Assembly: GCA_963703285.1 (NCBI GenBank)
Contig: OY969807.1
Span: forward strand, 1,472,001-1,536,000
Direction: 5' to 3'
DNA from: an uncultured Nitrososphaerota archaeon
Lineage (GTDB): Archaea > Thermoproteota > Nitrososphaeria > Nitrososphaerales > Gagatemarchaeaceae
Length of the DNA stretch: 64,000 nt
Translations under genes and position numbers: made by a program
Notes under the pieces: model-generated
What the model was told of the DNA's origin: nothing
The model's input: the letters and a program-made list of their open reading frames with translations, nothing else
Databases searched by the model: none
Shown: in pieces, positions 1-64,000 of the stretch
How the letters are laid out: every line of letters begins with the position of its first letter
Position numbering within the stretch: position 1 is the first letter of the stretch

Positions 1-1
1 C

Positions 2-782
2 CTCTTCCACACGCCAGAATACGTTGACTTCGTCAGGGACTCGTCCCTCCTCGGCGAAGGCTTCCTGGACTACGCAGACACCCCGTCCTTCAAGGGGGTC
101 TACGAGGCGTCGCTCTACCCAGTGGGCGACACCCTCAACGGGCTGGAGCTCGTGCTCGACGGGAAGCTCGACCACTTCTTCAATCCGGTCGGAGGGCTCC
201 ACCACGCGAGGGAGGGAAACGCCGGGGGGTTCTGCGTCTTCAACGACGCGGCCATAGCGATGCGGAGGGCGCTCTCGTCTCCGGGGTTCAAGACGGTCGC
301 CTACGTCGATATCGACGCGCATCACGGTGACGGCGTCTTCTACGGTTTCGAGTCGGACCCGCGCGATCATAGGGGACATCCACGAGGACGGGCACTTCCT
401 CTATCCCGGCACGGGGAGCGCGTCGGAGACGGGGGAGGGCGTCGCCAGGGGGACCAAGCTGAACGTCCCGCTCCCTCCGGGGGCCGGCGACGATGAGTTC
501 GTCGAGGCGTTCCGCAGGGTCGAGGAGTTCGTGCGGAGCTTCGAGCCCGACCTCATCCTGCTTCAGTGCGGGGCAGACGGCCTGGGCGGAGACCCGCTCA
601 CCCACCTCCAGTACACTTCGAGAGCGCACGCCCTCGCGTCGTCGAGGCTCCACTCCCTGGCGCACGAGGTCTGCGGGGGAAGGATGGTCGCGATGGGAGG
701 CGGAGGTTACAACCCAACCAACGTGCGCGACGCCTGGTCGGCGGTCGTCAGGGAGCTTTCGGGCCGGGGAGGACCGCCTTGA
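2..782 (+). pseudogene. Histone deacetylase / AcuC family protein, 5' end outside the window, split by a frameshift near 360
   Basis: Frame from 2 reads GGLHHA..GFCVFND..YVDIDAHHGDG..DPR. The continuation IIGDIHEDGHFLYPGTG..QCGADG..DPL..GGGGY is in another frame (327..782). Could be a sequencing indel. Confidence 0.85.
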
Positions 783-843
783 ACCGCGTCTATCGGGTCG
801 CAGAGTCGCAAAGTATTTTGTCTGCCGCGTCGCGAGGCCGTCC

Positions 844-1533
844 ATGACGCAGGAGGTGCGACAGGGAGTCCATCAGGTCCCCGACATGGGGTTCTCGAAC
901 GCGTACCTCGTCGAGATGGAGGGGCAGAGCCTGGCGCTCATCGACACGGGGACGCCCGGCAAGGCGCCGAAGGTGCTCGCGTGTCTCGGGAGCATGGGGA
1001 GGAAGCCGGGGGATATCTCGTACATCGTCCTGACCCACGCTGACGGCGACCACTCCGGGAGCGCGGCGGAGCTGAGGAGGCTCACCGGCGCCAAGCTCGC
1101 GATCGGGGAGGTCGACGCACCTAGGCTCTCCGGCGAGAAGAAGCTCAAGGAGGCGAGCGGCTTCGGGGGCCTCATGATCGGCCTCTTCGGGGCGTTCATG
1201 AAGGTCGAGAGGGTCAAGCCCGACATAACGTTCAAGGAGGGGTCGGCGGTCGGTCCGCTCTCCATCATCGACACGCCCGGCCACACCGACGGGAGCATCT
1301 CGGTCTACAAGCCCAACGAGGCGATCTTCGTGGGCGACCTCCTCAGGACGGACGGTTCGGGGAGGCTGAAGCTCTCCTCGGCAAGCATGAGCAGGGACGT
1401 GGCCGAGATGAAGCGCTCCGCCGAGAAGATATCGAAGCTGGAGTTCGAGATGCTGCTCCCCGGACACGGGAGCCCCATCATGGACGGGGCTTCGAAGAAG
1501 CTGAGGGAGTTCGTCGACGGCGGTTTCAGGTGA
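844..1533 (+). CDS. MBL-fold metallo-hydrolase
   Basis: THADGDHSG, TPGHTDG, GD and LPGHG motifs; ATG at 844. Confidence 0.9.
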   Translation: MTQEVRQGVHQVPDMGFSNAYLVEMEGQSLALIDTGTPGKAPKVLACLGSMGRKPGDISYIVLTHADGDHSGSAAELRRLTGAKLAIGEVDAPRLSGEKKLKEASGFGGLMIGLFGAFMKVERVKPDITFKEGSAVGPLSIIDTPGHTDGSISVYKPNEAIFVGDLLRTDGSGRLKLSSASMSRDVAEMKRSAEKISKLEFEMLLPGHGSPIMDGASKKLREFVDGGFR

Positions 1534-1580
1534 GCCACGGGCAACCCAAATAACGGTCCCCTTCCCCGCGGGAAGCTGCG

Positions 1581-1799
1581 TTGAGCCCCTCCAGGACGGT
1601 CGTCATCTATGCGACGGGCATCGTCCTTGCCTTCTCGTGGGGGCTCTACTACGTCGTCGTCTCCGCCCTCGGTTTCCAGACTACCCTGACCATCGAGATG
1701 CTCGCCGTCACGGCCATCGCTGCGGCCGGGCTGGTCGGGATGGAGCTATACTACAGGCGCAAGCGAAGTTCCTCCGCAGAGATCCGGCCCCGGGCTTAG
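1581..1799 (+). CDS. Small two-helix membrane protein
   Basis: Two hydrophobic segments and a basic tail; similar to 31809..32018. Confidence 0.7.
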   Translation: MSPSRTVVIYATGIVLAFSWGLYYVVVSALGFQTTLTIEMLAVTAIAAAGLVGMELYYRRKRSSSAEIRPRA

Positions 1800-1839
1800 G
1801 ACGCTTCCGCCTCGCAGGATGGGTTGACGGGGAGACCCG

Positions 1840-2679
1840 CTACAGTGCCTGCCCGCAGTTGTTGCAGTACTTCGAGCCCGGCTGGACGGGTGACCCGCAG
1901 TGCCTGCAGAAGCCTCCGACCGCAGCCGGACCCAGGGCAGCGTCAGGCTGGGAGTATGGCGGTTGCATCGGACCCGGAGGTATTCCGTAGGCCGACGCGT
2001 CCGGCGGCGTCGGGGTGGCAGACGGTCCGTAGGTGATGTAGGCGTAGGTGATGATGACGGAGACCCAAGCCTCGAGCGGGACAGAGAGGAGCGACTCGAC
2101 GACCTTCCCTCCCAGGGGCGAGGCGAAGGAGACTGCGGCGTCTATTATCCCGACGACGATCGCGACGACGATGATGACCACGAATATGGCGAAGGTGGAC
2201 CACTTCTTGTCGCGGCCGAAGGCCTTGCTCGCCGACATGCCCGCCAGGGCCCCCTTGTTCTCGAGCATTATCGCCGGAACGGTGTAGGCGTACCAGGTCA
2301 CAAATATGATTCCCGGGACGATCAGGGCGATGGTGCCGAGGAGGACTATCAGGCCCACCAAGATCCCCGCGATGAGCAACGTGAAGAACCTCCCGAAGGC
2401 CTGCCTGAGGGAATTGGGGATGTCGAGCTCACGGCCGCTGAGGGACTCCTGGACCAGCGAGGGGTACGCCCCTGCGACGATTATGGAGACGATCAGGCTG
2501 ATGAAGACAAGGATCAGCTCCAGCACGCTCAGGGTCGCCACGTTGGCCAGGTCCTCGAGCAGGGACAGCACCAGAACTATCACCTGCGGGATCAGGAGCG
2601 CCGGCGTCTTCATTATCAGGTTCGCGGATTTCGAGAGGACCTCCCCGACGACGATCGGCTTGCCGACCCTCACGCCCAT
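1840..2679 (-). CDS. Multi-pass membrane protein with C-terminal zinc ribbon
   Basis: About six hydrophobic segments, Pro-rich linker, CRHC..CNNC at the C-terminus; start uncertain (2679 or 2715). Confidence 0.85.
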   Translation of the reverse strand: MGVRVGKPIVVGEVLSKSANLIMKTPALLIPQVIVLVLSLLEDLANVATLSVLELILVFISLIVSIIVAGAYPSLVQESLSGRELDIPNSLRQAFGRFFTLLIAGILVGLIVLLGTIALIVPGIIFVTWYAYTVPAIMLENKGALAGMSASKAFGRDKKWSTFAIFVVIIVVAIVVGIIDAAVSFASPLGGKVVESLLSVPLEAWVSVIITYAYITYGPSATPTPPDASAYGIPPGPMQPPYSQPDAALGPAAVGGFCRHCGSPVQPGSKYCNNCGQAL

Positions 2680-2793
2680 GGTGGTGGCAGCGTCTTGTCT
2701 GATATTTATTCTCACGGGAGTTAGGGGCGCCCATTCGCGGACGATGGGTCCGTCCGGAGCGACGGAGGAGCGTCCAACCCCCCCCCGGCGCTC

Positions 2794-4629
2794 CTACCGC
2801 CTGCCGCGACGGTGGTGCTTCCTCGGAGGGTTCATCGCGACGATGTCGAAGAGGATGCGTCTGTAGTTTATCGTCAGGGACCTCGCGAAGAACGGACCCT
2901 CTATCAGCATGTCGTGCAGGTTGTGCTCGTTCTTCTCGTAGAGCTCGAACCTCTCGAAGGATAGGCAGTCTTCGAGGTACGGCCTGAGCCTGGAGACAGG
3001 AAGGTCCGACGTCACCTCCTCGGGGACGGGTTCGCTCTTCGACGTGGTCAGCAGGTCGTTGAGCGCATCCCGCGCCGCCTGGAAGTTCTTCCAGGCCTCC
3101 TCCGCAAAACCCGGGAAGATCCCGTTGGCGACGAGCCTGGCCGAGAACGAGCCGTCCTCGTCCTGGGAGTAGGCCCTGAGGAGGCTGGCCTTGACGTTCA
3201 GCTCGTTCGACCTGTCGTAGGCGTAGAGGAACTGGCGCGCGACCCCCTCGAGCTCCGCCCTGTACGCGTGGTTGAGGGAATCGCCGAACGAGCCGCTCGC
3301 CAGGAGGAACCGGGCGGCGTCATATTCTCCGGAGATCAGCGCGCTCGATATCATGTGGGCGAAGTCCGGGTCATAGGGAATCTCGCTCATCAGGGTCCCC
3401 TTCCAAGTAATCTTGCGGGTGCGCCCGTCTATGGCTCCTATCTCGACGAGCCAGTCCTCGGCGAAGGCGACCTCGCGTGGGTCCACCTTGGACATGAAAT
3501 CGAGGTCTGAAAGCTTGAGGCCGTACTTCGACATGAGGAGGACCAGGTCGAAGGGGGTCTCCGTCTCGAGGGACTTGCGGACCGGCGTGGGCTCGATCTT
3601 CTTCGGGACCGGGGTGTCGGAGATTATGACCGCCCTGCCGGGCTTGAACCGTCCGATCCTCCCGATCATCTGCAGGAGAGAGTTGTTGTCTATCTTCTTG
3701 TACTGCAGGGACTTCTGTCCGAGTCTGTCCTTGCCGTCGATGACCTCGTTGAATATCAGGACGTTGTCGACGTAGATGTTCACCGAGGAAGCGATGACGT
3801 TCGTCGCGAAGATCCTCAGGTTCTTCTCTGTCTCTGCCCTCCTCTGGATCGTGTTGACCTCGGAGCCCACGAGGCCTCCGTGGATGAAGACGCCTCTGTA
3901 GCTCCCGGCGTAGTTCTCAACCAGACGCCTGGTCGGGAGGAAGACGAGCCATGACTCGTTCGGGGGCTGCTGGTAGAGATAGAGGGAGAGGACCCTGAAC
4001 ATCTCCTCGAAGTCCTTCGCCAGCTCGACCTCGATCCTCACGGGGAACCTCCGCCCGCTCAGCGAGTACAGCTTCGATATCCCCAAGAAGGAGAGGAACT
4101 CCCTCGGGTCTATCGTCGCGCTCATGACGCGGAAGAGGTTCCTGGCCGACGCCTCCTCCTTCTTGGCGAGCGACATGCAGAGCTCGAGCTGGGAGGACAT
4201 CTGGTGGCTCTCGTCGAAGTAGATCGAGGACTCCGAGACCGAGTCCTCCGCGAGCATCCTGAGCAGGACGCCGTCGGTGACCACCTTTATCATGCCGCCG
4301 ACGTTGATCTTCGTGTCCTTCGTGATGACGGCCAGCTCGTCGCTTATCTCGGGATGGAGCGCCTGGAGGGAGTAGTATAGCGCGTTGCAGGCTGCCCTGG
4401 AGGGTTCGCGGATGAGAATCTGGCGCTTCTTGTCGTAGACCTCGAACTCGCGGACCGGCGTCACGGTGCTCTTTCCCGTCCCGACGTCACCGACTATCAC
4501 GAAGTGCCTGGTGAAGTCTATCGAGTTGAGGACGGAGAAGATGGGGAGCGGGGGCCGTCCCGTGAGCGCCGCATCCGCGATCGGGCGCGCCGGCCCCCGG
4601 TCGTCTCCGCCGGATTCGGTGCCAGCCAA
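2794..4629 (-). CDS. SF2 helicase, DEAH/RHA-like
   Basis: GDVGTGKST, EPSRAA, TDGVLLR, DESH, SAT, GRRFPV, LVFLP, ATNVIASSVNI, QMIGRIGR, plus HA2-like ITWKGTLMSEIPYDP. Confidence 0.9.
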   Translation of the reverse strand: MAGTESGGDDRGPARPIADAALTGRPPLPIFSVLNSIDFTRHFVIVGDVGTGKSTVTPVREFEVYDKKRQILIREPSRAACNALYYSLQALHPEISDELAVITKDTKINVGGMIKVVTDGVLLRMLAEDSVSESSIYFDESHQMSSQLELCMSLAKKEEASARNLFRVMSATIDPREFLSFLGISKLYSLSGRRFPVRIEVELAKDFEEMFRVLSLYLYQQPPNESWLVFLPTRRLVENYAGSYRGVFIHGGLVGSEVNTIQRRAETEKNLRIFATNVIASSVNIYVDNVLIFNEVIDGKDRLGQKSLQYKKIDNNSLLQMIGRIGRFKPGRAVIISDTPVPKKIEPTPVRKSLETETPFDLVLLMSKYGLKLSDLDFMSKVDPREVAFAEDWLVEIGAIDGRTRKITWKGTLMSEIPYDPDFAHMISSALISGEYDAARFLLASGSFGDSLNHAYRAELEGVARQFLYAYDRSNELNVKASLLRAYSQDEDGSFSARLVANGIFPGFAEEAWKNFQAARDALNDLLTTSKSEPVPEEVTSDLPVSRLRPYLEDCLSFERFELYEKNEHNLHDMLIEGPFFARSLTINYRRILFDIVAMNPPRKHHRRGRR

Positions 4630-4768
4630 GCGATGGGTCTGCCTCTCCGAAAAAACACCGCCCCGGGGAGGGAGATAAACCAGCCTACGCGTCTCCTGGC
4701 CCGATGATGGGCCGAGTCCCCCGAGACGTCCCGGGGAGCGGGTGGGGTCCTCAGGTGGGAGCCGGCGG

Positions 4769-6379
4769 TCAGTCCGACGCTGGCGCGGCCGCGCTGAGCG
4801 TGTCCCTTAGCTCGGTGGAGAGCTCGGACTGGGACTTGTCCAGCGACCTCACGACCTCCTTCGCGAGGGCCATCTCCCAGGTGGAGTCCAGCTGTCTGAG
4901 CTTGTCTCCTATGTCTATCTTGCTGGGCCGGACCTTTCCGCTCTGGACGTCCTGGACCAGCTTGTTCACGTTCAGGTTGAGCGAGTAGCGGCTGCTTATC
5001 GCCTGAAGCGCCTCCCTCAGGGTGTCGATCGGATAGTAGCTCTCGATCGAGCCCGCCTTCCAGGAGTGCACCATCTCCCTGGGGACGACCTTCTTCTCGA
5101 CGAGCTGCGCTGCCTCGCCGCTGTCTTCGGCGTCCAGAATCACGAACGTCGGGACGACCCTCTCGAACATGGCGACGACCGAGTCCAGGGCCCTTGCGGG
5201 GTCGCCCTTCCGCTTGATCGGGACGATCACCGCGTCGGCCAGGTCGATGCCCAGCTTCTGTGCGAAGGCCTGGAGGACTATCTTCTCGGCCTTCCTCTCA
5301 ACTAGGATGACCCGGTCGCTGAACAGGACGTCGCTCGGCTTGATCCCCATCTCCTTGAGGAGGCCTACCAAGTCGTCTGCCCGCGCTACCTTGGTCTGGC
5401 CCTCATCGAACCCGACGACCCAGAAGGCAGCCTTCCCGACCGCGTCGACGACGACTGGGGAGTGGGTGGCGATGAAAATCTGCCTCCCCTGGGAGATTTT
5501 CTCGATCTCGTCGGTGAGCCTCCGTTGCAGCCCCGGATGCCCGTGGCTCCCTGGCTCCTCGATGCCCAGTATCGTGGCGCCGTCCGTCTCGAGGAGCGCC
5601 GTGAAGAGGAGGTTTGCGGTTCCCTGCACTCCCCCGCCCTCCAGGGAGAGAGGGAAGCGCCTGTTCCCCTTCTTGACCATCAGCCGGGCCTGGGCCGGAT
5701 CCAGGCGGAATGAAGTTATGCCCGAGAAGGCCGCCTCGAATTCGCCGTACATCTCTTCGTCCCGGGGCGAGGTGCTCTGCTGCAGGTTCCACAGGCGGCT
5801 CTGCGCGCCCTCGTCGAGCGATGTGACCCTGAACCTGTCGCCCCCCCTGGCGTCCCTAGACGTCCCGACGAGCCTGAACCTGTTCCTGACTATCGCGGCG
5901 AGTATCATGAGGAGCCTGTCCAGAGAGGGGGAGTCGATGTTGAGGTCGGGAGAGAGCTGAGGCACATCGTCCTTGACCAAGCTTATCGTCCCCCACTCGA
6001 TGCTGTCCGTCCTCCAGACACCCTGGGGGCTGACCAGCGAGCGCGTTATCCTGAGCGTCGTCGAAGACGAACTCCCCAGGAGGGAGTTCAGGAAGGCCTG
6101 GTCTTCCCCCGAGAGCCCGGGCATCCCCTCCCCGATGAAGTCGAGGGCGAGCTCGAAGACGATTGGTTCGGTCGACCCCTTGGACCATACGTACTCATCC
6201 AGACCGGCGGTCGTTCCCTTGGCCGGCTCGAACTCAGAGAAGAAAAGCCTCATCGCCTCCAGGATGTTGGATTTCCCCGAGCTGTTCCTGCCTACCAGGA
6301 CGTTGAGGTTGCCAAGGTTCTCCAGCGAGACGCGTCTCAGGCTCCGGTAGTTGTCGACCTTGAAGGAAGTGATTTTCAA
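4769..6379 (-). CDS. OLD-family ATP-dependent nuclease (ABC-type ATPase + TOPRIM)
   Basis: NYRSL, GRNSSGKSN, EGGG, IEEP..H.HP, IATHSP, then TOPRIM-like ILVE and ILDAED. Confidence 0.85.
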   Translation of the reverse strand: MKITSFKVDNYRSLRRVSLENLGNLNVLVGRNSSGKSNILEAMRLFFSEFEPAKGTTAGLDEYVWSKGSTEPIVFELALDFIGEGMPGLSGEDQAFLNSLLGSSSSTTLRITRSLVSPQGVWRTDSIEWGTISLVKDDVPQLSPDLNIDSPSLDRLLMILAAIVRNRFRLVGTSRDARGGDRFRVTSLDEGAQSRLWNLQQSTSPRDEEMYGEFEAAFSGITSFRLDPAQARLMVKKGNRRFPLSLEGGGVQGTANLLFTALLETDGATILGIEEPGSHGHPGLQRRLTDEIEKISQGRQIFIATHSPVVVDAVGKAAFWVVGFDEGQTKVARADDLVGLLKEMGIKPSDVLFSDRVILVERKAEKIVLQAFAQKLGIDLADAVIVPIKRKGDPARALDSVVAMFERVVPTFVILDAEDSGEAAQLVEKKVVPREMVHSWKAGSIESYYPIDTLREALQAISSRYSLNLNVNKLVQDVQSGKVRPSKIDIGDKLRQLDSTWEMALAKEVVRSLDKSQSELSTELRDTLSAAAPASD

Positions 6380-6405
6380 AGGCCCGGATGCCGCTGACGT
6401 TTAGT

Positions 6406-6413
6406 TATATAAC
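6406..6413 (-). promoter_or_regulatory. Putative TATA box for the OLD-family gene
   Basis: TTATATAA about 26 nt upstream of the TTG start at 6379, in an AT-rich intergenic stretch. Confidence 0.55.
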
Positions 6414-6601
6414 ATTGTTCTACATTGAAACACTTGTCAAAGTCTAACCAATTTATCGTCTGCAACATGCCAATTACACGTGTTCCTATCAGGATTTCCC
6501 AAAGTCTCCACAATATTTGCTGGGGGGACGGACCTCGCGTCTCCTCCGGCGAAGGGAGACGCGTGTCATCCTTAAAGGGGACGGGAAAGCGTCCGCGGTC
6601 C

Positions 6602-7159
6602 ATGGCTACGAAGGTGCTCGTCGCCTACTCCAGCAGGTATCAAGCGACCAGCGGGATTGCGAGTTTCATCGCGGACCGTCTTCGGGGGTACGGGATCGAC
6701 GTGGACCTGGAGGACATAAAAGCGGTCCACAACCCCGAGGACTACGATGCCTACGTGATCGGGAGCGCCATCTACACGTTCCACTGGTTGAAGGAGGCGA
6801 GGGAGTTCGTGCTGCGAAACCGTAGGATACTTGCGAGGAAGCCGGTGTGGCTCTTCAGCAGCGGGCCCCTGGGGACCCAGACCAGGAACGCGCAGGGAAG
6901 AGACCTCCGCGATGTCTCAGGACCGCAGGAACTGGGGGAGCTCAGGGAGGCGGTCAACCCCCGGAGCCATCGCGTCTTCTTTGGTGCGCTTGACGAAAGC
7001 AAACTCGGGTTCGCGCACAGGATGCTCCGCAAGATGCCGGCAGCGCGCGAGGGGCTCCCCGAGGGTGACTTTCGTGACTGGACGGAGATAGGCGAGTGGG
7101 CCAGCGAGATTTCCAAGCAACTCGGGCTGCCGCTCCCAGCCCACCTTCCCGCAGAGTGA
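6602..7159 (+). CDS. Flavodoxin-domain protein (HemG-like)
   Basis: VLVAYSSRYQAT, IGSAIY, VWLFSSGP, GDFRDW. Confidence 0.85.
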   Translation: MATKVLVAYSSRYQATSGIASFIADRLRGYGIDVDLEDIKAVHNPEDYDAYVIGSAIYTFHWLKEAREFVLRNRRILARKPVWLFSSGPLGTQTRNAQGRDLRDVSGPQELGELREAVNPRSHRVFFGALDESKLGFAHRMLRKMPAAREGLPEGDFRDWTEIGEWASEISKQLGLPLPAHLPAE

Positions 7160-7187
7160 CGGGCGGGTCCCCTCCCCGACGGGGCGA

Positions 7188-7766
7188 CTACTGAAGGCCC
7201 CTCGATGAGACCCAGAGCCGTATCGTCCCGATGTTTGTCTCCTGCCTGTTCACCGAGTACCCGTACCCCCTGACGATGGCCATGAGGAACTCGCGGGCGC
7301 ACTCGGTGGACTCGATCTTCCTGCCTGCGCCGATGACGTCGATCTCGTAGGTTCCCTTCGATTGCTCCTTGATTGTCAGCTGCTTTATGGGCAGGAGGCC
7401 CCTGAAGTCCTTCTCGACCGTCGAAAGCTCCGACAGGTCCCCTGCGAAGATCTTCAGCAGGCTAACGAGCCTGCTTCCGAGGTCCCGGAACTTCTTCAGC
7501 GTCCCCTCCTTGTCCGTGGCGTATAGCTCGGCCGTCACCTCGTCGACGAAGTCGGCGGGGAGCGTGATGACGTCGACCTGCTTGAGCAGGGCGAAGGAGC
7601 GCCAGATTGCGTACAAGTCGGAGGGACTGCCGCCCTCTCCCGCTATCTTCGTCACGAGCGAGAGTGACTCGTTGGCGAAGGCGAATAACGTCTTGTTCTG
7701 CCTTTCGGCTTCGGCTGAGAACGCCTCGAAGACGTTCTGGTCCACCGAGATGTTCGTGCGGGCCAT
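7188..7766 (-). CDS. Hypothetical protein, possible N-terminal ribbon-helix-helix domain
   Basis: RTNISVDQNVFEAF.. strand-helix-helix pattern; coding-like codon usage. Confidence 0.65.
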   Translation of the reverse strand: MARTNISVDQNVFEAFSAEAERQNKTLFAFANESLSLVTKIAGEGGSPSDLYAIWRSFALLKQVDVITLPADFVDEVTAELYATDKEGTLKKFRDLGSRLVSLLKIFAGDLSELSTVEKDFRGLLPIKQLTIKEQSKGTYEIDVIGAGRKIESTECAREFLMAIVRGYGYSVNRQETNIGTIRLWVSSRGLQ

Positions 7767-7893
7767 CCGTGTACTACTCGGGGTCATCCTCAGGCTATTT
7801 ATTCACGTTTGCACTCATTTGCGGTCAACTTTTCGGGCGCCCTGATTTCCCCTGGCTCACCAGTGAGTCACAAGAGTAATGAAATGACGACCT

Positions 7894-8352
7894 TCAGGTT
7901 CTGCCCCGCCTGCCGAAGACCCTCTCAACTACAGATTCCTTGTATCCGTGCTGCTGCAGACCGGTCTCCATCGTCCGCCGGTAGCGCTCCGAGGGCTCCC
8001 CCGGGGGGCTCGCGGACTTCCAGACGAACGTCTTCGCGTGGGCGATGTCGTTCCCGTCCTCCAGCTCCACCCTTATGTCCACAGGGGCGACCCCTTCGTG
8101 CCTGCCCAGCTTCAGGAACTGGTCCTCGGCGAGGAGGTAGACCACGCCGTAGACTATGTCCTCGAACCCGTCCGTCGGCACCAGGTTGGCTGCGTTTCCC
8201 TCCCACCTCGTGGAGCGGACGTTGAAGATCAGCTTGTAGCTCCTGGCTATCGCCCTCTTGGAGAGGTGCCACTCACCGACCAGGCCGTTCATCTGGTCGA
8301 CGTTCAGGTTGGAGCCGTAGGCGAAGTACCAGACCCTGTTCGAGAGCGACAT
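7894..8352 (-). CDS. Gamma-glutamylcyclotransferase family protein
   Basis: YFAYGSNL, VYGVVY, HEG. Confidence 0.9.
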   Translation of the reverse strand: MSLSNRVWYFAYGSNLNVDQMNGLVGEWHLSKRAIARSYKLIFNVRSTRWEGNAANLVPTDGFEDIVYGVVYLLAEDQFLKLGRHEGVAPVDIRVELEDGNDIAHAKTFVWKSASPPGEPSERYRRTMETGLQQHGYKESVVERVFGRRGRT

Positions 8353-8431
8353 CCTGAGGCGACCGAGCACACCCTAGGCGGGCTTTAGATAAGACCCTTT
8401 GTCTTCAGGCGCCGGTCTCTGGGGGGCGGAA

Positions 8432-8878
8432 CTATCGCTGCCGCTTCTTCGAGCGGTACTCCTTCTCCAGAGCCCGTGCGTACTTGTCCCAGACCTCGCT
8501 CGTCTGCCTGGCCTGCTCCTCCAGCGAAGGGGGGTTCGCTATCTTCCACTTCTCCTTGAAGACCATATCGAGCCTCGTCTTGTCCTGGCCCAGGGACTTG
8601 AGGCGGTAGTCGCCGGTCTCGTCGTCCTCCTCCCCGAAGTAATCCAGGTGCCACGCGTCCGGAGGGTTCAAGGTGACCACGTCGACGGCGATCTTCTGGG
8701 TGCCGTCTGCCCCGCGGTATATCTGGGCGTAGACGACTCGCCTCCTGGTCTTCGTCAGGATCCTCCTCTGGCTCTTTGACCCGGTTATCAGAGGGTCGTC
8801 GTTGCGGAAGTCGGTGCACCACTCATATACGTACCGCTGGGGCGCGTCGATGGTCTTGGAAACCCTTGTGACGTCCAT
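8432..8878 (-). CDS. SRPBCC/START-like hypothetical protein
   Basis: VSKTIDAPQRYVYEWCTD N-terminus and C-terminal amphipathic helix. Confidence 0.7.
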   Translation of the reverse strand: MDVTRVSKTIDAPQRYVYEWCTDFRNDDPLITGSKSQRRILTKTRRRVVYAQIYRGADGTQKIAVDVVTLNPPDAWHLDYFGEEDDETGDYRLKSLGQDKTRLDMVFKEKWKIANPPSLEEQARQTSEVWDKYARALEKEYRSKKRQR

Positions 8879-8906
8879 GCTCTCGAGGTTGGCGATGCTC
8901 CGATAA

Positions 8907-9428
8907 TTAATCTTGCCTGGACGCACGGGCCTGGTCGCGGTCTTTGAGCTCGAGGAGAGCGTCTCCCAGCTTGGTGAACTGCTGGTTCAGACCCATGGCC
9001 GACATCCTCGTCCACTGGGGGTCGTGCATCGCATCCTGGGTAAGCCTCATCCTGACACCATCTCCCTCGCTCCGAAATTCGACCACGGTCGCGACCTCAT
9101 AGGGGGAGACGCCCGGAGCGATGTCGGCAAGCGTCTTGTACGCGATCCGCTGGGGCTGGACGACCTCGGTGTAGGTCCCGTGGGCGACGTTGGTGAGGGG
9201 GAGGCCCGCTCCCTTCAGCGCCTCGACCTGAAACGTGTCGGTGGCCGTTATCTCGTACTCGAACTCTCCGCCGGGCCGGACATCCAGCTTCCTTACCTTG
9301 GCGACGAACCCGTCCGGCCCCCACCACGATTCCAGGCCCGGCCTCGTCGTCCAGAGGTCCCAGATGCTGTTCAGGCTCGTCTGGTAGACCCGCTCGATCA
9401 CAATCCCTGGTTTTCCCCCGCTGGTCAT
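8907..9428 (-). CDS. SRPBCC (AHSA1-like) domain protein
   Basis: IWDLWTT...SWWGPDGF, DVRPGG, GTYTEVVQPQRI. Confidence 0.9.
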   Translation of the reverse strand: MTSGGKPGIVIERVYQTSLNSIWDLWTTRPGLESWWGPDGFVAKVRKLDVRPGGEFEYEITATDTFQVEALKGAGLPLTNVAHGTYTEVVQPQRIAYKTLADIAPGVSPYEVATVVEFRSEGDGVRMRLTQDAMHDPQWTRMSAMGLNQQFTKLGDALLELKDRDQARASRQD

Positions 9429-9550
9429 GCCGCTCGCGCCACAATCATTCCACGGCGGCACATAAAATAGACCTAGTACGGCGGCGATGCCCCAGAAGAC
9501 GATGAGCGCCCAGAAGGGCGACAACCCTTCGGGCTGATTGTGGAGTCTCG

Positions 9551-10159
9551 CTAGAGGATGTCGCCCGACTCGTCCTGCTCTATCACGGTGAACCTGGCTC
9601 CCGGGAAGGCCGAGGAGATGTGATAGGAGAGGTCGCTGACCAGCTCCCTTCCCTTCTCGTCGACCTCCTTCTCGAACCTGGCGACCTCCGCAGGGTCGCT
9701 CCTAAGTTTCGTCGTCCTGTCGGCGTACTGCTCGAAGGTCTCGCTTGGCATCGCGTGGAGCGCCACGGGCCGGGCTCCGATGGCCACGGAGAAGGCCGCC
9801 TCGTGCGGGCTGTGCAGGGGCCTGTATGTCAGGACCATCTCCAGGAAGAAGTAGTCGCTCCGTCCGAACACCTTCAGGTCTATCTGACGGACCGAGCCCT
9901 TGTGGGAGTCGAAGTAGGAGTTCGCGTTGTCCACGACCGAACGCAGGTCCGAGTCGGCCCCGTCCTTGAAGACGTAGACGTGTGCCCCGTCGACCTCGAG
10001 GGACGCGACGTGCACGACGCCGATGGAGGTCAGAAAGTCGGCCGCCTTCTGGATGAAGTCCCTCGGGTCGAAGGGCTCGTGTACGGGCCGGATAACCCGG
10101 CTGAGCCTGTCGCCCAGGCGTTCGGGCGTGGGCTTGTGTTCCACCTGCTCCGGTTCCAT
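9551..10159 (-). CDS. Hypothetical protein
   Basis: Long ORF with genome-typical codon usage from ATG 10159; no family recognised. Confidence 0.65.
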   Translation of the reverse strand: MEPEQVEHKPTPERLGDRLSRVIRPVHEPFDPRDFIQKAADFLTSIGVVHVASLEVDGAHVYVFKDGADSDLRSVVDNANSYFDSHKGSVRQIDLKVFGRSDYFFLEMVLTYRPLHSPHEAAFSVAIGARPVALHAMPSETFEQYADRTTKLRSDPAEVARFEKEVDEKGRELVSDLSYHISSAFPGARFTVIEQDESGDIL

Positions 10160-10494
10160 GGTCTCGACCGCCTGCCCCTGTTTCTGACCCCAGTCCCTGA
10201 GAGTAATCGTGCGGACGTAGACCGGATCGGGGGAAGTCTGACTCTTGGCGTTGAGGAAACCCGGCAACGCGGCGTACATCGGGGCGAGGACCGAGGTACC
10301 GAAGGTATAGTTCGCGTAGCCACCGACGAAGCTCTCCTCTGGCGAGTCTTCAGAACAGTGGGCACCCTCGGTGCAGCTCGACATGAGGTGTTCGGCGCTC
10401 CGCCCCCTAATTAAGGGAATCAGACGGGCGTGCGTCACGGCGACCTGCCCCGACGGCTCTGCGGTCCTAAAATACCGCGGCGAGATTTGTCCGC

Positions 10495-10956
10495 GTGGAG
10501 GAGTACTACAGGAAGAAGGCGCGCGAGTATGAGGAACTCTACCGCCGTACCGACCTCGGACGAAAGGAGGAGCTGGAGAGGATCTCCCGAGCGCTCCGGA
10601 AGAAGCTGAGGGGAAGGGACGTCCTAGCCGACTTCTACACCAAGGTCATCGGGATGAAGACGGTCGGGAAGGGGACGATGCCGCACGGAGGGAAGTACGT
10701 CCACCTGCGCGGAAAGGGGTCGAAGCAGACGCTCGAACTCAACTGGTACCCGCAGGGCTCCAGGTTCTTCTCGGAGTACAGGCAGGGGGAGGAGCTGGAC
10801 CACCTGGCGTTCGTGGTGAAGGACGTGAAGAAGGCGTACAAGGAGCTCCTAGGCAAGGGGGCCGAGCCTGCGGTCACCCCCAGGGAGTCAAAGGGTACCG
10901 AGGTCTACGTCAAAGACCCCGACGGGATCTGGATCGAGCTCCTGTCGTCCAGTTAG
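10495..10956 (+). CDS. VOC/glyoxalase family protein with an apparently chimeric N-terminus
   Basis: DFYTKVIGM..LELNWY..LDHLAFVVKDV..YVKDPDGIWIEL; first ~44 aa resemble a methyltransferase N-terminus. Confidence 0.8.
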   Translation: MEEYYRKKAREYEELYRRTDLGRKEELERISRALRKKLRGRDVLADFYTKVIGMKTVGKGTMPHGGKYVHLRGKGSKQTLELNWYPQGSRFFSEYRQGEELDHLAFVVKDVKKAYKELLGKGAEPAVTPRESKGTEVYVKDPDGIWIELLSSS

Positions 10957-11024
10957 GGACGCCGAATCGGATGAAGCTCGCGAGGCCTCCGCGTGGATAA
11001 ATACGACTCCCTCCAAGACTCCTC

Positions 11025-11486
11025 GTGCCTCCGGGATGGAAGGTAACCACACCGCGAGATGACTCTGAGTATTTCGAGCGTATGTCGAAGGCGCTCTTCT
11101 CGGCCGGCCTGAACTGGAAGATGATAGACAAGAAGTGGCCCAACTTCAGAACGGCCTTCGCGGACTTCTCTCCAGGCGTGGTGGCGAAAATCTCCGAGAG
11201 CCAGGTGAGGGAGCTGATGAAGGACACCGGCATAGTCAGGAATGAGAAGAAGATACGCGCGACGGTCCGCAACGCAAGGACAATCCTCGAGATCGAGAAG
11301 GAGCACGGCTCCTTCAAGAAGTACCTGAACTCGTTCGGGAAGCACGAGGAGAGGCTGCAGACGGACCTGCAGGAACGTTTCCAGCACCTCGGTCCCTCTT
11401 CATCAAGGATGTTCCTGTGGTCTGTGGGATATCCCCTGGCCCCGAACAAGGAAGAAAAGGAGTGGCTGGCGAGCCACAAATCCTAG
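11025..11486 (+). CDS. tag: DNA-3-methyladenine glycosylase I family protein
   Basis: FE..SK..F.AGLNW..I..KW..FR.AF..F and GIVRNEKKIRATV.NA. Confidence 0.85.
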   Translation: MPPGWKVTTPRDDSEYFERMSKALFSAGLNWKMIDKKWPNFRTAFADFSPGVVAKISESQVRELMKDTGIVRNEKKIRATVRNARTILEIEKEHGSFKKYLNSFGKHEERLQTDLQERFQHLGPSSSRMFLWSVGYPLAPNKEEKEWLASHKS

Positions 11487-11492
11487 CGGGAT

Positions 11493-12059
11493 CTACTCCA
11501 GGTCCATTGTCATTACGATGGCGTCGATGACCTTAGGTCCACGGCGTACCTTTCCCTTTAGGAGACCTGCCCGCTTGAAGCCGACCTTCCGATACAGCGC
11601 CTGGGCCCGCGGGTTCGTGGAGAACACCTCGAGTTGCAGCGTCTTCAGCCCAGCGTCCCTGCTGAGCTCGATGAGTGACCTGAGCATCTCCGTGCCCATG
11701 CCGATCCCTCTGTAGCCTTTGGCCAGGGCGATGCCCAGCCTGCCGTTCGCGCTGATGTCGTCAACTTCTCCCCGGATGACCTCGGAGTTCCCGACTACCC
11801 TCCCGTCGACCTCGGCGACCACGCTGATCTCCTTCCCCTGCTCGATTCTGACCAGCTTCTTCGCGAGCCAGCCCGCTTGCTCGTCCCTTGTCACGGGCTT
11901 GCTCAGCGTCACTCCAAAGTCGCTGTTCTCCTCGTGCTCCGCGACCAGGCCATTGGCGAACTCCACCAGGTTGTCAAGGTCTTCCCACCTTGCGGCGCGG
12001 AGCGTGACTCTCCTCCCCTCTTTGGTAAGGAAGCTCCTGTACACCCGACCCGCTTTCAC
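11493..12059 (-). CDS. GNAT family N-acetyltransferase
   Basis: VAEVDGRVVG, YRGIGMGT, LEVFSTNPRAQALYRKVGF; start placed outside the IS. Confidence 0.9.
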   Translation of the reverse strand: MKAGRVYRSFLTKEGRRVTLRAARWEDLDNLVEFANGLVAEHEENSDFGVTLSKPVTRDEQAGWLAKKLVRIEQGKEISVVAEVDGRVVGNSEVIRGEVDDISANGRLGIALAKGYRGIGMGTEMLRSLIELSRDAGLKTLQLEVFSTNPRAQALYRKVGFKRAGLLKGKVRRGPKVIDAIVMTMDLE

Positions 12060-12104
12060 TGGCAAGGGACCCCGCTGAGGTTGGCAGGATTGAAATCTGT
12101 TTTG

Positions 12105-12119
12105 TAAACCCTGTCCAAC
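12105..12119. repeat. Target-site duplication, left copy (TAAACCCTGTCCAAC)
   Basis: Identical to 13161..13175. Confidence 0.92.
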
Positions 12120-13160
12120 TCTGTTATCCTGAAATTGGTTCACCCCCTTGCCATCAAGATTAGAGCGAGGTGGGTATGGAACAGGGGAAGACGCTTCTAC
12201 GTCTACATGAAGCTCGATCCCATCAAAGTAGCGTGGATCGTCAGGCAGAAGGAGGACGGGATGAGGAACTCCGCGATAGCGAGCTCGATGGGGGTCTCGG
12301 TGAGGAGGGTCCAGGAGCTCTACGCGTCCTATCGCACGACAGGTGCGATACCAGAGCTGAAGAGGCCGGGAAGGAAGCGCGTCGAGGCGACTGAACAAGA
12401 GTCGAAGGTCGTCGCAGAGGCCTACGCAAGGCACAGGGCGGGAGCGGTCGTCCTCGAGCGCGTCATCGAGGTTAACTACGCGACGCACATACCTCACAAC
12501 CGCATCCACAGGGTGATGAGGTCGATGGGACTCGCGAGGGACGAACCGAGGAAGCAGAGGAGGAGGAAGTGGGTACGATACGAGAGGAAGTACTCGAACT
12601 CGCTCTGGCACACGGACTGGACCCTCATCGAGGGTATGGGATGGCTCATCGCATACCTTGACGATGCCTCAAGGTTCATCGTCGGGTACGGGTTGTTCCC
12701 CGAGGCGACGTCGGAGCACGCCGTGGAGGTGCTGAAGGAAGCCATCAAGAAGCACGGGAAGCCCGCCTCGATCCTCACGGACAGGGGAATACAGTTCTAC
12801 GCCGTGGAGGCTGGCGACAGGCTGAGGGGGCTGACGGCGTTCGAGAAGTACCTCATCGAGAGCGAGATCAGGCAGGTCCTATCGAGGGTGTCACACCCGC
12901 AGACCAACGGGAAGGTGGAACGTTTCTTCAGGACGGTCAAGGACAAGCGCCGATTCTTCGGCAGCATCGACGAGCTGATGGAGTGGTACAACGTGACGAG
13001 ACCGCACATGTCGCTGAACCTGGACGTCATCGAGACCCCTTACCAGGCATACCTGAGGAAGATGCCCGACAAGGAAGGGATGGTGACGGACGAGGAATCG
13101 GGAGAGACATACCATGCCCAGAAGAGCTAGAAAGGGGCGAACTCATTTCGGGATAGCACA
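12120..13160 (+). mobile_element. IS481-family insertion sequence, 1041 bp
   Basis: Imperfect 30-bp terminal inverted repeats (23/30 match by eye), flanked by a perfect 15-bp direct repeat, single DDE transposase. Confidence 0.92.
12207..13130 (+). CDS. IS481-family DDE transposase
   Basis: N-terminal HTH, LWHTD, LDDASR, ILTDRG, HPQTNGKVERF, WYN..RPH. Confidence 0.95.
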   Translation: MKLDPIKVAWIVRQKEDGMRNSAIASSMGVSVRRVQELYASYRTTGAIPELKRPGRKRVEATEQESKVVAEAYARHRAGAVVLERVIEVNYATHIPHNRIHRVMRSMGLARDEPRKQRRRKWVRYERKYSNSLWHTDWTLIEGMGWLIAYLDDASRFIVGYGLFPEATSEHAVEVLKEAIKKHGKPASILTDRGIQFYAVEAGDRLRGLTAFEKYLIESEIRQVLSRVSHPQTNGKVERFFRTVKDKRRFFGSIDELMEWYNVTRPHMSLNLDVIETPYQAYLRKMPDKEGMVTDEESGETYHAQKS

Positions 13161-13175
13161 TAAACCCTGTCCAAC
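13161..13175. repeat. Target-site duplication, right copy
   Basis: Identical to 12105..12119. Confidence 0.92.
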
Positions 13176-13232
13176 GGCTACCGCCCATACCCTAATCCTG
13201 GTGGAAATCACGAGAACCGTTAAAACCTGCGT

Positions 13233-13784
13233 TTGGACGTGCTCGGACACTTGCTTCCCCTTGGAAAGCCTGCCCCCAACTTCGAGAATCTTCTCTCGAC
13301 CGACGGGAAGCGATACTCGTTGGAGTCGTTCAGCGACAAGCGCGTGCTCGTGGTCATCTTCTCGTGCAACCACTGCCCGTACCTCAAGGACTACGAGGGA
13401 AGGATGGTCGAGATACAGCGGGACTACTCTCCAAAGGGTGTCCAGCTGGTCGCGATAAACGCGAACGACGACAAGACCTACCCCGAGGACAGCTACCCGG
13501 AGATGGTCAAGAGGGCGAAGCAGAGGGGATTCAACTTCGTCTATCTGAGAGACGACGGTCAGCAAATCATCGACGACTACGGCGCCGCCTGCACGCCGCA
13601 CGTCTTCCTCTTCGACCAGTCGAGACTCCTCCGTTACAGGGGTCGGATTGATGATTCGAGGGACGCGTCCAAGGTGAGGAGCCCGGACCTTCGGAACGCG
13701 ATTGAGGACGTCCTCAGCGGAGTCCCGGTGCGTGTTCCCGACACGAGACCCTTCGGATGCAGCATCAAGTTCTACCAGGAGTAG
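13233..13784 (+). CDS. Thioredoxin/AhpC-TSA family protein
   Basis: FSCNHCPY, AINAND, GAACTPHVF, YRGRIDD, GCSIK. Confidence 0.9.
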   Translation: MDVLGHLLPLGKPAPNFENLLSTDGKRYSLESFSDKRVLVVIFSCNHCPYLKDYEGRMVEIQRDYSPKGVQLVAINANDDKTYPEDSYPEMVKRAKQRGFNFVYLRDDGQQIIDDYGAACTPHVFLFDQSRLLRYRGRIDDSRDASKVRSPDLRNAIEDVLSGVPVRVPDTRPFGCSIKFYQE

Positions 13785-13859
13785 CTCGGGAAAGCCGCTC
13801 CCTACTGGTCCTTTCCCTACAACGCTTAAATCGATTCGGGGTCATGAAGGGCTCGAAGA

Positions 13860-15050
13860 ATGTCGGACCAGCTCCAGCAGCTGCAGACCGAGGACTGGGC
13901 GCTCTTCCTGAGCACCGTTCTCGGCTCCGCCGGCATGGTCGCGACGAGCAACCCGAACTACATGCTCTATGGCCTGACGGTGGGCGCGGCGAGCAAGGCG
14001 CTGATGTCCCTCGGGACGAACTGGAGGAGCGCGGAGGACTGGATACTCTTCGGGGCCACTTTCTCCGGCGCGCTCGGAGCATCCCTCAGCAGCAACATGG
14101 ACTACATGACCTACGGCCTCGTCCTCGCTTCGGTTGGAAAGGCGCTTCCATCCCTGGCGCAGCGGCACGGAAGCGTGGAAGACTGGCTGCTCCTCGTGAT
14201 TCCGGCGGGCACCTTCGCGATATCGCTGTTCGTGGCGAACCTCGGGCCGGCGAACCTCGGCCTGTTCTTCGGGATGCTCGGCAAGTCCTTGACGAGCACG
14301 AACCCGGTGTCGTCCACGCCGTCACAGCCGCCCGCAGTCAGCGGGCCTCCTTCAGGGCTGGCCGGCAACCGCAACTACATACTCTGGGACAACTGCAGCC
14401 CCCTGGTCAACCCGTCGGTCACGTTCACGGCGGGCTCCGACCTGAATGCGAACGGCAACTGGGACCTCCAGGTCAACGCCTATGCGCCCTCGGGCACCGA
14501 CGCCTACATGCAGTTCGTGATCGCGGTGACGACCTCCGGCGAGGTCCAGTGGTCGATCGAGAACTGGCCCATCTCCGGCAACAACTTGTTCAACACCTGC
14601 GACCAGCACCTGTTTCAGCTCCCGTCCGGCTTCCTGCCCAAGGGGTACGGCATCGGCCTGAAGATGAACACCGACCCCGCGACGAACAACGTCACCTCCC
14701 TCGTGTTCAGCGTCAGCGACTCGAGCGGGTCTCTCGCCGCGAGCAAGAGCGTCCCGCTGGATTCCACGCTCCCAATCTGCAGTGGGAGCTGGAAGAGCTC
14801 CTACCTGTCACAGGTCATCGGTTTCGAGCCCAACATCGTGGGGTACAATGGCGGCGTTGCGGTGACGTTCCCGTCCGGGTGCACCGGCACGCTCCAGTGC
14901 TCCGCGGGGGCCATCTCAGCCACCTCCTCGATCCCGTCGTGCGCCGAGACCAAGGCGGGGACGGTGGAGAACTCGAACATGGGCTACTCCGCGGCGGTCC
15001 AGACTTCCCCCTCCCTGGTCAAGATAGCTGCAACCGCTTACCAGACTTGA
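13860..15050 (+). CDS. Hypothetical protein: three tandem membrane-hairpin repeats plus an extracellular-type beta-rich domain
   Basis: Three EDW..L....GK(A/S)L repeats, S/P linker, S/T/N/G-rich domain with six Cys. Confidence 0.8.
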   Translation: MSDQLQQLQTEDWALFLSTVLGSAGMVATSNPNYMLYGLTVGAASKALMSLGTNWRSAEDWILFGATFSGALGASLSSNMDYMTYGLVLASVGKALPSLAQRHGSVEDWLLLVIPAGTFAISLFVANLGPANLGLFFGMLGKSLTSTNPVSSTPSQPPAVSGPPSGLAGNRNYILWDNCSPLVNPSVTFTAGSDLNANGNWDLQVNAYAPSGTDAYMQFVIAVTTSGEVQWSIENWPISGNNLFNTCDQHLFQLPSGFLPKGYGIGLKMNTDPATNNVTSLVFSVSDSSGSLAASKSVPLDSTLPICSGSWKSSYLSQVIGFEPNIVGYNGGVAVTFPSGCTGTLQCSAGAISATSSIPSCAETKAGTVENSNMGYSAAVQTSPSLVKIAATAYQT

Positions 15051-15141
15051 GGCGCGAGCGGACTAGCTTCAAGCCGGGCATCGTCGATCAGCCACAATCC
15101 CACGAGAACGTTTGAATAGGCTCTGACCCCGTATCGCAGCG

Positions 15142-15975
15142 TTGCCTCTGGTCTATGCCTGCATCGCCCCGCACGGCGACGAGATAGTCCCGGAACTCGT
15201 CGGAAGAAAGGGGACCTTCGCCGCGAAGACCAACGAAGGCATGAAGAAACTCGCCGGCGAGATGAAGCAGACCAGGCCTGAGACCATAGTGGTGGCCACC
15301 CCTCACAACCTGAGGCTGCAGGGGAGAATTGGCGTCGTCACCGCCGAGAACTCGTCCGGCAAGGTGGGTACAGGCGAACGGTCGATATCCCTGACGGCGC
15401 GCTGCGACGTCGAGATGGCTTCGGGGATCATCTCGTCTGCGGAGGAGGCGAAGATCCCCGTCGTCGGCGCGAACTACGGCACCTCGTCCGGTCCCCTCTC
15501 GAATCTGGCGATGGACTGGGGGACGCTCATCCCGCTCTGGTTCTTCCTCAAACTGAACCGGCTCAGGAGCAAGATCGTAATCGTTACGCCGTCCCGCGAG
15601 ATACCGCTGAGGCAGAACTACAAGTTCGGGGCCGAGGTGGCGGAGTATGCCGAGAGAAGCGAGAGGCGCGTCGCCTTCGTCGCGAGCTCAGACCAGGCCC
15701 ACGCGCACTCAAGGAGCGGGCCGTACGGGTACTCCCGCGACGCGGCCGTGTATGACAGGAAGGTCGTGAAGGCGGTCGAGGAGAACAGGCTTGCGGACAT
15801 ACTCAGGTTCGACCCTTCGCTCGTGGACAACGCCAAGCCCGACAGCCTCTGGCAGATGACGATGCTCGCCGGCGCGCTGGAGAGGGTCGAGATGGCCGGG
15901 AACCTGTACTCCTACGAGGTCCCCACGTACTTCGGTATGCTGTGCGCAGGTTACACCAGGGCACGCTCAGGGTGA
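15142..15975 (+). CDS. Class III extradiol dioxygenase (LigB)/MEMO-like protein
   Basis: IAPHG, VATPH, MDWGTLIPL, ASSDQAHAH, SYEVPTYFG. Confidence 0.85.
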   Translation: MPLVYACIAPHGDEIVPELVGRKGTFAAKTNEGMKKLAGEMKQTRPETIVVATPHNLRLQGRIGVVTAENSSGKVGTGERSISLTARCDVEMASGIISSAEEAKIPVVGANYGTSSGPLSNLAMDWGTLIPLWFFLKLNRLRSKIVIVTPSREIPLRQNYKFGAEVAEYAERSERRVAFVASSDQAHAHSRSGPYGYSRDAAVYDRKVVKAVEENRLADILRFDPSLVDNAKPDSLWQMTMLAGALERVEMAGNLYSYEVPTYFGMLCAGYTRARSG

Positions 15976-16041
15976 GGACTTCGGCGGGAGACGGTGGACG
16001 ACCCGTAAGACCTGTAAAGTCCTCCGACCTCGGCTTTTCTC

Positions 16042-16275
16042 GTGGACTCGAAGGCGCCCGGCGAGGAGTTCATCGAACTGGGTCTGCTGTTCATCGTCAC
16101 CGGCATCGCCGCCGTCCTCTTCATCGCGATCGTGATGTTTCTCTTGCTGAGAGAGTCGTGGGTCCAGTCCAGCTGGATAATCGCAGTCGTCACCGGGTCT
16201 ATCCTCTCAGCCCTCGGGGTTCTCGTCTTCAGGCTTGCTCGGAGACTTCGCTGGTTCCTCGCTCACCTGGAGTGA
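16042..16275 (+). CDS. Small membrane protein
   Basis: Two hydrophobic helices. Confidence 0.6.
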   Translation: MDSKAPGEEFIELGLLFIVTGIAAVLFIAIVMFLLLRESWVQSSWIIAVVTGSILSALGVLVFRLARRLRWFLAHLE

Positions 16276-16309
16276 GGAGCGCGTCGTCCTTCGTGAGGGC
16301 ACCGGGCTA

Positions 16310-17194
16310 TCATTTCATCCAGTCGCCCAGCCTCCGTGCGATCTCAAGCTTGTAGTCCTCCTCACCCGCCACGTAGGGATAGAGGACAGGGGAGTCCACG
16401 CCGCCTTCCCTGAAACGTCCCAGCAACTCGAGCAGGCTCTCCCGGTCGGGGTTGGCAATCGAGATCTGCGAGACTTCGCCAACATCGCGCTTGGAGACTT
16501 CGCCCCTGTTGCTGAGACGAGCGAGTGTCTGAGACAATCCCATAGCGCCGAACATGGCGTGATATTGAGGGATCGAGTTGTAGTTGGCAAACTCGTCGGC
16601 TAGCATCCGGCTCGCTTCGTCGTCGTCGTGCGCGAAGAAGAGCTTCACATAGCACGCGATCTGGAAGCCCTCCTTCTTCCTCCCTGCCCGCGATACGACG
16701 CTGGACGCGTAGCTCGGGGAGCAGAAGTTCAGGAGAACTCCGTCGGCGTTCTCAAACGCGGCCTCCACCATCCTTGGACCGAGCGCCGCGAAGTAGAGCG
16801 GAGTCGGCCGGGCGTTCGGATAACCCGCCCTCAGTTTCCTGGTGAGGCCGACAAGCTGGCTCAGAGCCTCGCGACCCCGCAGGTGGCCTGTGCCCACCCC
16901 GAGGATGAACCTGTTCCGTGAGCCCTGGTCGAGCGTCTCGATGCGGCCTGCGAGCTGTTCGAGGTTGTACTCGGCCAGCCTTATAACGCCGGTCCCTGCC
17001 TTCAGTCGTGTGGAGGCGCCCAGTGAGAGGGCGCACATCTCGACGGAATCGAACCGCCCGCCGACCGACGGGAACCACACGGCGGAGAAGCTGGAATCCA
17101 GCTCGGGGACGAGGCTAGGTATCAGGCTCGGCGGGAAGACCGTCGAGCGGAGCGCGATGCCGACGTCGGCTTTCAAGAGGGTGTGTTGCTCCAA
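16310..17194 (-). CDS. LLM-class flavin-dependent oxidoreductase
   Basis: GTGVI, RFILGVGTG, LYFAALGPRM...ADGVLLN. Confidence 0.85.
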   Translation of the reverse strand: MEQHTLLKADVGIALRSTVFPPSLIPSLVPELDSSFSAVWFPSVGGRFDSVEMCALSLGASTRLKAGTGVIRLAEYNLEQLAGRIETLDQGSRNRFILGVGTGHLRGREALSQLVGLTRKLRAGYPNARPTPLYFAALGPRMVEAAFENADGVLLNFCSPSYASSVVSRAGRKKEGFQIACYVKLFFAHDDDEASRMLADEFANYNSIPQYHAMFGAMGLSQTLARLSNRGEVSKRDVGEVSQISIANPDRESLLELLGRFREGGVDSPVLYPYVAGEEDYKLEIARRLGDWMK

Positions 17195-17336
17195 GGCCGG
17201 CTTTAACTCTTGAGAGGCCGCACATTGCTAGTATGCACCGTTCCTAGATCATGCACGAGAGCTCTCCGAGCCGCTGAGCGATTTACGTCTGCAGAGACGA
17301 AAGCATTTAACGCCGGGCTGATGTCCAAGCCAGTCG

Positions 17337-17567
17337 ATGAGAAAGGCATTCGTCCTGTTAAATGCCAACATGGGTTCGGAGCCTGAGCTGGAGTCCGAGT
17401 TGAGGAAGGTCGAGGGCGTAATCGGGGTCTATCAGGTCTATGGCGTATACGACTTGGTGATCGAGGTCGAAGCCGCCTCTGACCAGGATCTCAAGAGCAT
17501 CATCTTCTCGAAGATCCGCACCCTCAAGAACGTACGGTCCACCCTCACGCTCAACACGGTCGCCTGA
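17337..17567 (+). CDS. Lrp/AsnC ligand-binding domain protein
   Basis: KAFVLLN, VYGVYDLVIEVEA, IRTLKNVRSTLTL. Confidence 0.92.
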   Translation: MRKAFVLLNANMGSEPELESELRKVEGVIGVYQVYGVYDLVIEVEAASDQDLKSIIFSKIRTLKNVRSTLTLNTVA

Positions 17568-17603
17568 CTGGACGCCAGGGGCAGGACGGAGGATCCCGGT
17601 CCG

Positions 17604-17900
17604 TCAGCGGCCCAGAGACTCTTCGCCCATCTCCTTGAGGAAGCCCTTCATCCTGAAGTATGTGTCGAGGAACTCTAGCCCCCTGGGCGTGGCCACGTAG
17701 AACACGTCCTCCTCGTCCATCGACCTGCGGGCCAGGCCGTAGGACGAGAGCCTCTCGACCAGCAGCTTCAGCCTGTCGACGGGCACGCCGACCCCGTAGG
17801 AGAGCCTCGTTATCCTGATGCCCTCGGGGTAGTGGGTGATCACCTCGAGTATCTGGGCGTACAGCTCCATCTTCGAGCGTTTGGAGTTCCTGCGCCCCAT
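17604..17900 (-). CDS. Winged helix-turn-helix regulator (archaeal type)
   Basis: RSKMELYAQIL..ITRLSY..YVATPRGLEFL. Confidence 0.85.
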   Translation of the reverse strand: MGRRNSKRSKMELYAQILEVITHYPEGIRITRLSYGVGVPVDRLKLLVERLSSYGLARRSMDEEDVFYVATPRGLEFLDTYFRMKGFLKEMGEESLGR

Positions 17901-17912
17901 CAGGTGACCATC

Positions 17913-19157
17913 CTAGAGGGGCGGCTCCGGCAGCCTGTCCGCTTTTACCGGCGGGTCGTGCAGGTATTGCTTGCTCGCCATATTGAGGACCTTGGTGTAT
18001 GTGACTTGGTAGACCGTGCTGCCCTCCTTCAGCTCGACGACTTCGCCGAAGACGCGCCTTGCGCTCGAGTTCTGTCCAATCCTGACCGTCCCCCCGTGCA
18101 CATCTTCGACGGTGGTCATCCTCCCGACGGCGCTCCTCCACCACGGTAACCCCCACATGCTCCCGAAGTCCGTCTCTCTTCCGACCTCTATCTCGCCTCC
18201 GACGAGCGGGCCGGTTACCTTCGAGCCCCTGCCGATCAGCACTGACTGTGCCTTCAGCCCCGCCTGGGTGTTCACCTCGCCGGCGATGTCCGCGTGCCCG
18301 CCGGCGGAGACGCGTTCAGCGACGAGCTTGCCGAGGACCCCCAGGGTCTCGCACTCGACCGGTCCACGGGAATCCATCGTGCCATAGACCCTGAGCCTCT
18401 TGGAGACCTTGAGGGACCCGGAGACGTCGAGCTTCCCCTTCACCTCGATGTTGTCCGCCGTGCAATCGCCCCTGATTCGGGCCGTCCCGCTCACGTCGAG
18501 CTCCTTGCAGGACGCGTCGCCCTTGAACTCCACCGTCCCTAGCGCCGAGAGCCGCTGTCCACCGCTGCCGGCGGGGAGCGTCAGGCTGCCGAAGACCTCG
18601 ACCTCTCCGAAGGTGAGCCTCTTCGAGGTCCTCAGGTGGCCCCTCACCTTGACCTCACCCGAGATGGTTCCTCCCTCAATCTCGGCGTGTCCTCCCACCC
18701 GCAGGTTGACAAGGTCGACCCCGCCCCGGACCCTCATGTGCCCACCGACGTCGGCCGACTCCGCCTTCAGGGCGCCCTCGACCGTCATGTGACCCCCGAC
18801 CCTGACCCTCTTCGAGGTCAGGGAGCGCGATTGGAAGTGACCGCTCACGTCAAGGTCCTCCGACTCTACCTCTCCGTCGACCCTAGCCGTCGCGTTGATG
18901 TCGGCCCGGCCGTGGACCGTCAGCTTGCCCCTGATTGTGACGTTCCCTCCTGGGCCGTAGCCGCGCCCCTCCACCCTCATGGTCTGGCACTCGAAGTCGC
19001 AGTCGATGGTCACGGCACCATCGAAGGTCGCCCCTCCTGTAACGACCACCTTCCCCCCGGACTCGGCCTTGATCGTGGCGCCGCGGCCTGCCCTCAGCTC
19101 CCCTTCGACTCTGCCGAGCTTGGCCGTCGCGCCCACGCTGACTTCGCTCTCGGCCAT
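17913..19157 (-). CDS. Bactofilin-like / polymer-forming cytoskeletal beta-helix repeat protein
   Basis: Many ~16-17-aa G/V-rich repeats (xVGGHxxVxGxL). Confidence 0.75.
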   Translation of the reverse strand: MAESEVSVGATAKLGRVEGELRAGRGATIKAESGGKVVVTGGATFDGAVTIDCDFECQTMRVEGRGYGPGGNVTIRGKLTVHGRADINATARVDGEVESEDLDVSGHFQSRSLTSKRVRVGGHMTVEGALKAESADVGGHMRVRGGVDLVNLRVGGHAEIEGGTISGEVKVRGHLRTSKRLTFGEVEVFGSLTLPAGSGGQRLSALGTVEFKGDASCKELDVSGTARIRGDCTADNIEVKGKLDVSGSLKVSKRLRVYGTMDSRGPVECETLGVLGKLVAERVSAGGHADIAGEVNTQAGLKAQSVLIGRGSKVTGPLVGGEIEVGRETDFGSMWGLPWWRSAVGRMTTVEDVHGGTVRIGQNSSARRVFGEVVELKEGSTVYQVTYTKVLNMASKQYLHDPPVKADRLPEPPL

Positions 19158-19252
19158 GGTCACTCGCTGCCTCCCGGGACGTAAAAGGTTGGCTCACTTG
19201 TTGTTACCGGACGCCCCACCGCCGATGGTCGTTTCATCGTCTCCATCTCCCC

Positions 19253-20089
19253 CTATCTGGGCCGCAGGGCCCGCCTCGCCATTAGAATCCCGACCACCGT
19301 GAAGGAGACGCCGTAGAGGACGAGGCCCGCGATGTCCCCGGTGAACGCCGTAGTCCGGGACGAGGAGAGCGGCCCGTTCACTATCAGGAGCCTCGCAGCG
19401 TTGCTGGCGAGGGAGACGGGGTTCGCTTGGGCGAAGGGCTTCATCCAGCTCGGGAAGAAGCTTATCGGGAAGAGGGCCGTGCTGGTGAACATTATCGGGA
19501 AGGTGAGGAAGTTGACGACCGCGAAGAAGCTGTCGACGCTCTTGACCGAGATGGCTATCCCGGTGAAGATACCGGAGAAGACCGCGGCCAGGAGCGCGAA
19601 GACCGCCAGGACACCGAGGAGGTCGAGGATGCCGAAGCCGCCGGCCAGCCTCAGGCCGTTGGGGACGACCAGCGCGAGGACGAAGGTGATCACCGCCGTC
19701 GCCATCGCCTTCGCCATGTTCTGGAGGACGGCCCCGAAGTAGATGGACGTGCGGGGGATCGGATAGGTGCTGAGCGTGTCCAGGTAGCCGCTCATCCTGT
19801 CCATGACGACGTCGACGCCCATGAAGCTCATCGTGGTGAGCGAGACGATTCCTATGACGCCGGGCGTGAGGAAGGTGATGTAGTTGACGGCTCCCCCGAA
19901 GGTCTGCTGGAAGAGCCCCAGGGAGCCCCCGCCGAGGGGCGAGGAGGAGAGCGCGTTCGCCGGGTTGAAGGAGTTGCCGAAGAGCACAAGCCAGAATATC
20001 GCCTGGATGAGCGCCGCGACGACCGCGAACGGGTTCCGCAGCCACTTCGCGATGGCCCGCTGGCCCAGGGCGAGGCTCTCCGAGATCAT
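19253..20089 (-). CDS. ABC-2 type exporter permease
   Basis: Six TM segments, YITFLTPG, DR.SGYL, FP..F.S.A.FP, ANP. Confidence 0.92.
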   Translation of the reverse strand: MISESLALGQRAIAKWLRNPFAVVAALIQAIFWLVLFGNSFNPANALSSSPLGGGSLGLFQQTFGGAVNYITFLTPGVIGIVSLTTMSFMGVDVVMDRMSGYLDTLSTYPIPRTSIYFGAVLQNMAKAMATAVITFVLALVVPNGLRLAGGFGILDLLGVLAVFALLAAVFSGIFTGIAISVKSVDSFFAVVNFLTFPIMFTSTALFPISFFPSWMKPFAQANPVSLASNAARLLIVNGPLSSSRTTAFTGDIAGLVLYGVSFTVVGILMARRALRPR

Positions 20090-21102
20090 GCTGACACCGC
20101 CTCCTTGGCGACGGGCGCGTGTGCAGAGAGGCCGTTGGACCCGGGCTCCTCGGCGTCCCTCATCGACCTGCCGGTCACCTCTAGGAAGACCTGGTCCATG
20201 GTGGGCTTGGTGAACGAGGTCTCCCTGATTTTCAGGCCTCTGGCCGTTATGCTCGCTATGATGTTCGGGAGCGCCGTCTCGACCCTCGGCAGTTTCAGCC
20301 TGTATGAGTCTCCGACGCGGGTCACTTGGGAGATCCCGTCCATCCCCTCCAGGAAGCCGGTGTAGTCGCCGCCTCCGTCGGAGAGCTCGATGGTGAGGAT
20401 GTCTCCGTGAAGGCTCTCCTTCAGCCGCGGCGGGGAGCCCGAGACCATGATCCTGCCGTGGTCCATTATAGCGACCCTGTGGGAGAGAAGGTCAGCCTCC
20501 TCCAGGTAGTGGGTCGTCATGAATATGGTCAGTCCTTCCCTGTTGAGCCGCTGGAGGTAGTCCCAGATCTTCGTCCTCGTCTGGATGTCGAGACCGACCG
20601 TGGGCTCGTCGAGGAACACGATCTTCGGCCTGTGAATCAGCGCGGTCGTTAGCTGGAGCCTTCTCTTCATCCCACCCGAGTAGGTGCGCACCCTCATGTC
20701 CCCCGCGTTCTCGAGCTCGACCAACGAGAGGAGTTCCCGGGCCCGCTCCTTCGCGACTTCCTTCGGGATGTGGTGGAGCTTCGCGGAGAGCAGGAGGTTC
20801 TCGATCCCCTTCAGTTCGCTGTCGAGCGTCATCTCCTGTGGAACCACGCCGATGATGGACCGGACCGCGGCCGGCTCCTTGCTCACGTCATGGCCGCCGA
20901 CCATCGCCCTGCCCTCCGTAATCGAGGCGAGCGTGGCCAGGATCCTCATTATGGTGGTCTTCCCGGCCCCGTTGGGACCGAGGAGCCCGAAGATCTCGCC
21001 TTCGTCGACGGAGAAGGTGACACCGTCAACGGCCCTCGCCGAGGGAGGGTAGACCTTCGTCAGGCCCTCGACCAGGATCGCCTTCTCCCGCCTTGCGTTC
21101 AT
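20086..21102 (-). CDS. ABC exporter ATP-binding protein (DrrA-like)
   Basis: GPNGAGKTT, YSGGMKRR, FLDEPT, TTHY. Confidence 0.95.
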   Translation of the reverse strand: MNARREKAILVEGLTKVYPPSARAVDGVTFSVDEGEIFGLLGPNGAGKTTIMRILATLASITEGRAMVGGHDVSKEPAAVRSIIGVVPQEMTLDSELKGIENLLLSAKLHHIPKEVAKERARELLSLVELENAGDMRVRTYSGGMKRRLQLTTALIHRPKIVFLDEPTVGLDIQTRTKIWDYLQRLNREGLTIFMTTHYLEEADLLSHRVAIMDHGRIMVSGSPPRLKESLHGDILTIELSDGGGDYTGFLEGMDGISQVTRVGDSYRLKLPRVETALPNIIASITARGLKIRETSFTKPTMDQVFLEVTGRSMRDAEEPGSNGLSAHAPVAKEAVSA

Positions 21103-21194
21103 TGCACCGGTTTTCCGGGCTTGCGAATTAATAGTCAGTGCACTTGCGATGGTCACTGGAAGTTAGTTGGCGGCCGTCCTCCCCCCGAGATGCT

Positions 21195-22268
21195 TCAGGG
21201 CTTGTACGCGACCAGCAGTTGGGACGCGGAGGTCCCTTTGAAGAGGCCTAGGTCGGATTCGGGCACGCCCGACTTCTTGGCGTACTCGAGAAGCGCGGGA
21301 TGGTCGACGCGAACCCGGGTGAAGCCCGCCTGCGTCGCCAGCTCCTCGAGCTCGTCGCTTTCGTAGAAGCGGATGCGGCTCGCCATCGGTTCCGGAGCCG
21401 CAGGCGTGCCCCTGATCTCCTTCGAAGCAGTGAAGGCAACGAACCGCCCTCCGGGCCGGAGCACCCTGAAGACCTCCCTGAAGGCGGCGGGGGGGTCGGG
21501 GAGGAATCCGAGCACCCCCGTCATCACCGCGCACGAGAACGTGTTGTCTGGATAGGGCAGCGAGTCCGCCTCCGACCTGGCGAGGTATAGCCGACGGGTT
21601 TCGACGGCCTCCTGGTTTGCCTCGGCCGCGACTCCGACCATGTCAGAGCTGTGGTCGACCCCGGCCGCGCGACAGCCGCTCTTCAGCGCTTCGTGAAGGA
21701 AAGCGCCGCCGCCGAAACCGACATCAAGAAGGTAATCGTCGGGGCCCAGAGAGAGGACGTCGAGTATCGCGAAGAAGTTGGGCCAGTGGTATGTCGGGTC
21801 GCGGTAGACGCCCCTGGAGCGCGCTCCAGATGGTCGGCGGGCATGCCTGTCTGTGAGCCAGTCTCCGAGCCTGCCCGGAAGCGAGGCCGAAATCAGCGGG
21901 GCGACGGCCTCGCCTGCGAACCATCCCAGCAGCTCCTCCTTCTCGTCACCGAGGACACGGCCCCAGCCCTGGCTCTCGACGGTCACACGGGTGGCCGCAG
22001 TGCCCCCGGGGGCGAAGGTAATCGTCAAGGTGCTCGGGGCGTCGGTCTCCCAGCTCTTTGAACGACAGTTAAGGGAGATCCGCTCGCCCGGTACCCATTC
22101 TTCGACGCTCCCGACCGCGACACCGCCCTCCCTGATGGTTCCTCCCATGTGGGGATCGAACTCCACGTCCCTCTCCTCAAGGGCGAGCTTGAGTTCATCG
22201 ACGAGGGTGACGAACGCGTGGGCCGGGACCAGCTCGAGGTCCGCGCTCACGACTATGCTCGAAGCCAC
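21195..22268 (-). CDS. SRPBCC-like domain fused to class I SAM-dependent methyltransferase
   Basis: N-terminal VEEWVPGERISL..TRVTVE..GW; C-terminal LLDVGFGGG, LPYPDNTF, RVLRPGGRF. Confidence 0.8.
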   Translation of the reverse strand: MASSIVVSADLELVPAHAFVTLVDELKLALEERDVEFDPHMGGTIREGGVAVGSVEEWVPGERISLNCRSKSWETDAPSTLTITFAPGGTAATRVTVESQGWGRVLGDEKEELLGWFAGEAVAPLISASLPGRLGDWLTDRHARRPSGARSRGVYRDPTYHWPNFFAILDVLSLGPDDYLLDVGFGGGAFLHEALKSGCRAAGVDHSSDMVGVAAEANQEAVETRRLYLARSEADSLPYPDNTFSCAVMTGVLGFLPDPPAAFREVFRVLRPGGRFVAFTASKEIRGTPAAPEPMASRIRFYESDELEELATQAGFTRVRVDHPALLEYAKKSGVPESDLGLFKGTSASQLLVAYKP

Positions 22269-22316
22269 GGCCGTCTGACGTGCTTCGTGGTTTTAACCTT
22301 GGCTCCTAATGTGATG

Positions 22317-23039
22317 CTAGCTGTCGGCCTTCGCCCTCTCCAGTACCTCGACGAGCATCTTCTCGCTCAGCTTGCCGGTATACGTGTTCCTCGGGCTCGG
22401 GTGATAGGAGCCGTAGAGCCGGGGAAGACCCTCGATCTCGACACGAACCCCGTGGGCGAACTTGACGCCTCTCAGGACACGGCCCCTTCTCCTCGCCAGG
22501 TCTAGGTACGCCCTGAAGGCGAGCTGGCCTAGTGCCACCACGGCGCGGAGGTTCGTGAGCAGCTCTAACTCGCGGTCCAGGTAACGGCTGCAGTTCCCGA
22601 ACTCCTTGGGCGTGGGCCTGTTGTCGGGAGGCACGCACCTCACGGCGGCAGTTATGTAGCACCCGCTCAGGAGCAGCCCGTCGTCCCTCGAGAGGGAGGT
22701 AGGCTGGTTCGCGAGACCTGTCCTGTACAGGGCCCGCATGAGGAACCTCGCCGATTCGTCGCCGGTGAACAGCCTGCCCGTCCTGTTCCCGCCGTGGGCG
22801 GCGGGCGCGAGGCCCATCACCATCAGCCAGGCGCGGGGGTCGCCGAAACTGGGAACCGGCCGCCTCCAGTACTCCTGGGACCTGAACGAAGCTCTCGCGG
22901 GCACGCTCTCCCTGAAGCTCGCCAGCCGGGGACACAGCCTGCAGGCAACGACGGCGTCTTCGAGCCGTCTGAGGCCGTTGTTTCGGTCAGGGCGTGCGCG
23001 CGTCAGCCCCTGCGGAGGGGTCGCTGGCGCGTTGGTCAC
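22317..23039 (-). CDS. Uracil-DNA glycosylase family 5 (UdgB-like)
   Basis: CRLCPRL, GLAPAAHGGNRTGRLFTGD, RCVPPDN, SYHPSPRN. Confidence 0.93.
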   Translation of the reverse strand: MTNAPATPPQGLTRARPDRNNGLRRLEDAVVACRLCPRLASFRESVPARASFRSQEYWRRPVPSFGDPRAWLMVMGLAPAAHGGNRTGRLFTGDESARFLMRALYRTGLANQPTSLSRDDGLLLSGCYITAAVRCVPPDNRPTPKEFGNCSRYLDRELELLTNLRAVVALGQLAFRAYLDLARRRGRVLRGVKFAHGVRVEIEGLPRLYGSYHPSPRNTYTGKLSEKMLVEVLERAKADS

Positions 23040-23476
23040 TCCAACTCTCGCTCCAGGAAGCTCTCTCCGATGTCTCCAATAGTCTGCTTGAACCCGCGCC
23101 TTTCATAGAAGCGCCTTGCCTCGCTCTGCGTCGTGGATGTCTCGATTGAGACGGCACCCATCCCTCTGGCGTGCGAAATCATGCTCTCGAGCAGGGATGC
23201 GCCCACTCCAGCGCGTCTGTGTGATGGTCTGACGTAGAAGGCGGTGATGAAGGCGTTTGGCGCGCCGTCAATGATATCGTTGTGCATCACGTAGTGGATT
23301 AGACCCACGACATTGGAGGAAGCTACGGCAACGAGAATCTCTTGGTTCGCCACTGCGCTTGCGATTGACTCACGCCTGCCGCGTGGCGGAGGGGAACCAA
23401 GCCATTCCACCAATAGCTCCCTAATTTGTTCGACGTCGTCCACGTCCGCCTTCCTCACGGTGCACGGTTGGTTCAA
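23036..23476 (-). CDS. GNAT family N-acetyltransferase
   Basis: YVRPSHRRAGVG, ARRFYERRGF. Confidence 0.88.
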   Translation of the reverse strand: MNQPCTVRKADVDDVEQIRELLVEWLGSPPPRGRRESIASAVANQEILVAVASSNVVGLIHYVMHNDIIDGAPNAFITAFYVRPSHRRAGVGASLLESMISHARGMGAVSIETSTTQSEARRFYERRGFKQTIGDIGESFLERELE

Positions 23477-23555
23477 TCCTCAGTCGAGCCCCCTCCTGAC
23501 AAGTTGGAGAGGGTAGTGGCGTAAGAAGATTTCCATCGGAAAGCGTTCTCGCGGC

Positions 23556-24335
23556 TCACTCGAAGGAGACATCAGTCCGCATGTAGGCCCTGACCGCGAG
23601 GAAGAGCATCACGACCGTCTCCCCGCAGAGAAGGAGCATCTGGTACCCGTCGATGGCGGTCAGGGTGCCGGAGTAGGCGCCCCTGACTGCGTCCGCCACG
23701 TAGGTGAGGGGATTGGCCACGAAGAGGGCCTTGATCTCCACGGGGAGGCTGCTGCTGAGGGGGTAGAAGACCGTGCTCGCGAAGTTGACGACGAATATGA
23801 CGAGTATCTGGATGCTGTTGTAAGCGTTGTTCGACTTCACCAGCGCCGAGATGAAGAGCATGAGGGAACCGAAGAATATCGAGCCGACGAGTATGGAGCC
23901 GAACATGATTGCGCCCCCGAGGAGCGTCACCGGCAGCGAACCCAGGAGCAGGAAGGCCCCGCCGAGCATCACCAGGGCTCCCCCGAGCGCGAAGACGACA
24001 GAGGTGAACATTATGCTCAGGAGGTACTGCAACCTCGTGAAGGGCCCCACGAGGAGCTGGGCCAGCATGCCCCACCGCCTGTCTGCCCAGAGGGCGCTGC
24101 CCCCCACCGTCCCCGCCATTACGCACTGGAACGACATTATTCCGGGAGTCAAGAAGGAGAGGTAGCCCGAAGGGGAGGACGAGGAAGAGAGGGAGGACGA
24201 GGCGAAGGAGCCGAAGCCGAAGCCGAAGAAGACCAGGTACATTGCGGGGAGGCCTATCAGGATGATGAGGCTGCCAGGGTCGGTGTTGACGACGATGTTC
24301 CTGTACATCAGCCTGAGGATGTTGGGTACTGGCAA
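23556..24335 (-). CDS. ABC-2 type exporter permease
   Basis: YLSFLTPG, DRRWG, FYP, ANPLTY. Confidence 0.92.
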   Translation of the reverse strand: MPVPNILRLMYRNIVVNTDPGSLIILIGLPAMYLVFFGFGFGSFASSSLSSSSSPSGYLSFLTPGIMSFQCVMAGTVGGSALWADRRWGMLAQLLVGPFTRLQYLLSIMFTSVVFALGGALVMLGGAFLLLGSLPVTLLGGAIMFGSILVGSIFFGSLMLFISALVKSNNAYNSIQILVIFVVNFASTVFYPLSSSLPVEIKALFVANPLTYVADAVRGAYSGTLTAIDGYQMLLLCGETVVMLFLAVRAYMRTDVSFE

Positions 24336-24338
24336 GCC

Positions 24339-25322
24339 TCAACCCTCCTCCTTGGTGACGGAGTCGATGAAAACGTCCTCGAGCGTGTTCTTCCTGACGT
24401 TGAGCCACTCAATCTGGACCCCCTTGACCTGAGAGAGGTCGATTATCCTCCGGAGGGCCTCCTTGGGTTCCCCCACTAGTATCACCGCGGAGTTCCCCGA
24501 GGACTTGACGCTCGATTCAGGTCCGAGCTCCTCCACCAAGTCCGCGAAGAAACCGGAGACGTCGCCTCCCGCCAGGGTCAGCTCGACCGTCTTCCTCCCC
24601 CCGTAGAGTTGCTTCAGGTTCTCCACACTGTCCATGGCAATTATCTTCCCGGATTCTATGACGGCTATCCTGTCGCAGAGGTAGTCAGCCTCCTCGAGGT
24701 TGTGCGTTGTGAAGAGGACCGTGAGACCCTTGGTGACCTGCTCCCTGATGGAGTCGAGGAGCTCCCTCCTCATGATGACGTCCAGCCCCACCGTGGGCTC
24801 ATCGAGGAAGAGCACGTCCATGTCGTGGATCATCTCCCTCGCGACCTGGACTCTGCGCTTCTGCCCTCCTGAGAGGTCGAAGGACCTCTGCTTCCGGATG
24901 CCCTCGAGCCCGAACATCTTGATGAGCTCCTCCCGGCGCCTTATCCTCTCTGCCTTCGGGATGCCCCAGAGGATGCCGTAGATGTCGAAGTTTCCCTGGA
25001 CCGTCGTGAAGTCGAACGACTCGCCCTGCTGGACGACTCCTATCCTGGACCTGATCTTCATCCCGTCGCGCTCGGGGTCCAACCCGAGTATGCTGACCTT
25101 GCCTGAGGAGGGCCGGAGGAGCGTCGTGAGGACCTTGATTAGGGTGGACTTGCCCGCGCCGTTCTTGCCGAGCAGGCCGAAGACCTCGCCCCTCCTGACA
25201 GTAAGGCTCACCCCGTCGAGGGCGTACCTCTTGCCGTCGTAGGTGTGCCGCAGGTCCTCCACACTTATGGCGGGGTCAGGTACCAAATCTCTCCGTGGGG
25301 TGCCTGGCGAGGTGGCTTGCAA
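24339..25322 (-). CDS. ABC exporter ATP-binding protein
   Basis: GKNGAGKST, LSGGQ, FLDEPT, TTHN. Confidence 0.95.
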   Translation of the reverse strand: MQATSPGTPRRDLVPDPAISVEDLRHTYDGKRYALDGVSLTVRRGEVFGLLGKNGAGKSTLIKVLTTLLRPSSGKVSILGLDPERDGMKIRSRIGVVQQGESFDFTTVQGNFDIYGILWGIPKAERIRRREELIKMFGLEGIRKQRSFDLSGGQKRRVQVAREMIHDMDVLFLDEPTVGLDVIMRRELLDSIREQVTKGLTVLFTTHNLEEADYLCDRIAVIESGKIIAMDSVENLKQLYGGRKTVELTLAGGDVSGFFADLVEELGPESSVKSSGNSAVILVGEPKEALRRIIDLSQVKGVQIEWLNVRKNTLEDVFIDSVTKEEG

Positions 25323-25513
25323 AGCAGAGACCTAGGGCTCCTGAATCCAAGCGATTTGAGGTTATCTCAGGGGCGAGGTACACAGCGGGACGCGGCGCGG
25401 AGGGATTGACAAAGGTCGCGCCTAGGGAGATACCTGCGATTTCCCAGCCCTGAGAGTCATGGCGCTGCTTTAAGTGGTGGCATGCGCCCTGACGAGAAGA
25501 GCGGCGAACCCTG

Positions 25514-26032
25514 ATGTACAAGCCAGCACGAGCTCCGGGGCGAGCTTCCTTCCCGCACCGAATGGCCTTCGGGCGTCTTGAGAAGGGGCACGCGGTCTTT
25601 CGGGCTGCAAGGTTCGCGGTCGCAACCGGCGTTGGCTTTCTGGTCTACGAGGCCGCCGTGATCGTGGGGGTGGCGACCCTTTACCATTCGATCCAGGTCC
25701 CGAGCTTCGCCAGCTCCTCGCTCACGATACTGGAGTTGGATGTAGTCGCGCTCGCCATCGGGAACACCGTCGCTTTTGAACTCAACGAGCGCGTCACGGT
25801 CAAGGGTCTGGTAGGGGGAGGGAGGAAGGGACCGCTCGGCTGGTCGGTGAGATGGGGCAAGTATCAGCTGTCTTCGCTGGTCGGAAGCGTGATAATCGTG
25901 GTGGTTCAGCTCTCGCTCCTCGCGACAATCTCGCTCTCCCCCGTCTTCGGGAACATTGTGGGTGCCATCGTCTCGTTCCCGGTGACGTACGCCATCTCGA
26001 TGCACTTCGTGTGGCGGGTCCGCCCGTTCTGA
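25514..26032 (+). CDS. GtrA family membrane protein
   Basis: RFAVATGVG, AFELNERVT, four TM segments, FVW end. Confidence 0.8.
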   Translation: MYKPARAPGRASFPHRMAFGRLEKGHAVFRAARFAVATGVGFLVYEAAVIVGVATLYHSIQVPSFASSSLTILELDVVALAIGNTVAFELNERVTVKGLVGGGRKGPLGWSVRWGKYQLSSLVGSVIIVVVQLSLLATISLSPVFGNIVGAIVSFPVTYAISMHFVWRVRPF

Positions 26033-26165
26033 GGAAAGGTCCAGGCGAGCCGCCTTCATTTCTCTTCGGGCCGGGGCCTTCTCGATGCGTCTTAGGCCAG
26101 TCGCCATTCGCCCGGCACGCTCAATCAAGCTTTTCTGGATGTCTCATAAGACACCGGTGCTCGCC

Positions 26166-26957
26166 ATGTTCCCACGAAGGGCGGCTGTCGACAAGGAAGG
26201 CGCACGGGGAGACCAAGAGGGCGGCAGGTCCTCAGTCCCCGTTGCACTAATCCTGGTCTTGGTCGTCGTCTTTCCTCTCGTCGTTGTGATAGCATACTTT
26301 GCGTCCCGGACCGTTCTTCCCGAGCTCTCCGGGCTCGTGTTCAGCTCGCCGCAGGGAGGCATTTTGGACGAATCCCTCACCTCCGTTCGGACACTGAACA
26401 GCTCCAGCATCCAGCAGCAGGTGACGGGTCAGCTGTTCTCGCCTCCGTCGATGGCGTTCCTCTCGCCCATCCTGAAACCGCTGCAGGTGAACTTCGTCGG
26501 GATCGTCCTGGTAGTCGCGGCGGCCATGGTCGGTCTCGTCGCCTGGAGGGGTCTCAGAACCAGGAGGAGACCGACGCCTGCCTTCGACGAGGAGGGTCTC
26601 GTCGCAGAGAGGAGACGGAAGGTCTCTGAGATCCTCGATGACGCCGCGGCGAGGTTGAACTCAGGTTCATCCTACAGGGAGACGGTGCTTCGCTGCTACA
26701 AGATGATCAGCGGACTCTTGGAGGAGAGGACAGACGTGGACGGCAGAACCCTCACGGCGCGCGAGTTCGAGGCGAGAGTCTCCGAGAAGCTGAGAATCGA
26801 GACGCCCGACCTCATCCAGGTCACGGACCTCTTCGAGCTCGCAAGGTACAGCGAGAGGGACATCACCAAGGAGCAGGCGCGGGCGGCGGCGGCCTGCCTG
26901 TCCAACCTCAGCGATTCGCTGAAGGAAATTGCTGTCTCAGTAAGCGATATTAAATGA
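26166..26957 (+). CDS. Membrane protein with DUF4129-like C-terminal domain
   Basis: CYKM...LTAREF...VTDLFELARYS; upstream of MoxR; start uncertain. Confidence 0.8.
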   Translation: MFPRRAAVDKEGARGDQEGGRSSVPVALILVLVVVFPLVVVIAYFASRTVLPELSGLVFSSPQGGILDESLTSVRTLNSSSIQQQVTGQLFSPPSMAFLSPILKPLQVNFVGIVLVVAAAMVGLVAWRGLRTRRRPTPAFDEEGLVAERRRKVSEILDDAAARLNSGSSYRETVLRCYKMISGLLEERTDVDGRTLTAREFEARVSEKLRIETPDLIQVTDLFELARYSERDITKEQARAAAACLSNLSDSLKEIAVSVSDIK

Positions 26958-26984
26958 CCGTCCTTCCAAGGTCGAGGTCTTCTC

Positions 26985-27615
26985 ATGGACCAGGATAGAA
27001 CCGGCCGCCGCGAGGGTGCCGGTGGGAGGGCGCGGCCGAGCAGGCGCTCAATCGAGCTCTGGGCCGCGCTTGCCATGCCCGTAGTCGTTCTCGTCTTCGC
27101 AGGCAGTCTCCTGGTAATCCCCCTGATCTACATCATCGTCATCTTGGACGGAATCGGCATTGCGTACGCTGTGGCCAGGAGCGGCGGGCCGTTCGGCGGC
27201 GGCACCATCACGAGCGACGAGGGAGGTGGTCCTGTCGGGAGCCCGGGCCGCCGAAGACCCGATAGGGCCGAGAGTCTGGCGTCGTATATCAAGCGGGCGA
27301 AGGGTTCCGAGTTTTCCCGAAGGGAGATAGCGCGGTCGGTGGCGCGAATAATGGGGCAGTCCAGTGCCCTGTCACCGGGAAGCGCGACCGCTGACCGGGA
27401 CCTCTCGGACGCCGTCAGGACGGTGGTCTATCCCTACCGGGACGACCCCGTGGTGAAAGCAGGGATGGGCCCGCTGGAAGAGAGGTTCTTCGGCGGGGAG
27501 AACGCCTCGGCCCTCCCGGAAAGGTCTCCGAGTCAGAGCAGGTACGTAGCGAGCCTCGAGGTGATAGTCTCTAGGCTCGATAGGGCAAGGACATCTCAGG
27601 GGGCGTGGCAGACAA

Positions 27616-27632
<17 letters not shown>
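26985..27632 (+). CDS. Membrane-anchored hypothetical protein (MoxR cluster)
   Basis: N-terminal hydrophobic segments; overlaps the MoxR start. Confidence 0.7.
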
Positions 27633-28608
<976 letters not shown>

Positions 28609-28623
28609 GCTGGAGGGGCTGCG

Positions 28624-30000
28624 ATGTCGGAGCGCGCCAGCACCGGGACGAGCTGGGAGGGGCTGAGGACCAGCCCAAGAGGGTACGCGCTCTTCGTCCT
28701 AGGTGTCGTGTCGTTCGTCGTCGGGCTCTTCGCCTCACGGCCGCTGGCGTTCGTCTCCATCCCCCTGATCATGCTGCTCGGATTCACTGCGCTCCGGTCG
28801 CGCGACCCCCGCGTCGACGTCGAGGTTACGAGGACGACCGAGAAGGTCCGGATTCGCCAGGGTGAGTCAACGCGGGTGAGGCTGAGGGTGAGCAACCTCG
28901 CCAGGACGCCCGTCTCGATGCTTCAGGTTGCAGACCACGTTCCCGCGGAGCTTCGGGGAAAGAGAACGATCAGCGGGTTTTCGCTCGCCCTCGGGCCGGA
29001 GGAGACCAGGGACCTGTACTACGAGGTGAGCGCGGGCGCGTTCGGGGTGCACAAGCTCGGTCCGATCCGCCTCTCCGTTCAGGACGCAACCGGGCTCTTC
29101 GAGTCCCAGACAAAGCTGGGTTCCTACACGAAGATGACCGTCTTCCCCGAGAGCACGGAGAGGCTTCGGCACTTCGCCATAAGGCCCCGCAGGACCAAGT
29201 CCTGGCCGGGGGAGATAGTGGCGAGGCGGACGGGCGCGGGCCTGGACTACTACAACATCAGGCAGTTCATGCCGGGTGACTCCGCGAAGCGGATCAACTG
29301 GAGGGCCTCCGCGAGGCACGATGCGGGGCCCGGCGAGTTCCTGGTCAACGAGTACATGGCCGAAGTCGGCGCAGAGGTCCTCATCATCGTCGATGCGGGA
29401 CGGGAGCAGTGGACCCCGCCGGGCAGGGAGTCGATCACAGTCCACTCGGCGAAGGCCGCCATCTCCATAGCCGAGAGGCTCCTGCACGACAGAAACCGTG
29501 TCGGTCTCCTCACCACGGGAGCGAACCCGAGCAGGATAGCGGCCGGCTACGGGAGGCGGCAGTTCGACAGGATTGCGCTCTCCCTCCTGCAGCTGAGGCC
29601 CGGCGCGTACGACGCCCCCGACATCCGCTGGCGGGTGGAGGCGAGCCTCCACACGTTCTTCCCCAACGTCGCCCAGGTGGTCTTCGTCTCCCCCCTCGCT
29701 GACGAGAACGCCATCGCCGCCGCTGCGGACGTCGCCCGTGGAGGCTGGCGCGACCTGATCGTCGTCTCGCCGAACCCGCTGGACTTGGGTGGGCCGGCGT
29801 CCAGGAGCCTCAGGTCCAGGGAGGGGAGGATCGCCAGAAGGCTCACCCAGATGGAGCGGGAGGCGGACATGGAGGGCCTCAGGGAGGCCAACGCGCTGGT
29901 CGTGGACTGGACCACCTCCGCCTCTCTCGAGGAGGTCATGGAGGTCCAGAGGAGGGCGCTGGCGAGGCACGCCGCGGTCTCGGCGAGGAGCGGGCGATAG
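28624..30000 (+). CDS. DUF58 domain protein
   Basis: IRQFMPGD..KRINWRASAR, VLIIVD; follows MoxR. Confidence 0.92.
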   Translation: MSERASTGTSWEGLRTSPRGYALFVLGVVSFVVGLFASRPLAFVSIPLIMLLGFTALRSRDPRVDVEVTRTTEKVRIRQGESTRVRLRVSNLARTPVSMLQVADHVPAELRGKRTISGFSLALGPEETRDLYYEVSAGAFGVHKLGPIRLSVQDATGLFESQTKLGSYTKMTVFPESTERLRHFAIRPRRTKSWPGEIVARRTGAGLDYYNIRQFMPGDSAKRINWRASARHDAGPGEFLVNEYMAEVGAEVLIIVDAGREQWTPPGRESITVHSAKAAISIAERLLHDRNRVGLLTTGANPSRIAAGYGRRQFDRIALSLLQLRPGAYDAPDIRWRVEASLHTFFPNVAQVVFVSPLADENAIAAAADVARGGWRDLIVVSPNPLDLGGPASRSLRSREGRIARRLTQMEREADMEGLREANALVVDWTTSASLEEVMEVQRRALARHAAVSARSGR

Positions 30001-30002
30001 GG

Positions 30003-30569
30003 GTGCAGCCTGTGAGTTCAGGCGGAGGGAGGGGTCCTGCGAGAAGGGTGCTCGCGTTGCCGCCCGAGGTCCTCTCCTTCCTGCTGTTCTGCGCCCTGTC
30101 GCTCTCGGCGATCGCCCTCTTCCCCGGGTCCTATCTCTTCTTCATAGGGCTCGTGGCCGCCGATGGGTTCGCGACGCTCGCGAACGGTGATACCGCCGTC
30201 GCCGTGGTGAGGTCGGCCTTCTTCCTGGCGCTGCTGGACCTGTCTGTCTTGGCCGGCCCGCACAGCATCCTCTTCATCTTCCTGGTGATGATCCTGGCGA
30301 TCGCCGTTCTCGACGTCTCTTTCCTGCTCAGGAGGCTCCGGGGCACCCTGGTCGATGCGTCCGTGATCACGGGCAGGCTGAGGTCCTACGCCTACACCCT
30401 CCTCCCTGCGTTCCTGCTCTCGTACGTGCTGACCTACGCGTACTCGCTCGCGCTCGGGTTCGTCTCGGCGGAACCGGTCGTTCTGCTCGCCGTGTCGTCC
30501 ACCGTCGCGTTGTTGGTTGTGTATGCCGTCTCCCGCCACCTCTCGCCCCGCGTCGCCCCCCGGCGATAG
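30003..30569 (+). CDS. Integral membrane protein (MoxR cluster)
   Basis: Highly hydrophobic, starts 3 nt after the DUF58 stop. Confidence 0.75.
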   Translation: MQPVSSGGGRGPARRVLALPPEVLSFLLFCALSLSAIALFPGSYLFFIGLVAADGFATLANGDTAVAVVRSAFFLALLDLSVLAGPHSILFIFLVMILAIAVLDVSFLLRRLRGTLVDASVITGRLRSYAYTLLPAFLLSYVLTYAYSLALGFVSAEPVVLLAVSSTVALLVVYAVSRHLSPRVAPRR

Positions 30570-30590
30570 GTCCGTCGGGGGCTAACCGAC

Positions 30591-31649
30591 TCACTTGCTG
30601 ATGGTTGCCTTGTTCTCGAAGACTTCCTTGGGAATCAGGCCAAAGACGTCGGGATGCTTCTTCCGCAGGGACTCTTCGGAGGGAGGAAAGAGCCCCGCCC
30701 TGATGGCCCGCCTGACGTTTGATTTCACAAACTGCTTGTACCTTGTGTCGCCGATGTACGAGAGCACGGCGTCCGTCGCCGCGGTCTCGTCCAGCCCCTT
30801 GATCGTAGTGAAGTAGGGGGCGAGGATGAGCCAGATCACCCTGTGCCTCCCGTCGGTTATCGGATGGGCGAGCAGCCTCTGGATGTAGTCGTACTGCTTC
30901 CCTCGCGGGACCGAGGGGCGGGGGATCTGGCTCCTGAACTCGTCGACCAGCGAGTGGATGAACGGCTGGACGGATGCGGTCTTCAGCGCCCTCATGCCCG
31001 AAATCATCAGCCCTTCGACGAGCGCCGCGAAGAAGTCCTGGATGTCGTTCAGGGAGAAGTAGACCAGACCCGAATGCACCCGCATGTTGACCAGGCTCCA
31101 CCTGGGATCGCGGGTGAGCTCGTAGTTCGTTGAGACTGACAGGTACTCCATCACAGGACAGACGAACCTCTGGTCCCTGCCCCTGGTCAGCTGTAGGCCG
31201 ACCGCCTCGCGCAGGATGGAGACCATCTCCTCTGGGCTCTCCTTCAGGAAGAACTTCTTCGCGCGGAACGATTCCGTCTTCGAGAGGGCCGCTCTGAGAA
31301 ACGGCTCGCTCTTGGCTGCTAGCATCGCGACGAAGAAGCTGTAGAACTCGACCAGCTCCTCGCGGGCCGTGAGGTCGTTCGTCCGCCTCCTGTAGGTCTG
31401 GTAGTCGAAGACGCGCACGTTCTGTATGTCTATCTCGGGGTTCTTCAGAGCGAGCCAGATGCGATAGCGTGCCTGGTCCAGTATCGGTTCGTGGAGAGCC
31501 TTGAACACTTCGTCGTTCAGGGGATAGTCGGAGAGGAAGTCCCTCGAGGCCTTCAGGAAGGGATACTTCACGATCTTCTCTTCGATGGACAAGGCTACCC
31601 TCCGTCCATCCAGAAGATTGATGGCCAGTGATATCCTTTCTCCGGTCAT
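30591..31649 (-). CDS. Primase accessory subunit: PriL N-terminal domain fused to a PriX-like domain
   Basis: KYPFL..A and W.LVN..V..G.V (PriL-like); YDYIQRLL..PI.DGRHR.IWLILAPY...IKG (PriX-like). Confidence 0.75.
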   Translation of the reverse strand: MTGERISLAINLLDGRRVALSIEEKIVKYPFLKASRDFLSDYPLNDEVFKALHEPILDQARYRIWLALKNPEIDIQNVRVFDYQTYRRRTNDLTAREELVEFYSFFVAMLAAKSEPFLRAALSKTESFRAKKFFLKESPEEMVSILREAVGLQLTRGRDQRFVCPVMEYLSVSTNYELTRDPRWSLVNMRVHSGLVYFSLNDIQDFFAALVEGLMISGMRALKTASVQPFIHSLVDEFRSQIPRPSVPRGKQYDYIQRLLAHPITDGRHRVIWLILAPYFTTIKGLDETAATDAVLSYIGDTRYKQFVKSNVRRAIRAGLFPPSEESLRKKHPDVFGLIPKEVFENKATISK

Positions 31650-31808
31650 TCGAAGGCCGAATCGTGAACACCTTATTGAGCGTAACCGGTCAGGCACAGA
31701 CCCATGGGCGGGAGAGGCCTGAAAGTGACCGCGCGCCCCCGCCATCCCGGCATGACCGCAGCGGTACCTCGCCAATCTTAATAGTTGGTCAGGCTTCGCT
31801 TGTAGGTC

Positions 31809-32018
31809 ATGGCCGACAGGCGATTCGTCGTGATGACGACGACGACCACAATCGTCCTGGTGTTCTCCTGGACCCTGTTCGCCTACGTTGCCTCGGCCGT
31901 CGGCTTCGACGTGCAGGTGTTCGTCGAGCTTTCGGCCCTGTCAGTCATCCTGGTGGCCGGTGACATCGGCCTCTGGGTGCTGGTCCGCCGCCTGCGGTCT
32001 CGCAGACCCGGTGCTTGA
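31809..32018 (+). CDS. Small two-helix membrane protein
   Basis: Similar to 1581..1799. Confidence 0.7.
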   Translation: MADRRFVVMTTTTTIVLVFSWTLFAYVASAVGFDVQVFVELSALSVILVAGDIGLWVLVRRLRSRRPGA

Positions 32019-32094
32019 AAACCTAGTGGGCCGGACGCAGGGCAAGACATTATAGACTTAATGCTGACGCAAAAGGCATCCTCGTGACCCGCCG

Positions 32095-32295
32095 TTGACG
32101 GAACAAGAGACGTCAACCCTTGAATCTCCAGAGAGGTCGGAAGCAACCGAGGAGCTCTACGAATGGTTCTGGGACAAGCTTCAGAACAAGTGGATCAAGG
32201 TGACGTCGAAGAACAGCCAGGGTAGGCGGTGCGGTCGCTGCGGGTGCAGCTGTCCCTGCACTTGCGCAGACTGTCTCTACCAGTGCTGCTCCTAG
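32095..32295 (+). CDS. Small protein with Cys-rich C-terminus (metallothionein-like)
   Basis: CGRCGCSCPCTCADCLYQCCS; AT-rich promoter-like sequence upstream. Confidence 0.65.
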   Translation: MTEQETSTLESPERSEATEELYEWFWDKLQNKWIKVTSKNSQGRRCGRCGCSCPCTCADCLYQCCS

Positions 32296-32310
32296 GGCTC
32301 GCGTGGGCAT

Positions 32311-32832
32311 TCATCCGATCTCTTCGACCCTCGAGGGAAGGCGGAGGTACCATCTCAGGAGTTCCCGGGCCCAGGGAGACAGTTTTCCGCCATCGTCGTC
32401 GACGAGCCGACGCAACCGTTCGGCATCGACCGCGACGACCTCCTCAATCTCTGACGGGTCTGGCTCCACCCTCCCGGCGTATTCGGAGCGGAAGAGCACC
32501 GAAACCATGTTGTCGGCGGGTCCATAGGCCATCCTGAACTTCAGGACCCTCGAAATCGGTAGGCCTTCGATCCCAAGCTCCTCCTTCAGGCCACGGCTCG
32601 CCGTCTCCTCGAAGGTCTCCCCCGATCTGGAGTGCTCCGATACCGACAAGTCCAGTGTGCCGGGGGACTTGTCCTTCTTCGGCGAGCGCAGCTGCAGGAG
32701 GAGCTCTCCCCGCGAGTTGAAGACGAGGACGTGGGCCCCCCGGTGCCAGTCACCCGACGAGTGGACGTCTCTCCTCGTCGCGGTGCTGACGGTGGTCCCG
32801 TCCCTGTCGACGACGTCGACGACCTCCTCCAT
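32311..32832 (-). CDS. NUDIX hydrolase (IDI type 1 / YfcD-like)
   Basis: VDVVD, HRGAHVLVFNSRGELLLQ.R, GETFEETASRGLKEELGI. Confidence 0.9.
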   Translation of the reverse strand: MEEVVDVVDRDGTTVSTATRRDVHSSGDWHRGAHVLVFNSRGELLLQLRSPKKDKSPGTLDLSVSEHSRSGETFEETASRGLKEELGIEGLPISRVLKFRMAYGPADNMVSVLFRSEYAGRVEPDPSEIEEVVAVDAERLRRLVDDDGGKLSPWARELLRWYLRLPSRVEEIG

Positions 32833-32906
32833 GGGACGCTCCGTCGGGGTCTTGGGGTGATAAGCCTTGGCGTGGTCGGCGATTCATCGGCGCAAGGACG
32901 GGTCCA

Positions 32907-33545
32907 TCACGCGCCGCTCCCTAGGTCCCTCATGACCTCCGAGTAACCCGTGACCGTCCCCCTGGCATCCTTCACTTCAGAGAGCTCCGTCCTGTATCGG
33001 GTGGTGTAGCAGTCTCCCGCCTTCCTGATCTGGAACGCCTCGTAGGCCGCGTTGACCCGCCGCTTGTACTCGTCCTTGACGTCGGAGAGGACTCCGACCA
33101 GGCCGTCGGTGGCCCAGCCGCCCCTGGACGCGTGCATCTCCATGGCCGACCTGACGAGCGCCCCCGCCGTCTGAGCGTAGACCCAGTAGCGGAACTCCTC
33201 CTTCCAGAAACCCTTCTCGACCATATTCTCCGGGACGACCTGAATCAGCCGCGTGAGGGCGTAGTTGAGCCGCCCCAGCCAGGCGCCTCTGTGTCCGGAG
33301 GTTCCGCTCCGACTTCCGAATACCTCGAGAGCGAGGCCCCTGGCTGGACCGGGTACGCCTCGAGGCGTCTTTCCCCCTTCGAGCTGGAGCAGGACCCCGC
33401 CAATGGCGACGAAGCTACGCCTGTAGTAGACCGAGACCTCCGTCTCGTTGTTCGCTCCGCGGCCGAGCGCATCGCTGATTTCTTCTGCCAGGGCGTCCAC
33501 CTTCTAGTCGATTCGGGGCCTCTCCTCCCTTGAGATGTAGGGCAT
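32907..33545 (-). pseudogene. DUF6899-like protein with in-frame TAG at codon 14
   Basis: ATG 33545 gives MPYISREERPRID*KVDAL; GRLNYALTRL and GVL..VK.EYKRRV..YE...GD motifs downstream. Confidence 0.7.
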
Positions 33546-33630
33546 GATGGGGGTGGCGTAGATTAGTTACTTAGAACTTGGCATTGAGGTCTCACAACGC
33601 TTTTTACTTTCGGCCCTCTTCGGCTATGAG

Positions 33631-34026
33631 ATGAAGGCCTACCTCTCCGTTCCAATCATCGCCAACAGGTCGGTGGACACCGCCCACCTGATGGCGGAGG
33701 CGATCAGGACATCGGGTCACGAACTGACATCACCCTGGGTGCTGAACGACCTGGAGACGAGGCCGTCCGAGTCGGTCAACATCTTCTCGAGGGACAGAAT
33801 GGCCGTCGAAGACTGTGACGTGCTCGTCGCGGACGTATCGAAGCCCAGCACGGGGGTCGGCATGGAGGTCATGACCGCCTTCAAGGCCGGGAAGAGGATC
33901 GTCCTCGTCGCACTAGCGGGAAGCACGATCACGCGGATGCTCACGGACATGGAGGAGGCGGAGTGGGTCTACTTCACCGACGAAGCCTCGTTGCTCAGGG
34001 GTCTCGCAGAGAAGCTGAAGCAGTAG
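33631..34026 (+). CDS. Nucleoside 2-deoxyribosyltransferase / DNPH1-like N-glycosidase
   Basis: MKAYLS.PI, IFSRD...VEDCDVLVADVSKPSTGVGMEV. Confidence 0.85.
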   Translation: MKAYLSVPIIANRSVDTAHLMAEAIRTSGHELTSPWVLNDLETRPSESVNIFSRDRMAVEDCDVLVADVSKPSTGVGMEVMTAFKAGKRIVLVALAGSTITRMLTDMEEAEWVYFTDEASLLRGLAEKLKQ

Positions 34027-34579
34027 CCCGGACCCGAGCGGTCCGGCGCGCCGAGGGAACGCCTGCGCTCTCTCCCAACCCTTCGATCTTGAGCCTGCGG
34101 AGCACGTACCGCGCGGCCGACTCCGCCGTCCGCCTGTCGGAGTGGACGAAAATGGCCCTCTCAGGCTTCTCGAAGGCCGCGCTCAGACGGTTAAACGAGG
34201 CGTCGGGGACGCTTGTGTTCCTCTGCGAGTTCCTCGCCCGCGCTACCTCCTGGTCGCAGAGAACGCAGACGATGATGGAGGCCGAGCAGTACCTCGCTAG
34301 CTTCCTCTCTGCCTCGGCCCTGTAGTCGTCCTTGAGGAAGGTGGCGTCGAGGATTGCGTCGTAGCCTCTCTTGAGCGCCTCCCGCCCTATCAGGAACATC
34401 GATTGGTAGACCAGCTTGGACTCGGCCGCCGTGTAGGAGGGGGTGGGGATCATGAAGCGAAGGGTGTCCGTCTGTATGTGGATTGCGGACCCGATGGCCC
34501 CTGCGACGATGCGCGCGATAGTCGTCTTCCCGCTGCCGGGTATCCCGCAGAAGATCAGGAGGCGTCCTTTGGTGCTCGT
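33995..34579 (-). CDS. P-loop kinase (AAA_33-like)
   Basis: Frame extends upstream of the track start through LLIFCGIPGSGKTT; ILDATF, ARARN..R, FEKP; no canonical start before Walker A. Confidence 0.85.
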   Translation of the reverse strand, partial: TSTKGRLLIFCGIPGSGKTTIARIVAGAIGSAIHIQTDTLRFMIPTPSYTAAESKLVYQSMFLIGREALKRGYDAILDATFLKDDYRAEAERKLARYCSASIIVCVLCDQEVARARNSQRNTSVPDASFNRLSAAFEKPERAIFVHSDRRTAESAARYVLRRLKIEGLGESAGVPSARRTARVRATASASLRDP

Positions 34580-34780
34580 GTCTCTAAACCGGGCTACCCC
34601 CGTTATTAAAAACTGGCTCGCGGGGTCGGCTTGCAGTTGTTACAGGTAGTTACTGCTGAAATGAACGGCGACGTATGCTCTGAGTATAAAAAGTGGATGA
34701 AACATGTTCCATTGGTAACATATTGGCAACATGAAATGTATGGCAACGGCACAAATATCTAGTGTTCCGCAGAGTCTCCC

Positions 34781-36616
34781 ATGAGGACTAAATCGGGCGT
34801 TAGCACCCCAGTGGCAATCATCGCCATTGTGGTTGCGGTTATAGTTGTAGGGGCGGGCGTTTACGCCGTCTCCAGCGCGGGCAACCACACGGTCACCTCG
34901 ACCTCGGTCTCGACGGCTACTTCGACAGCCACTTCGACGGCTACATCCACCGCCACTTCGACCGCTACTTCGACAGCCACTTCCACGGCCACAACCACGG
35001 TCACCCCTACCACGTCGTCTTCTGAGGTCACGGCGCCACCCCTTGTCGTCCAGAGGAACGCAGCCTACAGCGACGCCGACCCCCGTGACACGTCCTCAAT
35101 CGATGTTGTACAGCAGTCCTACGAGACGCTGACCTACCTCACGGCTAACGGGACGGTGATACCAGGGCTGGCCACTTCTTGGAAGTCGATAAACGGAAGC
35201 ACCTGGCAGTACACCCTGAGGCAGGGAGTCACCTTCCACGATGGCACGGCGTTCAACGCGACGGCCGTTCCCTTCTCCATCGCGAACACGATTCTGTGGG
35301 GCGGCGGAGACGCGCCCGACGTCTGGGCTAACTTCGTAAGGGCGAGCGTCGTAAGCACCTACGTGGTCGACCTGACCTGGAGCCAGATCATCAACGCTCC
35401 GATAATCACGTCGGCGGCCTACTCCGGCTTCATCTTCAGCCCCAACATCCTGAAGTACGCAGGGTTGCCCGACACGACCACCAGCCTCACGACAGGCCTC
35501 CACACGTGGTTCAACAACTACAACGACGACGGCACAGGGCCCTACATCATCAGCCCAACCGCATCCAGCCTGGCCAAGGGCATCTGGGTGCTGAATGCGT
35601 ACCCGAAATATTGGGGCGGATGGAAGCCGGGACAGGTCCAGCAGATCACCTTCGATGAGGTGACCAACGTCAACACCGCCATCCAGCTGGCCACGGAGGG
35701 ACAACTCGATGTGATAGGCGTCGGAGGCGCGTTCCAGTACGTCCCGCAGCTTCTCTCGGCGGGCCTCAACGTCGTCTCGGGTCCGACACACGGCTCGATA
35801 TGGCTCCTCTTCAACACCCAGCACCAGTACCTCGACAACGCGGCGGTGAGGCAGGCGCTGCTCACTGCGGTCAACTACCAGCAGATACTGCAGGAGGCCT
35901 ACTACGGCTACGGAATCAACTACAACGGAGCGATAAACCCCGGGCTCGCCTTCTACAATGCCAACGCGCCAGGGTACCCAGTCGCCGGCAACCTCACCCA
36001 GGCCAAGGCGATGCTGGCTGCGGCGGGCTACCCGAACGGGCTACCCAACCTGCAGCTCACGCTGACCTACTCCACCGGGAGCCCGTTCGAGGCGACCATC
36101 GCGTCACTGCTGAACACCTACTGGCAGCCCCTCGGCGTGACGGTCAACCTCGACGGTTTGTCCTTCACCAACCAGGCGATAAAGGCGGGCTACGTCAACG
36201 GGACAGAATCTTTCGAGCCGGGACCAATCTCATACGCGTCCACGAGCAGCGCGCAGGACCTCGTCCTCCTCAACTGGAACGGCGCGACCTCCGACCCCTG
36301 GCTCGTCCCAGATGAGCTCTTCGCCATACAGAACGCCCCCTACCAGAACGACATCCTCTACAACTGGTCCTACCTGCAGAACACCCAGTTCACGACGCTC
36401 CTGAACCAGTTCAGCGTCGACGAGGCGACCAACCCGACGGCGGCCGCCAGCGACATCACCAGCCTCGACACCATGTTCTACAACCTGGCACCGGGAGCGG
36501 CGGTGTTCCAGGGCGAGCAGATCTGGGTCGTGAGCCCGCACTGGCACGGAATAGTCATGAACCCCAACTACTCGTTCGACTACTTCTTCTACTACGCCTG
36601 GACCTACTCCCCTTAA
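34781..36616 (+). CDS. ABC transporter substrate-binding protein, family 5 (peptide/nickel)
   Basis: N-terminal anchor, S/T linker, YETL, PGLATSW, LRQGVTFHDGT.FNA, GTGPY, VRQAL. Confidence 0.95.
   Translation: MRTKSGVSTPVAIIAIVVAVIVVGAGVYAVSSAGNHTVTSTSVSTATSTATSTATSTATSTATSTATSTATTTVTPTTSSSEVTAPPLVVQRNAAYSDADPRDTSSIDVVQQSYETLTYLTANGTVIPGLATSWKSINGSTWQYTLRQGVTFHDGTAFNATAVPFSIANTILWGGGDAPDVWANFVRASVVSTYVVDLTWSQIINAPIITSAAYSGFIFSPNILKYAGLPDTTTSLTTGLHTWFNNYNDDGTGPYIISPTASSLAKGIWVLNAYPKYWGGWKPGQVQQITFDEVTNVNTAIQLATEGQLDVIGVGGAFQYVPQLLSAGLNVVSGPTHGSIWLLFNTQHQYLDNAAVRQALLTAVNYQQILQEAYYGYGINYNGAINPGLAFYNANAPGYPVAGNLTQAKAMLAAAGYPNGLPNLQLTLTYSTGSPFEATIASLLNTYWQPLGVTVNLDGLSFTNQAIKAGYVNGTESFEPGPISYASTSSAQDLVLLNWNGATSDPWLVPDELFAIQNAPYQNDILYNWSYLQNTQFTTLLNQFSVDEATNPTAAASDITSLDTMFYNLAPGAAVFQGEQIWVVSPHWHGIVMNPNYSFDYFFYYAWTYSP
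34910..34993 (+). repeat. Seven 12-bp tandem units encoding (STAT)7 linker
   Basis: TCN ACN GCN ACN x7 with synonymous variation. Confidence 0.9.
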
Positions 36617-36642
36617 CTAGGGTCGAGCCTAGATAGCTGGGC

Positions 36643-37698
36643 TTGAACCTAGGGGCCTACATAGTCAGAAGAAGCCTGCTGGTAGTGGTGGTGGTCCTGG
36701 GGACCATCACCATCACGTTCTTCCTGTCGCACATCGTGCCCGGCAACCCGGCGGTGCTCTTCGCAGGCCCCCAGTCGACGCCCCAGGAGGTTGCGCTGTG
36801 GACGCAGAGGCTCGGACTGAACAAGCCCCTTTACGTGCAGTTCGGGATCTACCTGAAGAACGTCCTCACCGGCAACTTGGGGGACGCCTACTCGTTCTCA
36901 AATGACCCCATCCTGCCCCTCATCGAGCAGTCACTGCCCAACACCCTCACCCTGGCCGGGCTCGCGACGGCCGCGGCGGCGGTCATCGGGATCCCGCTGG
37001 GCATCGAGTCGGCGAGGAGGGGAGGCGGAAAGCTCGACTCGGTCCTCAGGCTGTTCTCGGTCGGCTTCGTGGCGATCCCCCAGTTCTGGCTGGCGCTCAT
37101 CCTGCAACTCGGGTTCAACGTCGACCTGCACCTCTTTCCCCTCTCCTCATATGGGGGATCTCTGCTCTACATCCACCTCCACCCGATTAAGACTGTAACC
37201 GGGTCGTACCTTATCGACGCGGCGCTCACGGGCAACTGGTCGGGCTTCACCCACGTCGCCTGGTCCCTGGTGCTCCCAGTTACGGCCCTCGCGCTGTACC
37301 CAATCGGCGTGGTCATAAGGCAGACGCGCAGCTCGATGCTCGGGATTCTCAGCGAGAACTACGTCAGGACTGCGCGAGCTTACGGGCTGAAGGAGAGGGA
37401 GATCAACTACAGGTACGCGTTCCGCAACGCGCTACCCCCGATTCTCGTCATAATCGCGCTCATCTTCGCCGGGTCGATTATAGGAGTGGTCTTCGTCGAG
37501 GACGTCTTCTCCCTGTATCCGGGGATAGGACCGATGGTGGCCCAGTCCACCGGCACGGGGATAACCTCGAGCGCGATTGGAGCCGTCGACTACCCTCTGG
37601 TCCTCAGCCTTACCATAGTCATCACGATAATCTATGCTCTATCCAACTTCATGGCAGACCTTCTCCAGATCTACTTTGACCGCAGGCTCATCCGGTGA
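36643..37698 (+). CDS. Peptide ABC transporter permease (OppB/DppB-like)
   Basis: PGNPA, GLNKPLYVQF, YVRTARAYGL, VEDVF. Confidence 0.95.
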   Translation: MNLGAYIVRRSLLVVVVVLGTITITFFLSHIVPGNPAVLFAGPQSTPQEVALWTQRLGLNKPLYVQFGIYLKNVLTGNLGDAYSFSNDPILPLIEQSLPNTLTLAGLATAAAAVIGIPLGIESARRGGGKLDSVLRLFSVGFVAIPQFWLALILQLGFNVDLHLFPLSSYGGSLLYIHLHPIKTVTGSYLIDAALTGNWSGFTHVAWSLVLPVTALALYPIGVVIRQTRSSMLGILSENYVRTARAYGLKEREINYRYAFRNALPPILVIIALIFAGSIIGVVFVEDVFSLYPGIGPMVAQSTGTGITSSAIGAVDYPLVLSLTIVITIIYALSNFMADLLQIYFDRRLIR

Positions 37699-37704
37699 TG
37701 CCCC

Positions 37705-38691
37705 TTGAACATCTGGTCGCGGTCCTCGCTTCGCGCAGATGCGGGTGGGATATTCAGGCTACTCCACACCTTCAGGAGGCTGGCGAAGGACCCCTTCTTC
37801 ACATTCGCATTCATTGTCGTGGCGACGATGGTCATCGCCGCCGCGGGAGCCCCGTGGCTGACCCCATACCCGAAGCAGGGCCTTGGGTTCGCGGCCGAGC
37901 CTCCTCCTCAGTGCCCGGGGGTACCCACGGCCATCGCGGGCGTCTGCCCCCCCTCGCTCGCGCACCCGTTCGGTACGGAACAATTGGGCAGGGACCTCCT
38001 GACCAGGATCGTCTTCGGCATGCGGACCTCCCTCCTCGTCGGGGCCTACACCGTGGCGCTGGCCGTGGCCATCGGCCTCGCCGTCGGGCTGAGCGCGGCG
38101 TTCTTCGGCGGCTGGATAGACGAGGGGCTGATGAGGGTGACGGACATCTTCCTCTCCTTCCCTCACCTCATCCTGGCCCTGGTGATCATCGCGACCATCG
38201 GGCCCGGGTTCACGAGCGTCTTCATCGCCCTGGGGGTCACCTGGTGGCCTTCCTTTGCCCGCCTCGCCAGGGGGAAGGCCCTCGCGGTCAAGCAGCAGAA
38301 CTTCGTCCTCGCCGCCAGGGCCGCCGGCGCGAGCAACCGGTCCATAATACTCAGGCACATCCTGCCGAACTCGCTCGCGCCCCTGACGGTCCAGATGAGC
38401 CTCGACATGGGGATAGCGATACTGGCGGAGGCGGGACTCAGCTTCCTCGGTCTGGGCATCAGGCCCCCCACAGCCGACCTCGGGGTGCTCATCTACGAGT
38501 CGGAGTACTTCCTGACCACTGCCTGGTGGCTCGCGCTCTTTCCAGGTATAGTCCTCGTTCTGCTCGTCCTCTCCTTCCTCCTGATAGGCGAGAGAATCAA
38601 CACATATCTAGACCCACGGCTCTCCCAGCTCTCGATGGTTAGGATGCCCTCCCTGTCGCCAGCGTTGAGCGAGAACCAGCCCCAGCGGTAA
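37705..38691 (+). CDS. Peptide ABC transporter permease (OppC/DppC-like)
   Basis: HPFGTEQLGRD, FVLAARAAGAS, HILPN, EAGLSFLGLG. Confidence 0.95.
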   Translation: MNIWSRSSLRADAGGIFRLLHTFRRLAKDPFFTFAFIVVATMVIAAAGAPWLTPYPKQGLGFAAEPPPQCPGVPTAIAGVCPPSLAHPFGTEQLGRDLLTRIVFGMRTSLLVGAYTVALAVAIGLAVGLSAAFFGGWIDEGLMRVTDIFLSFPHLILALVIIATIGPGFTSVFIALGVTWWPSFARLARGKALAVKQQNFVLAARAAGASNRSIILRHILPNSLAPLTVQMSLDMGIAILAEAGLSFLGLGIRPPTADLGVLIYESEYFLTTAWWLALFPGIVLVLLVLSFLLIGERINTYLDPRLSQLSMVRMPSLSPALSENQPQR

Positions 38692-38697
38692 TCCAGA

Positions 38698-39681
38698 TTG
38701 AATTTGCTCGACATAGCCGGTCTCAAGCTCTCCTTCTATACCGAGAGGGGGAGGCTGGACCTGTTCACTTCGCTCGACTTCTCGCTGGGGGAGAGGGAGA
38801 TCGTCGGGATAGTCGGGGAGAGCGGCTCCGGCAAATCGACGCTCGCCTACGCCATAATTCGCCTGCTGCCGGCGAACGCGAGGATCCTGGGCGGGGAGAT
38901 AAACTTCGAGGGCAGCTCGCTGCTGCGGCTGAAGGAGAAGGAGATGGCGAAGGTCAGGGGCAGGAGGATCACCATGGTCTTCCAGGACCCCGGGACGTCG
39001 CTCAACCCCCTCTTCAGGGTGGGGGATCAGATGCGGAGCGTGCTCAAGTCGAACGTCGGGCTGGAGGGGGCGCCCGCCAGGCAGCACTCGGTCGAGCTTC
39101 TCAAGGAGGTCGACCTGCCCGACCCCGAGGGGGTCCTGGACTCCTTCCCCTTCGAGCTCTCGGGTGGGATGCAACAGCGGGTGATGCTCGCCATGGCCCT
39201 CTCGGCGAACCCGCGGCTCATCATCGCGGACGAGCCGACGAGCGCGGTAGACGCGACCATCCAGGCGCAGATCCTGAAGCTCCTCCTCAGGCTGAAGGCC
39301 GAGCGGGAGTTCTCCATGATTCTGATAACGCACTCGATCGTGGCGGCCCGCGACGTCTGCGACAGGATCGTTGTGATGTACGCCGGAGACATAGTCGAGG
39401 ATGCCGGGGTCTCGAGCCTCGTCTCCGACCCGAAGCACCCCTACTCGAAGGCGCTGCTCAACTGTATACCCGTTCCACGGAAGCCCGGCGACGCCAAGGT
39501 GCCGCTGCCGGTGGTTCCGGGGCAGGTCCCAGACCTCACCGATCCGCCCGCAGGCTGCAGGTTCCACCCCCGGTGCCCCTACGTGATGGCGGTCTGCCGC
39601 GACGAGAGGCCGTCGCACTACCAGGCCGACGGATCGAGGACGATGTGTTTCCTCTACGGAAGCGGGGGTGGTCCGCGATAG
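38698..39681 (+). CDS. Peptide ABC transporter ATPase (OppD/DppD-like)
   Basis: GESGSGKST, LSGGMQQR, ADEPT, GCRFHPRC. Confidence 0.95.
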   Translation: MNLLDIAGLKLSFYTERGRLDLFTSLDFSLGEREIVGIVGESGSGKSTLAYAIIRLLPANARILGGEINFEGSSLLRLKEKEMAKVRGRRITMVFQDPGTSLNPLFRVGDQMRSVLKSNVGLEGAPARQHSVELLKEVDLPDPEGVLDSFPFELSGGMQQRVMLAMALSANPRLIIADEPTSAVDATIQAQILKLLLRLKAEREFSMILITHSIVAARDVCDRIVVMYAGDIVEDAGVSSLVSDPKHPYSKALLNCIPVPRKPGDAKVPLPVVPGQVPDLTDPPAGCRFHPRCPYVMAVCRDERPSHYQADGSRTMCFLYGSGGGPR

Positions 39682-40676
39682 CCAAGGCGCTCGTCGTCGA
39701 GAACCTCGTCAAGGAGTTTCCGCTGAGGGGCGGGCTGCTCAACCGCGTGAAGGGGGGAATCAAGGCGGTCGACGGCGTCTCGTTCGAGGTCGAGGAGGGC
39801 ACCACGTTCGGGATAGCGGGCGAGTCGGGCTCGGGGAAGAGCACGCTCTGCATGACCATCGCCAAGCTCCTCGAACCGACGTCGGGGAGGATAGTCCTCG
39901 ACGGGAAGGACTACGGCGCCGCGAAGAAGGAGGAGCTGCGCGAGCTGAGGTCGAGGCTCCAGATAGTCTTCCAGAACCCGGTCTCGTCGCTCGACCCCCA
40001 CATGACGGTGGGGACGATAGTCGGGGAGCCGCTGAAGGCGCTCCGGAGGCTCCCGGACTCCGAGAGGGAGGCTGCGGTGCGGGGGCTCCTGGAGAAGGTC
40101 GGGCTGGCCCCGTCGCTGGCGGGCAGGTATCCCCACGAGCTGAGCGGCGGACAGGCCCAGCGCGTCTCGATCGCCAGGGCGCTCTCGGTCAGCCCCAGGG
40201 TCCTGCTGCTCGACGAGCCGACGTCGGCCCTCGACGCCTCCGTCCAGGCGCAGGTCCTGAACGTCTTCAACGAGCTGCAGAAGGAGCTCGGAATCGCTTA
40301 TCTCATCGTCTCGCACGATCTCTCGGTGATAGGCCACATGTGCGACCAGGTGGCGATAATGTACGCGGGGAGGTTCGTGGAGACGGGCACCTACGAGGAC
40401 GTCTTCTACTCCGCCAACCACCCGTATACGGCCGCCCTCCTCGGGTCGGCCCACATGCTGGACGATCCCTCCCTCCAGGACCGGTTCGAGCTCAAGGGAG
40501 ACATCCCCAGCCCGAGGAACCCGCCGCCGGGGTGCACGCTGAACCCCCGCTGCCGCTTCGCCTCGCAGGTCTGCAGAGAGGAGTACCCCGCGACGGTCGA
40601 CGTGGGGTCCGACCACCAGGTCGCCTGCCACAACAAGGAGGCCCTCGTGGCTGCGAGGGAGGAGGCTTCGCGTTGA
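39678..40676 (+). CDS. Peptide ABC transporter ATPase (OppF/DppF-like)
   Basis: AVDGVSF, GESGSGKST, LSGGQAQR, LDEPT; probable ATA start at 39678. Confidence 0.93.
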   Translation: MAKALVVENLVKEFPLRGGLLNRVKGGIKAVDGVSFEVEEGTTFGIAGESGSGKSTLCMTIAKLLEPTSGRIVLDGKDYGAAKKEELRELRSRLQIVFQNPVSSLDPHMTVGTIVGEPLKALRRLPDSEREAAVRGLLEKVGLAPSLAGRYPHELSGGQAQRVSIARALSVSPRVLLLDEPTSALDASVQAQVLNVFNELQKELGIAYLIVSHDLSVIGHMCDQVAIMYAGRFVETGTYEDVFYSANHPYTAALLGSAHMLDDPSLQDRFELKGDIPSPRNPPPGCTLNPRCRFASQVCREEYPATVDVGSDHQVACHNKEALVAAREEASR

Positions 40677-41248
40677 GGAACCGGACCCTCGTCGCCATAC
40701 TCATCGCCATCCTCGTCGTCGGGGGCGCGTACATCGGGCAGATGGCGGCGCGAGGGGGCACGACCACCACCGTTACGGCTTCGGGCCAGTCCGGGATTAC
40801 CAGCTACTCGGTCTGCTTCAGCCCCGCGGGTAACTGCGCTGCGGTGATATCCGCACTCATAGCGGAGGCCAACAGCTCGATACACATCGAGATCTACACG
40901 TTCACGAACACGGCCCTCGCCGACGCGCTCGTCGCAGCCAAGGACAGGGGGGTCGATGTCGAGGTGTTCATGGACGGCAGCGAGGCGGACAACGATAACA
41001 TCGCGGTCGTCTCGATCCTCAACCAGGGAGGCGTACCGCTGAAAATCTACTCGCCGCCAAACGGGATAGTCCACGACAAGGTGGCCATCATCGACGATAA
41101 GATCGTCATCACCGGGAGCTACAACTGGTCCTACTCCGCCAACGACGACAACGACGAGAACCTCCTGGTCCTCAACTCCACGAGCCTGGCCAGCCAGTAC
41201 GAGGCCAACTTCGAGAGCCTCTGGAGCCTCGTCAACGCCACGAGTTGA
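40673..41248 (+). CDS. Membrane-anchored PLD-superfamily (Nuc-like) nuclease
   Basis: TTG start overlapping the upstream stop, N-terminal TM segment, FSP, IYTFT, HDKVAIID..VITGSYNW, NDEN. Confidence 0.9.
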   Translation: MRNRTLVAILIAILVVGGAYIGQMAARGGTTTTVTASGQSGITSYSVCFSPAGNCAAVISALIAEANSSIHIEIYTFTNTALADALVAAKDRGVDVEVFMDGSEADNDNIAVVSILNQGGVPLKIYSPPNGIVHDKVAIIDDKIVITGSYNWSYSANDDNDENLLVLNSTSLASQYEANFESLWSLVNATS

Positions 41249-41252
41249 GACC

Positions 41253-42026
41253 ATGAAAGATTGGGAGAGCCTCTCGGACTGGTACGACAGGAAGCAGGGC
41301 GACGACGGGGACCTGTGGCACAGGGAGCTCATCGACCCCGTCCTGCTAAGGGTCGTGGGGGATTGCCGGGGCCTGAGCGTACTCGACCTCGGCTGCGGCA
41401 ACGGGTACCTCTCCAGAAGGCTGGCGAAGGCCGGCGCCAAGGTGACGGCCGTCGATGGGTCCCCCCGGATGATCGCGAATGCGAGAGCTCACGACCCAAA
41501 GAACCTCCTCGGGATAAGGTATCTTCGCTCCGACGCCGCCAAGCTGAGCGGAATCTCCAGTGCCAGCTTCGACGTGGTCTTTGCCAACATGAGTCTGATG
41601 GACATCGAAGATGCCGAGGGCGCCATCAAGGAGGTTAGCAGGGTCCTCAAGCGCCGGGGAAGGTTCGTCGCAAGCATAAGCCACCCTTGCTTCGACATCA
41701 TGTCCAACTCGAACTGGGTCGCTGAGAAGAGCTTAGGCAGACCACCGGAGGTTTCGAGGAAGGTGAGGGGCTACAGGAGGCCGTTCTTCAACGAGGTCCC
41801 GTGGAACTTGGGGAAGGACAAGAGGATGTACACGAGGTCGTACCACAGGCCCCTGAACTGGTATGCACGGAGCTTGCACGCTCAGGGGCTGGCGATAACT
41901 GCGCTGGAGGAGCCGGAACCGACGAGAGAGTTCATAGAGGAGGAACAGAAGAAGCCCGGTAGCATGGATGGCCCAGGTTTCCTCGAAGTTCCCCTCCACC
42001 TCGTCATCGAGGCGAGGAAGCTTTGA
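41253..42026 (+). CDS. Class I SAM-dependent methyltransferase
   Basis: VLDLGCGNG, FDVV, RVLKRRGRF..SISHPCF, YHRPL. Confidence 0.93.
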   Translation: MKDWESLSDWYDRKQGDDGDLWHRELIDPVLLRVVGDCRGLSVLDLGCGNGYLSRRLAKAGAKVTAVDGSPRMIANARAHDPKNLLGIRYLRSDAAKLSGISSASFDVVFANMSLMDIEDAEGAIKEVSRVLKRRGRFVASISHPCFDIMSNSNWVAEKSLGRPPEVSRKVRGYRRPFFNEVPWNLGKDKRMYTRSYHRPLNWYARSLHAQGLAITALEEPEPTREFIEEEQKKPGSMDGPGFLEVPLHLVIEARKL

Positions 42027-43507
42027 CGAAGACGGCAGACTCGGTCGGTGGGGCCCGAAGGGCCGGGCCGGGTGAGAATCCTGCGGAGTCGATGCCGGTC
42101 ACGGAGCCACAGTTTCTGCTCAAGCTGCATGCGAGTTTCTATCCGGACACCTTCGGTGTCTTCGATTCGAAGCTCAACCTCCCGGTGACCGGCTCAATCC
42201 TCCTGACTCAGGGGGTCCGCCGGATAGTCGACACTCCGGAGTTTCAGCGCATGAGGGGCGTGAGGCAGCTGGGTCCCACAATGTTCGTCTTCCCGGGCGC
42301 GAACCACACGAGGTTCGAGCACTTGCTGGGCTGCTACTTCCTTGCCCTCCGGTACATCGAGAGGCTGGCGGACCTCGAGAGCTTCAGGGAGCTCTTCAAT
42401 CCCGTCGCGAGGTCGACCCAGCTCGTCGTGCTGTCAGCCCTGCTCCACGACGTGGGGCACTATCCCTACTCGCACTGGATCGAGGAGATTGACAAGGGGT
42501 CGCTCCCAAGGAAGTTCGACTTCCCGCGGCACGAGGAGAGGGCGCGCAAGATACTCTGCGGCGGCGGGAGCCAGATCGGAGGCCTGCTGGAGGGCCAGTG
42601 GGGGATAGACCCGGGCGAGATCGCCGACAACATAGAGAGGAAGCTCATCCCGAACGACCTCGTCAATTCTTTCATAAACTCGATCGTCGACGTCGACAAG
42701 GTCGACTACCTGGTGCGCGACAGCGTGCACTGCGGCGTCCCCTACGGGGAGGGCATCGACACAGAGAGGCTGCTCGACTCGCTCTACGTCGACCCCTCGA
42801 CGAGCAAAATCTGCGTGACAGAGAAGGGCAAGTCGTGCGTGCAGTCGATCATCTCGTGCAGGAACAACATGTACCAGGAGGTCTACTGGCACAAGACGGT
42901 GAGGGCGTGCCACGCCATGTTCAAGCGGTTCTTCTTCGAGTACCTCGCTGCCGGGATCGACGACCCCGAGACGGTCGAAGAGTACTTCGGCTACCCGGAC
43001 GACTACTTCATCAACACGCTGTGGAACAGGTCGGCAGCGAGCGGGAAGGACCTCGGGGAGCTGATCAGCCCCTTCGCGTTCAAGGGGCGCTCGCTGTACA
43101 AGCCTGCGTACGCCTACTACTACGGCCAGCCGGCCGGCGAGCCCGCCGAGGCGCAGAGCTTCTTCGAGGACGAGGTATCGCGGGCGGGCTACGCCCGGCT
43201 TGTGGAGCTGAGCGGAGCGCTCGCGAGGGAGCTGGCCAAGAAGATCCCGGGACTGACCCCGCTCGACATACTCGTCGACAGGACGCCCGTGAGAGAGGAG
43301 CACGAGCGCTCGCACCTGGAGGGGTTCAGGACCTGGAACACTAAGAAGAGCAGGTGGGAGGAGTGCCCCTCGACGCTGAAGACGCTCAACAACTACCTGG
43401 GAGAGAACCAGCAGGCCTACGTCTTCTGCAACCCGAGATACTACAGGGAGTTCCGAGAGGTCGCCGGGAGGGGCGAGGGGCTGGACAGCGTCTTCGGGCG
43501 CGTCTGA
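42023..43507 (+). CDS. HD-domain phosphohydrolase (dNTP triphosphohydrolase / SAMHD1-like)
   Basis: FQRMRGVRQLG, HTRFEH, LLHDVGH, DVDKVDYLVRD, MYQEVYWHK. Confidence 0.9.
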   Translation: MTKTADSVGGARRAGPGENPAESMPVTEPQFLLKLHASFYPDTFGVFDSKLNLPVTGSILLTQGVRRIVDTPEFQRMRGVRQLGPTMFVFPGANHTRFEHLLGCYFLALRYIERLADLESFRELFNPVARSTQLVVLSALLHDVGHYPYSHWIEEIDKGSLPRKFDFPRHEERARKILCGGGSQIGGLLEGQWGIDPGEIADNIERKLIPNDLVNSFINSIVDVDKVDYLVRDSVHCGVPYGEGIDTERLLDSLYVDPSTSKICVTEKGKSCVQSIISCRNNMYQEVYWHKTVRACHAMFKRFFFEYLAAGIDDPETVEEYFGYPDDYFINTLWNRSAASGKDLGELISPFAFKGRSLYKPAYAYYYGQPAGEPAEAQSFFEDEVSRAGYARLVELSGALARELAKKIPGLTPLDILVDRTPVREEHERSHLEGFRTWNTKKSRWEECPSTLKTLNNYLGENQQAYVFCNPRYYREFREVAGRGEGLDSVFGRV

Positions 43508-43519
43508 GCGAGGACCGGC

Positions 43520-44266
43520 TCAGTCCTGCCGCCACTTGGACAGCTTAGCGGCGAGGAGTATCAGCGCCAGGGCGTAAGCCACCCCTCCGGCGAAGTCGAG
43601 CAGCAGCTCCGTCGACGAGAGGCTGACCAGGCCCGTGGCGCCCTGGATTATCCTTGCGGGGTACGTCGTCGGCGCGAGGTATGCGAGAAACTGGAAGGGT
43701 CCAGGGATGAGCGAGATCGGGTAGAAGACGGGAGGCAGGAACGCGAGGGCCACGTTGACGAGCGGGGAGTAGACCCAGAGGTCTCTCACGTCGCGGGCGA
43801 AGGTGCTTATCATGAAGCCGAGCGCGGAGATGGAGCCCCAGGTGATCACGGCTGCGATGGCTATCTCGACGGCCCCCAGCGCGCTTATCCTAGCGTAGAG
43901 ACCCAAGAGTGTCGAGAAGAGCGCAATCCCGGCGATGCCGTTGCAGAGCTGGGCGGCCGAGAGGCCGACGACGTAGGTGACGGAGGAGAGCGGGGAGGAG
44001 ACGAACATGTCCTGGAGCTTTACGACGAGCCTCAGGAAGGCGGCCTCGGTCTCGAGGATTATGCAGCTCCCCACTATGACAGCGACCAGCCCGCCCCCGA
44101 GCGCGAAGACCGCCCTGCTGGGCCCCGCGAAGATGTAGATGAAGAAGAGGATGGTGAGGGGGCTCACGATGAAGTTGATCAGGCTGAAGGGCGACCTTCT
44201 TATCGGAAGCAGGCCGTCGAACCAGACCAGCGCAAGGACAGCTCTAACTCGCTCACTCGGACTCGA
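43520..44266 (-). CDS. ABC-2 type exporter permease
   Basis: Six TM segments, PPVFYP, APTTY; frame extends upstream of the track start (44167) to 44266. Confidence 0.88.
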   Translation of the reverse strand, partial: SSPSERVRAVLALVWFDGLLPIRRSPFSLINFIVSPLTILFFIYIFAGPSRAVFALGGGLVAVIVGSCIILETEAAFLRLVVKLQDMFVSSPLSSVTYVVGLSAAQLCNGIAGIALFSTLLGLYARISALGAVEIAIAAVITWGSISALGFMISTFARDVRDLWVYSPLVNVALAFLPPVFYPISLIPGPFQFLAYLAPTTYPARIIQGATGLVSLSSTELLLDFAGGVAYALALILLAAKLSKWRQD

Positions 44267-45170
44267 TCTGACCCACCTCGTTGATGTACACGTCCTCGAG
44301 GCTCGACTGCCTCACCGACACTTCGAGACCCCTCTTCAGGCACAGCGACGCGAGGTCGGAGGCTCCCTGCTGCGTCGTGAGGACGCGCACCCCCGTCCCC
44401 GCCCTGAGGACCCTTCCGAAGGCCCCGTACTCCGAGAGGTCTCCGCCGGCCGTCTTCACGATCACCGCGTGGGTGAAGTCGAGCCTCTTCCTTATCTCGG
44501 AAGGAGTGCCGACCGAGACCAGCTTCCCCTTGTTGATTATCGCGAGCGAGTCCGCGAGCTGCTCCGCTTCGTCCATGTAGTGGGTGGTGAGGAGGATCGT
44601 CCGCCCCAGGGCCACGTACCTCCTCACCAGGTTCCACACCTCGACCCTGGCGACGGGGTCTAGACCTATCGTCGGCTCGTCCAGGAGGAGCAGGTCGGCT
44701 TCCGAGCTCATCGCCATCGCAATGAGGACCCTCTGCCTGAGACCGCCCGACAGGTTCGCGCATATGGTGTCCCTGTAGCCCGTGAGGTTGAGAGAAGCGA
44801 GCGTCGCGTCGGCCCTCTTCCTCGCTTCGCCGTATCCGAGGCCCCTGCAGACGAGATAGGTGAAGACGTGCTCGAAGGGCGTCTGCAGGAGGTGCGGTCT
44901 TCCCTCCTGGGGGACGACGGCGATGGATTTCCTGACCATCTGGGGCTCCTTCACCACGTCGTAGCCGAGTACGCTCGCGGAGCCCGCAGAAGGAAGGAGC
45001 TGGGTGGCGACTATCCTCACGAACGTGGTCTTCCCGGCGCCGTTGGGTCCCAGGAGGGCGAAGACGGACCCGCCCTTGATCTTCAGCGATACGCCGTCCA
45101 GCGCTCTGGTCGTCGACTGGTACGTCTTCTGCAGGTCATCGGCGTCGATGACGACCGCGCCTCTCTCCAT
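44253..45170 (-). CDS. ABC exporter ATP-binding protein
   Basis: GPNGAGKTT, LSGG, LDEPT, TTHY. Confidence 0.95.
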   Translation of the reverse strand: MERGAVVIDADDLQKTYQSTTRALDGVSLKIKGGSVFALLGPNGAGKTTFVRIVATQLLPSAGSASVLGYDVVKEPQMVRKSIAVVPQEGRPHLLQTPFEHVFTYLVCRGLGYGEARKRADATLASLNLTGYRDTICANLSGGLRQRVLIAMAMSSEADLLLLDEPTIGLDPVARVEVWNLVRRYVALGRTILLTTHYMDEAEQLADSLAIINKGKLVSVGTPSEIRKRLDFTHAVIVKTAGGDLSEYGAFGRVLRAGTGVRVLTTQQGASDLASLCLKRGLEVSVRQSSLEDVYINEVGQIESE

Positions 45171-45244
45171 CGCCCCACGTTCCCGCCCGCCGGGATAAAA
45201 AGCGAGGTGGGACCTCAGCTGGCTTCCCCCGGCCTAGGTTCCGG

Positions 45245-45718
45245 TCACCAGTGGAGCGCCCTGCCGCAGACGCCGCAGTAGATCGCCCCCTCGTAGGTCT
45301 TGGCGCCGCAGTTGGCGCAGAACCTGTCGGCGTTCAAGTCGGGCGGGTCGCGACCTACGGCCTTCGTGAACTTGGCCCTGAAGACGGAGTCGAGGCTCTT
45401 CATGCTGGTCGGAAAGAGAGAGATTAGCTTGACGCGGTTCTTCTGATATTGCGCTATCTTCCACCTCGTGGTGCGGACGTACTCGTCCCTCTTCCCCTTG
45501 TCACGGACGTCGACGGCTCCCCAGTAGTGGACGTAGACATCGTACTCCGGCAGGTAGAAGTCCGGGCGGCCGATCTTCCCGCCCACCATCGGGAAGGTCC
45601 TCGCTGCCTTCCCGCTCTCGTAGCGGATGCCCAGCGAGGTCAGGTAGTCGGCGATGCGCTTCTTCGCCCTGCGCCTGTCGGCGAACAGGTCCGAAATCGC
45701 GTCGGGGATCTGCACCAA
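45245..45718 (-). CDS. PD-(D/E)XK-like domain with C-terminal zinc ribbon
   Basis: IADYL..LGIRYE, RPDFYLPEYDVYVHYWG, CANC..CGVC. Confidence 0.75.
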   Translation of the reverse strand: MVQIPDAISDLFADRRRAKKRIADYLTSLGIRYESGKAARTFPMVGGKIGRPDFYLPEYDVYVHYWGAVDVRDKGKRDEYVRTTRWKIAQYQKNRVKLISLFPTSMKSLDSVFRAKFTKAVGRDPPDLNADRFCANCGAKTYEGAIYCGVCGRALHW

Positions 45719-45725
45719 CTTCGCT

Positions 45726-46298
45726 TCACGACCTCGGCATGGCGAGGTTGGCCCCGCAGGACGGGCACTTGGCGTCCCTCACGGGGTCGACGAGCATCCC
45801 GCAGTACCTGCACGGGACCTTCACGACCTCCCTCTCGAGGACGAGCGTCTTGCCGGGGTCCTTCGCCGGCTCCCGCGAGAAGTCCTCGACCTCGCTGAGG
45901 GTGTCCTTTGACCACTTGTTGTTGCAGCTGGCGCAGCGGTAGTAGGTCCGTGTCGTTATCCGGAGGGTCGGGACGCGCTCCTGCCTGTTGATCTTCGTCT
46001 CCTCCTCGTAGGCCGTGCCGTCGGAGCGGCGCTTGTTCTTTGTGATCGTGTCCGTCCGTGTGACGATTCCGTACGCAGGCAGCCTGCTCTCGACGTGGGA
46101 ACCGGTCGTCTGGATCCGTCCCCTCGCCCCGCAGTAGGTGCACCTGGGCCGGCCGAAGTACAGTCCTCCGGCTACGATGAGGCCGAGGAGAAGGACTATG
46201 CCCGCAGCCGTGTAGTAGACAAGGGCCAGGAGGGTGACTAACACGGCGACGACTGTGATTATGCCTGTGGTCGTCCAGCGGCTCTGAACGGAACTCAA
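45726..46298 (-). CDS. Membrane-anchored zinc-ribbon protein
   Basis: Two TM helices and four CxxC pairs. Confidence 0.8.
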   Translation of the reverse strand: MSSVQSRWTTTGIITVVAVLVTLLALVYYTAAGIVLLLGLIVAGGLYFGRPRCTYCGARGRIQTTGSHVESRLPAYGIVTRTDTITKNKRRSDGTAYEEETKINRQERVPTLRITTRTYYRCASCNNKWSKDTLSEVEDFSREPAKDPGKTLVLEREVVKVPCRYCGMLVDPVRDAKCPSCGANLAMPRS

Positions 46299-46413
46299 CC
46301 GGATTCAGCGAGCGCGCGGAACGTGGAGGTCAGATATATAGAAGTGTTAGGGGATGAAATGCAATCCCGCGAGCAGGTGCTGGGACAGGACGGCCGGGAG
46401 ATATCTTTCATTT

Positions 46414-47031
46414 TCACGACGCGCCCTTTCTCGGACCTAGCCTGCTTCCGAGCGGAGACGGGACGGTTGATATTGCTTCTTCCCCCCGCTTGATCCGGCT
46501 GTATCGCGCGAGGACCCTCGCGCTCCTCCCGATGAGGAGGCCCACGCCGAACATCAGCAGAAGGTCGGTCACGACGGTGCCGTAGAGGGCCGCCCCGGTC
46601 AGGGTGTAGCCGGCTGTCATGATGTTGCTGAGGGCGCTCGGACCTATCACCGCGTAGTCGATGATCACCCTGACGACGAGGGCGGCGAGGTACACCACGT
46701 AGATCGCGACGCCTCCCCTGAAGTGCACCGACCCGTCGGCGTGGCTCCAGAACGTGATCCGGTGGTCGGAGTACCTCTCTGAGGCCACCACGGCGACCGC
46801 CAGGAAAAGAGCGTAGATGGGCGCGAGGAGGATGGGGACCCCCTCGTAGAAGGAGCCCACCGAGACGAACGCCCCGACGGCCGCGTAGACTGCTGCGAAG
46901 ATGATGGTCCTCTCCGGACGGAAGCGAGACCCGCGGTAGGTGAGGTAAACCCTCCGGGTGGCGCTCGTGATGAGGAGCGCAAAGACGAGAAGGACAGCCT
47001 CGGAGAAGCCCGGCAGCTGGGTCGAAGGCAC
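46414..47031 (-). CDS. Membrane protein (CcdC/DUF1453-like)
   Basis: About five TM segments; GTG at 47031 with an AT-rich box upstream. Confidence 0.65.
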   Translation of the reverse strand: MPSTQLPGFSEAVLLVFALLITSATRRVYLTYRGSRFRPERTIIFAAVYAAVGAFVSVGSFYEGVPILLAPIYALFLAVAVVASERYSDHRITFWSHADGSVHFRGGVAIYVVYLAALVVRVIIDYAVIGPSALSNIMTAGYTLTGAALYGTVVTDLLLMFGVGLLIGRSARVLARYSRIKRGEEAISTVPSPLGSRLGPRKGAS

Positions 47032-47182
47032 TGTCGGTTCGAGTTGGTGCGCTGGGTTCTTAATCGTTCTCATGTCGGAGACCGGCGCCGCTGGTGCGCG
47101 CCCCGAGACCCGTGCACCTGACAGGTCGACCGCAAGGGGAATCGGTAAAGTAGCAGGGCCGATGAGGGGGAGAGACGAGACC

Positions 47183-48074
47183 ATGAAGTTCGGCTTGTGC
47201 GTCCCAAACTACGGAACGACGGCCTCGGCAGAGGCGCTGTCCGCCGTCGCGGTCGAGGCGGAGGCGCGGGGGTACGACTCGGTCTGGACGACAGACCACA
47301 TCCTGATGCCGAGCAACAGCGGCACCCCCTATGAGAGGATCTTCGACAGCCTCGCGTCCCTCGCCTACCTCGCCGCGCAGACCAGGAGGGTCAGGCTCGG
47401 CGTCTCCTCGCTCATAATCGCGATGCGCAACCCCGTGGTCGCGGCGAAGCAGCTCGCCTCGATCGACGCTCTCAGCGGCGGGAGGGTCCTCCTGGCCATC
47501 GGCGCGGGATGGAACGAGAAGGAGTTCTCCTTCCTAGGTTCGGACTTCCACACCCGGGGGAAGAGGGTCGACGAGTCGATACGCTTGATCAGGAGCCTCT
47601 GGCGGGGTGAGACCAGCTTCTCGAGCCGACGTCTGTCCCTGAAGTTCCAGGACGCGGTCTTCGAGCCCAGGCGCGACTCCAAGGAGATTGAGATTCTGGA
47701 TAGGCGGGGCCAGCGAGGCGGCGATGAAGAGGGCGGCGATGCTCGGCGACGCGTGGCACCCCAACGTCGCCCCGATGGAGGTCTTCGGGGGGCTCGTGGC
47801 CCGGTTCCGCGAGGTCTCCCCCAGAGCCAAGGAGGAGAGAATCTGCGTCAGGGTGGCCTTCGACCACCGCGCCGAGAAGGGCGAGTACATGGGCCCCCAG
47901 GGGGACAGGCGCGTCAAGCTCACGGGGAACATGGCCGAGAACGCGAAGCTAATCGAGGAGCTGGAGGGCGTCGGCGTCTCTCAGGCCGTGCTGTCTCCGA
48001 GCCCCCAGGGGCTGACGGAGACGAAGGATCAGCTCGAGGGGATCCGCGCCTTCGCCGACAGGTTCGTCCGATAG
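47183..48074 (+). pseudogene. LLM-class (F420-dependent type) oxidoreductase, frameshift near 47693
   Basis: SVWTTDH, RNPVVAAKQLASID.LSGGR, then WIGGASEAAMKRAA..GDAWHP in another frame. Confidence 0.85.
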
Positions 48075-48168
48075 CCGCCACGGCGAAGCCCGCCCGGCGT
48101 TCCCGGCGCGGAAGATCACCCAGGGGTGGGAACGAATTTAACACGTCTCTCCTCCCGAGACAGGAGAG

Positions 48169-49048
48169 TTGCGATATCCAAGAAGGATCAGAGTGGGCGA
48201 CGCGAAGCTCACGGTCGTCGAGGTCGGGAAGCTCACGATGAAGGTCTCGGAGATCGTCAGGAAGGGGACGGAGCTGCCGCGGGGGACCAGTTTCGATTCC
48301 GACGTCGAATTTCCAATTTACAACGCGCACATCGCGCTCGGGGAAGCCTCGGTCATCGTGGACCCGTGTGACTACGATGCGGTCTGCCCGGTCGGGCACC
48401 CCTGGAGGCCGGCTGGATACGTCCCTCCTCGGCCCCTCATTGCCCAGCTGTCCAGGATGGGGATAGCGCGCGCGGACGTCACGGACGTCGTCATCACGCA
48501 CTTCCACGCAGACCACTGCACGGGTTCGACGATCAAGACGGATGAGGAGGGCTACGTCCCGGCCTTTCCACGGGCAAGGTACTACCTCGGGGCGGCCGAT
48601 TGGACCTCGCCGGCGGTGCAGGCGGACCTGAGGAGCGACCCGGAGACCATCAACTCGCTCGGAGTCCTCGGTGCATCCAAGCGGCTCACCCTCGTCGACC
48701 GCCAGACCCAGGTGGCCCCCGGGATTACCATCGTGCCTGCACCTGGAGAGAGTCCGGGGCACCAGAATCGTCCGGGTGACGTCGAACGGCGCGACGCTCT
48801 ACTGCATAGGCGACCTCTTCCACGAGCCCATGGACGTCGCGGACCCGAGGATAATGGCCGATTTCAACGACCCTGAGGTGAACCTGAGGAGCAGGACCTC
48901 CTTCCTGGCCGAGGCGTCCGGAGGGGACTGCCTGGTCTTTGCGGGCTACATGTCGCTCGGGAGAATCCGCAGGAAGCGAGCGGGGAGAGTCCGCAGAAGG
49001 GGAGCGGGTTACGAATGGAAGGAGCTACGACCCTCCCTGACTCTGTAG
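48169..49048 (+). pseudogene. MBL-fold hydrolase, frameshift near 48766
   Basis: THFHADH, PAPGESPGHQ, then IVRV...IGDLFH in another frame. Confidence 0.82.
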
Positions 49049-49118
49049 GGCTCCTTCTCGCGGAACGCGACGACCCGCAACGTGGGTTTTGAGTCTCGGG
49101 TCGAGGAATCCTCACACG

Positions 49119-49511
49119 ATGCTGTATACCAAAAAGCGCAGAACGATGTTCGGTCGACATATGAGCCTAAAGGAAGCGATGGTCCTGATGAACGGTCGCG
49201 AGTACGGGAGAGCCATCTCCATCCTGGAAGAAGAAGCTTCCAACGAGAGCAGGTCTCCATCGGAAAGGGCCGGATATTGTGAATGGGTGGCCGAGTGCCA
49301 CCGCAAACTCGAGGACTACAAGATGTGCGGCGATTGGTACCTCGAGGCCGTCAAGAGGATCGTCTCGCAACAGCTGGACCTGAGATCGAAGGCGAGGCAG
49401 GCTCTGCCGTTTAGCGAGAAGGCTCTGGAGAGCTACAAGCTGGGCGGGGACACCGTCGACGTCCTCGAGGCTGCGAAGCTCAGGCAGAGGCTCCTAGACC
49501 TCGCGAAGTAG
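49119..49511 (+). CDS. Hypothetical all-alpha (TPR-like) protein
   Basis: Repeated amphipathic helices; start uncertain. Confidence 0.65.
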   Translation: MLYTKKRRTMFGRHMSLKEAMVLMNGREYGRAISILEEEASNESRSPSERAGYCEWVAECHRKLEDYKMCGDWYLEAVKRIVSQQLDLRSKARQALPFSEKALESYKLGGDTVDVLEAAKLRQRLLDLAK

Positions 49512-49531
49512 CGAGAGGCGCTGAGGCGCGG

Positions 49532-49942
49532 TCAGGCTCCGAGCCAGACCGTCTCGGCTAGGGCCTTGAAGTGCTCGTCGCCGGTAAGGACCTTCGCCCC
49601 GTTCGTCCTCGCCGACGCAAGGACGATTCCGTCAAAGAGACTTGGTTTACTCAGCCTTGCAGACGATGCCCTTCGATCAAGCTGGATGACCGCCTTGGCC
49701 GCCTCCAGAGCCAAACCTGCATCAATGCCGACGACCTCTGAAGTCCCAAGAATCGTGGCCAGCCGTTTCCGGATGGTCGACCCCGCGGCGCCTTCTCGGG
49801 CATACTTCCTCGCCACCTCAGCAAGAACCGTACCGGGCGTCAGCACATTGTCGGCCTCTTCGATGGTCCTCTTGGCCCGCCGTCCCGCCTCGCTGCCTAG
49901 GAAAATCTCCACCCAGGCGTGGGCATCAACTACGATCTTCGT
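49532..49942 (-). CDS. vapC: PIN-domain toxin (VapC family)
   Basis: KIVVDAHAW.E, VLAEV, SLFD..VLASA, VLTGDEHF; start uncertain (ACG 49942 or GTG 49978). Confidence 0.9.
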   Translation of the reverse strand, partial: TKIVVDAHAWVEIFLGSEAGRRAKRTIEEADNVLTPGTVLAEVARKYAREGAAGSTIRKRLATILGTSEVVGIDAGLALEAAKAVIQLDRRASSARLSKPSLFDGIVLASARTNGAKVLTGDEHFKALAETVWLGA

Positions 49943-50132
49943 CGCGATCTTCCTCGGTGAAGTGCGCCACCTTCCCACTGTCAGCGCCGAACGCCTCGTC
50001 GAGCAGCTCCCTGCGATGCCTCACGACCAGCATCCGTATGGTTTCCTCAATGGTCTTGGCGTGGATGCTCTTCTGCAGCGCTGCGAGCTCCCGGGCTGTG
50101 TCCTTTGAGACCTTCACAGTGGTAGCGTCCAT
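49926..50132 (-). CDS. vapB: Antitoxin (VapB family)
   Basis: TTVKVSKDT RHH-like start, FG..FTEEDR tail, overlaps the PIN gene. Confidence 0.85.
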   Translation of the reverse strand: MDATTVKVSKDTARELAALQKSIHAKTIEETIRMLVVRHRRELLDEAFGADSGKVAHFTEEDRDEDRS

Positions 50133-50324
50133 GTTCGAGTATACAGTATACTGGTATATTTAAGCGCCCCCTCGGGCTCTCGGACCGCTCCAGGCGCAAG
50201 GGTCGTGCATCCCAAGTTCATGTCCTGGAAGACCTTTTACACCCCGTCGGTCGGTTAGACAAGATGGACTCTCGAGCAGTTGGAAGACGTGCAGGTTACG
50301 CCAAGTCACATCGGAGGCCTGACC

Positions 50325-50744
50325 ATGAGTAGATTCGGCGACTTCAACTCGCATACGATCGCCGAGTTCCGCAAGAACCACGGAAAGGTCGGCGGCAACT
50401 TCGAGGGGGCGCCTCTGCTGTTGCTCCACACCGTCGGGAAGCGCAGCGGCAACCCCCTCGTCACCCCGATGATGTACCTCAAGGACGGAGATCGCTACCT
50501 GGTGTTCGCGTCGAAGGGAGGCTACGACCACCACCCGCACTGGTACCTCAACCTCAAGGCCCACCCCGATGTCAAGGTCGAAATCGGGGATGAGACTCTC
50601 GACATGCACGCCGAGGAGATCACGGGCCGCGAGCACGACACCCTCTACAAGCGGCAGGCCACGCTCTACCCCGCATTCGCCGACTACCAGCGCAAGACGA
50701 AGAGGGTCATCCCGGTCGTCGCCCTCACCAGACGAAAGAAGTGA
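50325..50744 (+). CDS. Deazaflavin (F420H2)-dependent nitroreductase family protein
   Basis: LLLLHTVGKRSG, FASKGG..HP.WYLNLKA.P, YQ..T.RVIPV. Confidence 0.93.
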   Translation: MSRFGDFNSHTIAEFRKNHGKVGGNFEGAPLLLLHTVGKRSGNPLVTPMMYLKDGDRYLVFASKGGYDHHPHWYLNLKAHPDVKVEIGDETLDMHAEEITGREHDTLYKRQATLYPAFADYQRKTKRVIPVVALTRRKK

Positions 50745-50819
50745 CCTCTACGGGGCCGCTGGTCTCTCGAAGGCCAGCCCCCGCAACGGCTTTATCGTGC
50801 GCTCCTCAACAGTGAGACG

Positions 50820-50909
50820 TTGCCAGCCGCAAAGAAACGCGCGAAGAAGCCGCAGAAGAAAGCGAAGGGTAGCGGGAAGAAGTACGGGATCCTCATAAAC
50901 GAAAAGTGA
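50820..50909 (+). CDS. 29-aa lysine-rich microprotein (not in ORF track)
   Basis: TTG..TGA, MPAAKKRAKKPQKKAKGSGKKYGILINEK; TTTATC box 29 nt upstream. Confidence 0.55.
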   Translation: MPAAKKRAKKPQKKAKGSGKKYGILINEK

Positions 50910-50975
50910 GAGTGCAACCTACTCAGACGCGCGGTGCATCGTCCCCCTGAGGGTTATCCCACTGCACCGGCAGGA

Positions 50976-51155
50976 CTAGGTTGACTTGGGCCGGGAACCA
51001 ATCTCGACCATCTGGAACTGGCACTGGTACCTCTTTCCGTTGATGTCCAGCTTCTGGGTGGCCCAGTAGCCGATGGATCCGGTGCTGAACTTCTTCTCGG
51101 GGAGGCCTATGTCGGCAATCTTCTGAGAGCCTTCGTAGAGTTCGATTCTTGGCAT
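50976..51155 (-). CDS. 59-aa hypothetical protein (not in ORF track)
   Basis: MPRIELYEG..EKKFSTGSIGYWATQKLDINGKRYQCQFQMVEIGS; TTAAC box about 26 nt upstream. Confidence 0.8.
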   Translation of the reverse strand: MPRIELYEGSQKIADIGLPEKKFSTGSIGYWATQKLDINGKRYQCQFQMVEIGSRPKST

Positions 51156-51181
51156 GACGTCTAATGTGCCGTCGGGGATAG

Positions 51182-51412
51182 TTAAGGCTGTCCCGAGATT
51201 ATCTCGAGAATCTTGTCTCTCGATTTTGCCCCCTTCACGATGAGGACTCTCGACCTCGGAACTCTGAAGTGCTCGGATAGAATCTCCAGGAGCCTCCTGT
51301 TCGCTCGGCCGCCCGTCGCCCTTTCGTCCACCTTCACTTCGTAGCTCGCCTCATCCAACTTGACAACGCGAGGTTCCTTGGCGTTCGGGGTCACGTGGAC
51401 CTTGATTAGCAC
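51182..51412 (-). CDS. DUF167 (UPF0235/YggU) family protein
   Basis: VHVTPNA, GRAN..L, I.KG.KSRDK. Confidence 0.92.
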   Translation of the reverse strand: MLIKVHVTPNAKEPRVVKLDEASYEVKVDERATGGRANRRLLEILSEHFRVPRSRVLIVKGAKSRDKILEIISGQP

Positions 51413-51499
51413 GTTGATGCCACCGAAGCCGGACTCGTGTAAGCGTTGCGGACCTGCGAGCTGATGGGATCCGTGCCGCCGGATGGAGACCTCGCGAGT

Positions 51500-51770
51500 C
51501 TAGATGTCGTTCCGGTCGTAGCCGATCAATCGGATTCCGTCTGGTTGGACGTCCAGGTTCACCTGCCACCTCCGAACGCCGCTCTCCGCAGCCCGTCTTG
51601 ATGCGTCCAGAATCCTCGCGTTGTAGCGGTCCCTCGGCGGAGGCTTGAAGGGCGCAGCGTGGCAGAGATAGCACATCGCGATGACGGCCTTCTTCCCGCC
51701 TTTCAGCGCCGTCGAAAGCTCGGTCGTGTGCCTGATGAGCCGGTCGAAGGAGTCGAAGCGCGAGTGGCCG
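51500..51770 (-). pseudogene. 3' fragment of an SfsA-like nuclease
   Basis: RLIRHTTELSTAL.GGKKAVIAMCY..PF.PP..A...GV..WQVNL; no 5' half. Confidence 0.5.
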
Positions 51771-52108
51771 ACCAGATCCTGCTGCTGGATTCGATTTCCG
51801 AGAAGGCTCTGCGCAAGGACGGCGTCTCTTTGAGGGTCGTGATACCCGGGGACGTCGTGAAGGACGACGCGTACGCCGGACTCGTGAAGGACTTCAAGGG
51901 AGAGGTGGAACTCGGATTGGTCGAGAGCGTGCACGTAGGGATGGCGCTGAAAGAGGTCCTGGCGGGGGTCATCTTTCCCGACGACACCGGCAGAGTGGAC
52001 TTCAACGCAGGGTTCCGGAGCCGGAAGCCAGAGTTTCATAGGTGGTGTGCTGACCTCTTCTCGTTCCACTGGGAGCGAGCCAGAAAGGTCCACCTGAGCA
52101 GCCGCTAG
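51765..52108 (+). pseudogene. 3' fragment of an archaeal HTH regulator (FilR1/DUF1724-like C-terminal domain)
   Basis: VADQIL...AGVIFPD..GRVDF..GF....EFHRWCADLFSFHWE; no HTH half. Confidence 0.55.
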
Positions 52109-52228
52109 GGCCCGGCAGCTCCCTGAATCAGTTTCGGCGCCTGCCATGGTGCTTGTTGCACCTTTGACGTCACTTCCGCGCGGCTTGGACGGCGAAAGCT
52201 TAAGTGAACACGTAAAGGAGTGGAGTTC

Positions 52229-52330
52229 ATGTCGCTCGATATCGCGGAGTTGGACGATGACGAGTATGAAACTGACTACGACGCCGAAGGATTGGAAGAA
52301 GAAGTAGACTCCGACGACGACGATATCTGA
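52229..52330 (+). CDS. 33-aa highly acidic microprotein (not in ORF track)
   Basis: MSLDIAELDDDEYETDYDAEGLEEEVDSDDDDI; AAGGAG and CTTAAG upstream. Confidence 0.6.
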   Translation: MSLDIAELDDDEYETDYDAEGLEEEVDSDDDDI

Positions 52331-52431
52331 AACGCGACAGCACTGAAACGGCCACCTCGCCTTCGCAAGGACGGGGTGCTGGTCGATTGGTTTAAGCTCG
52401 GGTGCGCCCGCCGGATTCCTGTGCTTGTGCA

Positions 52432-53259
52432 TTGACTCTCACGATAAAGTCGACCTGCAAGCTCAATTCGGGGGTGGAGATGCCCCTGCTCGGACTCGGA
52501 GTCTACCAGACATCCCCCGGGAGGGCGACGGAGGAGGCCGTGAAGACGGCCCTGAGGGTGGGGTACAGACACATTGACACGGCAAGTCTCTACGGGAACG
52601 AGGAGAGCGTCGGAGTCGCCGTGAGGGAGAGCGGCTTGCCTCGCGAGCAGGTCTTCGTCACAACAAAGCTGTGGAACAGCGACCATGGCTACGACTCCGC
52701 CCTGCGAGCGTGCGACAGGAGCCTGCGCCGGCTAGGGCTGGGCTACATCGACCTCTACCTGATCCACTGGCCCGTGTCTGAGCTCAGGGACGACTCCTGG
52801 AGGGCGCTCATAGAACTGCAGCGGCGCGGTTCGTGCCGCGCAATAGGCGTGAGTAACTACACAATCAGGCACCTCGGCGAACTCCTCGAGGGCTCGAAGG
52901 TGGTCCCCGACGTCGACCAGGTCGAGTTCAACCCTTTCCTCTATCAGGAGAAGCTCCTGCGGTTCTGCCAGGACGCGAGAATACAGCTCGAAGCCTACAG
53001 CCCTCTGACCAGGGGGCACCGGCTCAGCCACCCTACGGTGGTCGAGTTAGCTCGAAGGTACTCCAAGACCGCGGCTCAGATCATGATTAGATGGAGCCTG
53101 CAGCACGGCCTCGTGGTCATCCCGAAATCGGCTCAGCCCGAGAGGATAAAGGAGAACCCCGAGGTCTTCGATTTTGAAATCTCGGCCGCAGACATGGCTA
53201 GGCTCGACTCGATCGGCGAGAACCTGCACATGGACTGGGACCCGACCGACGCGATTTGA
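52432..53259 (+). CDS. Aldo/keto reductase
   Basis: GYRHIDTASLYGNE, TTKLWN, DLYLIHWP, IGVSNY, IPKS. Confidence 0.96.
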   Translation: MTLTIKSTCKLNSGVEMPLLGLGVYQTSPGRATEEAVKTALRVGYRHIDTASLYGNEESVGVAVRESGLPREQVFVTTKLWNSDHGYDSALRACDRSLRRLGLGYIDLYLIHWPVSELRDDSWRALIELQRRGSCRAIGVSNYTIRHLGELLEGSKVVPDVDQVEFNPFLYQEKLLRFCQDARIQLEAYSPLTRGHRLSHPTVVELARRYSKTAAQIMIRWSLQHGLVVIPKSAQPERIKENPEVFDFEISAADMARLDSIGENLHMDWDPTDAI

Positions 53260-53271
53260 CACCGTGAGATC

Positions 53272-54102
53272 ATGTCACCGACCCAGAGCAAGGTCGCCGT
53301 CGTGACAGGAGCCTCACGGGGCGGCGGGAAGGCCATCGCAATCGAGCTGGGCACCGGCGGTTGGACGGTCTACGTGACCGGCCGAAGCACGCGGGGAGGG
53401 ACCACCACGGAGAATCTCCCTACGACCGTCGAGGAGACGGCGGAGGCCGTGACGAGCGCAGGAGGCCACGGCATCGCGGCAAGATGCGACCATTCGAAGG
53501 TGGCTGAAATCGACGGCCTGGTCGCTGGTCTCGAGAAGGAACGGGGCCGCATCGACCTTCTGGTGAACAACGCCTGGGGCGGATACGAGCAGCACGACCC
53601 CATTGAGTTCGTCCGACCGTTCTGGGAACAGCCTGTTCGACACTGGGACGGCATGTTCGAGCGGGGCGTCCGAGCGACTCTCCTCACTTCAGCCGGATTC
53701 GGGCCGCTCTTCGTGAAGCAGCGGCATGGGCTCATCGTGAATACGGTCGCCTGGCTCCACGAGCGGTATCTGGGCAACATATACTACGACACGGCCAAGG
53801 CCGCGACGATAAGGTGCACCTTCGGTATGGCCCAGGAGTTGAGGCCCTACGGCGTCACCGTTGTCGCCCTGGCGCCCGGGTTCATGAGGACGGAGAGGGT
53901 GCTCCTTGCGCACTCGAAGCAGCCCTTCGACCTGAGCTCGACAGAGTCGCCCTCGTATCTCGGCCGTGCCGTGAGGGCAATCGAGGGGGATCCGAGCATT
54001 GGGGACAGTTCTGGTCAGCTGCTGTACGTCGGCGACCTCGCCAGGAGATACGGGTTTGTCGATGAGGACGGTCGGCAGCCGCCTCCTTTTGGTCCAGGCT
54101 AG
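53272..54102 (+). CDS. SDR family oxidoreductase (DHRS1-like)
   Basis: TGASRGGG, LVNNA, YDTAK. Confidence 0.93.
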   Translation: MSPTQSKVAVVTGASRGGGKAIAIELGTGGWTVYVTGRSTRGGTTTENLPTTVEETAEAVTSAGGHGIAARCDHSKVAEIDGLVAGLEKERGRIDLLVNNAWGGYEQHDPIEFVRPFWEQPVRHWDGMFERGVRATLLTSAGFGPLFVKQRHGLIVNTVAWLHERYLGNIYYDTAKAATIRCTFGMAQELRPYGVTVVALAPGFMRTERVLLAHSKQPFDLSSTESPSYLGRAVRAIEGDPSIGDSSGQLLYVGDLARRYGFVDEDGRQPPPFGPG

Positions 54103-54216
54103 AACCTTCGGATGTCAGCGCCAAGTGACTAGCTCTGGTGCGGGCTCGGGCTCATCACTCCTCTGCCAAGGGGAAGATTCCTCTAAATCGCGTGCAGGGA
54201 GAATGCGAACGACCGT

Positions 54217-55107
54217 CTAGCGATAATCGGCTTCTGCGCACTTCGCCAGTTCCAAGGCACCGACGACCCCCGACCTGTCGCCGAAACCGGGTTCCACGAT
54301 GAACTCGTCGATGTGATGTGTAATCGATTCGCTCTGGACGTAGTTGTTGAGCATCTCGACCACCTGCCGGCGTATAAGGGGAAACAGCTTCTTCTGGTTC
54401 ATCATCACCCCGCCGCCGCATATGATGCGCTGAGGGGAAATCGTGTAGACTATCGTGCAGATCGCCCGGGCAAGGTAGTACGCTTCAAGTTCCCATGCCT
54501 CGTGGTCGGGAGGGAGAGTACTGGGTGGCTTTCTCCAGCGGGCCTCGATTGCTGGACCGCATGCCAACCCCTCCAGGCAATCGCCGTGGAAGGTACAGCA
54601 TCCGCTATAGGCGTCACGAGGATGGCGAGGGATTGGCAGGTGCCCCATCTCGGGATGTGCCAGACCGTGCACCGCCTCGCCGTTGATCACTGCGCCTCCG
54701 CCGATTCCCGTCCCGACTGTCATGTAGACGACGTTCTTCAGCCCCCGCGCCGCGCCATAGAGCATCTCACCCAGTGCCGAAGCGTTCACGTCGGTATCGA
54801 AGCCGGTCGGAACTCCAAAGGTCCGCTCGAAGAGACCAGCAAAGTCAGTGTGTTTCCAGCCGTCCTTGGGCGTATCGGTGACGTAACCATAGGTCGGCGA
54901 TTCGCGCCGCAGGTCGATTGGACCAAAGGTTGCAATGCCGAGGGCTCTCAAATCTTGCTCCTTGAAGAAGCCGATTACCTTCCCCAAGGTCTCCTCCGGC
55001 GCAGTGGTGGGCACCGTGAGCTTCGCAACCGGTCGGTCGTTCGGTCTCTCTGCGACGACGCAGGTGAACTTGGTTCCGCCAGCCTCGATTCCCCCGTACA
55101 ACTTCAT
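54217..55107 (-). CDS. ROK family kinase (fructokinase-like)
   Basis: GGIEAGGTK, FGPID, DTDVN, TVGTGIG, HPEMGH, C.FHGDCLEG. Confidence 0.95.
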   Translation of the reverse strand: MKLYGGIEAGGTKFTCVVAERPNDRPVAKLTVPTTAPEETLGKVIGFFKEQDLRALGIATFGPIDLRRESPTYGYVTDTPKDGWKHTDFAGLFERTFGVPTGFDTDVNASALGEMLYGAARGLKNVVYMTVGTGIGGGAVINGEAVHGLAHPEMGHLPIPRHPRDAYSGCCTFHGDCLEGLACGPAIEARWRKPPSTLPPDHEAWELEAYYLARAICTIVYTISPQRIICGGGVMMNQKKLFPLIRRQVVEMLNNYVQSESITHHIDEFIVEPGFGDRSGVVGALELAKCAEADYR

Positions 55108-55330
55108 GATCTCGCCCTTTCGGAGAATGAGCGCCTGGCGAAATATATCTTACACCTCCATAGAAGGGCCGCGGCCTTCATCCACTCGCGATGCACGAAG
55201 AGCGTCTTCGGCAGCGTCGACTAGTGGTCGGATGTCCAACGTCCGCCTTCGGTACGCTACCCTCTCGAGAGCAGGGTCATGTGTGCACAGCAGAGTTAAG
55301 AGGCTGATTGTCGGGTGTGTCCCCAGTCGG

Positions 55331-56110
55331 TTGGCGCTCGAACCCAAGGATTCCAAGGGGAGACTGTATCACATCAGGTTGGGAAGGAGGGATGTGGGGA
55401 GGGTCGCCCTTCTTCCCGGAGACCCTGGAAGGGTCCCCCGGATAGCGAAGCGCTTCAGGGATGCGAAACCGATTGCCTCGCACCGAGAATACACCACTTT
55501 CGGAGGCTACATCAATGATGAATACGTGATCGCGATGTCGACGGGAATCGGGGGTCCGGCGACCGCCATAGCGGTTGAGGAGCTCGCGAGGCTCGGCGTT
55601 CAGCTCATGATAAGGGTGGGGACGTGCGGGGGCATCAGCCCGGAAGCGAAGGTCGGCTCGCTGATAATCGCCGATGCCGCGGTGAGGCTGGACGGCACGA
55701 CCAGACAGTACGTCATGGACGGATTTCCGGCCGCGGCCACCCCCGAGGTCGTGATCGCGCTCAAGGAGTCGGCGTCCGGGTTAAAGAAGAGCTTCCTTTT
55801 AGGTAAAGCCGCCTCGACAGATTCCTTCTACGCCGGGCAGGGGAGGCCCAGTTACGGAGGATATTTCCCCAGCCGGGCGAGGGGGCTCGTCTCCGACCTC
55901 AGGACAGCGAACGTCCTGTGCTTCGAGATGGAGTCTTCGACGCTGTTCACCCTCGGCAGGCTCTTCGGAGTGAGGACCGGCGCCGTCTTTGCCGTCCTCG
56001 GGAACAGGATGACGAACGAGTTCAGGGCAGAGGCGGGCATCGATGACGCGATCGACGTGGCGGTGGATGCGGTGCGCCGATTGAGGAAGGCGTCTCCGCT
56101 GCGGGGCTGA
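55331..56110 (+). CDS. udp: Uridine phosphorylase / nucleoside phosphorylase
   Basis: YHI, LPGDPGRV, HREY, STGIGGP, RVGTCG, FEMES. Confidence 0.9.
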   Translation: MALEPKDSKGRLYHIRLGRRDVGRVALLPGDPGRVPRIAKRFRDAKPIASHREYTTFGGYINDEYVIAMSTGIGGPATAIAVEELARLGVQLMIRVGTCGGISPEAKVGSLIIADAAVRLDGTTRQYVMDGFPAAATPEVVIALKESASGLKKSFLLGKAASTDSFYAGQGRPSYGGYFPSRARGLVSDLRTANVLCFEMESSTLFTLGRLFGVRTGAVFAVLGNRMTNEFRAEAGIDDAIDVAVDAVRRLRKASPLRG

Positions 56111-56123
56111 GGGCGCCCTCCGG

Positions 56124-57071
56124 CTACACGATCAACATCATCGCCCTTCCTCCGACGTTGAAGGGAACCACGTGAGCCGCGTTTTCCTTTGATTTGAATG
56201 ACGTCAAAGTGGTCCAGCCGAGGCAGTCGCCCCTGATGCGATTCAGGGTCGCCTCTCCCGTCTTCTGATACGTGATGAAGTGTGGGCCTTCGATCAGGTC
56301 CAGCGAGCGCACGATGTCAAGGCGCTCCGCCGCCTGAAGATCGAGATGCGACCCGACCGGGACCGTCCCGGAGAGGTCGTCGAGGACGTGGTCGATGTTC
56401 ACGTTGGGCTTCAGGACGTTCGTCTTCAGGAAGAAATTCTCGCCTCCAAACTGGAAGAACGCGAACCTCGTCCATCCCTTCGCCCAGTAGTGCGACCAGA
56501 CAGGGCTCAACGAAAGCGGGGGGACTCCGGCGGCCGACGACGTCGTGCGCACGGAGAGCCTGAATATGGCGACGTGGCCGTCGTCGAAGCTGTATCCGAG
56601 GATGCCCAGCTGGCCGAAGGCGACGAAGGCCTTCAGCGTCGTGAACCCGGGCGTCGCGCCCGGCTCGCGGTCGCGGGAGTATCGGTACGGCTTGGATAAC
56701 GAGAAGCCGTCCGTCAGAGCGAGGAACTGGAACGCCCCGGCCCTCGAGTCGTAGCACATCAGATGATGCTGGTTGCCCATGACGAACGGCTCGATGATGT
56801 CAAACCCCGAGTCAATCCTGGTGGCGAGGGATGGCTTGGTGAGCCAGGGCGCGGAGTCGAGGAGCTGGAAGACATCGAGTCCGCCGCTGGCCCCGTCATA
56901 GGCGAGGAGGTGCGTCCTCTCGCCCACGACCATCGGGAACAGGCAGGAATACCCGGCGGCCAGGTCCTCGGTTGAGCCGAGCGTCTCAACGCCTGTGACG
57001 TTAGACCGGTCGTCCGTGCGAATGAGATAGATCGATGCCGAACCGCTTCGGAAAGAGTTCAAGGCCGTCAC
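56124..57071 (-). CDS. Hypothetical beta-repeat (propeller-like) protein
   Basis: About 50-aa repeats such as HLLAYD..SG, HLMCYD..AG, ILGYS..DG, FITYQKTG. Confidence 0.75.
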   Translation of the reverse strand: MTALNSFRSGSASIYLIRTDDRSNVTGVETLGSTEDLAAGYSCLFPMVVGERTHLLAYDGASGGLDVFQLLDSAPWLTKPSLATRIDSGFDIIEPFVMGNQHHLMCYDSRAGAFQFLALTDGFSLSKPYRYSRDREPGATPGFTTLKAFVAFGQLGILGYSFDDGHVAIFRLSVRTTSSAAGVPPLSLSPVWSHYWAKGWTRFAFFQFGGENFFLKTNVLKPNVNIDHVLDDLSGTVPVGSHLDLQAAERLDIVRSLDLIEGPHFITYQKTGEATLNRIRGDCLGWTTLTSFKSKENAAHVVPFNVGGRAMMLIV

Positions 57072-57207
57072 TGTCTCTTCTTCGATTCCAAAAATAGCTT
57101 CCCCTTCTTTGAATCCTGGTTACGCCCTCGGTCGAGTCGCTTGGACAAGGGCAGCCACAGTTCTGGTAGGCAGGATTAGATTCGGGAGGGCGTTTGCAGC
57201 AGGAAAG

Positions 57208-57576
57208 TCAAAGCTCGCCCGTCGGAATGAACTTCAAAGATATGGAGTTCGCGCAGTGTCGTGTGTTCTTTGCGGTGAACCCCTCTCCCAGAAAGACGTG
57301 GCCTAGGTGTGCGCCGCAATTGGCGCACTGAATTTCCGTCCGCTCTCTGTCAGGATCGGGGACCCTCTTGACAGAGCCTGGTATCTCGTCATCGAAGGCC
57401 GGCCATCCGCACCTGGCGTCGAACTTGTCGTCCGACCGGTAGAGGGGCGTCCCGCACCTCCTGCAGACGTACGTCCCCTTGCTGAAGTTTCTCTCGTACT
57501 CGCCTGAGAAGGGCGCCTCCGTCCCCTTGTGAACAATGACCTCTTCCTCCTCCGGTGTAAGCTCGTCCACCTTCAA
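57208..57576 (-). CDS. msrB: Peptide methionine-(R)-sulfoxide reductase
   Basis: GTEAPFSG, CGWPAF, RTEI.C..C.AHLGHVF, RHCANS. Confidence 0.96.
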   Translation of the reverse strand: MKVDELTPEEEEVIVHKGTEAPFSGEYERNFSKGTYVCRRCGTPLYRSDDKFDARCGWPAFDDEIPGSVKRVPDPDRERTEIQCANCGAHLGHVFLGEGFTAKNTRHCANSISLKFIPTGEL

Positions 57577-57805
57577 TTGAATCGCTGCGCTAGATACAGC
57601 GGACCCCCGAGTATTAAGTGCACCTCGCTCTGTGAGTATGCCGAAGGAAGAACCTGGGTATGCCTGGTAGATGACAGGTTCGTTGTGCCTCCGCCTGGCA
57701 GCTTCATTCGCTTCAGAAGCCCGCGGCCACCCCTAAACCCGGACCCGCTCAAACAATCTCACCTTGCGCACAAGTCAATTATACTGATGGTAGGCTGGCA
57801 AACCC

Positions 57806-58783
57806 ATGGCGAATGCTTCGCTAGGACCAGGCCCCAAGAGCGATACCGAAGATGGGAAGGTCGCTTCCATCACCAGCGGAGGGGTAACCTGGATGGACGT
57901 TCCAGACCCTACCCCCGCCGCAATGGCAACACTCGCGCGCGACTACCATTTTCACCCTTTGGACGTGGACGCGTGTCTTTCCACGGTGCATCTGACGAAG
58001 CTCGAAGACCACGGAGAATATTTCTTCATCACGCTGCAGATCCCGGACCAGGTTGGCCAGGGAATCATCAGTTCCAACCAGGTCGCGATGTTCCTGGGGA
58101 AGGACTATCTCGTGACAGTCCATCCGTCCGACCTCAAGACGATCTCGGCGCTCTTCCAGTCATGCGCCAGTGACGCGAATGAACGAAGCGCGATGATGAA
58201 GTCCTCGGCCTACCTGGCGTGTCGGATTATCGACAGGATGACCGACGGCATCTTCTCGATCTTGGAGAACGTGCAGGCGAGCCTTGACAGCATCGAGGCG
58301 GTGGTGTTCGATGAGAAGAAATCTTCGGCCCGCGCCATAAATTCCGCGCGTCGTCAAATAGCCGTCCTCAGTAGGATCGTCTACCCGTTGGGGCTGTACA
58401 TTACCGACCTGTCCAAGGCGCAGAAGTTCAGCAGTGAAGACCTTGCGATCTACTTCAGCGACATCCGCCACAAAGTCGGGAAGGTCTCGGCGACAATCGC
58501 GGAGATGAAGGACATGGTTGGGATATACAACGACACCGACTTCAGCATAACCAGCAACCGGACAAACGCCGTCCTCTCGATCTTGACAATCATCTTCACC
58601 CTCACACTCCCCGCAGCCCTGATAGCTGGCGTGTACGGAATGAACGTGCCTATTCCTGGCGCCCTGACGCCGGGACCTTGGAAATTCCTCGGAGCCTACA
58701 CCTCTGTGATAATCATCCTCGTGGCGATGCTCGTCCCGACCATCATGATGGCATTCTACTTCAAGCACCGCGGCTGGTTCTAG
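57806..58783 (+). CDS. corA: CorA family Mg2+/Co2+ transporter
   Basis: FHPLD, YLVTVH, YGMN motif between two C-terminal TM helices. Confidence 0.93.
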   Translation: MANASLGPGPKSDTEDGKVASITSGGVTWMDVPDPTPAAMATLARDYHFHPLDVDACLSTVHLTKLEDHGEYFFITLQIPDQVGQGIISSNQVAMFLGKDYLVTVHPSDLKTISALFQSCASDANERSAMMKSSAYLACRIIDRMTDGIFSILENVQASLDSIEAVVFDEKKSSARAINSARRQIAVLSRIVYPLGLYITDLSKAQKFSSEDLAIYFSDIRHKVGKVSATIAEMKDMVGIYNDTDFSITSNRTNAVLSILTIIFTLTLPAALIAGVYGMNVPIPGALTPGPWKFLGAYTSVIIILVAMLVPTIMMAFYFKHRGWF

Positions 58784-58944
58784 GCGCTGGCCGTTGCGCG
58801 AGAGGGCTAAGAGGGTGAGACGGCGCTCACAGCTCGGGCAGTGGGTGCCCTTCGATCCCCTCCGCCGGGGGAACGTTATCTTCTATCTAGCTGGAGCAAC
58901 TCGAGACCGATGACAGGAGCCCGGCGCCCTGGAGTTCCATCAAT

Positions 58945-59140
58945 GAGTCGGTTGTTAGGGTCGGCTAGTGACGCGGCAGGTGACCAGAGTGGGTCTCGGA
59001 AGAAGAGCTGTGATTTGTAATGGGTTGATTCTTGAACCGTGGATGAGCATGTGAGCTGTGATTCCAGTTTTGCCACTTCTCATGTGGGTAGTCCTTCCTC
59101 GGCCCCTCATCAGTCTCCTTAGCAATCTATGCCGACTCTC
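58945..59140 (-). ncRNA. Candidate structured RNA / 3' element downstream of the DIP1984-like gene
   Basis: Nested long-range complementary segments enclosing ~7-nt-periodic UCA repeats; inferred by eye. Confidence 0.55.
59004..59063 (-). repeat. Short-period (7-8 nt) degenerate UCA repeats including an exact 11-bp direct repeat
   Basis: On +: TGA at 59011, 59026, 59033, 59044, 59052, 59059, TAA at 59018; GAGCTGTGATT at 59005 and 59053. Confidence 0.8.
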
Positions 59141-59620
59141 CTAAACCGTGATGGTCACCCTGTGATTGGCCTCCTGTATCGCCGCGTCAAGGACGTTTCT
59201 TTGTCTCTCGTACTCTTCCTGGAGCTGGAGTAGCTCGGCGGGGGTCTTCTGCCACCTCTGTGGGACCTCATCCTTCGACCTGTGTCTCCATCCTAGGAAG
59301 TCTGACTTCCTCTCGTTACTCAGCATTCCGGAGATGTGTGTGAGCTTGATTCGGATGTTGCTCAGTTCGAGTATCGCCTTCGCGAGTGACATCTCCAAGT
59401 CCCCAATCCTGATTCGGTTCGACAAGTTCGCGGCTTGGATTGCAAGTTTCAACTCAGTCTCCCGCCTCAAGGTTTCGTCAATCTGTTCAGAGAGCGCATC
59501 ATACCGGAAATCTGGTTCGGAATCGGCCTCATAGACGAGGCTAGATTCCCTGAACTTCGAAAGCTGGATTAGTCTGGCTTTGAGCGTCTTCACCTCGGCA
59601 AGCGCCTCGTAAACCTTCAT
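59141..59620 (-). CDS. DIP1984/DUF6847-like coiled-coil protein
   Basis: MKVYEAL...LKLAIQAAN and MSLAKAI...LDAAIQEAN internal duplication, matching my recollection of the family. Confidence 0.8.
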   Translation of the reverse strand: MKVYEALAEVKTLKARLIQLSKFRESSLVYEADSEPDFRYDALSEQIDETLRRETELKLAIQAANLSNRIRIGDLEMSLAKAILELSNIRIKLTHISGMLSNERKSDFLGWRHRSKDEVPQRWQKTPAELLQLQEEYERQRNVLDAAIQEANHRVTITV

Positions 59621-59728
59621 GGTCTCTCGTCCCCTATATCCGGATACTTGGCTTTATATTCTTGATAAGTAAAGAATCCTTTGGCTCTACTTAAGAATCC
59701 TTTACTTCCTTTGGTTGTAGGAAAGCCC

Positions 59729-59887
59729 TTGGTTAGAGAAATCCTGGGAACGAGCAGGATAAGCAGCAAATTCCAGATTACGGTCCCCAAGGAAGTAAGG
59801 GATCGGTTCAAGCTCAGCGCCGAGGAGATTCTCGTCTTCTCAGATGATGATGGGAAGCTCATCCTTCGCAAGAGTACAGAGGCGTAG
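59729..59887 (+). CDS. AbrB/MazE/SpoVT family DNA-binding protein
   Basis: SRISSKFQITVPKEVRDRFKL..EILVF..LILRK. Confidence 0.9.
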   Translation: MVREILGTSRISSKFQITVPKEVRDRFKLSAEEILVFSDDDGKLILRKSTEA

Positions 59888-60129
59888 CGTCCGACCTGCT
59901 TCATCTTCGCGTACCTCAATCCTATGCTGAGACCGTATATTAGCGCCAACGCAAGCTTGGCATTCGACCGTTGTGGGATTTCCATGCGCTCGAGAACAAT
60001 CGTGCTTTTGGCGGGATGTCCAATCGATGTTCCAGTCCCGGTCCTTGCTCTGCAATGGAGGGTGGACAACTCGTCCAGAATGATTTTATCCCCCGAACCC
60101 CCCGAGCAGCGAGCATGAAGAAAAATTAG

Positions 60130-60429
60130 TTGCCTTCCAGACCAAGAGGAAGAGAGGACGAAGTAGTCATAATCGGAGTGAGGAAGAAGAGCGGCCATTC
60201 CGACGAGGTTTGTGTCGAGTGCAGGCTTGGTCGCCTTCGATTCGCAGTATCTCTGCCTTCGGACGAGTTCAGTTTTGTCGAGCTGAAGAAAGAAATTGGC
60301 AGAAGCCTGCAATGTGAGTTTGGGACGAGATATGCCAAATCACTAGTCGGACGGGCGATTCCTTTGGCCGAGATCATCAAGGAATCAGACGCTTCTAAGC
60401 GAGGTAACAAGTTCTGGGACTTGTTCTAA
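60130..60429 (+). CDS. Hypothetical protein
   Basis: 99-aa ORF, TTTTATC box upstream; no family recognised. Confidence 0.5.
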   Translation: MPSRPRGREDEVVIIGVRKKSGHSDEVCVECRLGRLRFAVSLPSDEFSFVELKKEIGRSLQCEFGTRYAKSLVGRAIPLAEIIKESDASKRGNKFWDLF

Positions 60430-60506
60430 GCCCATTGCGCCTGCGCCGGGTATTCCTCGTTTAGCCTTGGGCCGCATTCGGCCGACCTGCGTCAGGTGTT
60501 TGGTTC

Positions 60507-60647
60507 TCACTTGGTGGAAGCCTTCGCTTCCACCCGTTTCTTTTCCTTCGCCCTCATGAACAGCTCCGTCGCCACCAGGGCCTCGGCCGACGCCTTCGTC
60601 AAGGCTCGAATCTCACGCTTCTCCCTGGGATTCAGCTCTTTCTTCAT
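60507..60647 (-). CDS. 46-aa basic helical hypothetical protein (not in ORF track)
   Basis: MKKELNPREKREIRALTKASAEALVATELFMRAKEKKRVEAKASTK; purine-rich RBS-like sequence; ATGA overlap with ORF 60644..60958. Confidence 0.5.
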   Translation of the reverse strand: MKKELNPREKREIRALTKASAEALVATELFMRAKEKKRVEAKASTK

Positions 60648-60973
60648 CCTCGCTTCAATTCCTCCTCCTCGCTCTTAAATCTTGTAGATGCCTCAGCGTA
60701 GTAAAATTCTGCTGCCAACTTCTTGTTGAAGATGATCTGGATGACGTTGCCTACCCGTATCAACCTCACGGAGGTCGCGCCCAAGTCGTATTGGCTGGCT
60801 TGGAAGTCCGAGGAAGTCACATCACCGAAGTTTTGTGGAGTACTTGACTCCCCAGTGTTAGATTTGCGCCATGGACTCGACCGCGTAGGTTTCATTGCGC
60901 CTCCGCCTGGGAACGTTTCCTTGCATGTGTTGACACGGAATTCGCGTCTGTCCGACATGAGAATGATCAGCCG

Positions 60974-61161
60974 ATGAAGAAGACCAATCTCCAGATGGGG
61001 TCGGTCTTAACTACCCGCGGTTCACCGGGTACCTCGGGTGGCTGGTGTCCCATGGGCTCGTGGGAAGCAAAGAAGAGGACGGCGACGAACTGTATTCTCT
61101 CTCGGCGCAGGGGCCCGACGCGCACCATCGTCTTGTGGGTTGGATGAGGGAGAGACCATGA
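60974..61161 (+). pseudogene. Degenerate winged-HTH regulator
   Basis: MKKTNLQMG, frameshift near 60999, then GLNYPRFTGYLGWLVSHGLV...YSLSAQG; 5' part missing. Confidence 0.6.
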
Positions 61162-61177
61162 AGGGGATGCGAATCTG

Positions 61178-62149
61178 ATGAAGGCGGTCGTCCGCACCAG
61201 GTACGGGCCGCCGGAGGTCCTCCAGTTCAAGGAGACGGAGATCCCGACCCCTGGAGACGACGAGGTACTCGTGAGAGTGCGCGCGACGTCGCTGAACAAG
61301 TCCGACCTGTTTCAGCTGAACCCGCCCTTCATGATTCGTCTGCTCCTGGGCGGAGGGCGCCTGAAGCCGAAGCGGAGCTCGCTCGGGACGGACCTGGCTG
61401 GGCGGGTCGAGGAGGTCGGCCGGAATGTGAAGCAGTTCAAGGCTGGCGACGAGGTGTTCGGAATCGGCCGGGGTGCCTTCGCCGAGTATGCGTGCGCCAG
61501 TGAAGAGAACCTGGCGTTGAAATTGAAGAGGGCAACGTTCGAGGATTCGGCCACCCTGCCCGTCGCGGGAACGACGGCCCTGCAGGCCATCGGCAAGGCA
61601 CAGGTCCAACCAGGACAGAAGGTCCTGATCGACGGCGCGTCTGGTGGTGTCGGTACCTTCGCGCTGCAAATCGCAAAGGCGTTCGGGGCCGAAGTCACGG
61701 CCGTGTGCAGCACGGGCAACGTGGCCAGCGCGCGGTCGATGGGCGCGGACCACGTCATCGACTACACAAAGGAGGATTTTGCCAAGAACGGGCGGAGGTA
61801 CGACTCAATCATCGAGGTCAATGGATATCGCTCGATTCTGGGGTACAGGCGCGCACTGGGCGCAAAGGGGGCTTACGTGATGGCCGGGAGCTCCAGACCG
61901 CTTCTCCAGATGCTGCAGAGCGTCACTTTGGGTCCGATGGTTTCGAGGAGCGGGGGAAAGCATATGGGCTTCATGGGGATAGCGAAGATAAACCAGAAGG
62001 ACCTCGATAGCCTCAGAGAGCTTCTCGAGAAGGGAAAGATCAAGCCCATTATCGATAAGAGCTACCCGCTGAGCGAAACCGCTGAAGCTTTCAGGTACTT
62101 TGCAGAGGGACACACGCACGGAAAGGTGGTCATAGCATTTTCAGATTAG
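61178..62149 (+). CDS. MDR-family NAD(P)-dependent oxidoreductase (quinone reductase-like)
   Basis: YGPPEVL, GTDLAG.VE, GASGGVG, GADHVIDY, GKVVI. Confidence 0.95.
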   Translation: MKAVVRTRYGPPEVLQFKETEIPTPGDDEVLVRVRATSLNKSDLFQLNPPFMIRLLLGGGRLKPKRSSLGTDLAGRVEEVGRNVKQFKAGDEVFGIGRGAFAEYACASEENLALKLKRATFEDSATLPVAGTTALQAIGKAQVQPGQKVLIDGASGGVGTFALQIAKAFGAEVTAVCSTGNVASARSMGADHVIDYTKEDFAKNGRRYDSIIEVNGYRSILGYRRALGAKGAYVMAGSSRPLLQMLQSVTLGPMVSRSGGKHMGFMGIAKINQKDLDSLRELLEKGKIKPIIDKSYPLSETAEAFRYFAEGHTHGKVVIAFSD

Positions 62150-62162
62150 TGGGTTTGGGGAG

Positions 62163-62993
62163 TCAGGCTGTCCCGGCTTCGATCAGCTTAGGGATTTCGT
62201 GCAGGCTGGAGATTCTCTTCACGAAGAGGCCCCTCCTTGGTTTGAATCCCCTCGGTATGTGCTCCAATATCGCCCCGTAGCGGTTGTCGTACCTGTGCCA
62301 GAGCCCGGTGTAGAGGGCGGCGTTCATCCCAAAGGATGCCGCGCCTGCGACGTCCGCCCTGAAGGAGTCGCCGACGTGTAAGACCTCAGCGGGCTCGACG
62401 GAGAGGGCCCGCACCGCATGCTCGAAGATCTCTCTACGAGGCTTGACGAAGCCCACGTCGCAGGAAATGGTCAGCGAGTCGAAGTACTTCATGATGCCCA
62501 TCGTCTTGAGCATCCTCTCGTAGGCCTTGGTCGACCTGCCCGCGTTCGAGATGAGACCTATCTTGATTCCCTCGAACTCGTTCTTCAGTTGCCGGAGCAC
62601 GGGCTTCGCCTCGGGGTTGAGGTGGGGGAGCCTGGAGGAGGCCCCGGAGTCGGAGAGGATTCTCCCTGCTCGTTCCCGCATCGCTTGCTCCTCCGCCTTC
62701 CCGAACCTTATCCCGAGAGTGTCGAAGAGCATCCCGCCGCGCTCCTCGAGAGAAAGCTCGAGGTTGTTCTTGTAGGCCTCCTCTATCCTGCCGTTGAGCT
62801 CCTCCATGGCCAGCCGCACGGCGTTGAAGCTTACTCCTTCGTGCAGGGAGCTGGCCAGACCCGCTCTCGTCCTCAGGAAGCGGTGGAAGTTGATGAGCCG
62901 CCGCAGCTTCCAGTAGTCAGCGAGCTCCCGCGTGTCCCAGATCAGCGTGAGCCAGAGGTCAAGCGTGACGGCACGGATTTTCAGCTCAGACAC
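62163..62993 (-). CDS. HAD family hydrolase
   Basis: DLWLTL, ISNA, KP..EIF, HVGDS..ADVAGA. Confidence 0.92.
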   Translation of the reverse strand: MSELKIRAVTLDLWLTLIWDTRELADYWKLRRLINFHRFLRTRAGLASSLHEGVSFNAVRLAMEELNGRIEEAYKNNLELSLEERGGMLFDTLGIRFGKAEEQAMRERAGRILSDSGASSRLPHLNPEAKPVLRQLKNEFEGIKIGLISNAGRSTKAYERMLKTMGIMKYFDSLTISCDVGFVKPRREIFEHAVRALSVEPAEVLHVGDSFRADVAGAASFGMNAALYTGLWHRYDNRYGAILEHIPRGFKPRRGLFVKRISSLHEIPKLIEAGTA

Positions 62994-63274
62994 TGGCGGT
63001 GCCAGACTCCCGTCCCCTTAACAAGCGTTTTCGGAGGATTTCATCTAGTGAGAGAGACTCGTTTCAGTCCAACCTCAAAATCCGTCCAGTGAGAGCTAAT
63101 CTGCAGATTCTCTCCCATGAACGGCACTTCTAACGTGTAGGGTTGATTGGCCCCCGCCGGGGCGTTTCGTGCACATGTTGGGCTAGAGCCAGGCGGAGTT
63201 CAGCGTAACACTTATGAAATCTGAGACCAAGCTGTGAGACGCGTGCGTGAGACCCATCGTCGACCAAGAATATC

Positions 63275-63928
63275 GTGAGCACGATCAATGCCAGGCTGCC
63301 CGGCTCCAGACGCGACATTGAGGCTATCCTCCTAGTCGGCAGCACCGCCTTCGCCAAGAATCTGGCAGATTGGGATGATTTCGACGTTCAGGTGTACACG
63401 CGAGAGCAGCCGAGAGTCAGAGAGTACTACGAGATAATCGAGGACGGCGGGAGTCACTACCTGCTGGGCGCCCGTTACTTTCGCCTCGACAGGCTCAATA
63501 CCCCGCCTGCGAGTGTCCTGCAGCAGAAGGACGTGCAGATCCTCTTTGGGAAAGAGGAAGCGCTTCGGCACCTCTTCGCCAATAGGCCGAGAAGGATAGA
63601 GCCAATACCGCATGCAATCAGGAATTTCAAGGAGAACTACGAGAACTGCTTCATGCTGCTCGTGGACCTGTTCTTCATCCTCAAGAGGTATGAGGCGAGG
63701 GGCAGGCGCGATGCCACAAAGCCCCGCTTGTGCCGTGATGCCATGAGAACGATCGCAAGACACTACTATGGATTCTACGGGGTCAGTCGACCAATCCCGG
63801 ACCGGGTTAGGTGGAGGAGACTGTTGGCCGAAACCATTCAGTTACTCGAGGAACGAAAGTTCGAGACCATCTGCCGCAACAGGAAGCTCGTAAGGACCGC
63901 AATCGATTTGATGTCGCAACACACGTAG
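63275..63928 (+). CDS. Hypothetical protein, possible nucleotidyltransferase (Pol beta superfamily)
   Basis: ILLVGS...DDFDVQV followed by a helical C-terminal region. Confidence 0.6.
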   Translation: MSTINARLPGSRRDIEAILLVGSTAFAKNLADWDDFDVQVYTREQPRVREYYEIIEDGGSHYLLGARYFRLDRLNTPPASVLQQKDVQILFGKEEALRHLFANRPRRIEPIPHAIRNFKENYENCFMLLVDLFFILKRYEARGRRDATKPRLCRDAMRTIARHYYGFYGVSRPIPDRVRWRRLLAETIQLLEERKFETICRNRKLVRTAIDLMSQHT

Positions 63929-64000
63929 GAACGTCTCCGGGGTTCATCGCGCCTCCGCCGTCGCGGTCCCTTTCCCTGAAGGGGCGAGCGACCGGACTTC

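Follow-up and report, generated by a model that had tools for sequence, protein, structure and literature searches.

A single gene in the 64,000-nt stretch of archaeal DNA analysed here (the window, to whose positions all coordinates refer) encodes a PriL N-terminal domain and a PriX-type domain in one polypeptide, and this protein is very probably the sole large subunit of the replicative PriS-type primase of its host, one that is free of an iron-sulfur (Fe-S) cluster. The gene occupies 30591..31649 on the minus strand (stop codon at 30591-30593), and its stop-free translation, a 352-aa PriL-NTD::PriX protein, is named PriL-X here. In the ORF reading a longer TTG-started frame extends to 31775. 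The ATG at 31649 is supported as the start codon because an N-terminal extension is common to PriL-X and its clade-A relatives in the alignment, and because P0003, a protein 88% identical to PriL-X, is likewise 352 aa long. An AATAA sequence at 31673..31677 (minus strand), read directly from the nucleotides and centred ~26 nt upstream of the ATG, may tentatively be taken as the TATA-like box of a leaderless transcript. The homologues of PriL-X (n=86) are about 312-438 aa in length and PF18689 is found in all of them.

The AlphaFold2 model of PriL-X has a mean pLDDT of 89.5 and a pTM of 0.71. The features described below are all on the minus strand. Residues 1-23 (31581..31649) make up the N-terminal extension, a predicted beta-hairpin with strands at 5-11 and 17-23 (pLDDT 76-87); they have no equivalent in S. 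solfataricus PriL, and the structural alignment begins at residue 23/24. The PriL N-terminal domain, delimited by structure and profile comparison, spans residues 24-236 (30942..31580) and includes a predicted PriS-contact segment at residues 165-202 (31044..31157) with the conserved W184, G194 and N201, which was assigned from the interface of the predicted complex and from conservation among relatives. An inter-domain linker of residues 237-251 (30897..30941) lies between the two structural alignments, where pLDDT falls to 68 at 241-250. It is followed by the cysteine-free PriX-type domain at residues 252-346 (30612..30896), defined by PF18689, by VIA-align to 4wyh and by hhalign. A putative NTP-site triad, D266-G-R268-H-R270 (30840..30854), was located within it by alignment to 5of3_C and 4wyh.

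The N-terminal half had been predicted to be PriL-like, and Foldseek, VIA-align, hhalign and a partial NCBIfam match bear this out. VIA-align superimposes residues 24-236 on residues 3-209 of 5of3_E (S. solfataricus PriL) with Z 15.3 and rmsd 2.7 over 184 residues, and Foldseek gives a TM of 0.71 against 1zt2_B. The hhalign comparison of the N-terminal profile with eight canonical PriLs reached a probability of 98.6% (E 8.3e-16, 204 columns). Canonical PriLs of the class are also hit by the A1 profile, over its positions ~10-230, with E values of 1e-5 to 1e-16. The NCBIfam PriL equivalog cut-offs were not reached: the best match, NF002591, scored 37.6 bits vs a cut-off of 479, and the N-terminal part alone matches. 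The strings on which the original prediction was built are all present in the translation, namely KYPFL (28-32), W184-S-LVN-MR-V-HS-G-L-VY, YDYIQRLLAHPITDGRHRVIWLILAPY, IKGL and GLFPP.

The C-terminal ~95 aa had been read as PriX-like and cysteine-free, which PF18689, hhalign and VIA-align corroborate, with the triad kept as well. The Pfam PriX family PF18689 matches residues 253-341 at 38.3 bits vs a cut-off of 25 (E 1.6e-9), covering profile positions 1-93 of 95, while the NCBIfam equivalog_domain model for PriX, NF033412, scored 49.2 bits, 0.8 below its cut-off of 50. In structural terms, residues 252-346 align with residues 56-154 of PriX (4wyh) with Z 13.4 and rmsd 2.3 over 95 residues, and Foldseek gives a TM of 0.80 against the same structure. 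The C-terminal profile matches 10 stand-alone PriX proteins in hhalign with a probability of 99.3% (E 2.8e-20), vs 0.6% against canonical PriL C-terminal domains, to which it has no detectable similarity. The PriL-like matches of the N-terminal half and the PriX-like matches of the C-terminal half go well past what chance would give. There is no PF04104 match in PriL-X and the canonical four-cysteine set is absent: C164 is the only cysteine of the whole protein, and the stretch 245-352 is free of cysteine. Among the relatives the C-terminal part is cysteine-free in 43 out of 45, with at most one cysteine in any.

D266, R268 and R270 align with D70, R72 and R74 of S. solfataricus PriX (5of3_C, 4wyh), residues reported to form the nucleotide-triphosphate site of that protein (PMC5700102). 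The triad is unchanged in all 45 aligned relatives, and D-x-R-x-R was found in 55 out of 55 two-domain representatives. In S. solfataricus PriX, the D70A, R72A and R74A variants are reported to lose initiation while extension persists. A point against is that Y103 and D140 of S. solfataricus PriX, which buttress the arginines, align with I299 and H332 of PriL-X; judging from the sequence, the neighbouring Y298 and D334 are the sole candidates that could take the parts of Y103 and D140.

The original prediction had proposed that the protein either serves as a further large subunit or stands in for the usual one. Replacement is the better supported of the two, with no other PriL-like gene found in the closed genome and with PF04104 found in 0/61 genomes of the host's family. 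The genome is one closed contig of 2.25 Mb with an estimated completeness of 95.98%, and searching it for canonical priL, priS and priX, as had been proposed, returned one priS, one PriL-X locus and no canonical PriL. The PF04104 scan gave 0 matches. An HMM built from four canonical Nitrososphaeria PriLs and run against the six-frame ORFs (--max) found only the PriL-X ORF (E 5.5e-14), tblastn for canonical PriL returned nothing beyond that ORF, and in the NF007127 and NF002591 genome searches it alone matches. PF18689 (40.7 bits) and the A1 profile each point to this one locus. It is highly improbable that PriL-X works in an accessory capacity, or as an additional large subunit, beside a canonical Fe-S PriL that was missed, an arrangement like that of Sulfolobus. 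Such an arrangement would draw on the completeness estimate, on the residual chance of a separate, strongly diverged protein with an Fe-S domain, and on the performance of PF04104 in the phylum sample, where it matches nothing in 3 out of 10 f31 and 2 out of 6 f25 genomes and so may miss diverged domains. These are the two stand-alone-PriX families, and PMC12019639 describes stand-alone PriX solely alongside an Fe-S PriL; the counts are of PF04104 matches, not of PriL gene content, and because of them a PF04104 miss alone is weak evidence. Against the arrangement, the genome is a single closed contig, and PF04104, the custom six-frame HMM, NF007127 and NF002591 all show no second PriL-like N- or C-terminal domain.

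The distribution of the two kinds of large subunit also argues against a second one. In the host's family, the PriL-X homologue is present in 54 out of the 61 genomes without PF04104, while the sister families have PF04104 in every genome (80/80 in f2, 3/3 in f3 and 3/3 in f4; 86/86 in total); most of the family counts come from metagenome-assembled genomes of 55-100% completeness. A sample of 151 genomes of the class shows no co-occurrence: PF04104 is absent from all 12 genomes with a full-length PriL-X match, and full-length PriL-X is found in 0 of the 126 PF04104-bearing genomes.

PriS is encoded elsewhere on the chromosome. The sole PF01896 match (priS) in the genome scan lies at G000:C1:1706532-1706963, in the PriS gene at G000:C1:1706094-1707167, ~203 kb from the PriL-X gene, so the earlier remark that no priS adjoins the gene was correct; in the canonical loci L003-L006, by contrast, priL adjoins priS. 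Complex prediction for PriL-X and PriS gave an ipSAE of 0.86 in three runs vs 0.00 for the best of three controls, a level reached by 58 out of 80 solved complexes and by 2 out of 110 mismatched pairs. At least 60% of the contacts agree between runs and the partner pLDDT is at least 83. Since PriS-PriL complexes have already been solved, this prediction may reflect likeness rather than binding.

From these alignments and from the S. solfataricus PriSLX primase, a mode of action can be proposed for PriL-X as the sole large subunit. By analogy, it would bind NTPs, start primers and be essential for replication. In the one chain, composed of the PriL N-terminal domain, the ~15-residue linker and the PriX-type helical domain, the last would take the position of the canonical [4Fe-4S] C-terminal domain. 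The N-terminal domain would dock on PriS as in S. solfataricus PriSLX. The triphosphate of the initiating NTP would be bound where helix 268-283 starts, by R268, R270 and, through a metal ion, D266; the PriX domain would then hand this nucleotide to the elongation site of PriS, leading to dinucleotide formation. Afterwards the PriX domain would keep hold of the growing primer by its 5' triphosphate, and the whole initiation cycle would be run without an Fe-S cluster.

Compared with S. solfataricus PriSLX (1zt2, 5of3; PriX in 4wyh and 5of3_C), both folds of PriL-X and the triad are alike, and PriX in both has no Fe-S cysteines. PriL-X differs in being one polypeptide, with no separate PriX subunit and no Fe-S C-terminal domain, and it lacks the PriX N-terminal region that touches the PriL Fe-S domain in Sulfolobus. 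Sequence identity is ~20%, and the hosts differ as well: a soil Nitrososphaerales member here (by the source names of the homologues) and a crenarchaeal thermoacidophile there. The N-terminal domain of PriL-X is homologous to that of canonical, [4Fe-4S]-bearing archaeal PriL (PF04104), the form found in the ammonia-oxidising sister families.

The best PDB sequence match of PriL-X is 5ofn_B (E 3.7e-10), and the match is colinear across the chimera junction. The 5ofn entry is described as an engineered PriL(1-211)-PriX(42-154) 'Chimera' (Holzer et al., 2017, PMC5700102). The chimera has its domains in the order of PriL-X and a nearly identical junction position, with a linker of 16 residues vs ~15 in PriL-X (counted by VIA-align between the equivalents of PriL-209 and PriX-56). 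The chimera is man-made, while PriL-X is natural and widely conserved and has the extra 23-residue N-terminal hairpin. Primer synthesis by the chimera is reported at wild-type level, that is, fully active (PMC5700102), and an S. islandicus strain with the chimera as its only form, CHI-deltaX, is reported to be viable, with raised sensitivity to DNA damage (PMC12019639, 2025). The PriL-X gene suggests that nature took the same route as the laboratory and retained the product over whole lineages.

Two other primase groups can be set beside PriL-X. The single-chain PriS-PriL(CTD) proteins of Nanoarchaeota/DPANN (NEQ395; described in PMC10250227 and PMC3914693) are likewise a natural merging into fewer chains; in them the catalytic domain is joined to the Fe-S domain, whereas the host studied here keeps a separate PriS and has the Fe-S domain replaced. 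The domains PriCT-1 and PriCT-2 (pRN1 type; Kazlauskas et al., 2018, PMC5862659) are Fe-S-free helical domains that are structurally related to PriX and aid AEP initiation. They are joined to a plasmid or virus catalytic AEP domain, while PriL-X is encoded by a chromosomal gene with the domain joined to the PriL N-terminal domain.

Other genomes share this architecture, and the proteins that have it make up a sizeable family. Full-length two-domain forms occur in Nitrososphaeria families f1, f5, f7 and f11, and, by database names alone, further forms occur in Marsarchaeota and Micrarchaeota. Two paralogous clades, A and B, were found in the host's family, and the copy in this genome belongs to clade A. 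Clade A is patchy across genera, without synteny between genomes; no synteny was found between the PriL-X gene and the clade-A loci L008-L012, for which the flanks are only ~1.5 kb. Synteny with the genomes G180 and G206 breaks at the very position of the gene. At the conserved place of clade B the host genome has no copy, only an empty slot of 170 bp, and a search of this slot for a clade-B remnant (tblastn, E up to 100) gave chance-level matches only. PriL-X is therefore the only candidate partner for PriS. Candidate second copies labelled 'PriX' in ammonia-oxidiser genomes (G032, G124, G120 and G138) and in G063 were rejected, as the C-terminal domain alone matches and the N-terminal part is different.

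The patchy, non-syntenic occurrence of clade A, the synteny break at the gene and the presence of PriX domains in integrase-linked genes of ammonia-oxidiser genomes would fit a gene that a mobile element left behind or carries as cargo, serving the replication or repair of that element while the chromosome is primed in some other way. We consider this very unlikely. Pfam analysis of nine neighbouring ORFs (MoxR ATPase, DUF58, membrane protein, NUDIX and others) revealed neither an integrase nor any other gene typical of mobile elements. When viral contigs were scanned with the A1 alignment, 87 pattern stretches matched, of which 0 were confirmed, and no relative was found; a PHROGs search with PriL-X gave no match. 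Moreover, the N-terminal domain of the mobile-element-type PriX proteins differs from that of PriL-X, clade B is missing so that PriL-X is left as the sole candidate for PriS, and the interface in the predicted complex is with the chromosomal PriS.

The original prediction had called the protein fused. As a description of the architecture this holds; in evolution, two separate genes may have been joined, or a single chain may have split to give the stand-alone Sulfolobales PriX. A tentative reading, somewhat on the doubtful side and concerned with origin only, is that the single-chain form is old and that the stand-alone PriX of Sulfolobales and relatives was derived from it by duplication or fission, which is compatible with the function proposed for PriL-X. 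A tree built from 39 PriX domains groups the 11 stand-alone sequences in one clade (SH-aLRT 99, with a long branch, 1.36), which midpoint rooting puts among the fused forms, and fused forms occur in the several deep lineages named above. Against this, the tree is built on ~100 columns with an arbitrary root, the deep forks have support of 80-88, and row P0080 was mis-sliced. The 0.6% hhalign probability also tells against it: as the C-terminal profile and the C-terminal domains of canonical PriLs are not detectably similar, an in-place decay of the Fe-S domain is untraceable.

A broader reading would join these points. Free-living lineages (a sister family of the ammonia oxidisers, other Nitrososphaeria and, by names, Marsarchaeota and Micrarchaeota) would replicate their chromosomes with an Fe-S-free PriL-NTD::PriX primase, the paralogous clades would swap, with A having displaced B here, and Sulfolobales PriX would perhaps be a split-off descendant and not the source. 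Taken as a whole, we give this joint reading about an even chance of being right.

In the literature examined, PriX is reported from Sulfolobales or from 'some orders of Crenarchaeota' only. Our literature search, which covered main texts, found no natural PriL-PriX chain and no PriX outside Crenarchaeota described; the PriX alignment in Supplementary Fig. 4A of PMC5700102 and the PriX distribution in Fig. S10 of PMC9258230 are possibly relevant. PriL-X suggests a wider range for PriX than these texts describe. By the accounts in PMC3914693 and PMC10250227, PriL's [4Fe-4S] cluster is generally regarded as conserved across archaea and eukaryotes, and its role is disputed. With a cluster-free PriX-type domain in the only large subunit, PriL-X therefore offers a natural test of the need for the cluster in primase, and it would give biochemists a primase without Fe-S that evolution itself has tried out. 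It would also provide a comparative handle on the changes that accompany loss of the Fe-S domain, for example in double-strand-break repair.

Database entries for the PriL-X genes bear the name 'hypothetical protein' or 'PriX', and because of these labels the genomes with such genes seem to be without PriL. The 0.8-bit miss of the NF033412 cut-off probably explains the 'hypothetical protein' labels of the relatives. Four DNA sequencing runs were noted, all of them from one soil-metagenome study.

The gene of PriL-X, the 352-aa protein under study, lies at window positions 30591-31649 on the minus strand and was confirmed by translation: 352 uninterrupted codons are followed by a stop codon, all within a longer TTG-started frame that extends to 31775. 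Comparison with relatives makes the ATG at 31649 the likely start, because the closest relative, P0003 (88% identical), is likewise 352 aa long and because the N-terminal stretch is common to the relatives of its clade (clade A, see below). All of the sequence strings quoted in the original prediction were found in the translation, and the C-terminus, described there as cysteine-free, contains no cysteine at residues 245-352; the sole cysteine of the protein is C164. A divergent 66-aa ORF (32095-32295, plus strand) with nine cysteines among its final 21 residues and no Pfam match lies upstream of the PriL-X gene, at a distance of ~450 bp. Three genomes of the same genus share it at 74-78% DNA identity, in a place away from their own PriL-X gene.

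The only Pfam domain of PriL-X is PriX (PF18689; 38.3 bits vs a cut-off of 25, residues 253-341). The NCBIfam PriX model NF033412 scores 49.2 bits, marginally under its cut-off of 50, and five NCBIfam PriL models match the N-terminal part only, each far under its cut-off (best NF002591, E 1.4e-9, residues 25-218). The top PDB sequence match is 5ofn_B, the engineered 'PriL-X fusion protein' (E 3.7e-10, residues 165-338), whose alignment is colinear through the engineered junction, followed by PriX itself (4wyh, 5of3_C). With an AlphaFold2 model built from 45 relatives (mean pLDDT 89.5, pTM 0.71), Foldseek found Sulfolobus solfataricus PriL (1zt2_B, TM 0.71) and PriX (4wyh, TM 0.80). VIA-align placed residues 24-236 on PriL 3-209 (Z 15.3, rmsd 2.7, 184 residues) and residues 252-346 on PriX 56-154 (Z 13.4, rmsd 2.3, 95 residues). 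In profile-profile comparison the C-terminal part matched 10 stand-alone PriX proteins (probability 99.3%, E 2.8e-20) and not eight canonical Nitrososphaeria PriLs (0.6%, not significant), while the N-terminal part matched the same eight PriLs (98.6%, E 8.3e-16) and not the stand-alone PriX proteins (0.3%, not significant). The PriL-like N-terminal half and the PriX-like C-terminal domain anticipated in the original prediction were thus both recovered, by structure, by profile and, for PriX, by Pfam above cut-off. The natural linker, from the equivalent of PriL residue 209 to that of PriX residue 56, is ~15 residues long, compared with 16 in the engineered chimera (PriL 1-211 joined to PriX 42-154).

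According to the available text of two papers on S. solfataricus PriX (PMC5700102; PMC6393858), D70, R72, and R74 hold the initiating nucleotide by its triphosphate, and their replacement by alanine abolishes or severely impairs initiation and spares extension. D266, R268, and R270 of PriL-X are the aligned equivalents; the motif D266-G-R-H-R270 does not vary among the 45 relatives aligned, and D-x-R-x-R occurs in 55/55 two-domain cluster representatives examined. The buttressing residues Y103 and D140 of PriX are unmatched by column, being aligned to I299 and H332, next to which are Y298 and the nearly invariant H332-P-D334.

We then asked whether PriL-X is a second large subunit or a replacement. 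The genome is one contig of 2,252,123 bases (estimated completeness 95.98%), in which the single PriX match is the PriL-X gene and PF04104, the Pfam model of the C-terminal [4Fe-4S] domain of canonical PriL, has no match. Because PF04104 is also blank in 3/10 and 2/6 genomes of the two families with stand-alone PriX in the phylum sample (f31 and f25, respectively; these counts are of PF04104 matches, not of PriL presence), further searches were carried out to back this negative. An HMM built on four canonical PriLs from the class and run in --max mode over the complete six-frame ORF set (30,204) found only PriL-X (E 5.5e-14); tblastn for canonical PriL in this genome returned nothing; and the full-length NCBIfam models NF007127 and NF002591 matched the PriL-X ORF alone. 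At the canonical loci L003-L006 priL adjoins priS, with the PCNA gene also present in L003 and L005. In the present genome PCNA (contig positions 1701664-1702557) is still near priS (1706094-1707167), and no priL is found beside them. This priS is the only one in the genome (PF01896) and is ~203 kb from the PriL-X gene, in agreement with the earlier remark that no priS is adjacent. These searches argue that PriL-X is the only large subunit of this genome: of the two roles originally proposed, replacement is favoured over a second large subunit, no other PriL match having been found.

The distribution was examined at several levels. Going by the names attached to homologues in public records, the organism belongs to the Nitrososphaerales (Thaumarchaeota). 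In the host family f1 a PriL-X homologue is present in 54 of 61 genomes and PF04104 in none. Across the class sample PF04104 is found in 126/151 genomes, including every genome of the same-order families f2 (80/80, one of them the unpublished G132, which enters no result other than these counts), f3 (3/3), and f4 (3/3). Full-length matches to the PriL-X profile occur in 12/151 (the present genome, all nine of f5, G043 of f11, and G003 of f7). The two do not overlap: PF04104 is found in 0/12 genomes with a full-length match, and a full-length match in 0/126 genomes with PF04104. Thirteen of the 151 have neither, and the nine listed are 72-86% complete. Canonical PriLs of the class match the profile only at positions ~10-230. 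In the phylum sample (301 genomes) PF04104 is found in 287 and PF18689 in 21, the latter as stand-alone ORFs of ~145-182 aa in f31 (10/10) and f25 (6/6), as one 245-aa frame in f15 (1/13), and as longer forms elsewhere. A profile search of 1.84 billion public protein representatives gave 786 matches at E<=0.001, 188 at E<=1e-10, and 23 at E<=1e-30. Counted by hand, 55 of the 150 best matches cover the two domains in a single stretch, taken as one that begins no later than profile position 100 and reaches at least position 310. Names found among 10 clusters looked up include 'DNA primase noncatalytic subunit PriX' for proteins of Candidatus Marsarchaeota and Candidatus Micrarchaeota, and 'DNA primase large subunit' for one JGI protein. 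A Micrarchaeota protein was confirmed to match the profile along its entire length. The distant two-domain representatives P0229-P0302, which include the Marsarchaeota/Micrarchaeota proteins, carry mostly D-V-R-H-R, and in most of them the C-terminal domain contains two cysteines, which may be conserved and are too few for a four-cysteine cluster. Another representative, P0210 (690 aa, twice the usual length), matches the profile in two stretches, which could reflect a tandem or a fusion, or else an error of gene calling.

Complex prediction of PriS with PriL-X scored 0.86 in three runs (best of three controls 0.00), a score reached by 58/80 solved complexes and 2/110 mismatched pairs. The runs agree on at least 60% of contacts, partner pLDDT is at least 83, and the interface joins PriS residues 164-229 with PriL-X residues 165-202. 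The two are predicted to bind, in the sense of likeness and not of proof, since PriS-PriL complexes have already been solved. Most likely, PriS and PriL-X form a two-subunit primase. Beyond domain identity and conservation, we infer that the N-terminal domain would anchor the chain to PriS and the linker would allow the PriX domain to swing toward the active site; D266, R268, and R270 would grip the 5' triphosphate of the initiating NTP and afterwards that of the primer, as proposed for PriSLX, and an Fe-S cluster would play no part. An engineered PriL-PriX equivalent is functional in vitro and in vivo, as stated in the available text of PMC5700102 and PMC12019639, respectively.

With f5 and f7 as the root, a tree of 58 full-length proteins divides the f1 sequences into two paralogous clades, A (33 rows, SH-aLRT 97) and B (23 rows, SH-aLRT 98), with PriL-X of the window in clade A. 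Clade-B loci (L013-L016, L019, and L020, two genera) have long synteny in common. The same block is present at 1608000-1621000 of the present contig, outside the window; the genes flanking the slot are 80-87% identical in amino acids and stand 170 bp apart (1615654-1615824) in an otherwise conserved block, and no remnant of a clade-B gene was detected in the slot. Clade-A genes occupy other locations: PriL-X shares no neighbours with the clade-A loci L008-L012 and is located where synteny with G180 and G206 stops. The empty clade-B slot and the clade-A copy in one genome may reflect a displacement. Sorted by identity to P0001 (at least 43% vs at most 41%, a few confirmed on the tree), ~12 of 54 f1 genomes have A only, 41 B only, and one both (G190, which is assembled in 220 contigs and 6% contaminated). 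Conservation is much higher in PriS than in PriL-X: identity to the nearest relatives is 75-81% for PriS and, with two near-identical sequences set aside, 57-62% for PriL-X. A PriX-domain tree of 39 rows (~100 columns, midpoint rooting, one mis-sliced row) places a Marsarchaeota/Micrarchaeota group (SH-aLRT 100) with clade A (97) and unites 11 stand-alone PriX in one long-branched clade (99), groupings that offer a lead only.

PriX has been described as 'specific to Sulfolobales' (PMC9258230), as 'Sulfolobus-specific' (PMC12680538), as present in 'some crenarchaea' (PMC12770985) and, in the available text of PMC10250227, in 'several orders of Crenarchaeota'; the Fe-S domain of PriL is given as conserved in that of Raymann et al. 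2014 (PMC3914693). A full-text search of the main texts of papers turned up no account of a natural PriL-PriX chain. The sequences are already public, as automatic annotation calls some relatives 'PriX'; in the papers searched, neither the architecture nor its meaning seems to have been described.

A second architecture, 320-391 aa with a C-terminal PF18689 and an N-terminal part unlike that of PriL-X, was found in the ammonia oxidisers G032, G120, G138, and G124 (L021:6063-7031, L022:5412-6527, L023:6002-7066, L024:6235-7197, and L025:6127-7098) and in G063 (L045:409-1584). D-x-R-x-R is absent from all five ammonia-oxidiser copies; the N-terminal part of the L045 protein has weak primase matches (phrog_16345, E 9.4e-8; PF01896 under cut-off). 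At L021 and L022 the gene is preceded by a 729-861-aa ORF without a Pfam match, and a few kb further upstream is an integrase-like ORF whose score is close to the PF00589 cut-off; these look like integrated elements. In G246 (f21), which also has a canonical PF04104 PriL, a 351-aa protein (L043:95-1150, minus strand) carries an N-terminal PriX domain (residues 22-119) including DGRHR, followed by ~230 residues without a Pfam match. In f25 (L038-L041) the N-terminal stretch of the stand-alone PriX proteins is rich in cysteine, and each protein has 6-7 in all; those of f31 differ in their N-terminus and contain 0-1.

What the first reader, a model, noticed from the sequence alone, without database searches (positions are those of the whole stretch)
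58945..59620. DIP1984-like coiled-coil gene followed by a foldable RNA with ~7-nt-periodic UCA repeats: candidate RNA-protein system
Seen: immediately after the stop of 59620-59141, the minus strand has nested complementary segments. These are GUCGGC 59136-59131 with GCCGAC 58965-58960, GACUG 59115-59111 with UGGUC 58986-58982, GAG/GGG 59108-59103 with CCC/CUC 58993-58987, GAGGAAG 59100-59094 with CUUCUUC 59005-58999, and a small CCAC/GUGG hairpin at 59087-59073. The enclosed loop reads GGAA-UCA-CAGC-UCA-CAUGC-UCA-U-CCA-CGGU-UCA-AGAA-UCA-ACCCA-UUA-CAAA-UCA-CAGC-UCU: about eight triplets mostly 7-8 nt apart, with one exact 11-nt repeat. Knowledge: evenly spaced triplets are how oligomeric proteins such as TRAP read single-stranded RNA. 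I know of no established function for DIP1984-like proteins. Inference: a co-transcribed RNA presents a repetitive loop to an oligomer or filament of this internally duplicated protein.
Basis: partly seen in the sequence, partly recalled or inferred. Interest (0 to 1): 0.85.

Follow-up and report, generated by a model that had tools for sequence, protein, structure and literature searches.

The report
Conserved heptad-repeat RNA behind DIP1984 gene
Right after a small gene of unknown function in a soil archaeon lies a conserved, folded stretch of about 190 bases that displays UCA triplets every seven bases, and a comparable undescribed element follows the same gene family in bacteria, so this looks like a new RNA-protein pair.

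Summary
The 159-aa gene at 59620-59141(-) is a DUF6847/DIP1984 protein. This rests on Pfam at 30.2 bits, a fold match to PDB 3KDQ (TM 0.78-0.82) and a profile E-value of 6e-20.

A 191-nt element (59145-58955, - strand) starts at the gene's UAG stop codon. It is present in 12 of 12 homologous Nitrososphaerales loci that have downstream DNA. It ends sharply at CCCUAA, and the flanks beyond are unrelated.

Nested closing stems are kept: 95.5% of cells are paired, against 23-48% for slid controls. There are compensatory changes. UCA triplets sit at a 7-nt spacing (36 lag-7 pairs, against 1.3±1.2 in shuffles). The element does not evolve like coding sequence. No Rfam family matches it, and no paper found describes it.

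A covariance model found it only beside the gene (5 of 97 family genomes, no orphan copies). Nine bacterial DIP1984 plasmid loci from four phyla also carry a conserved, unannotated downstream element, and some of these show lag-7 periodicity.

My best reading is a gene-linked structured RNA whose heptad-spaced loop is read by multiple DIP1984 dimers. Transcription and binding are untested. The proteins are mildly acidic, and a DNA-level rival (heptad iterons) remains open.

The parts
59141..59620 (-). DUF6847/DIP1984-family gene, 159 aa. It is predicted as a four-helix protein with a beta-hairpin and as a symmetric homodimer.
   Evidence: Pfam PF20935 at 30.2 bits (cut-off 27). NCBIfam NF038048 at 37 bits, below its cut-off of 70. 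AF2 model with pLDDT 84.5. Foldseek match to 3kdq, TM 0.78-0.82. Profile against PDB hits 3kdq at E 6e-20. Dimer score 0.76 against a best control of 0.02.
58955..59145 (-). Conserved 191-nt structured element (candidate RNA). It runs from 2 nt before the UAG stop codon to ...GCCGACCCUAA.
   Evidence: Present in 12 of 12 related loci with downstream DNA. There is a sharp 3' boundary with unrelated flanks. CM R1 scores 134-199 bits, and 18.1 bits (E 4.6e-4) for the untrained L023. No Rfam match. Non-coding substitution and indel pattern.
59140..59143 (-). P1a 5' strand, UAGG. It contains the stop codon UAG (59143-59141) and pairs with CCUA at 58959-58956.
   Evidence: 4 pairs are invariant in 12 of 12 sequences. 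All 12 genes end in TAG.
58956..58959 (-). P1a 3' strand, CCUA.
59131..59136 (-). P1b 5' strand, GUCGGC.
   Evidence: It pairs with 58965-58960. Pair 11/210 is C-G in 6, U-A in 3 and U-G in 1 sequence. Pair 13/208 is G-C in 11 and U-A in 1.
58960..58965 (-). P1b 3' strand, GCCGAC.
59127..59129 (-). P1c 5' strand, UAG. It follows a bulged A and pairs with CUA at 58968-58966.
58966..58968 (-). P1c 3' strand, CUA.
59101..59126 (-). 5' side of the variable middle of the closing rod.
   Evidence: It is paired with 58969-58998 in the MFE fold. Length and sequence vary between relatives. Pair 47/173 is C-G in 5, U-A in 3 and A-U in 2 sequences.
58969..58998 (-). 3' side of the variable middle of the closing rod.
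59094..59100 (-). P4 5' strand, GAGGAAG.
   Evidence: It pairs with CUUCUUC at 59005-58999. The 4 core pairs are 100% paired in 12 sequences.
58999..59005 (-). P4 3' strand, CUUCUUC (CUUUUUCC in most relatives).
59073..59087 (-). P5 hairpin, CCAC-AUGAGAA-GUGG. The 7-nt loop has consensus NUGRGAA.
   Evidence: Pair 68/76 is C-G in 5 and G-C in 5 sequences, so CCAC/GUGG alternates with UCAG/CUGA.
59006..59064 (-). Internal loop with UCA triplets at 59061, 59054, 59046, 59035, 59028 and 59013 (first base of each). It contains the two AATCACAGCTC copies.
   Evidence: In relatives there are runs of 3-5 exact 7-nt units. The pattern 4x(TCA N4) occurs once in 5 genomes, inside the G008 element.
59681..59887 (+). 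Divergent AbrB/MazE-type (SpoVT/AbrB) gene. The true start is probably near 59732, judging by the 53-aa L007 homologue. It is a frequent but not universal neighbour.
   Evidence: Pfam MazE_antitoxin at 35.8 bits; TIGR01439 at 45 bits. A homologous ORF lies upstream in 6 of 13 loci.

Best explanation
The gene 59620-59141(-) and the 191 nt that follow it form one inherited module. The module consists of a DIP1984/DUF6847 protein and a structured RNA made from the same transcript, either as its 3' UTR or as a processed product.

The RNA folds into a long closing rod (P1-P4). The first stem of the rod contains the gene's UAG stop codon. The rod encloses about 100 nt that hold one small hairpin (P5) and one or two single-stranded runs of UCA triplets spaced exactly 7 nt apart.

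I propose that several copies of the dimeric DIP1984 protein bind side by side along these runs, one unit per heptad. This is the way HutP reads XAG triplets with 4-nt spacers. The result would be a defined ribonucleoprotein, which either is the functional entity or lets the protein sense and limit its own mRNA.

Because the stop codon lies inside P1, a terminating ribosome must open the rod. Folding, and hence binding, would then be coupled to translation of the gene.

Shown:
- the element, its boundaries and its conserved pairing;
- the heptad register;
- strict co-occurrence with the gene;
- non-coding evolution;
- membership of the protein in the DIP1984 family.

Inferred:
- that the element is transcribed on the sense strand;
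- that the protein binds it;
- the stoichiometry;
- the biological role.
For: 1. Linkage.
- The element follows the stop codon in 12 of 12 loci with downstream DNA (6 genomes, 6 metagenome contigs).
- Two further loci end inside the gene.
- Flanks beyond CCCUAA are unalignable and the upstream neighbours differ.
- CM R1 hits 5 of 97 genomes of the family, one copy each, always beside the gene. With filters off it also finds the untrained, divergent L023 copy at the expected place (18.1 bits, E 4.6e-4).
- The gene itself is patchy: 6 of 97 family genomes, and 0 of 400 other genomes of the phylum.

2. Structure.
- 95.5% of 313 cells are paired, against 23-48% slid.
- 12 of 27 pairs have changes on both sides, against 0-3 slid.
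- 0 of 500 shuffles reach the observed values.
- On the unfitted MAFFT alignment, 95.9% are paired, with 4 pairs and 12 cells showing double changes.
- G-U cells number 19, against 4 A-C cells (17 against 2 on A3), which favours the sense strand.
- All 12 genes use UAG, the first three bases of P1a.

3. Periodicity.
- There are 36 UCA-UCA pairs at lag 7, against 1.31±1.17 in 1000 dinucleotide shuffles, and 18 at lag 14.
- The hairpin inserted in the second lineage (group 2) keeps the register (21 nt) in 5 of its 6 copies.
- L023 keeps the spacing with different spacers.
- The pattern 4x(TCA N4) occurs once in about 11 Mb of five genomes, inside an element.

4. Selection without coding.
- Mean pairwise difference in the element is 0.30/0.29/0.36 by phase. 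In the gene it is 0.25/0.15/0.48.
- Indel lengths mod 3 are 70 (zero), 150 (one) and 95 (two) in the element. In the gene, 52 of 52 are multiples of three.

5. Protein oligomer.
- The homodimer score is 0.76, and the best of 3 controls is 0.02.
- The mark was reached by 20 of 30 proteins solved as pairs of one chain and by 1 of 23 solved as single chains.
- Runs agree in at least 94% of contacts and the partner's pLDDT is at least 87.
- The pass may come from memory of 3KDQ, which was solved with 4 chains.

6. Generality.
- 9 bacterial DIP1984 plasmid loci have 200-620 nt of unannotated DNA after the gene, with blocks shared across four phyla.
- The actinobacterial element is 88.8% paired, against 27-45% slid, with 10 doubly changed pairs.
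- Lag-7 z-scores are 4.3 (M. rufum) and 3.1 (Psychrobacter).

7. Precedent.
- HutP binds three XAG motifs with 4-nt spacers at each of two sites (PMC2425495, passages read).
Against: - No transcript evidence. No RNA run lists the locus, so nothing can be said either way.
- No binding evidence of any kind.
- The archaeal proteins have pI 5.8-6.3, which is not typical of RNA binders. The family ranges from 5.1 to 9.8.
- Of the two family-invariant residues, N65 sits in the predicted dimer interface, as does Q62, so it is not an obvious base-reading surface. N152 is not among the listed interface residues.
- Folding energy does not separate the strands. The mean forward-minus-reverse MFE is -1.0 kcal/mol, and alifold gives -15.7 against -16.3.
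- The single-sequence fold is unremarkable (z = -1.46).
- Covariation among the 11 close relatives is modest. Four pairs show double changes, a count that 80 of 500 shuffles reach. Much of the rest comes from one divergent sequence aligned by the model.
- The 12 sequences represent about three lineages of one archaeal family.
- The window's own copy has the least regular spacing.
- In bacteria, lag-7 periodicity is absent in Acinetobacter, Enterococcus and Picosynechococcus. The archaeal model does not detect the bacterial elements, so homology of the two RNAs is not shown.
- A conserved U5 run (CUUUUUCC) inside P4 could act as an archaeal terminator before the 3' half of the rod is made.
Confidence: 0.5

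Rival explanations
1. The element is a cis-acting 3' UTR structure that the DIP1984 protein does not bind. It might protect the 3' end, act in termination or processing, or dock another host factor, for example an Sm-like or other RNA-binding protein that reads the heptads. It travels with the gene only because it controls that gene's mRNA.
For: It starts at the stop codon with no room for its own promoter, and P1 includes the UAG in 12 of 12 copies. It is a stable closing rod. The protein is mildly acidic. No orphan copies were found, which fits a purely cis role equally well.
Against: A stabiliser or terminator needs neither about 190 nt nor a heptad-spaced single-stranded array kept across lineages. 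An analogous long conserved element follows DIP1984 genes in four bacterial phyla with quite different transcription and decay machinery. That points to a tie with the protein rather than with host RNA turnover.
Confidence: 0.2
2. The heptad repeats act as double-stranded DNA. They would be contiguous 7-bp iterons bound cooperatively by dimers of a DNA-binding protein, either the neighbouring AbrB-type protein or DIP1984 itself. Their role would be as an operator or centromere-like site, as in the WATCACW heptads bound by the omega (ParB) protein of pSM19035.
For: pSM19035 parS sites consist of 7-10 consecutive 7-bp repeats, 5'-WATCACW-3'. One RHH dimer binds each repeat, and four or more contiguous repeats are needed (PMC9499535, passages read). 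AATCACA occurs literally in the element, and there are runs of 3-5 contiguous units. An AbrB/MazE-type gene lies beside the module in 6 of 13 loci, and a ParE-like pair in 2. DIP1984 genes are common on plasmids. Folding energy does not distinguish the strands.
Against: Long-range stems about 150 nt apart are kept with compensatory changes, and they enclose the repeats precisely. A duplex binding site does not need that. G-U cells outnumber A-C cells 19 to 4. All repeats point the same way relative to the gene, whereas omega sites mix orientations. The site lies after the gene, not in a promoter. No partition ATPase or RHH gene is a constant neighbour. The only constant partner is DIP1984, whose fold is a helical bundle.
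Confidence: 0.12
3. The module is a toxin-antitoxin-like or plasmid-addiction pair of the type III logic. The protein would be harmful or growth-arresting, and the repetitive RNA encoded next to it would sequester it.
For: The distribution is patchy and accessory (6 of 97). Bacterial homologues sit on plasmids, including small Acinetobacter plasmids that also carry BrnT/BrnA. Archaeal copies sit next to AbrB/MazE-type or ParE-like genes. The RNA carries repeats and is strictly linked to the protein.
Against: There are no PADLOC hits. The protein has no nuclease-like fold or catalytic motif; only two Asn residues are invariant. Known type III antitoxins are tandem repeats of about 36 nt placed upstream of the toxin and cut by it (recalled). 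Here the RNA is downstream, its units are 7 nt, and they are embedded in a single fold. In G008 the gene appears broken while the RNA is intact, which is odd for an antitoxin whose toxin is gone. That break may, however, be an assembly error.
Confidence: 0.1
4. The region encodes a small protein or a read-through extension of DIP1984. The frame that continues past the UAG is open for 58-66 codons in 8 of 12 copies.
For: The open frames are listed. That frame has fewer stops than the other two.
Against: Pairwise indels are mostly not multiples of three (245 of 315). The three codon phases differ alike. The frame at the 3' end differs between copies, and six of twelve lengths are out of phase. 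The lack of stops follows from the composition: U is nearly always followed by C in the UCA runs. The DUF6847 profile already ends at the stop, at position 139 of 141. No family matches the ORFs.
Confidence: 0.03

Closest known systems
HutP bound to the hut terminator RNA (Bacillus subtilis)
   Same: Single-stranded triplets with 4-nt spacers give a 7-nt register. They are arranged in two groups of three separated by a linker and are read by an oligomer (PMC2425495, passages read). The archaeal group-2 elements have a run of four and a run of three heptads separated by a hairpin.
   Different: HutP is a hexameric alpha/beta protein that reads XAG in a 5' leader and acts as an antiterminator. 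Here the triplet is UCA and the protein is a helical-bundle dimer of another fold. The RNA lies 3' of the protein's own gene inside a closed rod. No binding has been shown.
TRAP with the trp leader, and CsrA/RsmE with CsrB-type sponge RNAs (recalled)
   Same: Repeated short motifs in one RNA are each bound by one subunit or dimer of a small protein.
   Different: TRAP reads 11 GAG/UAG triplets with 2-3 nt spacers on an 11-mer ring. CsrA reads GGA in hairpin loops. Neither RNA is fused to the 3' end of the protein's own gene. There is no sequence or fold relation.
Omega (RHH ParB) with the parS heptads of pSM19035
   Same: Contiguous 7-bp units contain TCAC (WATCACW). One dimer binds each unit, and four or more units are needed (PMC9499535). 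AATCACA is present in the element.
   Different: That system works on duplex DNA in promoter regions, with repeats in both orientations, an RHH protein and a ParA partner. Here the repeats are unidirectional, lie 3' of the gene, are enclosed by covarying stems, and have no constant RHH or ParA neighbour.
Type III toxin-antitoxin systems such as ToxIN (recalled)
   Same: A protein and a repetitive RNA are encoded side by side on accessory DNA.
   Different: In those systems the RNA is upstream, the units are about 36 nt, the toxin is an endoribonuclease that cuts the repeats, and the assemblies are closed. None of these features was seen here, and there are no PADLOC hits.
Protein-linked large or structured non-coding RNAs: OLE RNA with OapA, and Y RNA with Rsr (recalled)
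   Same: A structured RNA of unknown or scaffold function has a gene that sits next to the gene of its protein partner across many species.
   Different: Those are separate RNA genes with Rfam families. This element has no Rfam match, begins at the partner's stop codon, and carries a heptad array.
PDB 3KDQ, an uncharacterised conserved protein of Corynebacterium diphtheriae (DIP1984)
   Same: The fold is the same (TM 0.78-0.82) and so is the family (profile E 6e-20).
   Different: Identity is 18-19%. The structure was solved without nucleic acid and no function is assigned.

Membership tests
DUF6847 / DIP1984 protein family | Match to Pfam PF20935 above its gathering score | tested here: met
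   30.2 bits against a cut-off of 27, covering 3-139 of 141 profile positions. It is a single copy in the genome.
DUF6847 / DIP1984 protein family | Match to NCBIfam NF038048 (DIP1984_fam) above its cut-off | tested here: not met
   37 bits against a cut-off of 70, E 3.3e-9, full length. The protein is a distant member, outside NCBI's naming threshold.
DUF6847 / DIP1984 protein family | Fold of the solved family member 3KDQ | tested here: met
   Foldseek E 1.8e-4, TM 0.78/0.82 over 158 columns. A profile of 48 relatives hits 3kdq at E 6e-20.
Any Rfam 15 RNA family | Covariance-model match to the element | tested here: not met
   0 matches at E up to 10 in 57500-61000. There was no match on the bacterial downstream elements at E up to 1.
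HutP/TRAP-like triplet-repeat RNA read by an oligomer | Evenly spaced conserved triplets in single-stranded RNA | tested here: met
   36 lag-7 UCA pairs against 1.3±1.2 in shuffles; runs of 3-5 units. That the runs are single-stranded is predicted, not probed.
HutP/TRAP-like triplet-repeat RNA read by an oligomer | Partner protein of the HutP or TRAP fold forming a ring | tested here: not met
   The fold is a helical bundle like 3KDQ. Only a dimer was tested, and it is supported.
HutP/TRAP-like triplet-repeat RNA read by an oligomer | Demonstrated protein-RNA binding dependent on the triplets | not testable with these tools
   This needs EMSA or a structure.
Type III toxin-antitoxin | Tandem RNA repeats upstream of an endoribonuclease toxin gene | tested here: not met
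   The RNA lies downstream, its units are 7 nt within one fold, there are no PADLOC hits, and no nuclease-like fold was found.
Omega/parS-type heptad iterons (DNA) | Four or more contiguous 7-bp WATCACW units | tested here: inconclusive
   Runs of 3-5 UCAxxxx units are present, and some read AATCACA. The positions flanking TCA are not W-rich, and all units have one orientation.
Omega/parS-type heptad iterons (DNA) | Adjacent RHH (or similar) DNA-binding protein and ParA | tested here: not met
   An AbrB-type neighbour is present in 6 of 13 loci only. No ParA was seen in the loci, and none is annotated in the bacterial loci.
Small protein-coding gene | Codon-phase substitution bias and in-frame indels | tested here: not met
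   Element 0.30/0.29/0.36, and 245 of 315 indels are out of frame. The gene, as control, gives 0.25/0.15/0.48 with 52 of 52 indels in frame.

The most novel reading that the evidence does not exclude
DIP1984/DUF6847 proteins and the structured RNA encoded directly behind them form an ancient ribonucleoprotein shared by Archaea and at least four bacterial phyla, and common on plasmids. The protein dimers would line up on a heptad-periodic single-stranded array (UCA in archaea, YAC in bacteria) that a closing rod displays. This would be a protein-on-RNA assembly principle not described for any prokaryotic RNP. It would also give the first functional handle on a protein family solved structurally in 2009 and long mis-annotated as 'septicolysin'.
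Probability: 0.3. Interest if true: 0.92.

Novelty: categorically new. Interest (0 to 1): 0.8.

Why it matters
DIP1984/DUF6847 is a structurally solved protein family with no function. It occurs on many plasmids, including widespread Acinetobacter and Enterococcus plasmids, where it is still annotated 'septicolysin' or 'hypothetical'.

If every such gene brings its own structured RNA, a dead-end annotation becomes a testable RNA-protein system. The element itself would be a new RNA class, absent from Rfam. It has an unusual and easily mutated feature: a strict 7-nt register of triplets held in a loop.

It is also one of few candidate structured RNAs from Nitrososphaerales (ammonia-oxidising soil archaea). 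Because the stop codon lies inside the closing stem, the element offers a simple model for coupling between translation termination and RNA folding.

The work needs only a 159-aa protein and a 191-nt RNA.

Tried and rejected
- **Chance.** Rejected by comparison with relatives, not by the single-sequence fold (z = -1.46).
- **Repeated or mobile DNA within the genome.** The element is single copy in G000.
- **Known RNA.** Rfam gave nothing. ARAGORN gave nothing.
- **Defence system.** PADLOC gave nothing.
- **Promoter and terminator scan.** Nothing above shuffles, and the scan is bacterial in design.
- **Coding.** Rejected.
- **RNA evidence.** No RNA holder is listed for window:58800-59900.
- **Strand from folding energy.** Inconclusive.
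- **tblastn of the archaeal protein and of P0017 against plasmids and phages.** No match.
- **Scan of viral contigs with alignment A10.** 51 pattern matches, none confirmed.
- **Archaeal model R1 on 10 bacterial loci.** No hit at the downstream elements; the best hits were unrelated short hairpins.
- **phmmer of the single protein against PDB.** Nothing meaningful.
- **Generic lag-7 autocorrelation.** Not significant for the window's own copy (z 1.1), L004, L016, Acinetobacter, Enterococcus or Streptomyces NBC_01001. Picosynechococcus peaks at lag 9.
- **BHB splice motif or K-turn at P1.** I considered both by eye and dropped them, because the bulge pattern does not fit. No tool was used.
- **Rows dropped.**
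  - L011-L013 duplicate L004-L006 and L022 duplicates L015, so each was counted once.
  - L018 and L021 end in the gene.
  - L037 (H37) was dropped because its match is in two pieces with an early stop, so its 'downstream' was still gene.
  - L035 is nearly identical to L034.
- **Literature.**
  - The searches for 'DUF6847'/'DIP1984' found 1 paper, of which I read one passage.
  - The search for 'septicolysin' found 34 papers, of which I saw only the listing of 30.
  - Neither search turned up a description of an associated RNA.
  - The library is limited, and supplements were closed and not consulted.
Full report
**What is there.**

On the minus strand the window holds a 159-aa ORF (59620-59141) followed by 357 nt without a credible gene. 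Beyond that lies the convergent CorA gene (57806-58783).

The ORF matches Pfam DUF6847 (30.2 bits, cut-off 27). It matches NCBIfam DIP1984_fam below that model's cut-off (37 bits against 70). An AlphaFold model (pLDDT 84.5) has four long helices and one beta-hairpin. Its only significant fold match in the PDB is 3KDQ, the uncharacterised C. diphtheriae protein, at TM 0.78-0.82. A profile of 48 relatives hits the same entry at E 6e-20. The family assignment is therefore sound, and the family has no known function.

The surroundings are housekeeping genes (MsrB, CorA, a zinc dehydrogenase, a HAD hydrolase) plus a divergent AbrB/MazE-type gene. Record titles of sister contigs place the organism in the Nitrososphaerales.

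**The observation.**

The 11-mer AATCACAGCTC occurs twice, against 0.02 expected.

On its own the fold is unremarkable: z = -1.46, and 20 of 200 shuffles fold as well. The window's UCA spacing is irregular (7, 8, 11, 7, 15). The single sequence would not have carried the claim.

**Comparison.**

The gene is rare and patchy.
- It is in 6 of 97 genomes of its GTDB family.
- It is in 1 of 401 genomes sampled across the phylum, and that one is G000 itself.
- It is single copy in its own genome.
- One scan of metagenome contigs added 9 loci. The scan of genome contigs returned three loci already held.

After removing duplicates there are 14 distinct loci. Two of them end in the gene. All 12 others carry a 178-205-nt element that begins 2 nt before the stop codon and ends at ...GCCG(R)CCCUA(A). 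Past that point the sequences cannot be aligned and encode different things. Upstream neighbours also differ: an AbrB-type gene in 6 of 13 loci, a ParE-like pair in two, and others elsewhere. The unit that is inherited is therefore gene plus element.

I built a covariance model from 11 copies (R1). It found one copy in each of 5 of 97 family genomes, always beside the gene, and no orphan. With filters off it also picked out the untrained, much more divergent G484 copy at exactly the coordinates I had marked by eye (18.1 bits, E 4.6e-4).

**Structure.**

All sequences fold with the same architecture.
- P1a is UAGG:CCUA, and its UAG is the stop codon.
- A 3-nt bulge follows.
- P1b is GYCGGC:GCCGRC.
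- A bulged A follows.
- P1c is UAG:CUA.
- Next comes a variable middle, then P4 (GAGGAA:UUUUCC).
- Together these form a rod that closes about 100 nt.
- The enclosed part starts with hairpin P5 (7-nt loop NUGRGAA).

On the model-fitted alignment of 12 sequences, 95.5% of 313 cells are standard pairs, against 23-48% when partners are slid by 1-3 columns. Twelve of 27 pairs change on both sides, against 0-3 slid. No shuffle of 500 reaches the observed values.

That alignment leans towards the structure, and the divergent L023 supplies much of the covariation. I therefore repeated the count on the plain MAFFT alignment of 11. There 95.9% are paired (21-48% slid), with 12 doubly changed cells (0 of 500 shuffles reach this). 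Only 4 pairs are doubly changed, a count that 80 of 500 shuffles reach.

The clearest cases are these.
- U-A against C-G in P1b.
- C-G against G-C in P5, so CCAC/GUGG alternates with UCAG/CUGA.
- C-G, U-A and A-U in the short stem below P4.

G-U cells outnumber A-C cells 19 to 4 (17 to 2 on MAFFT), which favours the gene's strand. The structure was chosen on that strand, so the test is biased. Folding energies do not separate the strands.

All 12 genes stop with UAG, as P1a requires. The nine bacterial homologues use all three stop codons.

**The heptad register.**

Across the 12 copies there are 36 UCA-UCA pairs at a distance of 7 and 18 at a distance of 14. Each compares with 1.3±1.2 in 1000 dinucleotide-preserving shuffles (0 of 1000 reach either).

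One lineage reads UCACAGC|UCAAAGG|UCACGAC|UCAGCCC, then a GNRA-capped hairpin, then UCACAGC|UCAGGAA|UCACAGA. The hairpin costs exactly 21 nt in 5 of 6 copies, so the phase is kept. The divergent G484 copy has five units with different spacers.

The pattern 4x(TCA N4) occurs once in five genomes (about 11 Mb, both strands), and that occurrence is inside the G008 element. The reversed control pattern occurs once.

These sequences are kin, so the counts overstate independence. I see about three lineages.

**Not coding.**

The frame continuing past the UAG is open for 58-66 codons in 8 of 12 copies. This follows from composition, because U is almost always followed by C.
- The three phases vary alike (0.30/0.29/0.36). 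In the gene they are 0.25/0.15/0.48.
- 245 of 315 pairwise indels are out of frame. In the gene, 0 of 52 are.
- The frame at the 3' end differs between copies.
- The element is more conserved than the gene's third positions.

**The protein as partner.**

A homodimer is supported by the complex test.
- The score is 0.76, and the best of 3 controls is 0.02.
- The mark was reached by 20 of 30 proteins solved as pairs of one chain and by 1 of 23 solved as single chains.
- Runs agree in at least 94% of contacts, and the partner's pLDDT is at least 87.
- 3KDQ was solved with four chains, so the pass may be memory of that entry.

Against direct RNA binding:
- The pI is 5.8-6.3 for the archaeal proteins, and 5.1-9.8 across the family.
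- N65, one of the two invariant Asn residues of the family, lies in the predicted interface.
- The one basic segment (residues 109-126, net +3) is the least confident part of the model.

**Beyond the archaea.**

I recalled that Acinetobacter plasmids carry this family and fetched pAB0057. I used its protein, and then a mycobacterial one, as tblastn queries. These found 373 and 370 plasmid records.

In the 9 loci I examined (Acinetobacter, Psychrobacter, Paracoccus, Enterococcus, Picosynechococcus, two mycobacteria, Streptantibioticus and Streptomyces), the gene is followed by 200-620 nt with no annotated gene. These stretches share blocks across four phyla: RGCG(A)GYRCA, CAGCACYG, ACC-RYGURCUGAU and GAGGGYGGGnnCGGGG.

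The actinobacterial element is 77% identical between Mycobacterium and Streptomyces. Its predicted structure is 88.8% paired, against 27-45% slid, with 10 doubly changed pairs. That structure was derived from the same five sequences, so the test is lenient.

An unbiased lag scan gives lag 7 as the top signal in M. rufum (z 4.3; lag 14 z 3.4) and Psychrobacter (z 3.1). Psychrobacter even reads UCACAGCUCACAAG. The signal is weaker in M. branderi, S. cattleyicolor and Paracoccus (z 1.7-2.0). There is none in Acinetobacter, Enterococcus or Picosynechococcus.

No Rfam family matches these elements either. The archaeal model does not detect them. A gene-linked downstream element is therefore general in the loci examined. 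Common descent of the archaeal and bacterial RNAs, and generality of the heptad array, remain open.

**Mechanism and rivals.**

The best-supported reading is a structured RNA co-inherited with DIP1984. I put the chance that it is a selected nucleic-acid structure tied to this gene at about 0.8. The further step is that DIP1984 dimers bind the heptad array, as HutP reads three XAG with 4-nt spacers at each of two sites (PMC2425495). That step is inference from linkage and geometry, and I give the whole statement about 0.5.

The rivals are these.
- A cis-acting 3' UTR element read by another factor (0.2).
- Duplex-DNA heptad iterons like the WATCACW repeats of pSM19035 bound by omega dimers (PMC9499535) (0.12). 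The enclosing covarying stems, the single orientation and the lack of a constant DNA-binding neighbour count against this one.
- A type III-like addiction pair (0.1).
- A coding region (0.03).

**Known or new.**

No Rfam match was found. The full-text searches for DUF6847/DIP1984 (1 paper, one passage read) and for septicolysin (34 papers, only the listing of 30 seen) gave nothing on an associated RNA. The library is partial and supplements were closed.

Neither the RNA nor the protein belongs to a characterised system. I therefore rate it categorically new, with the caveat that transcription and binding are untested.

Noticed in passing
L031:1582-1810, L032:1094-1320, L033:1094-1330, L034/L035:1094-1320 (+): The actinobacterial element downstream of DIP1984 contains a tRNA T-arm-like hairpin, GGGGUUCGACUCCCC. 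Directly before it is a GCGC-GAAGGGCA-GCGC hairpin, which covaries to GCGU...ACGC in Streptantibioticus. Together they could mimic a tRNA elbow. ARAGORN and Rfam find nothing there.
   Followed up: partly
L029:6794-7115, L039:1085-1525, L038:1079-1290, L036:1079-1346, L030:1651-1850: Proteobacterial, cyanobacterial and Enterococcus DIP1984 genes are also followed by long unannotated stretches. These share short blocks with the actinobacterial element, including GAGGGYGGGnnCGGGG in Paracoccus and Picosynechococcus.
   Followed up: partly
L004:~1455-1470, and the same place in L014, L015, L016, L019 (weaker in L005): A conserved motif, ATGGGCGCTAATAT, lies about 45 nt upstream of the DIP1984 start codon in loci that lack the AbrB-type neighbour. 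In L004 it opens an in-frame N-terminal extension. In L014 it opens a 13-codon upstream ORF. Its role is unknown (leader peptide, promoter or 5' UTR element).
   Followed up: no
window 59672-59682 and 59693-59703 (- strand): A direct repeat, AAAGGATTCTT, with copies 21 nt apart, lies in the short region between the divergent AbrB-type gene and the DIP1984 gene. The first copy is conserved in L006, L007 and L017. It is a likely operator for the AbrB-type protein.
   Followed up: no
L007:1435-1929 (-), genome G008: The DIP1984 gene of G008 matches in two frames, with a break near codons 126-142. Its downstream element is nonetheless intact (177.5 bits). This is either a pseudogene with a retained RNA or an assembly error.
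   Followed up: partly
L015:2001-2003: In L015/L022 the codon aligned with the start of the gene is CTG. The first ATG/GTG/TTG in frame lies 18 nt further in.
   Followed up: no
window 59900-61150: About 1.2 kb has only short overlapping ORFs and no Pfam match (three ORFs tested). It lies between the AbrB-type gene and the dehydrogenase gene and may be degraded or non-coding DNA.
   Followed up: partly
window 56124-57071 (-): A 315-aa ORF has no Pfam family at E up to 0.01.
   Followed up: no
L030:800-1030 (-): A T-box leader match (86.8 bits, just under the gathering score of 93) lies upstream of the Enterococcus DIP1984 gene, on the opposite strand.
   Followed up: no
protein window:59141-59620:-: The ESM Atlas lists a look-alike cluster of 106 members that is 55% viral (Uroviricota), with DUF6847 on 16% of its members. 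My one scan of viral contigs found no confirmed relative.
   Followed up: partly
window 58999-59006 and the same place in relatives: The 3' strand of P4 is CUUUUUCC in most copies. A run of five U is a typical archaeal termination signal, so some transcripts might end inside the element.
   Followed up: no
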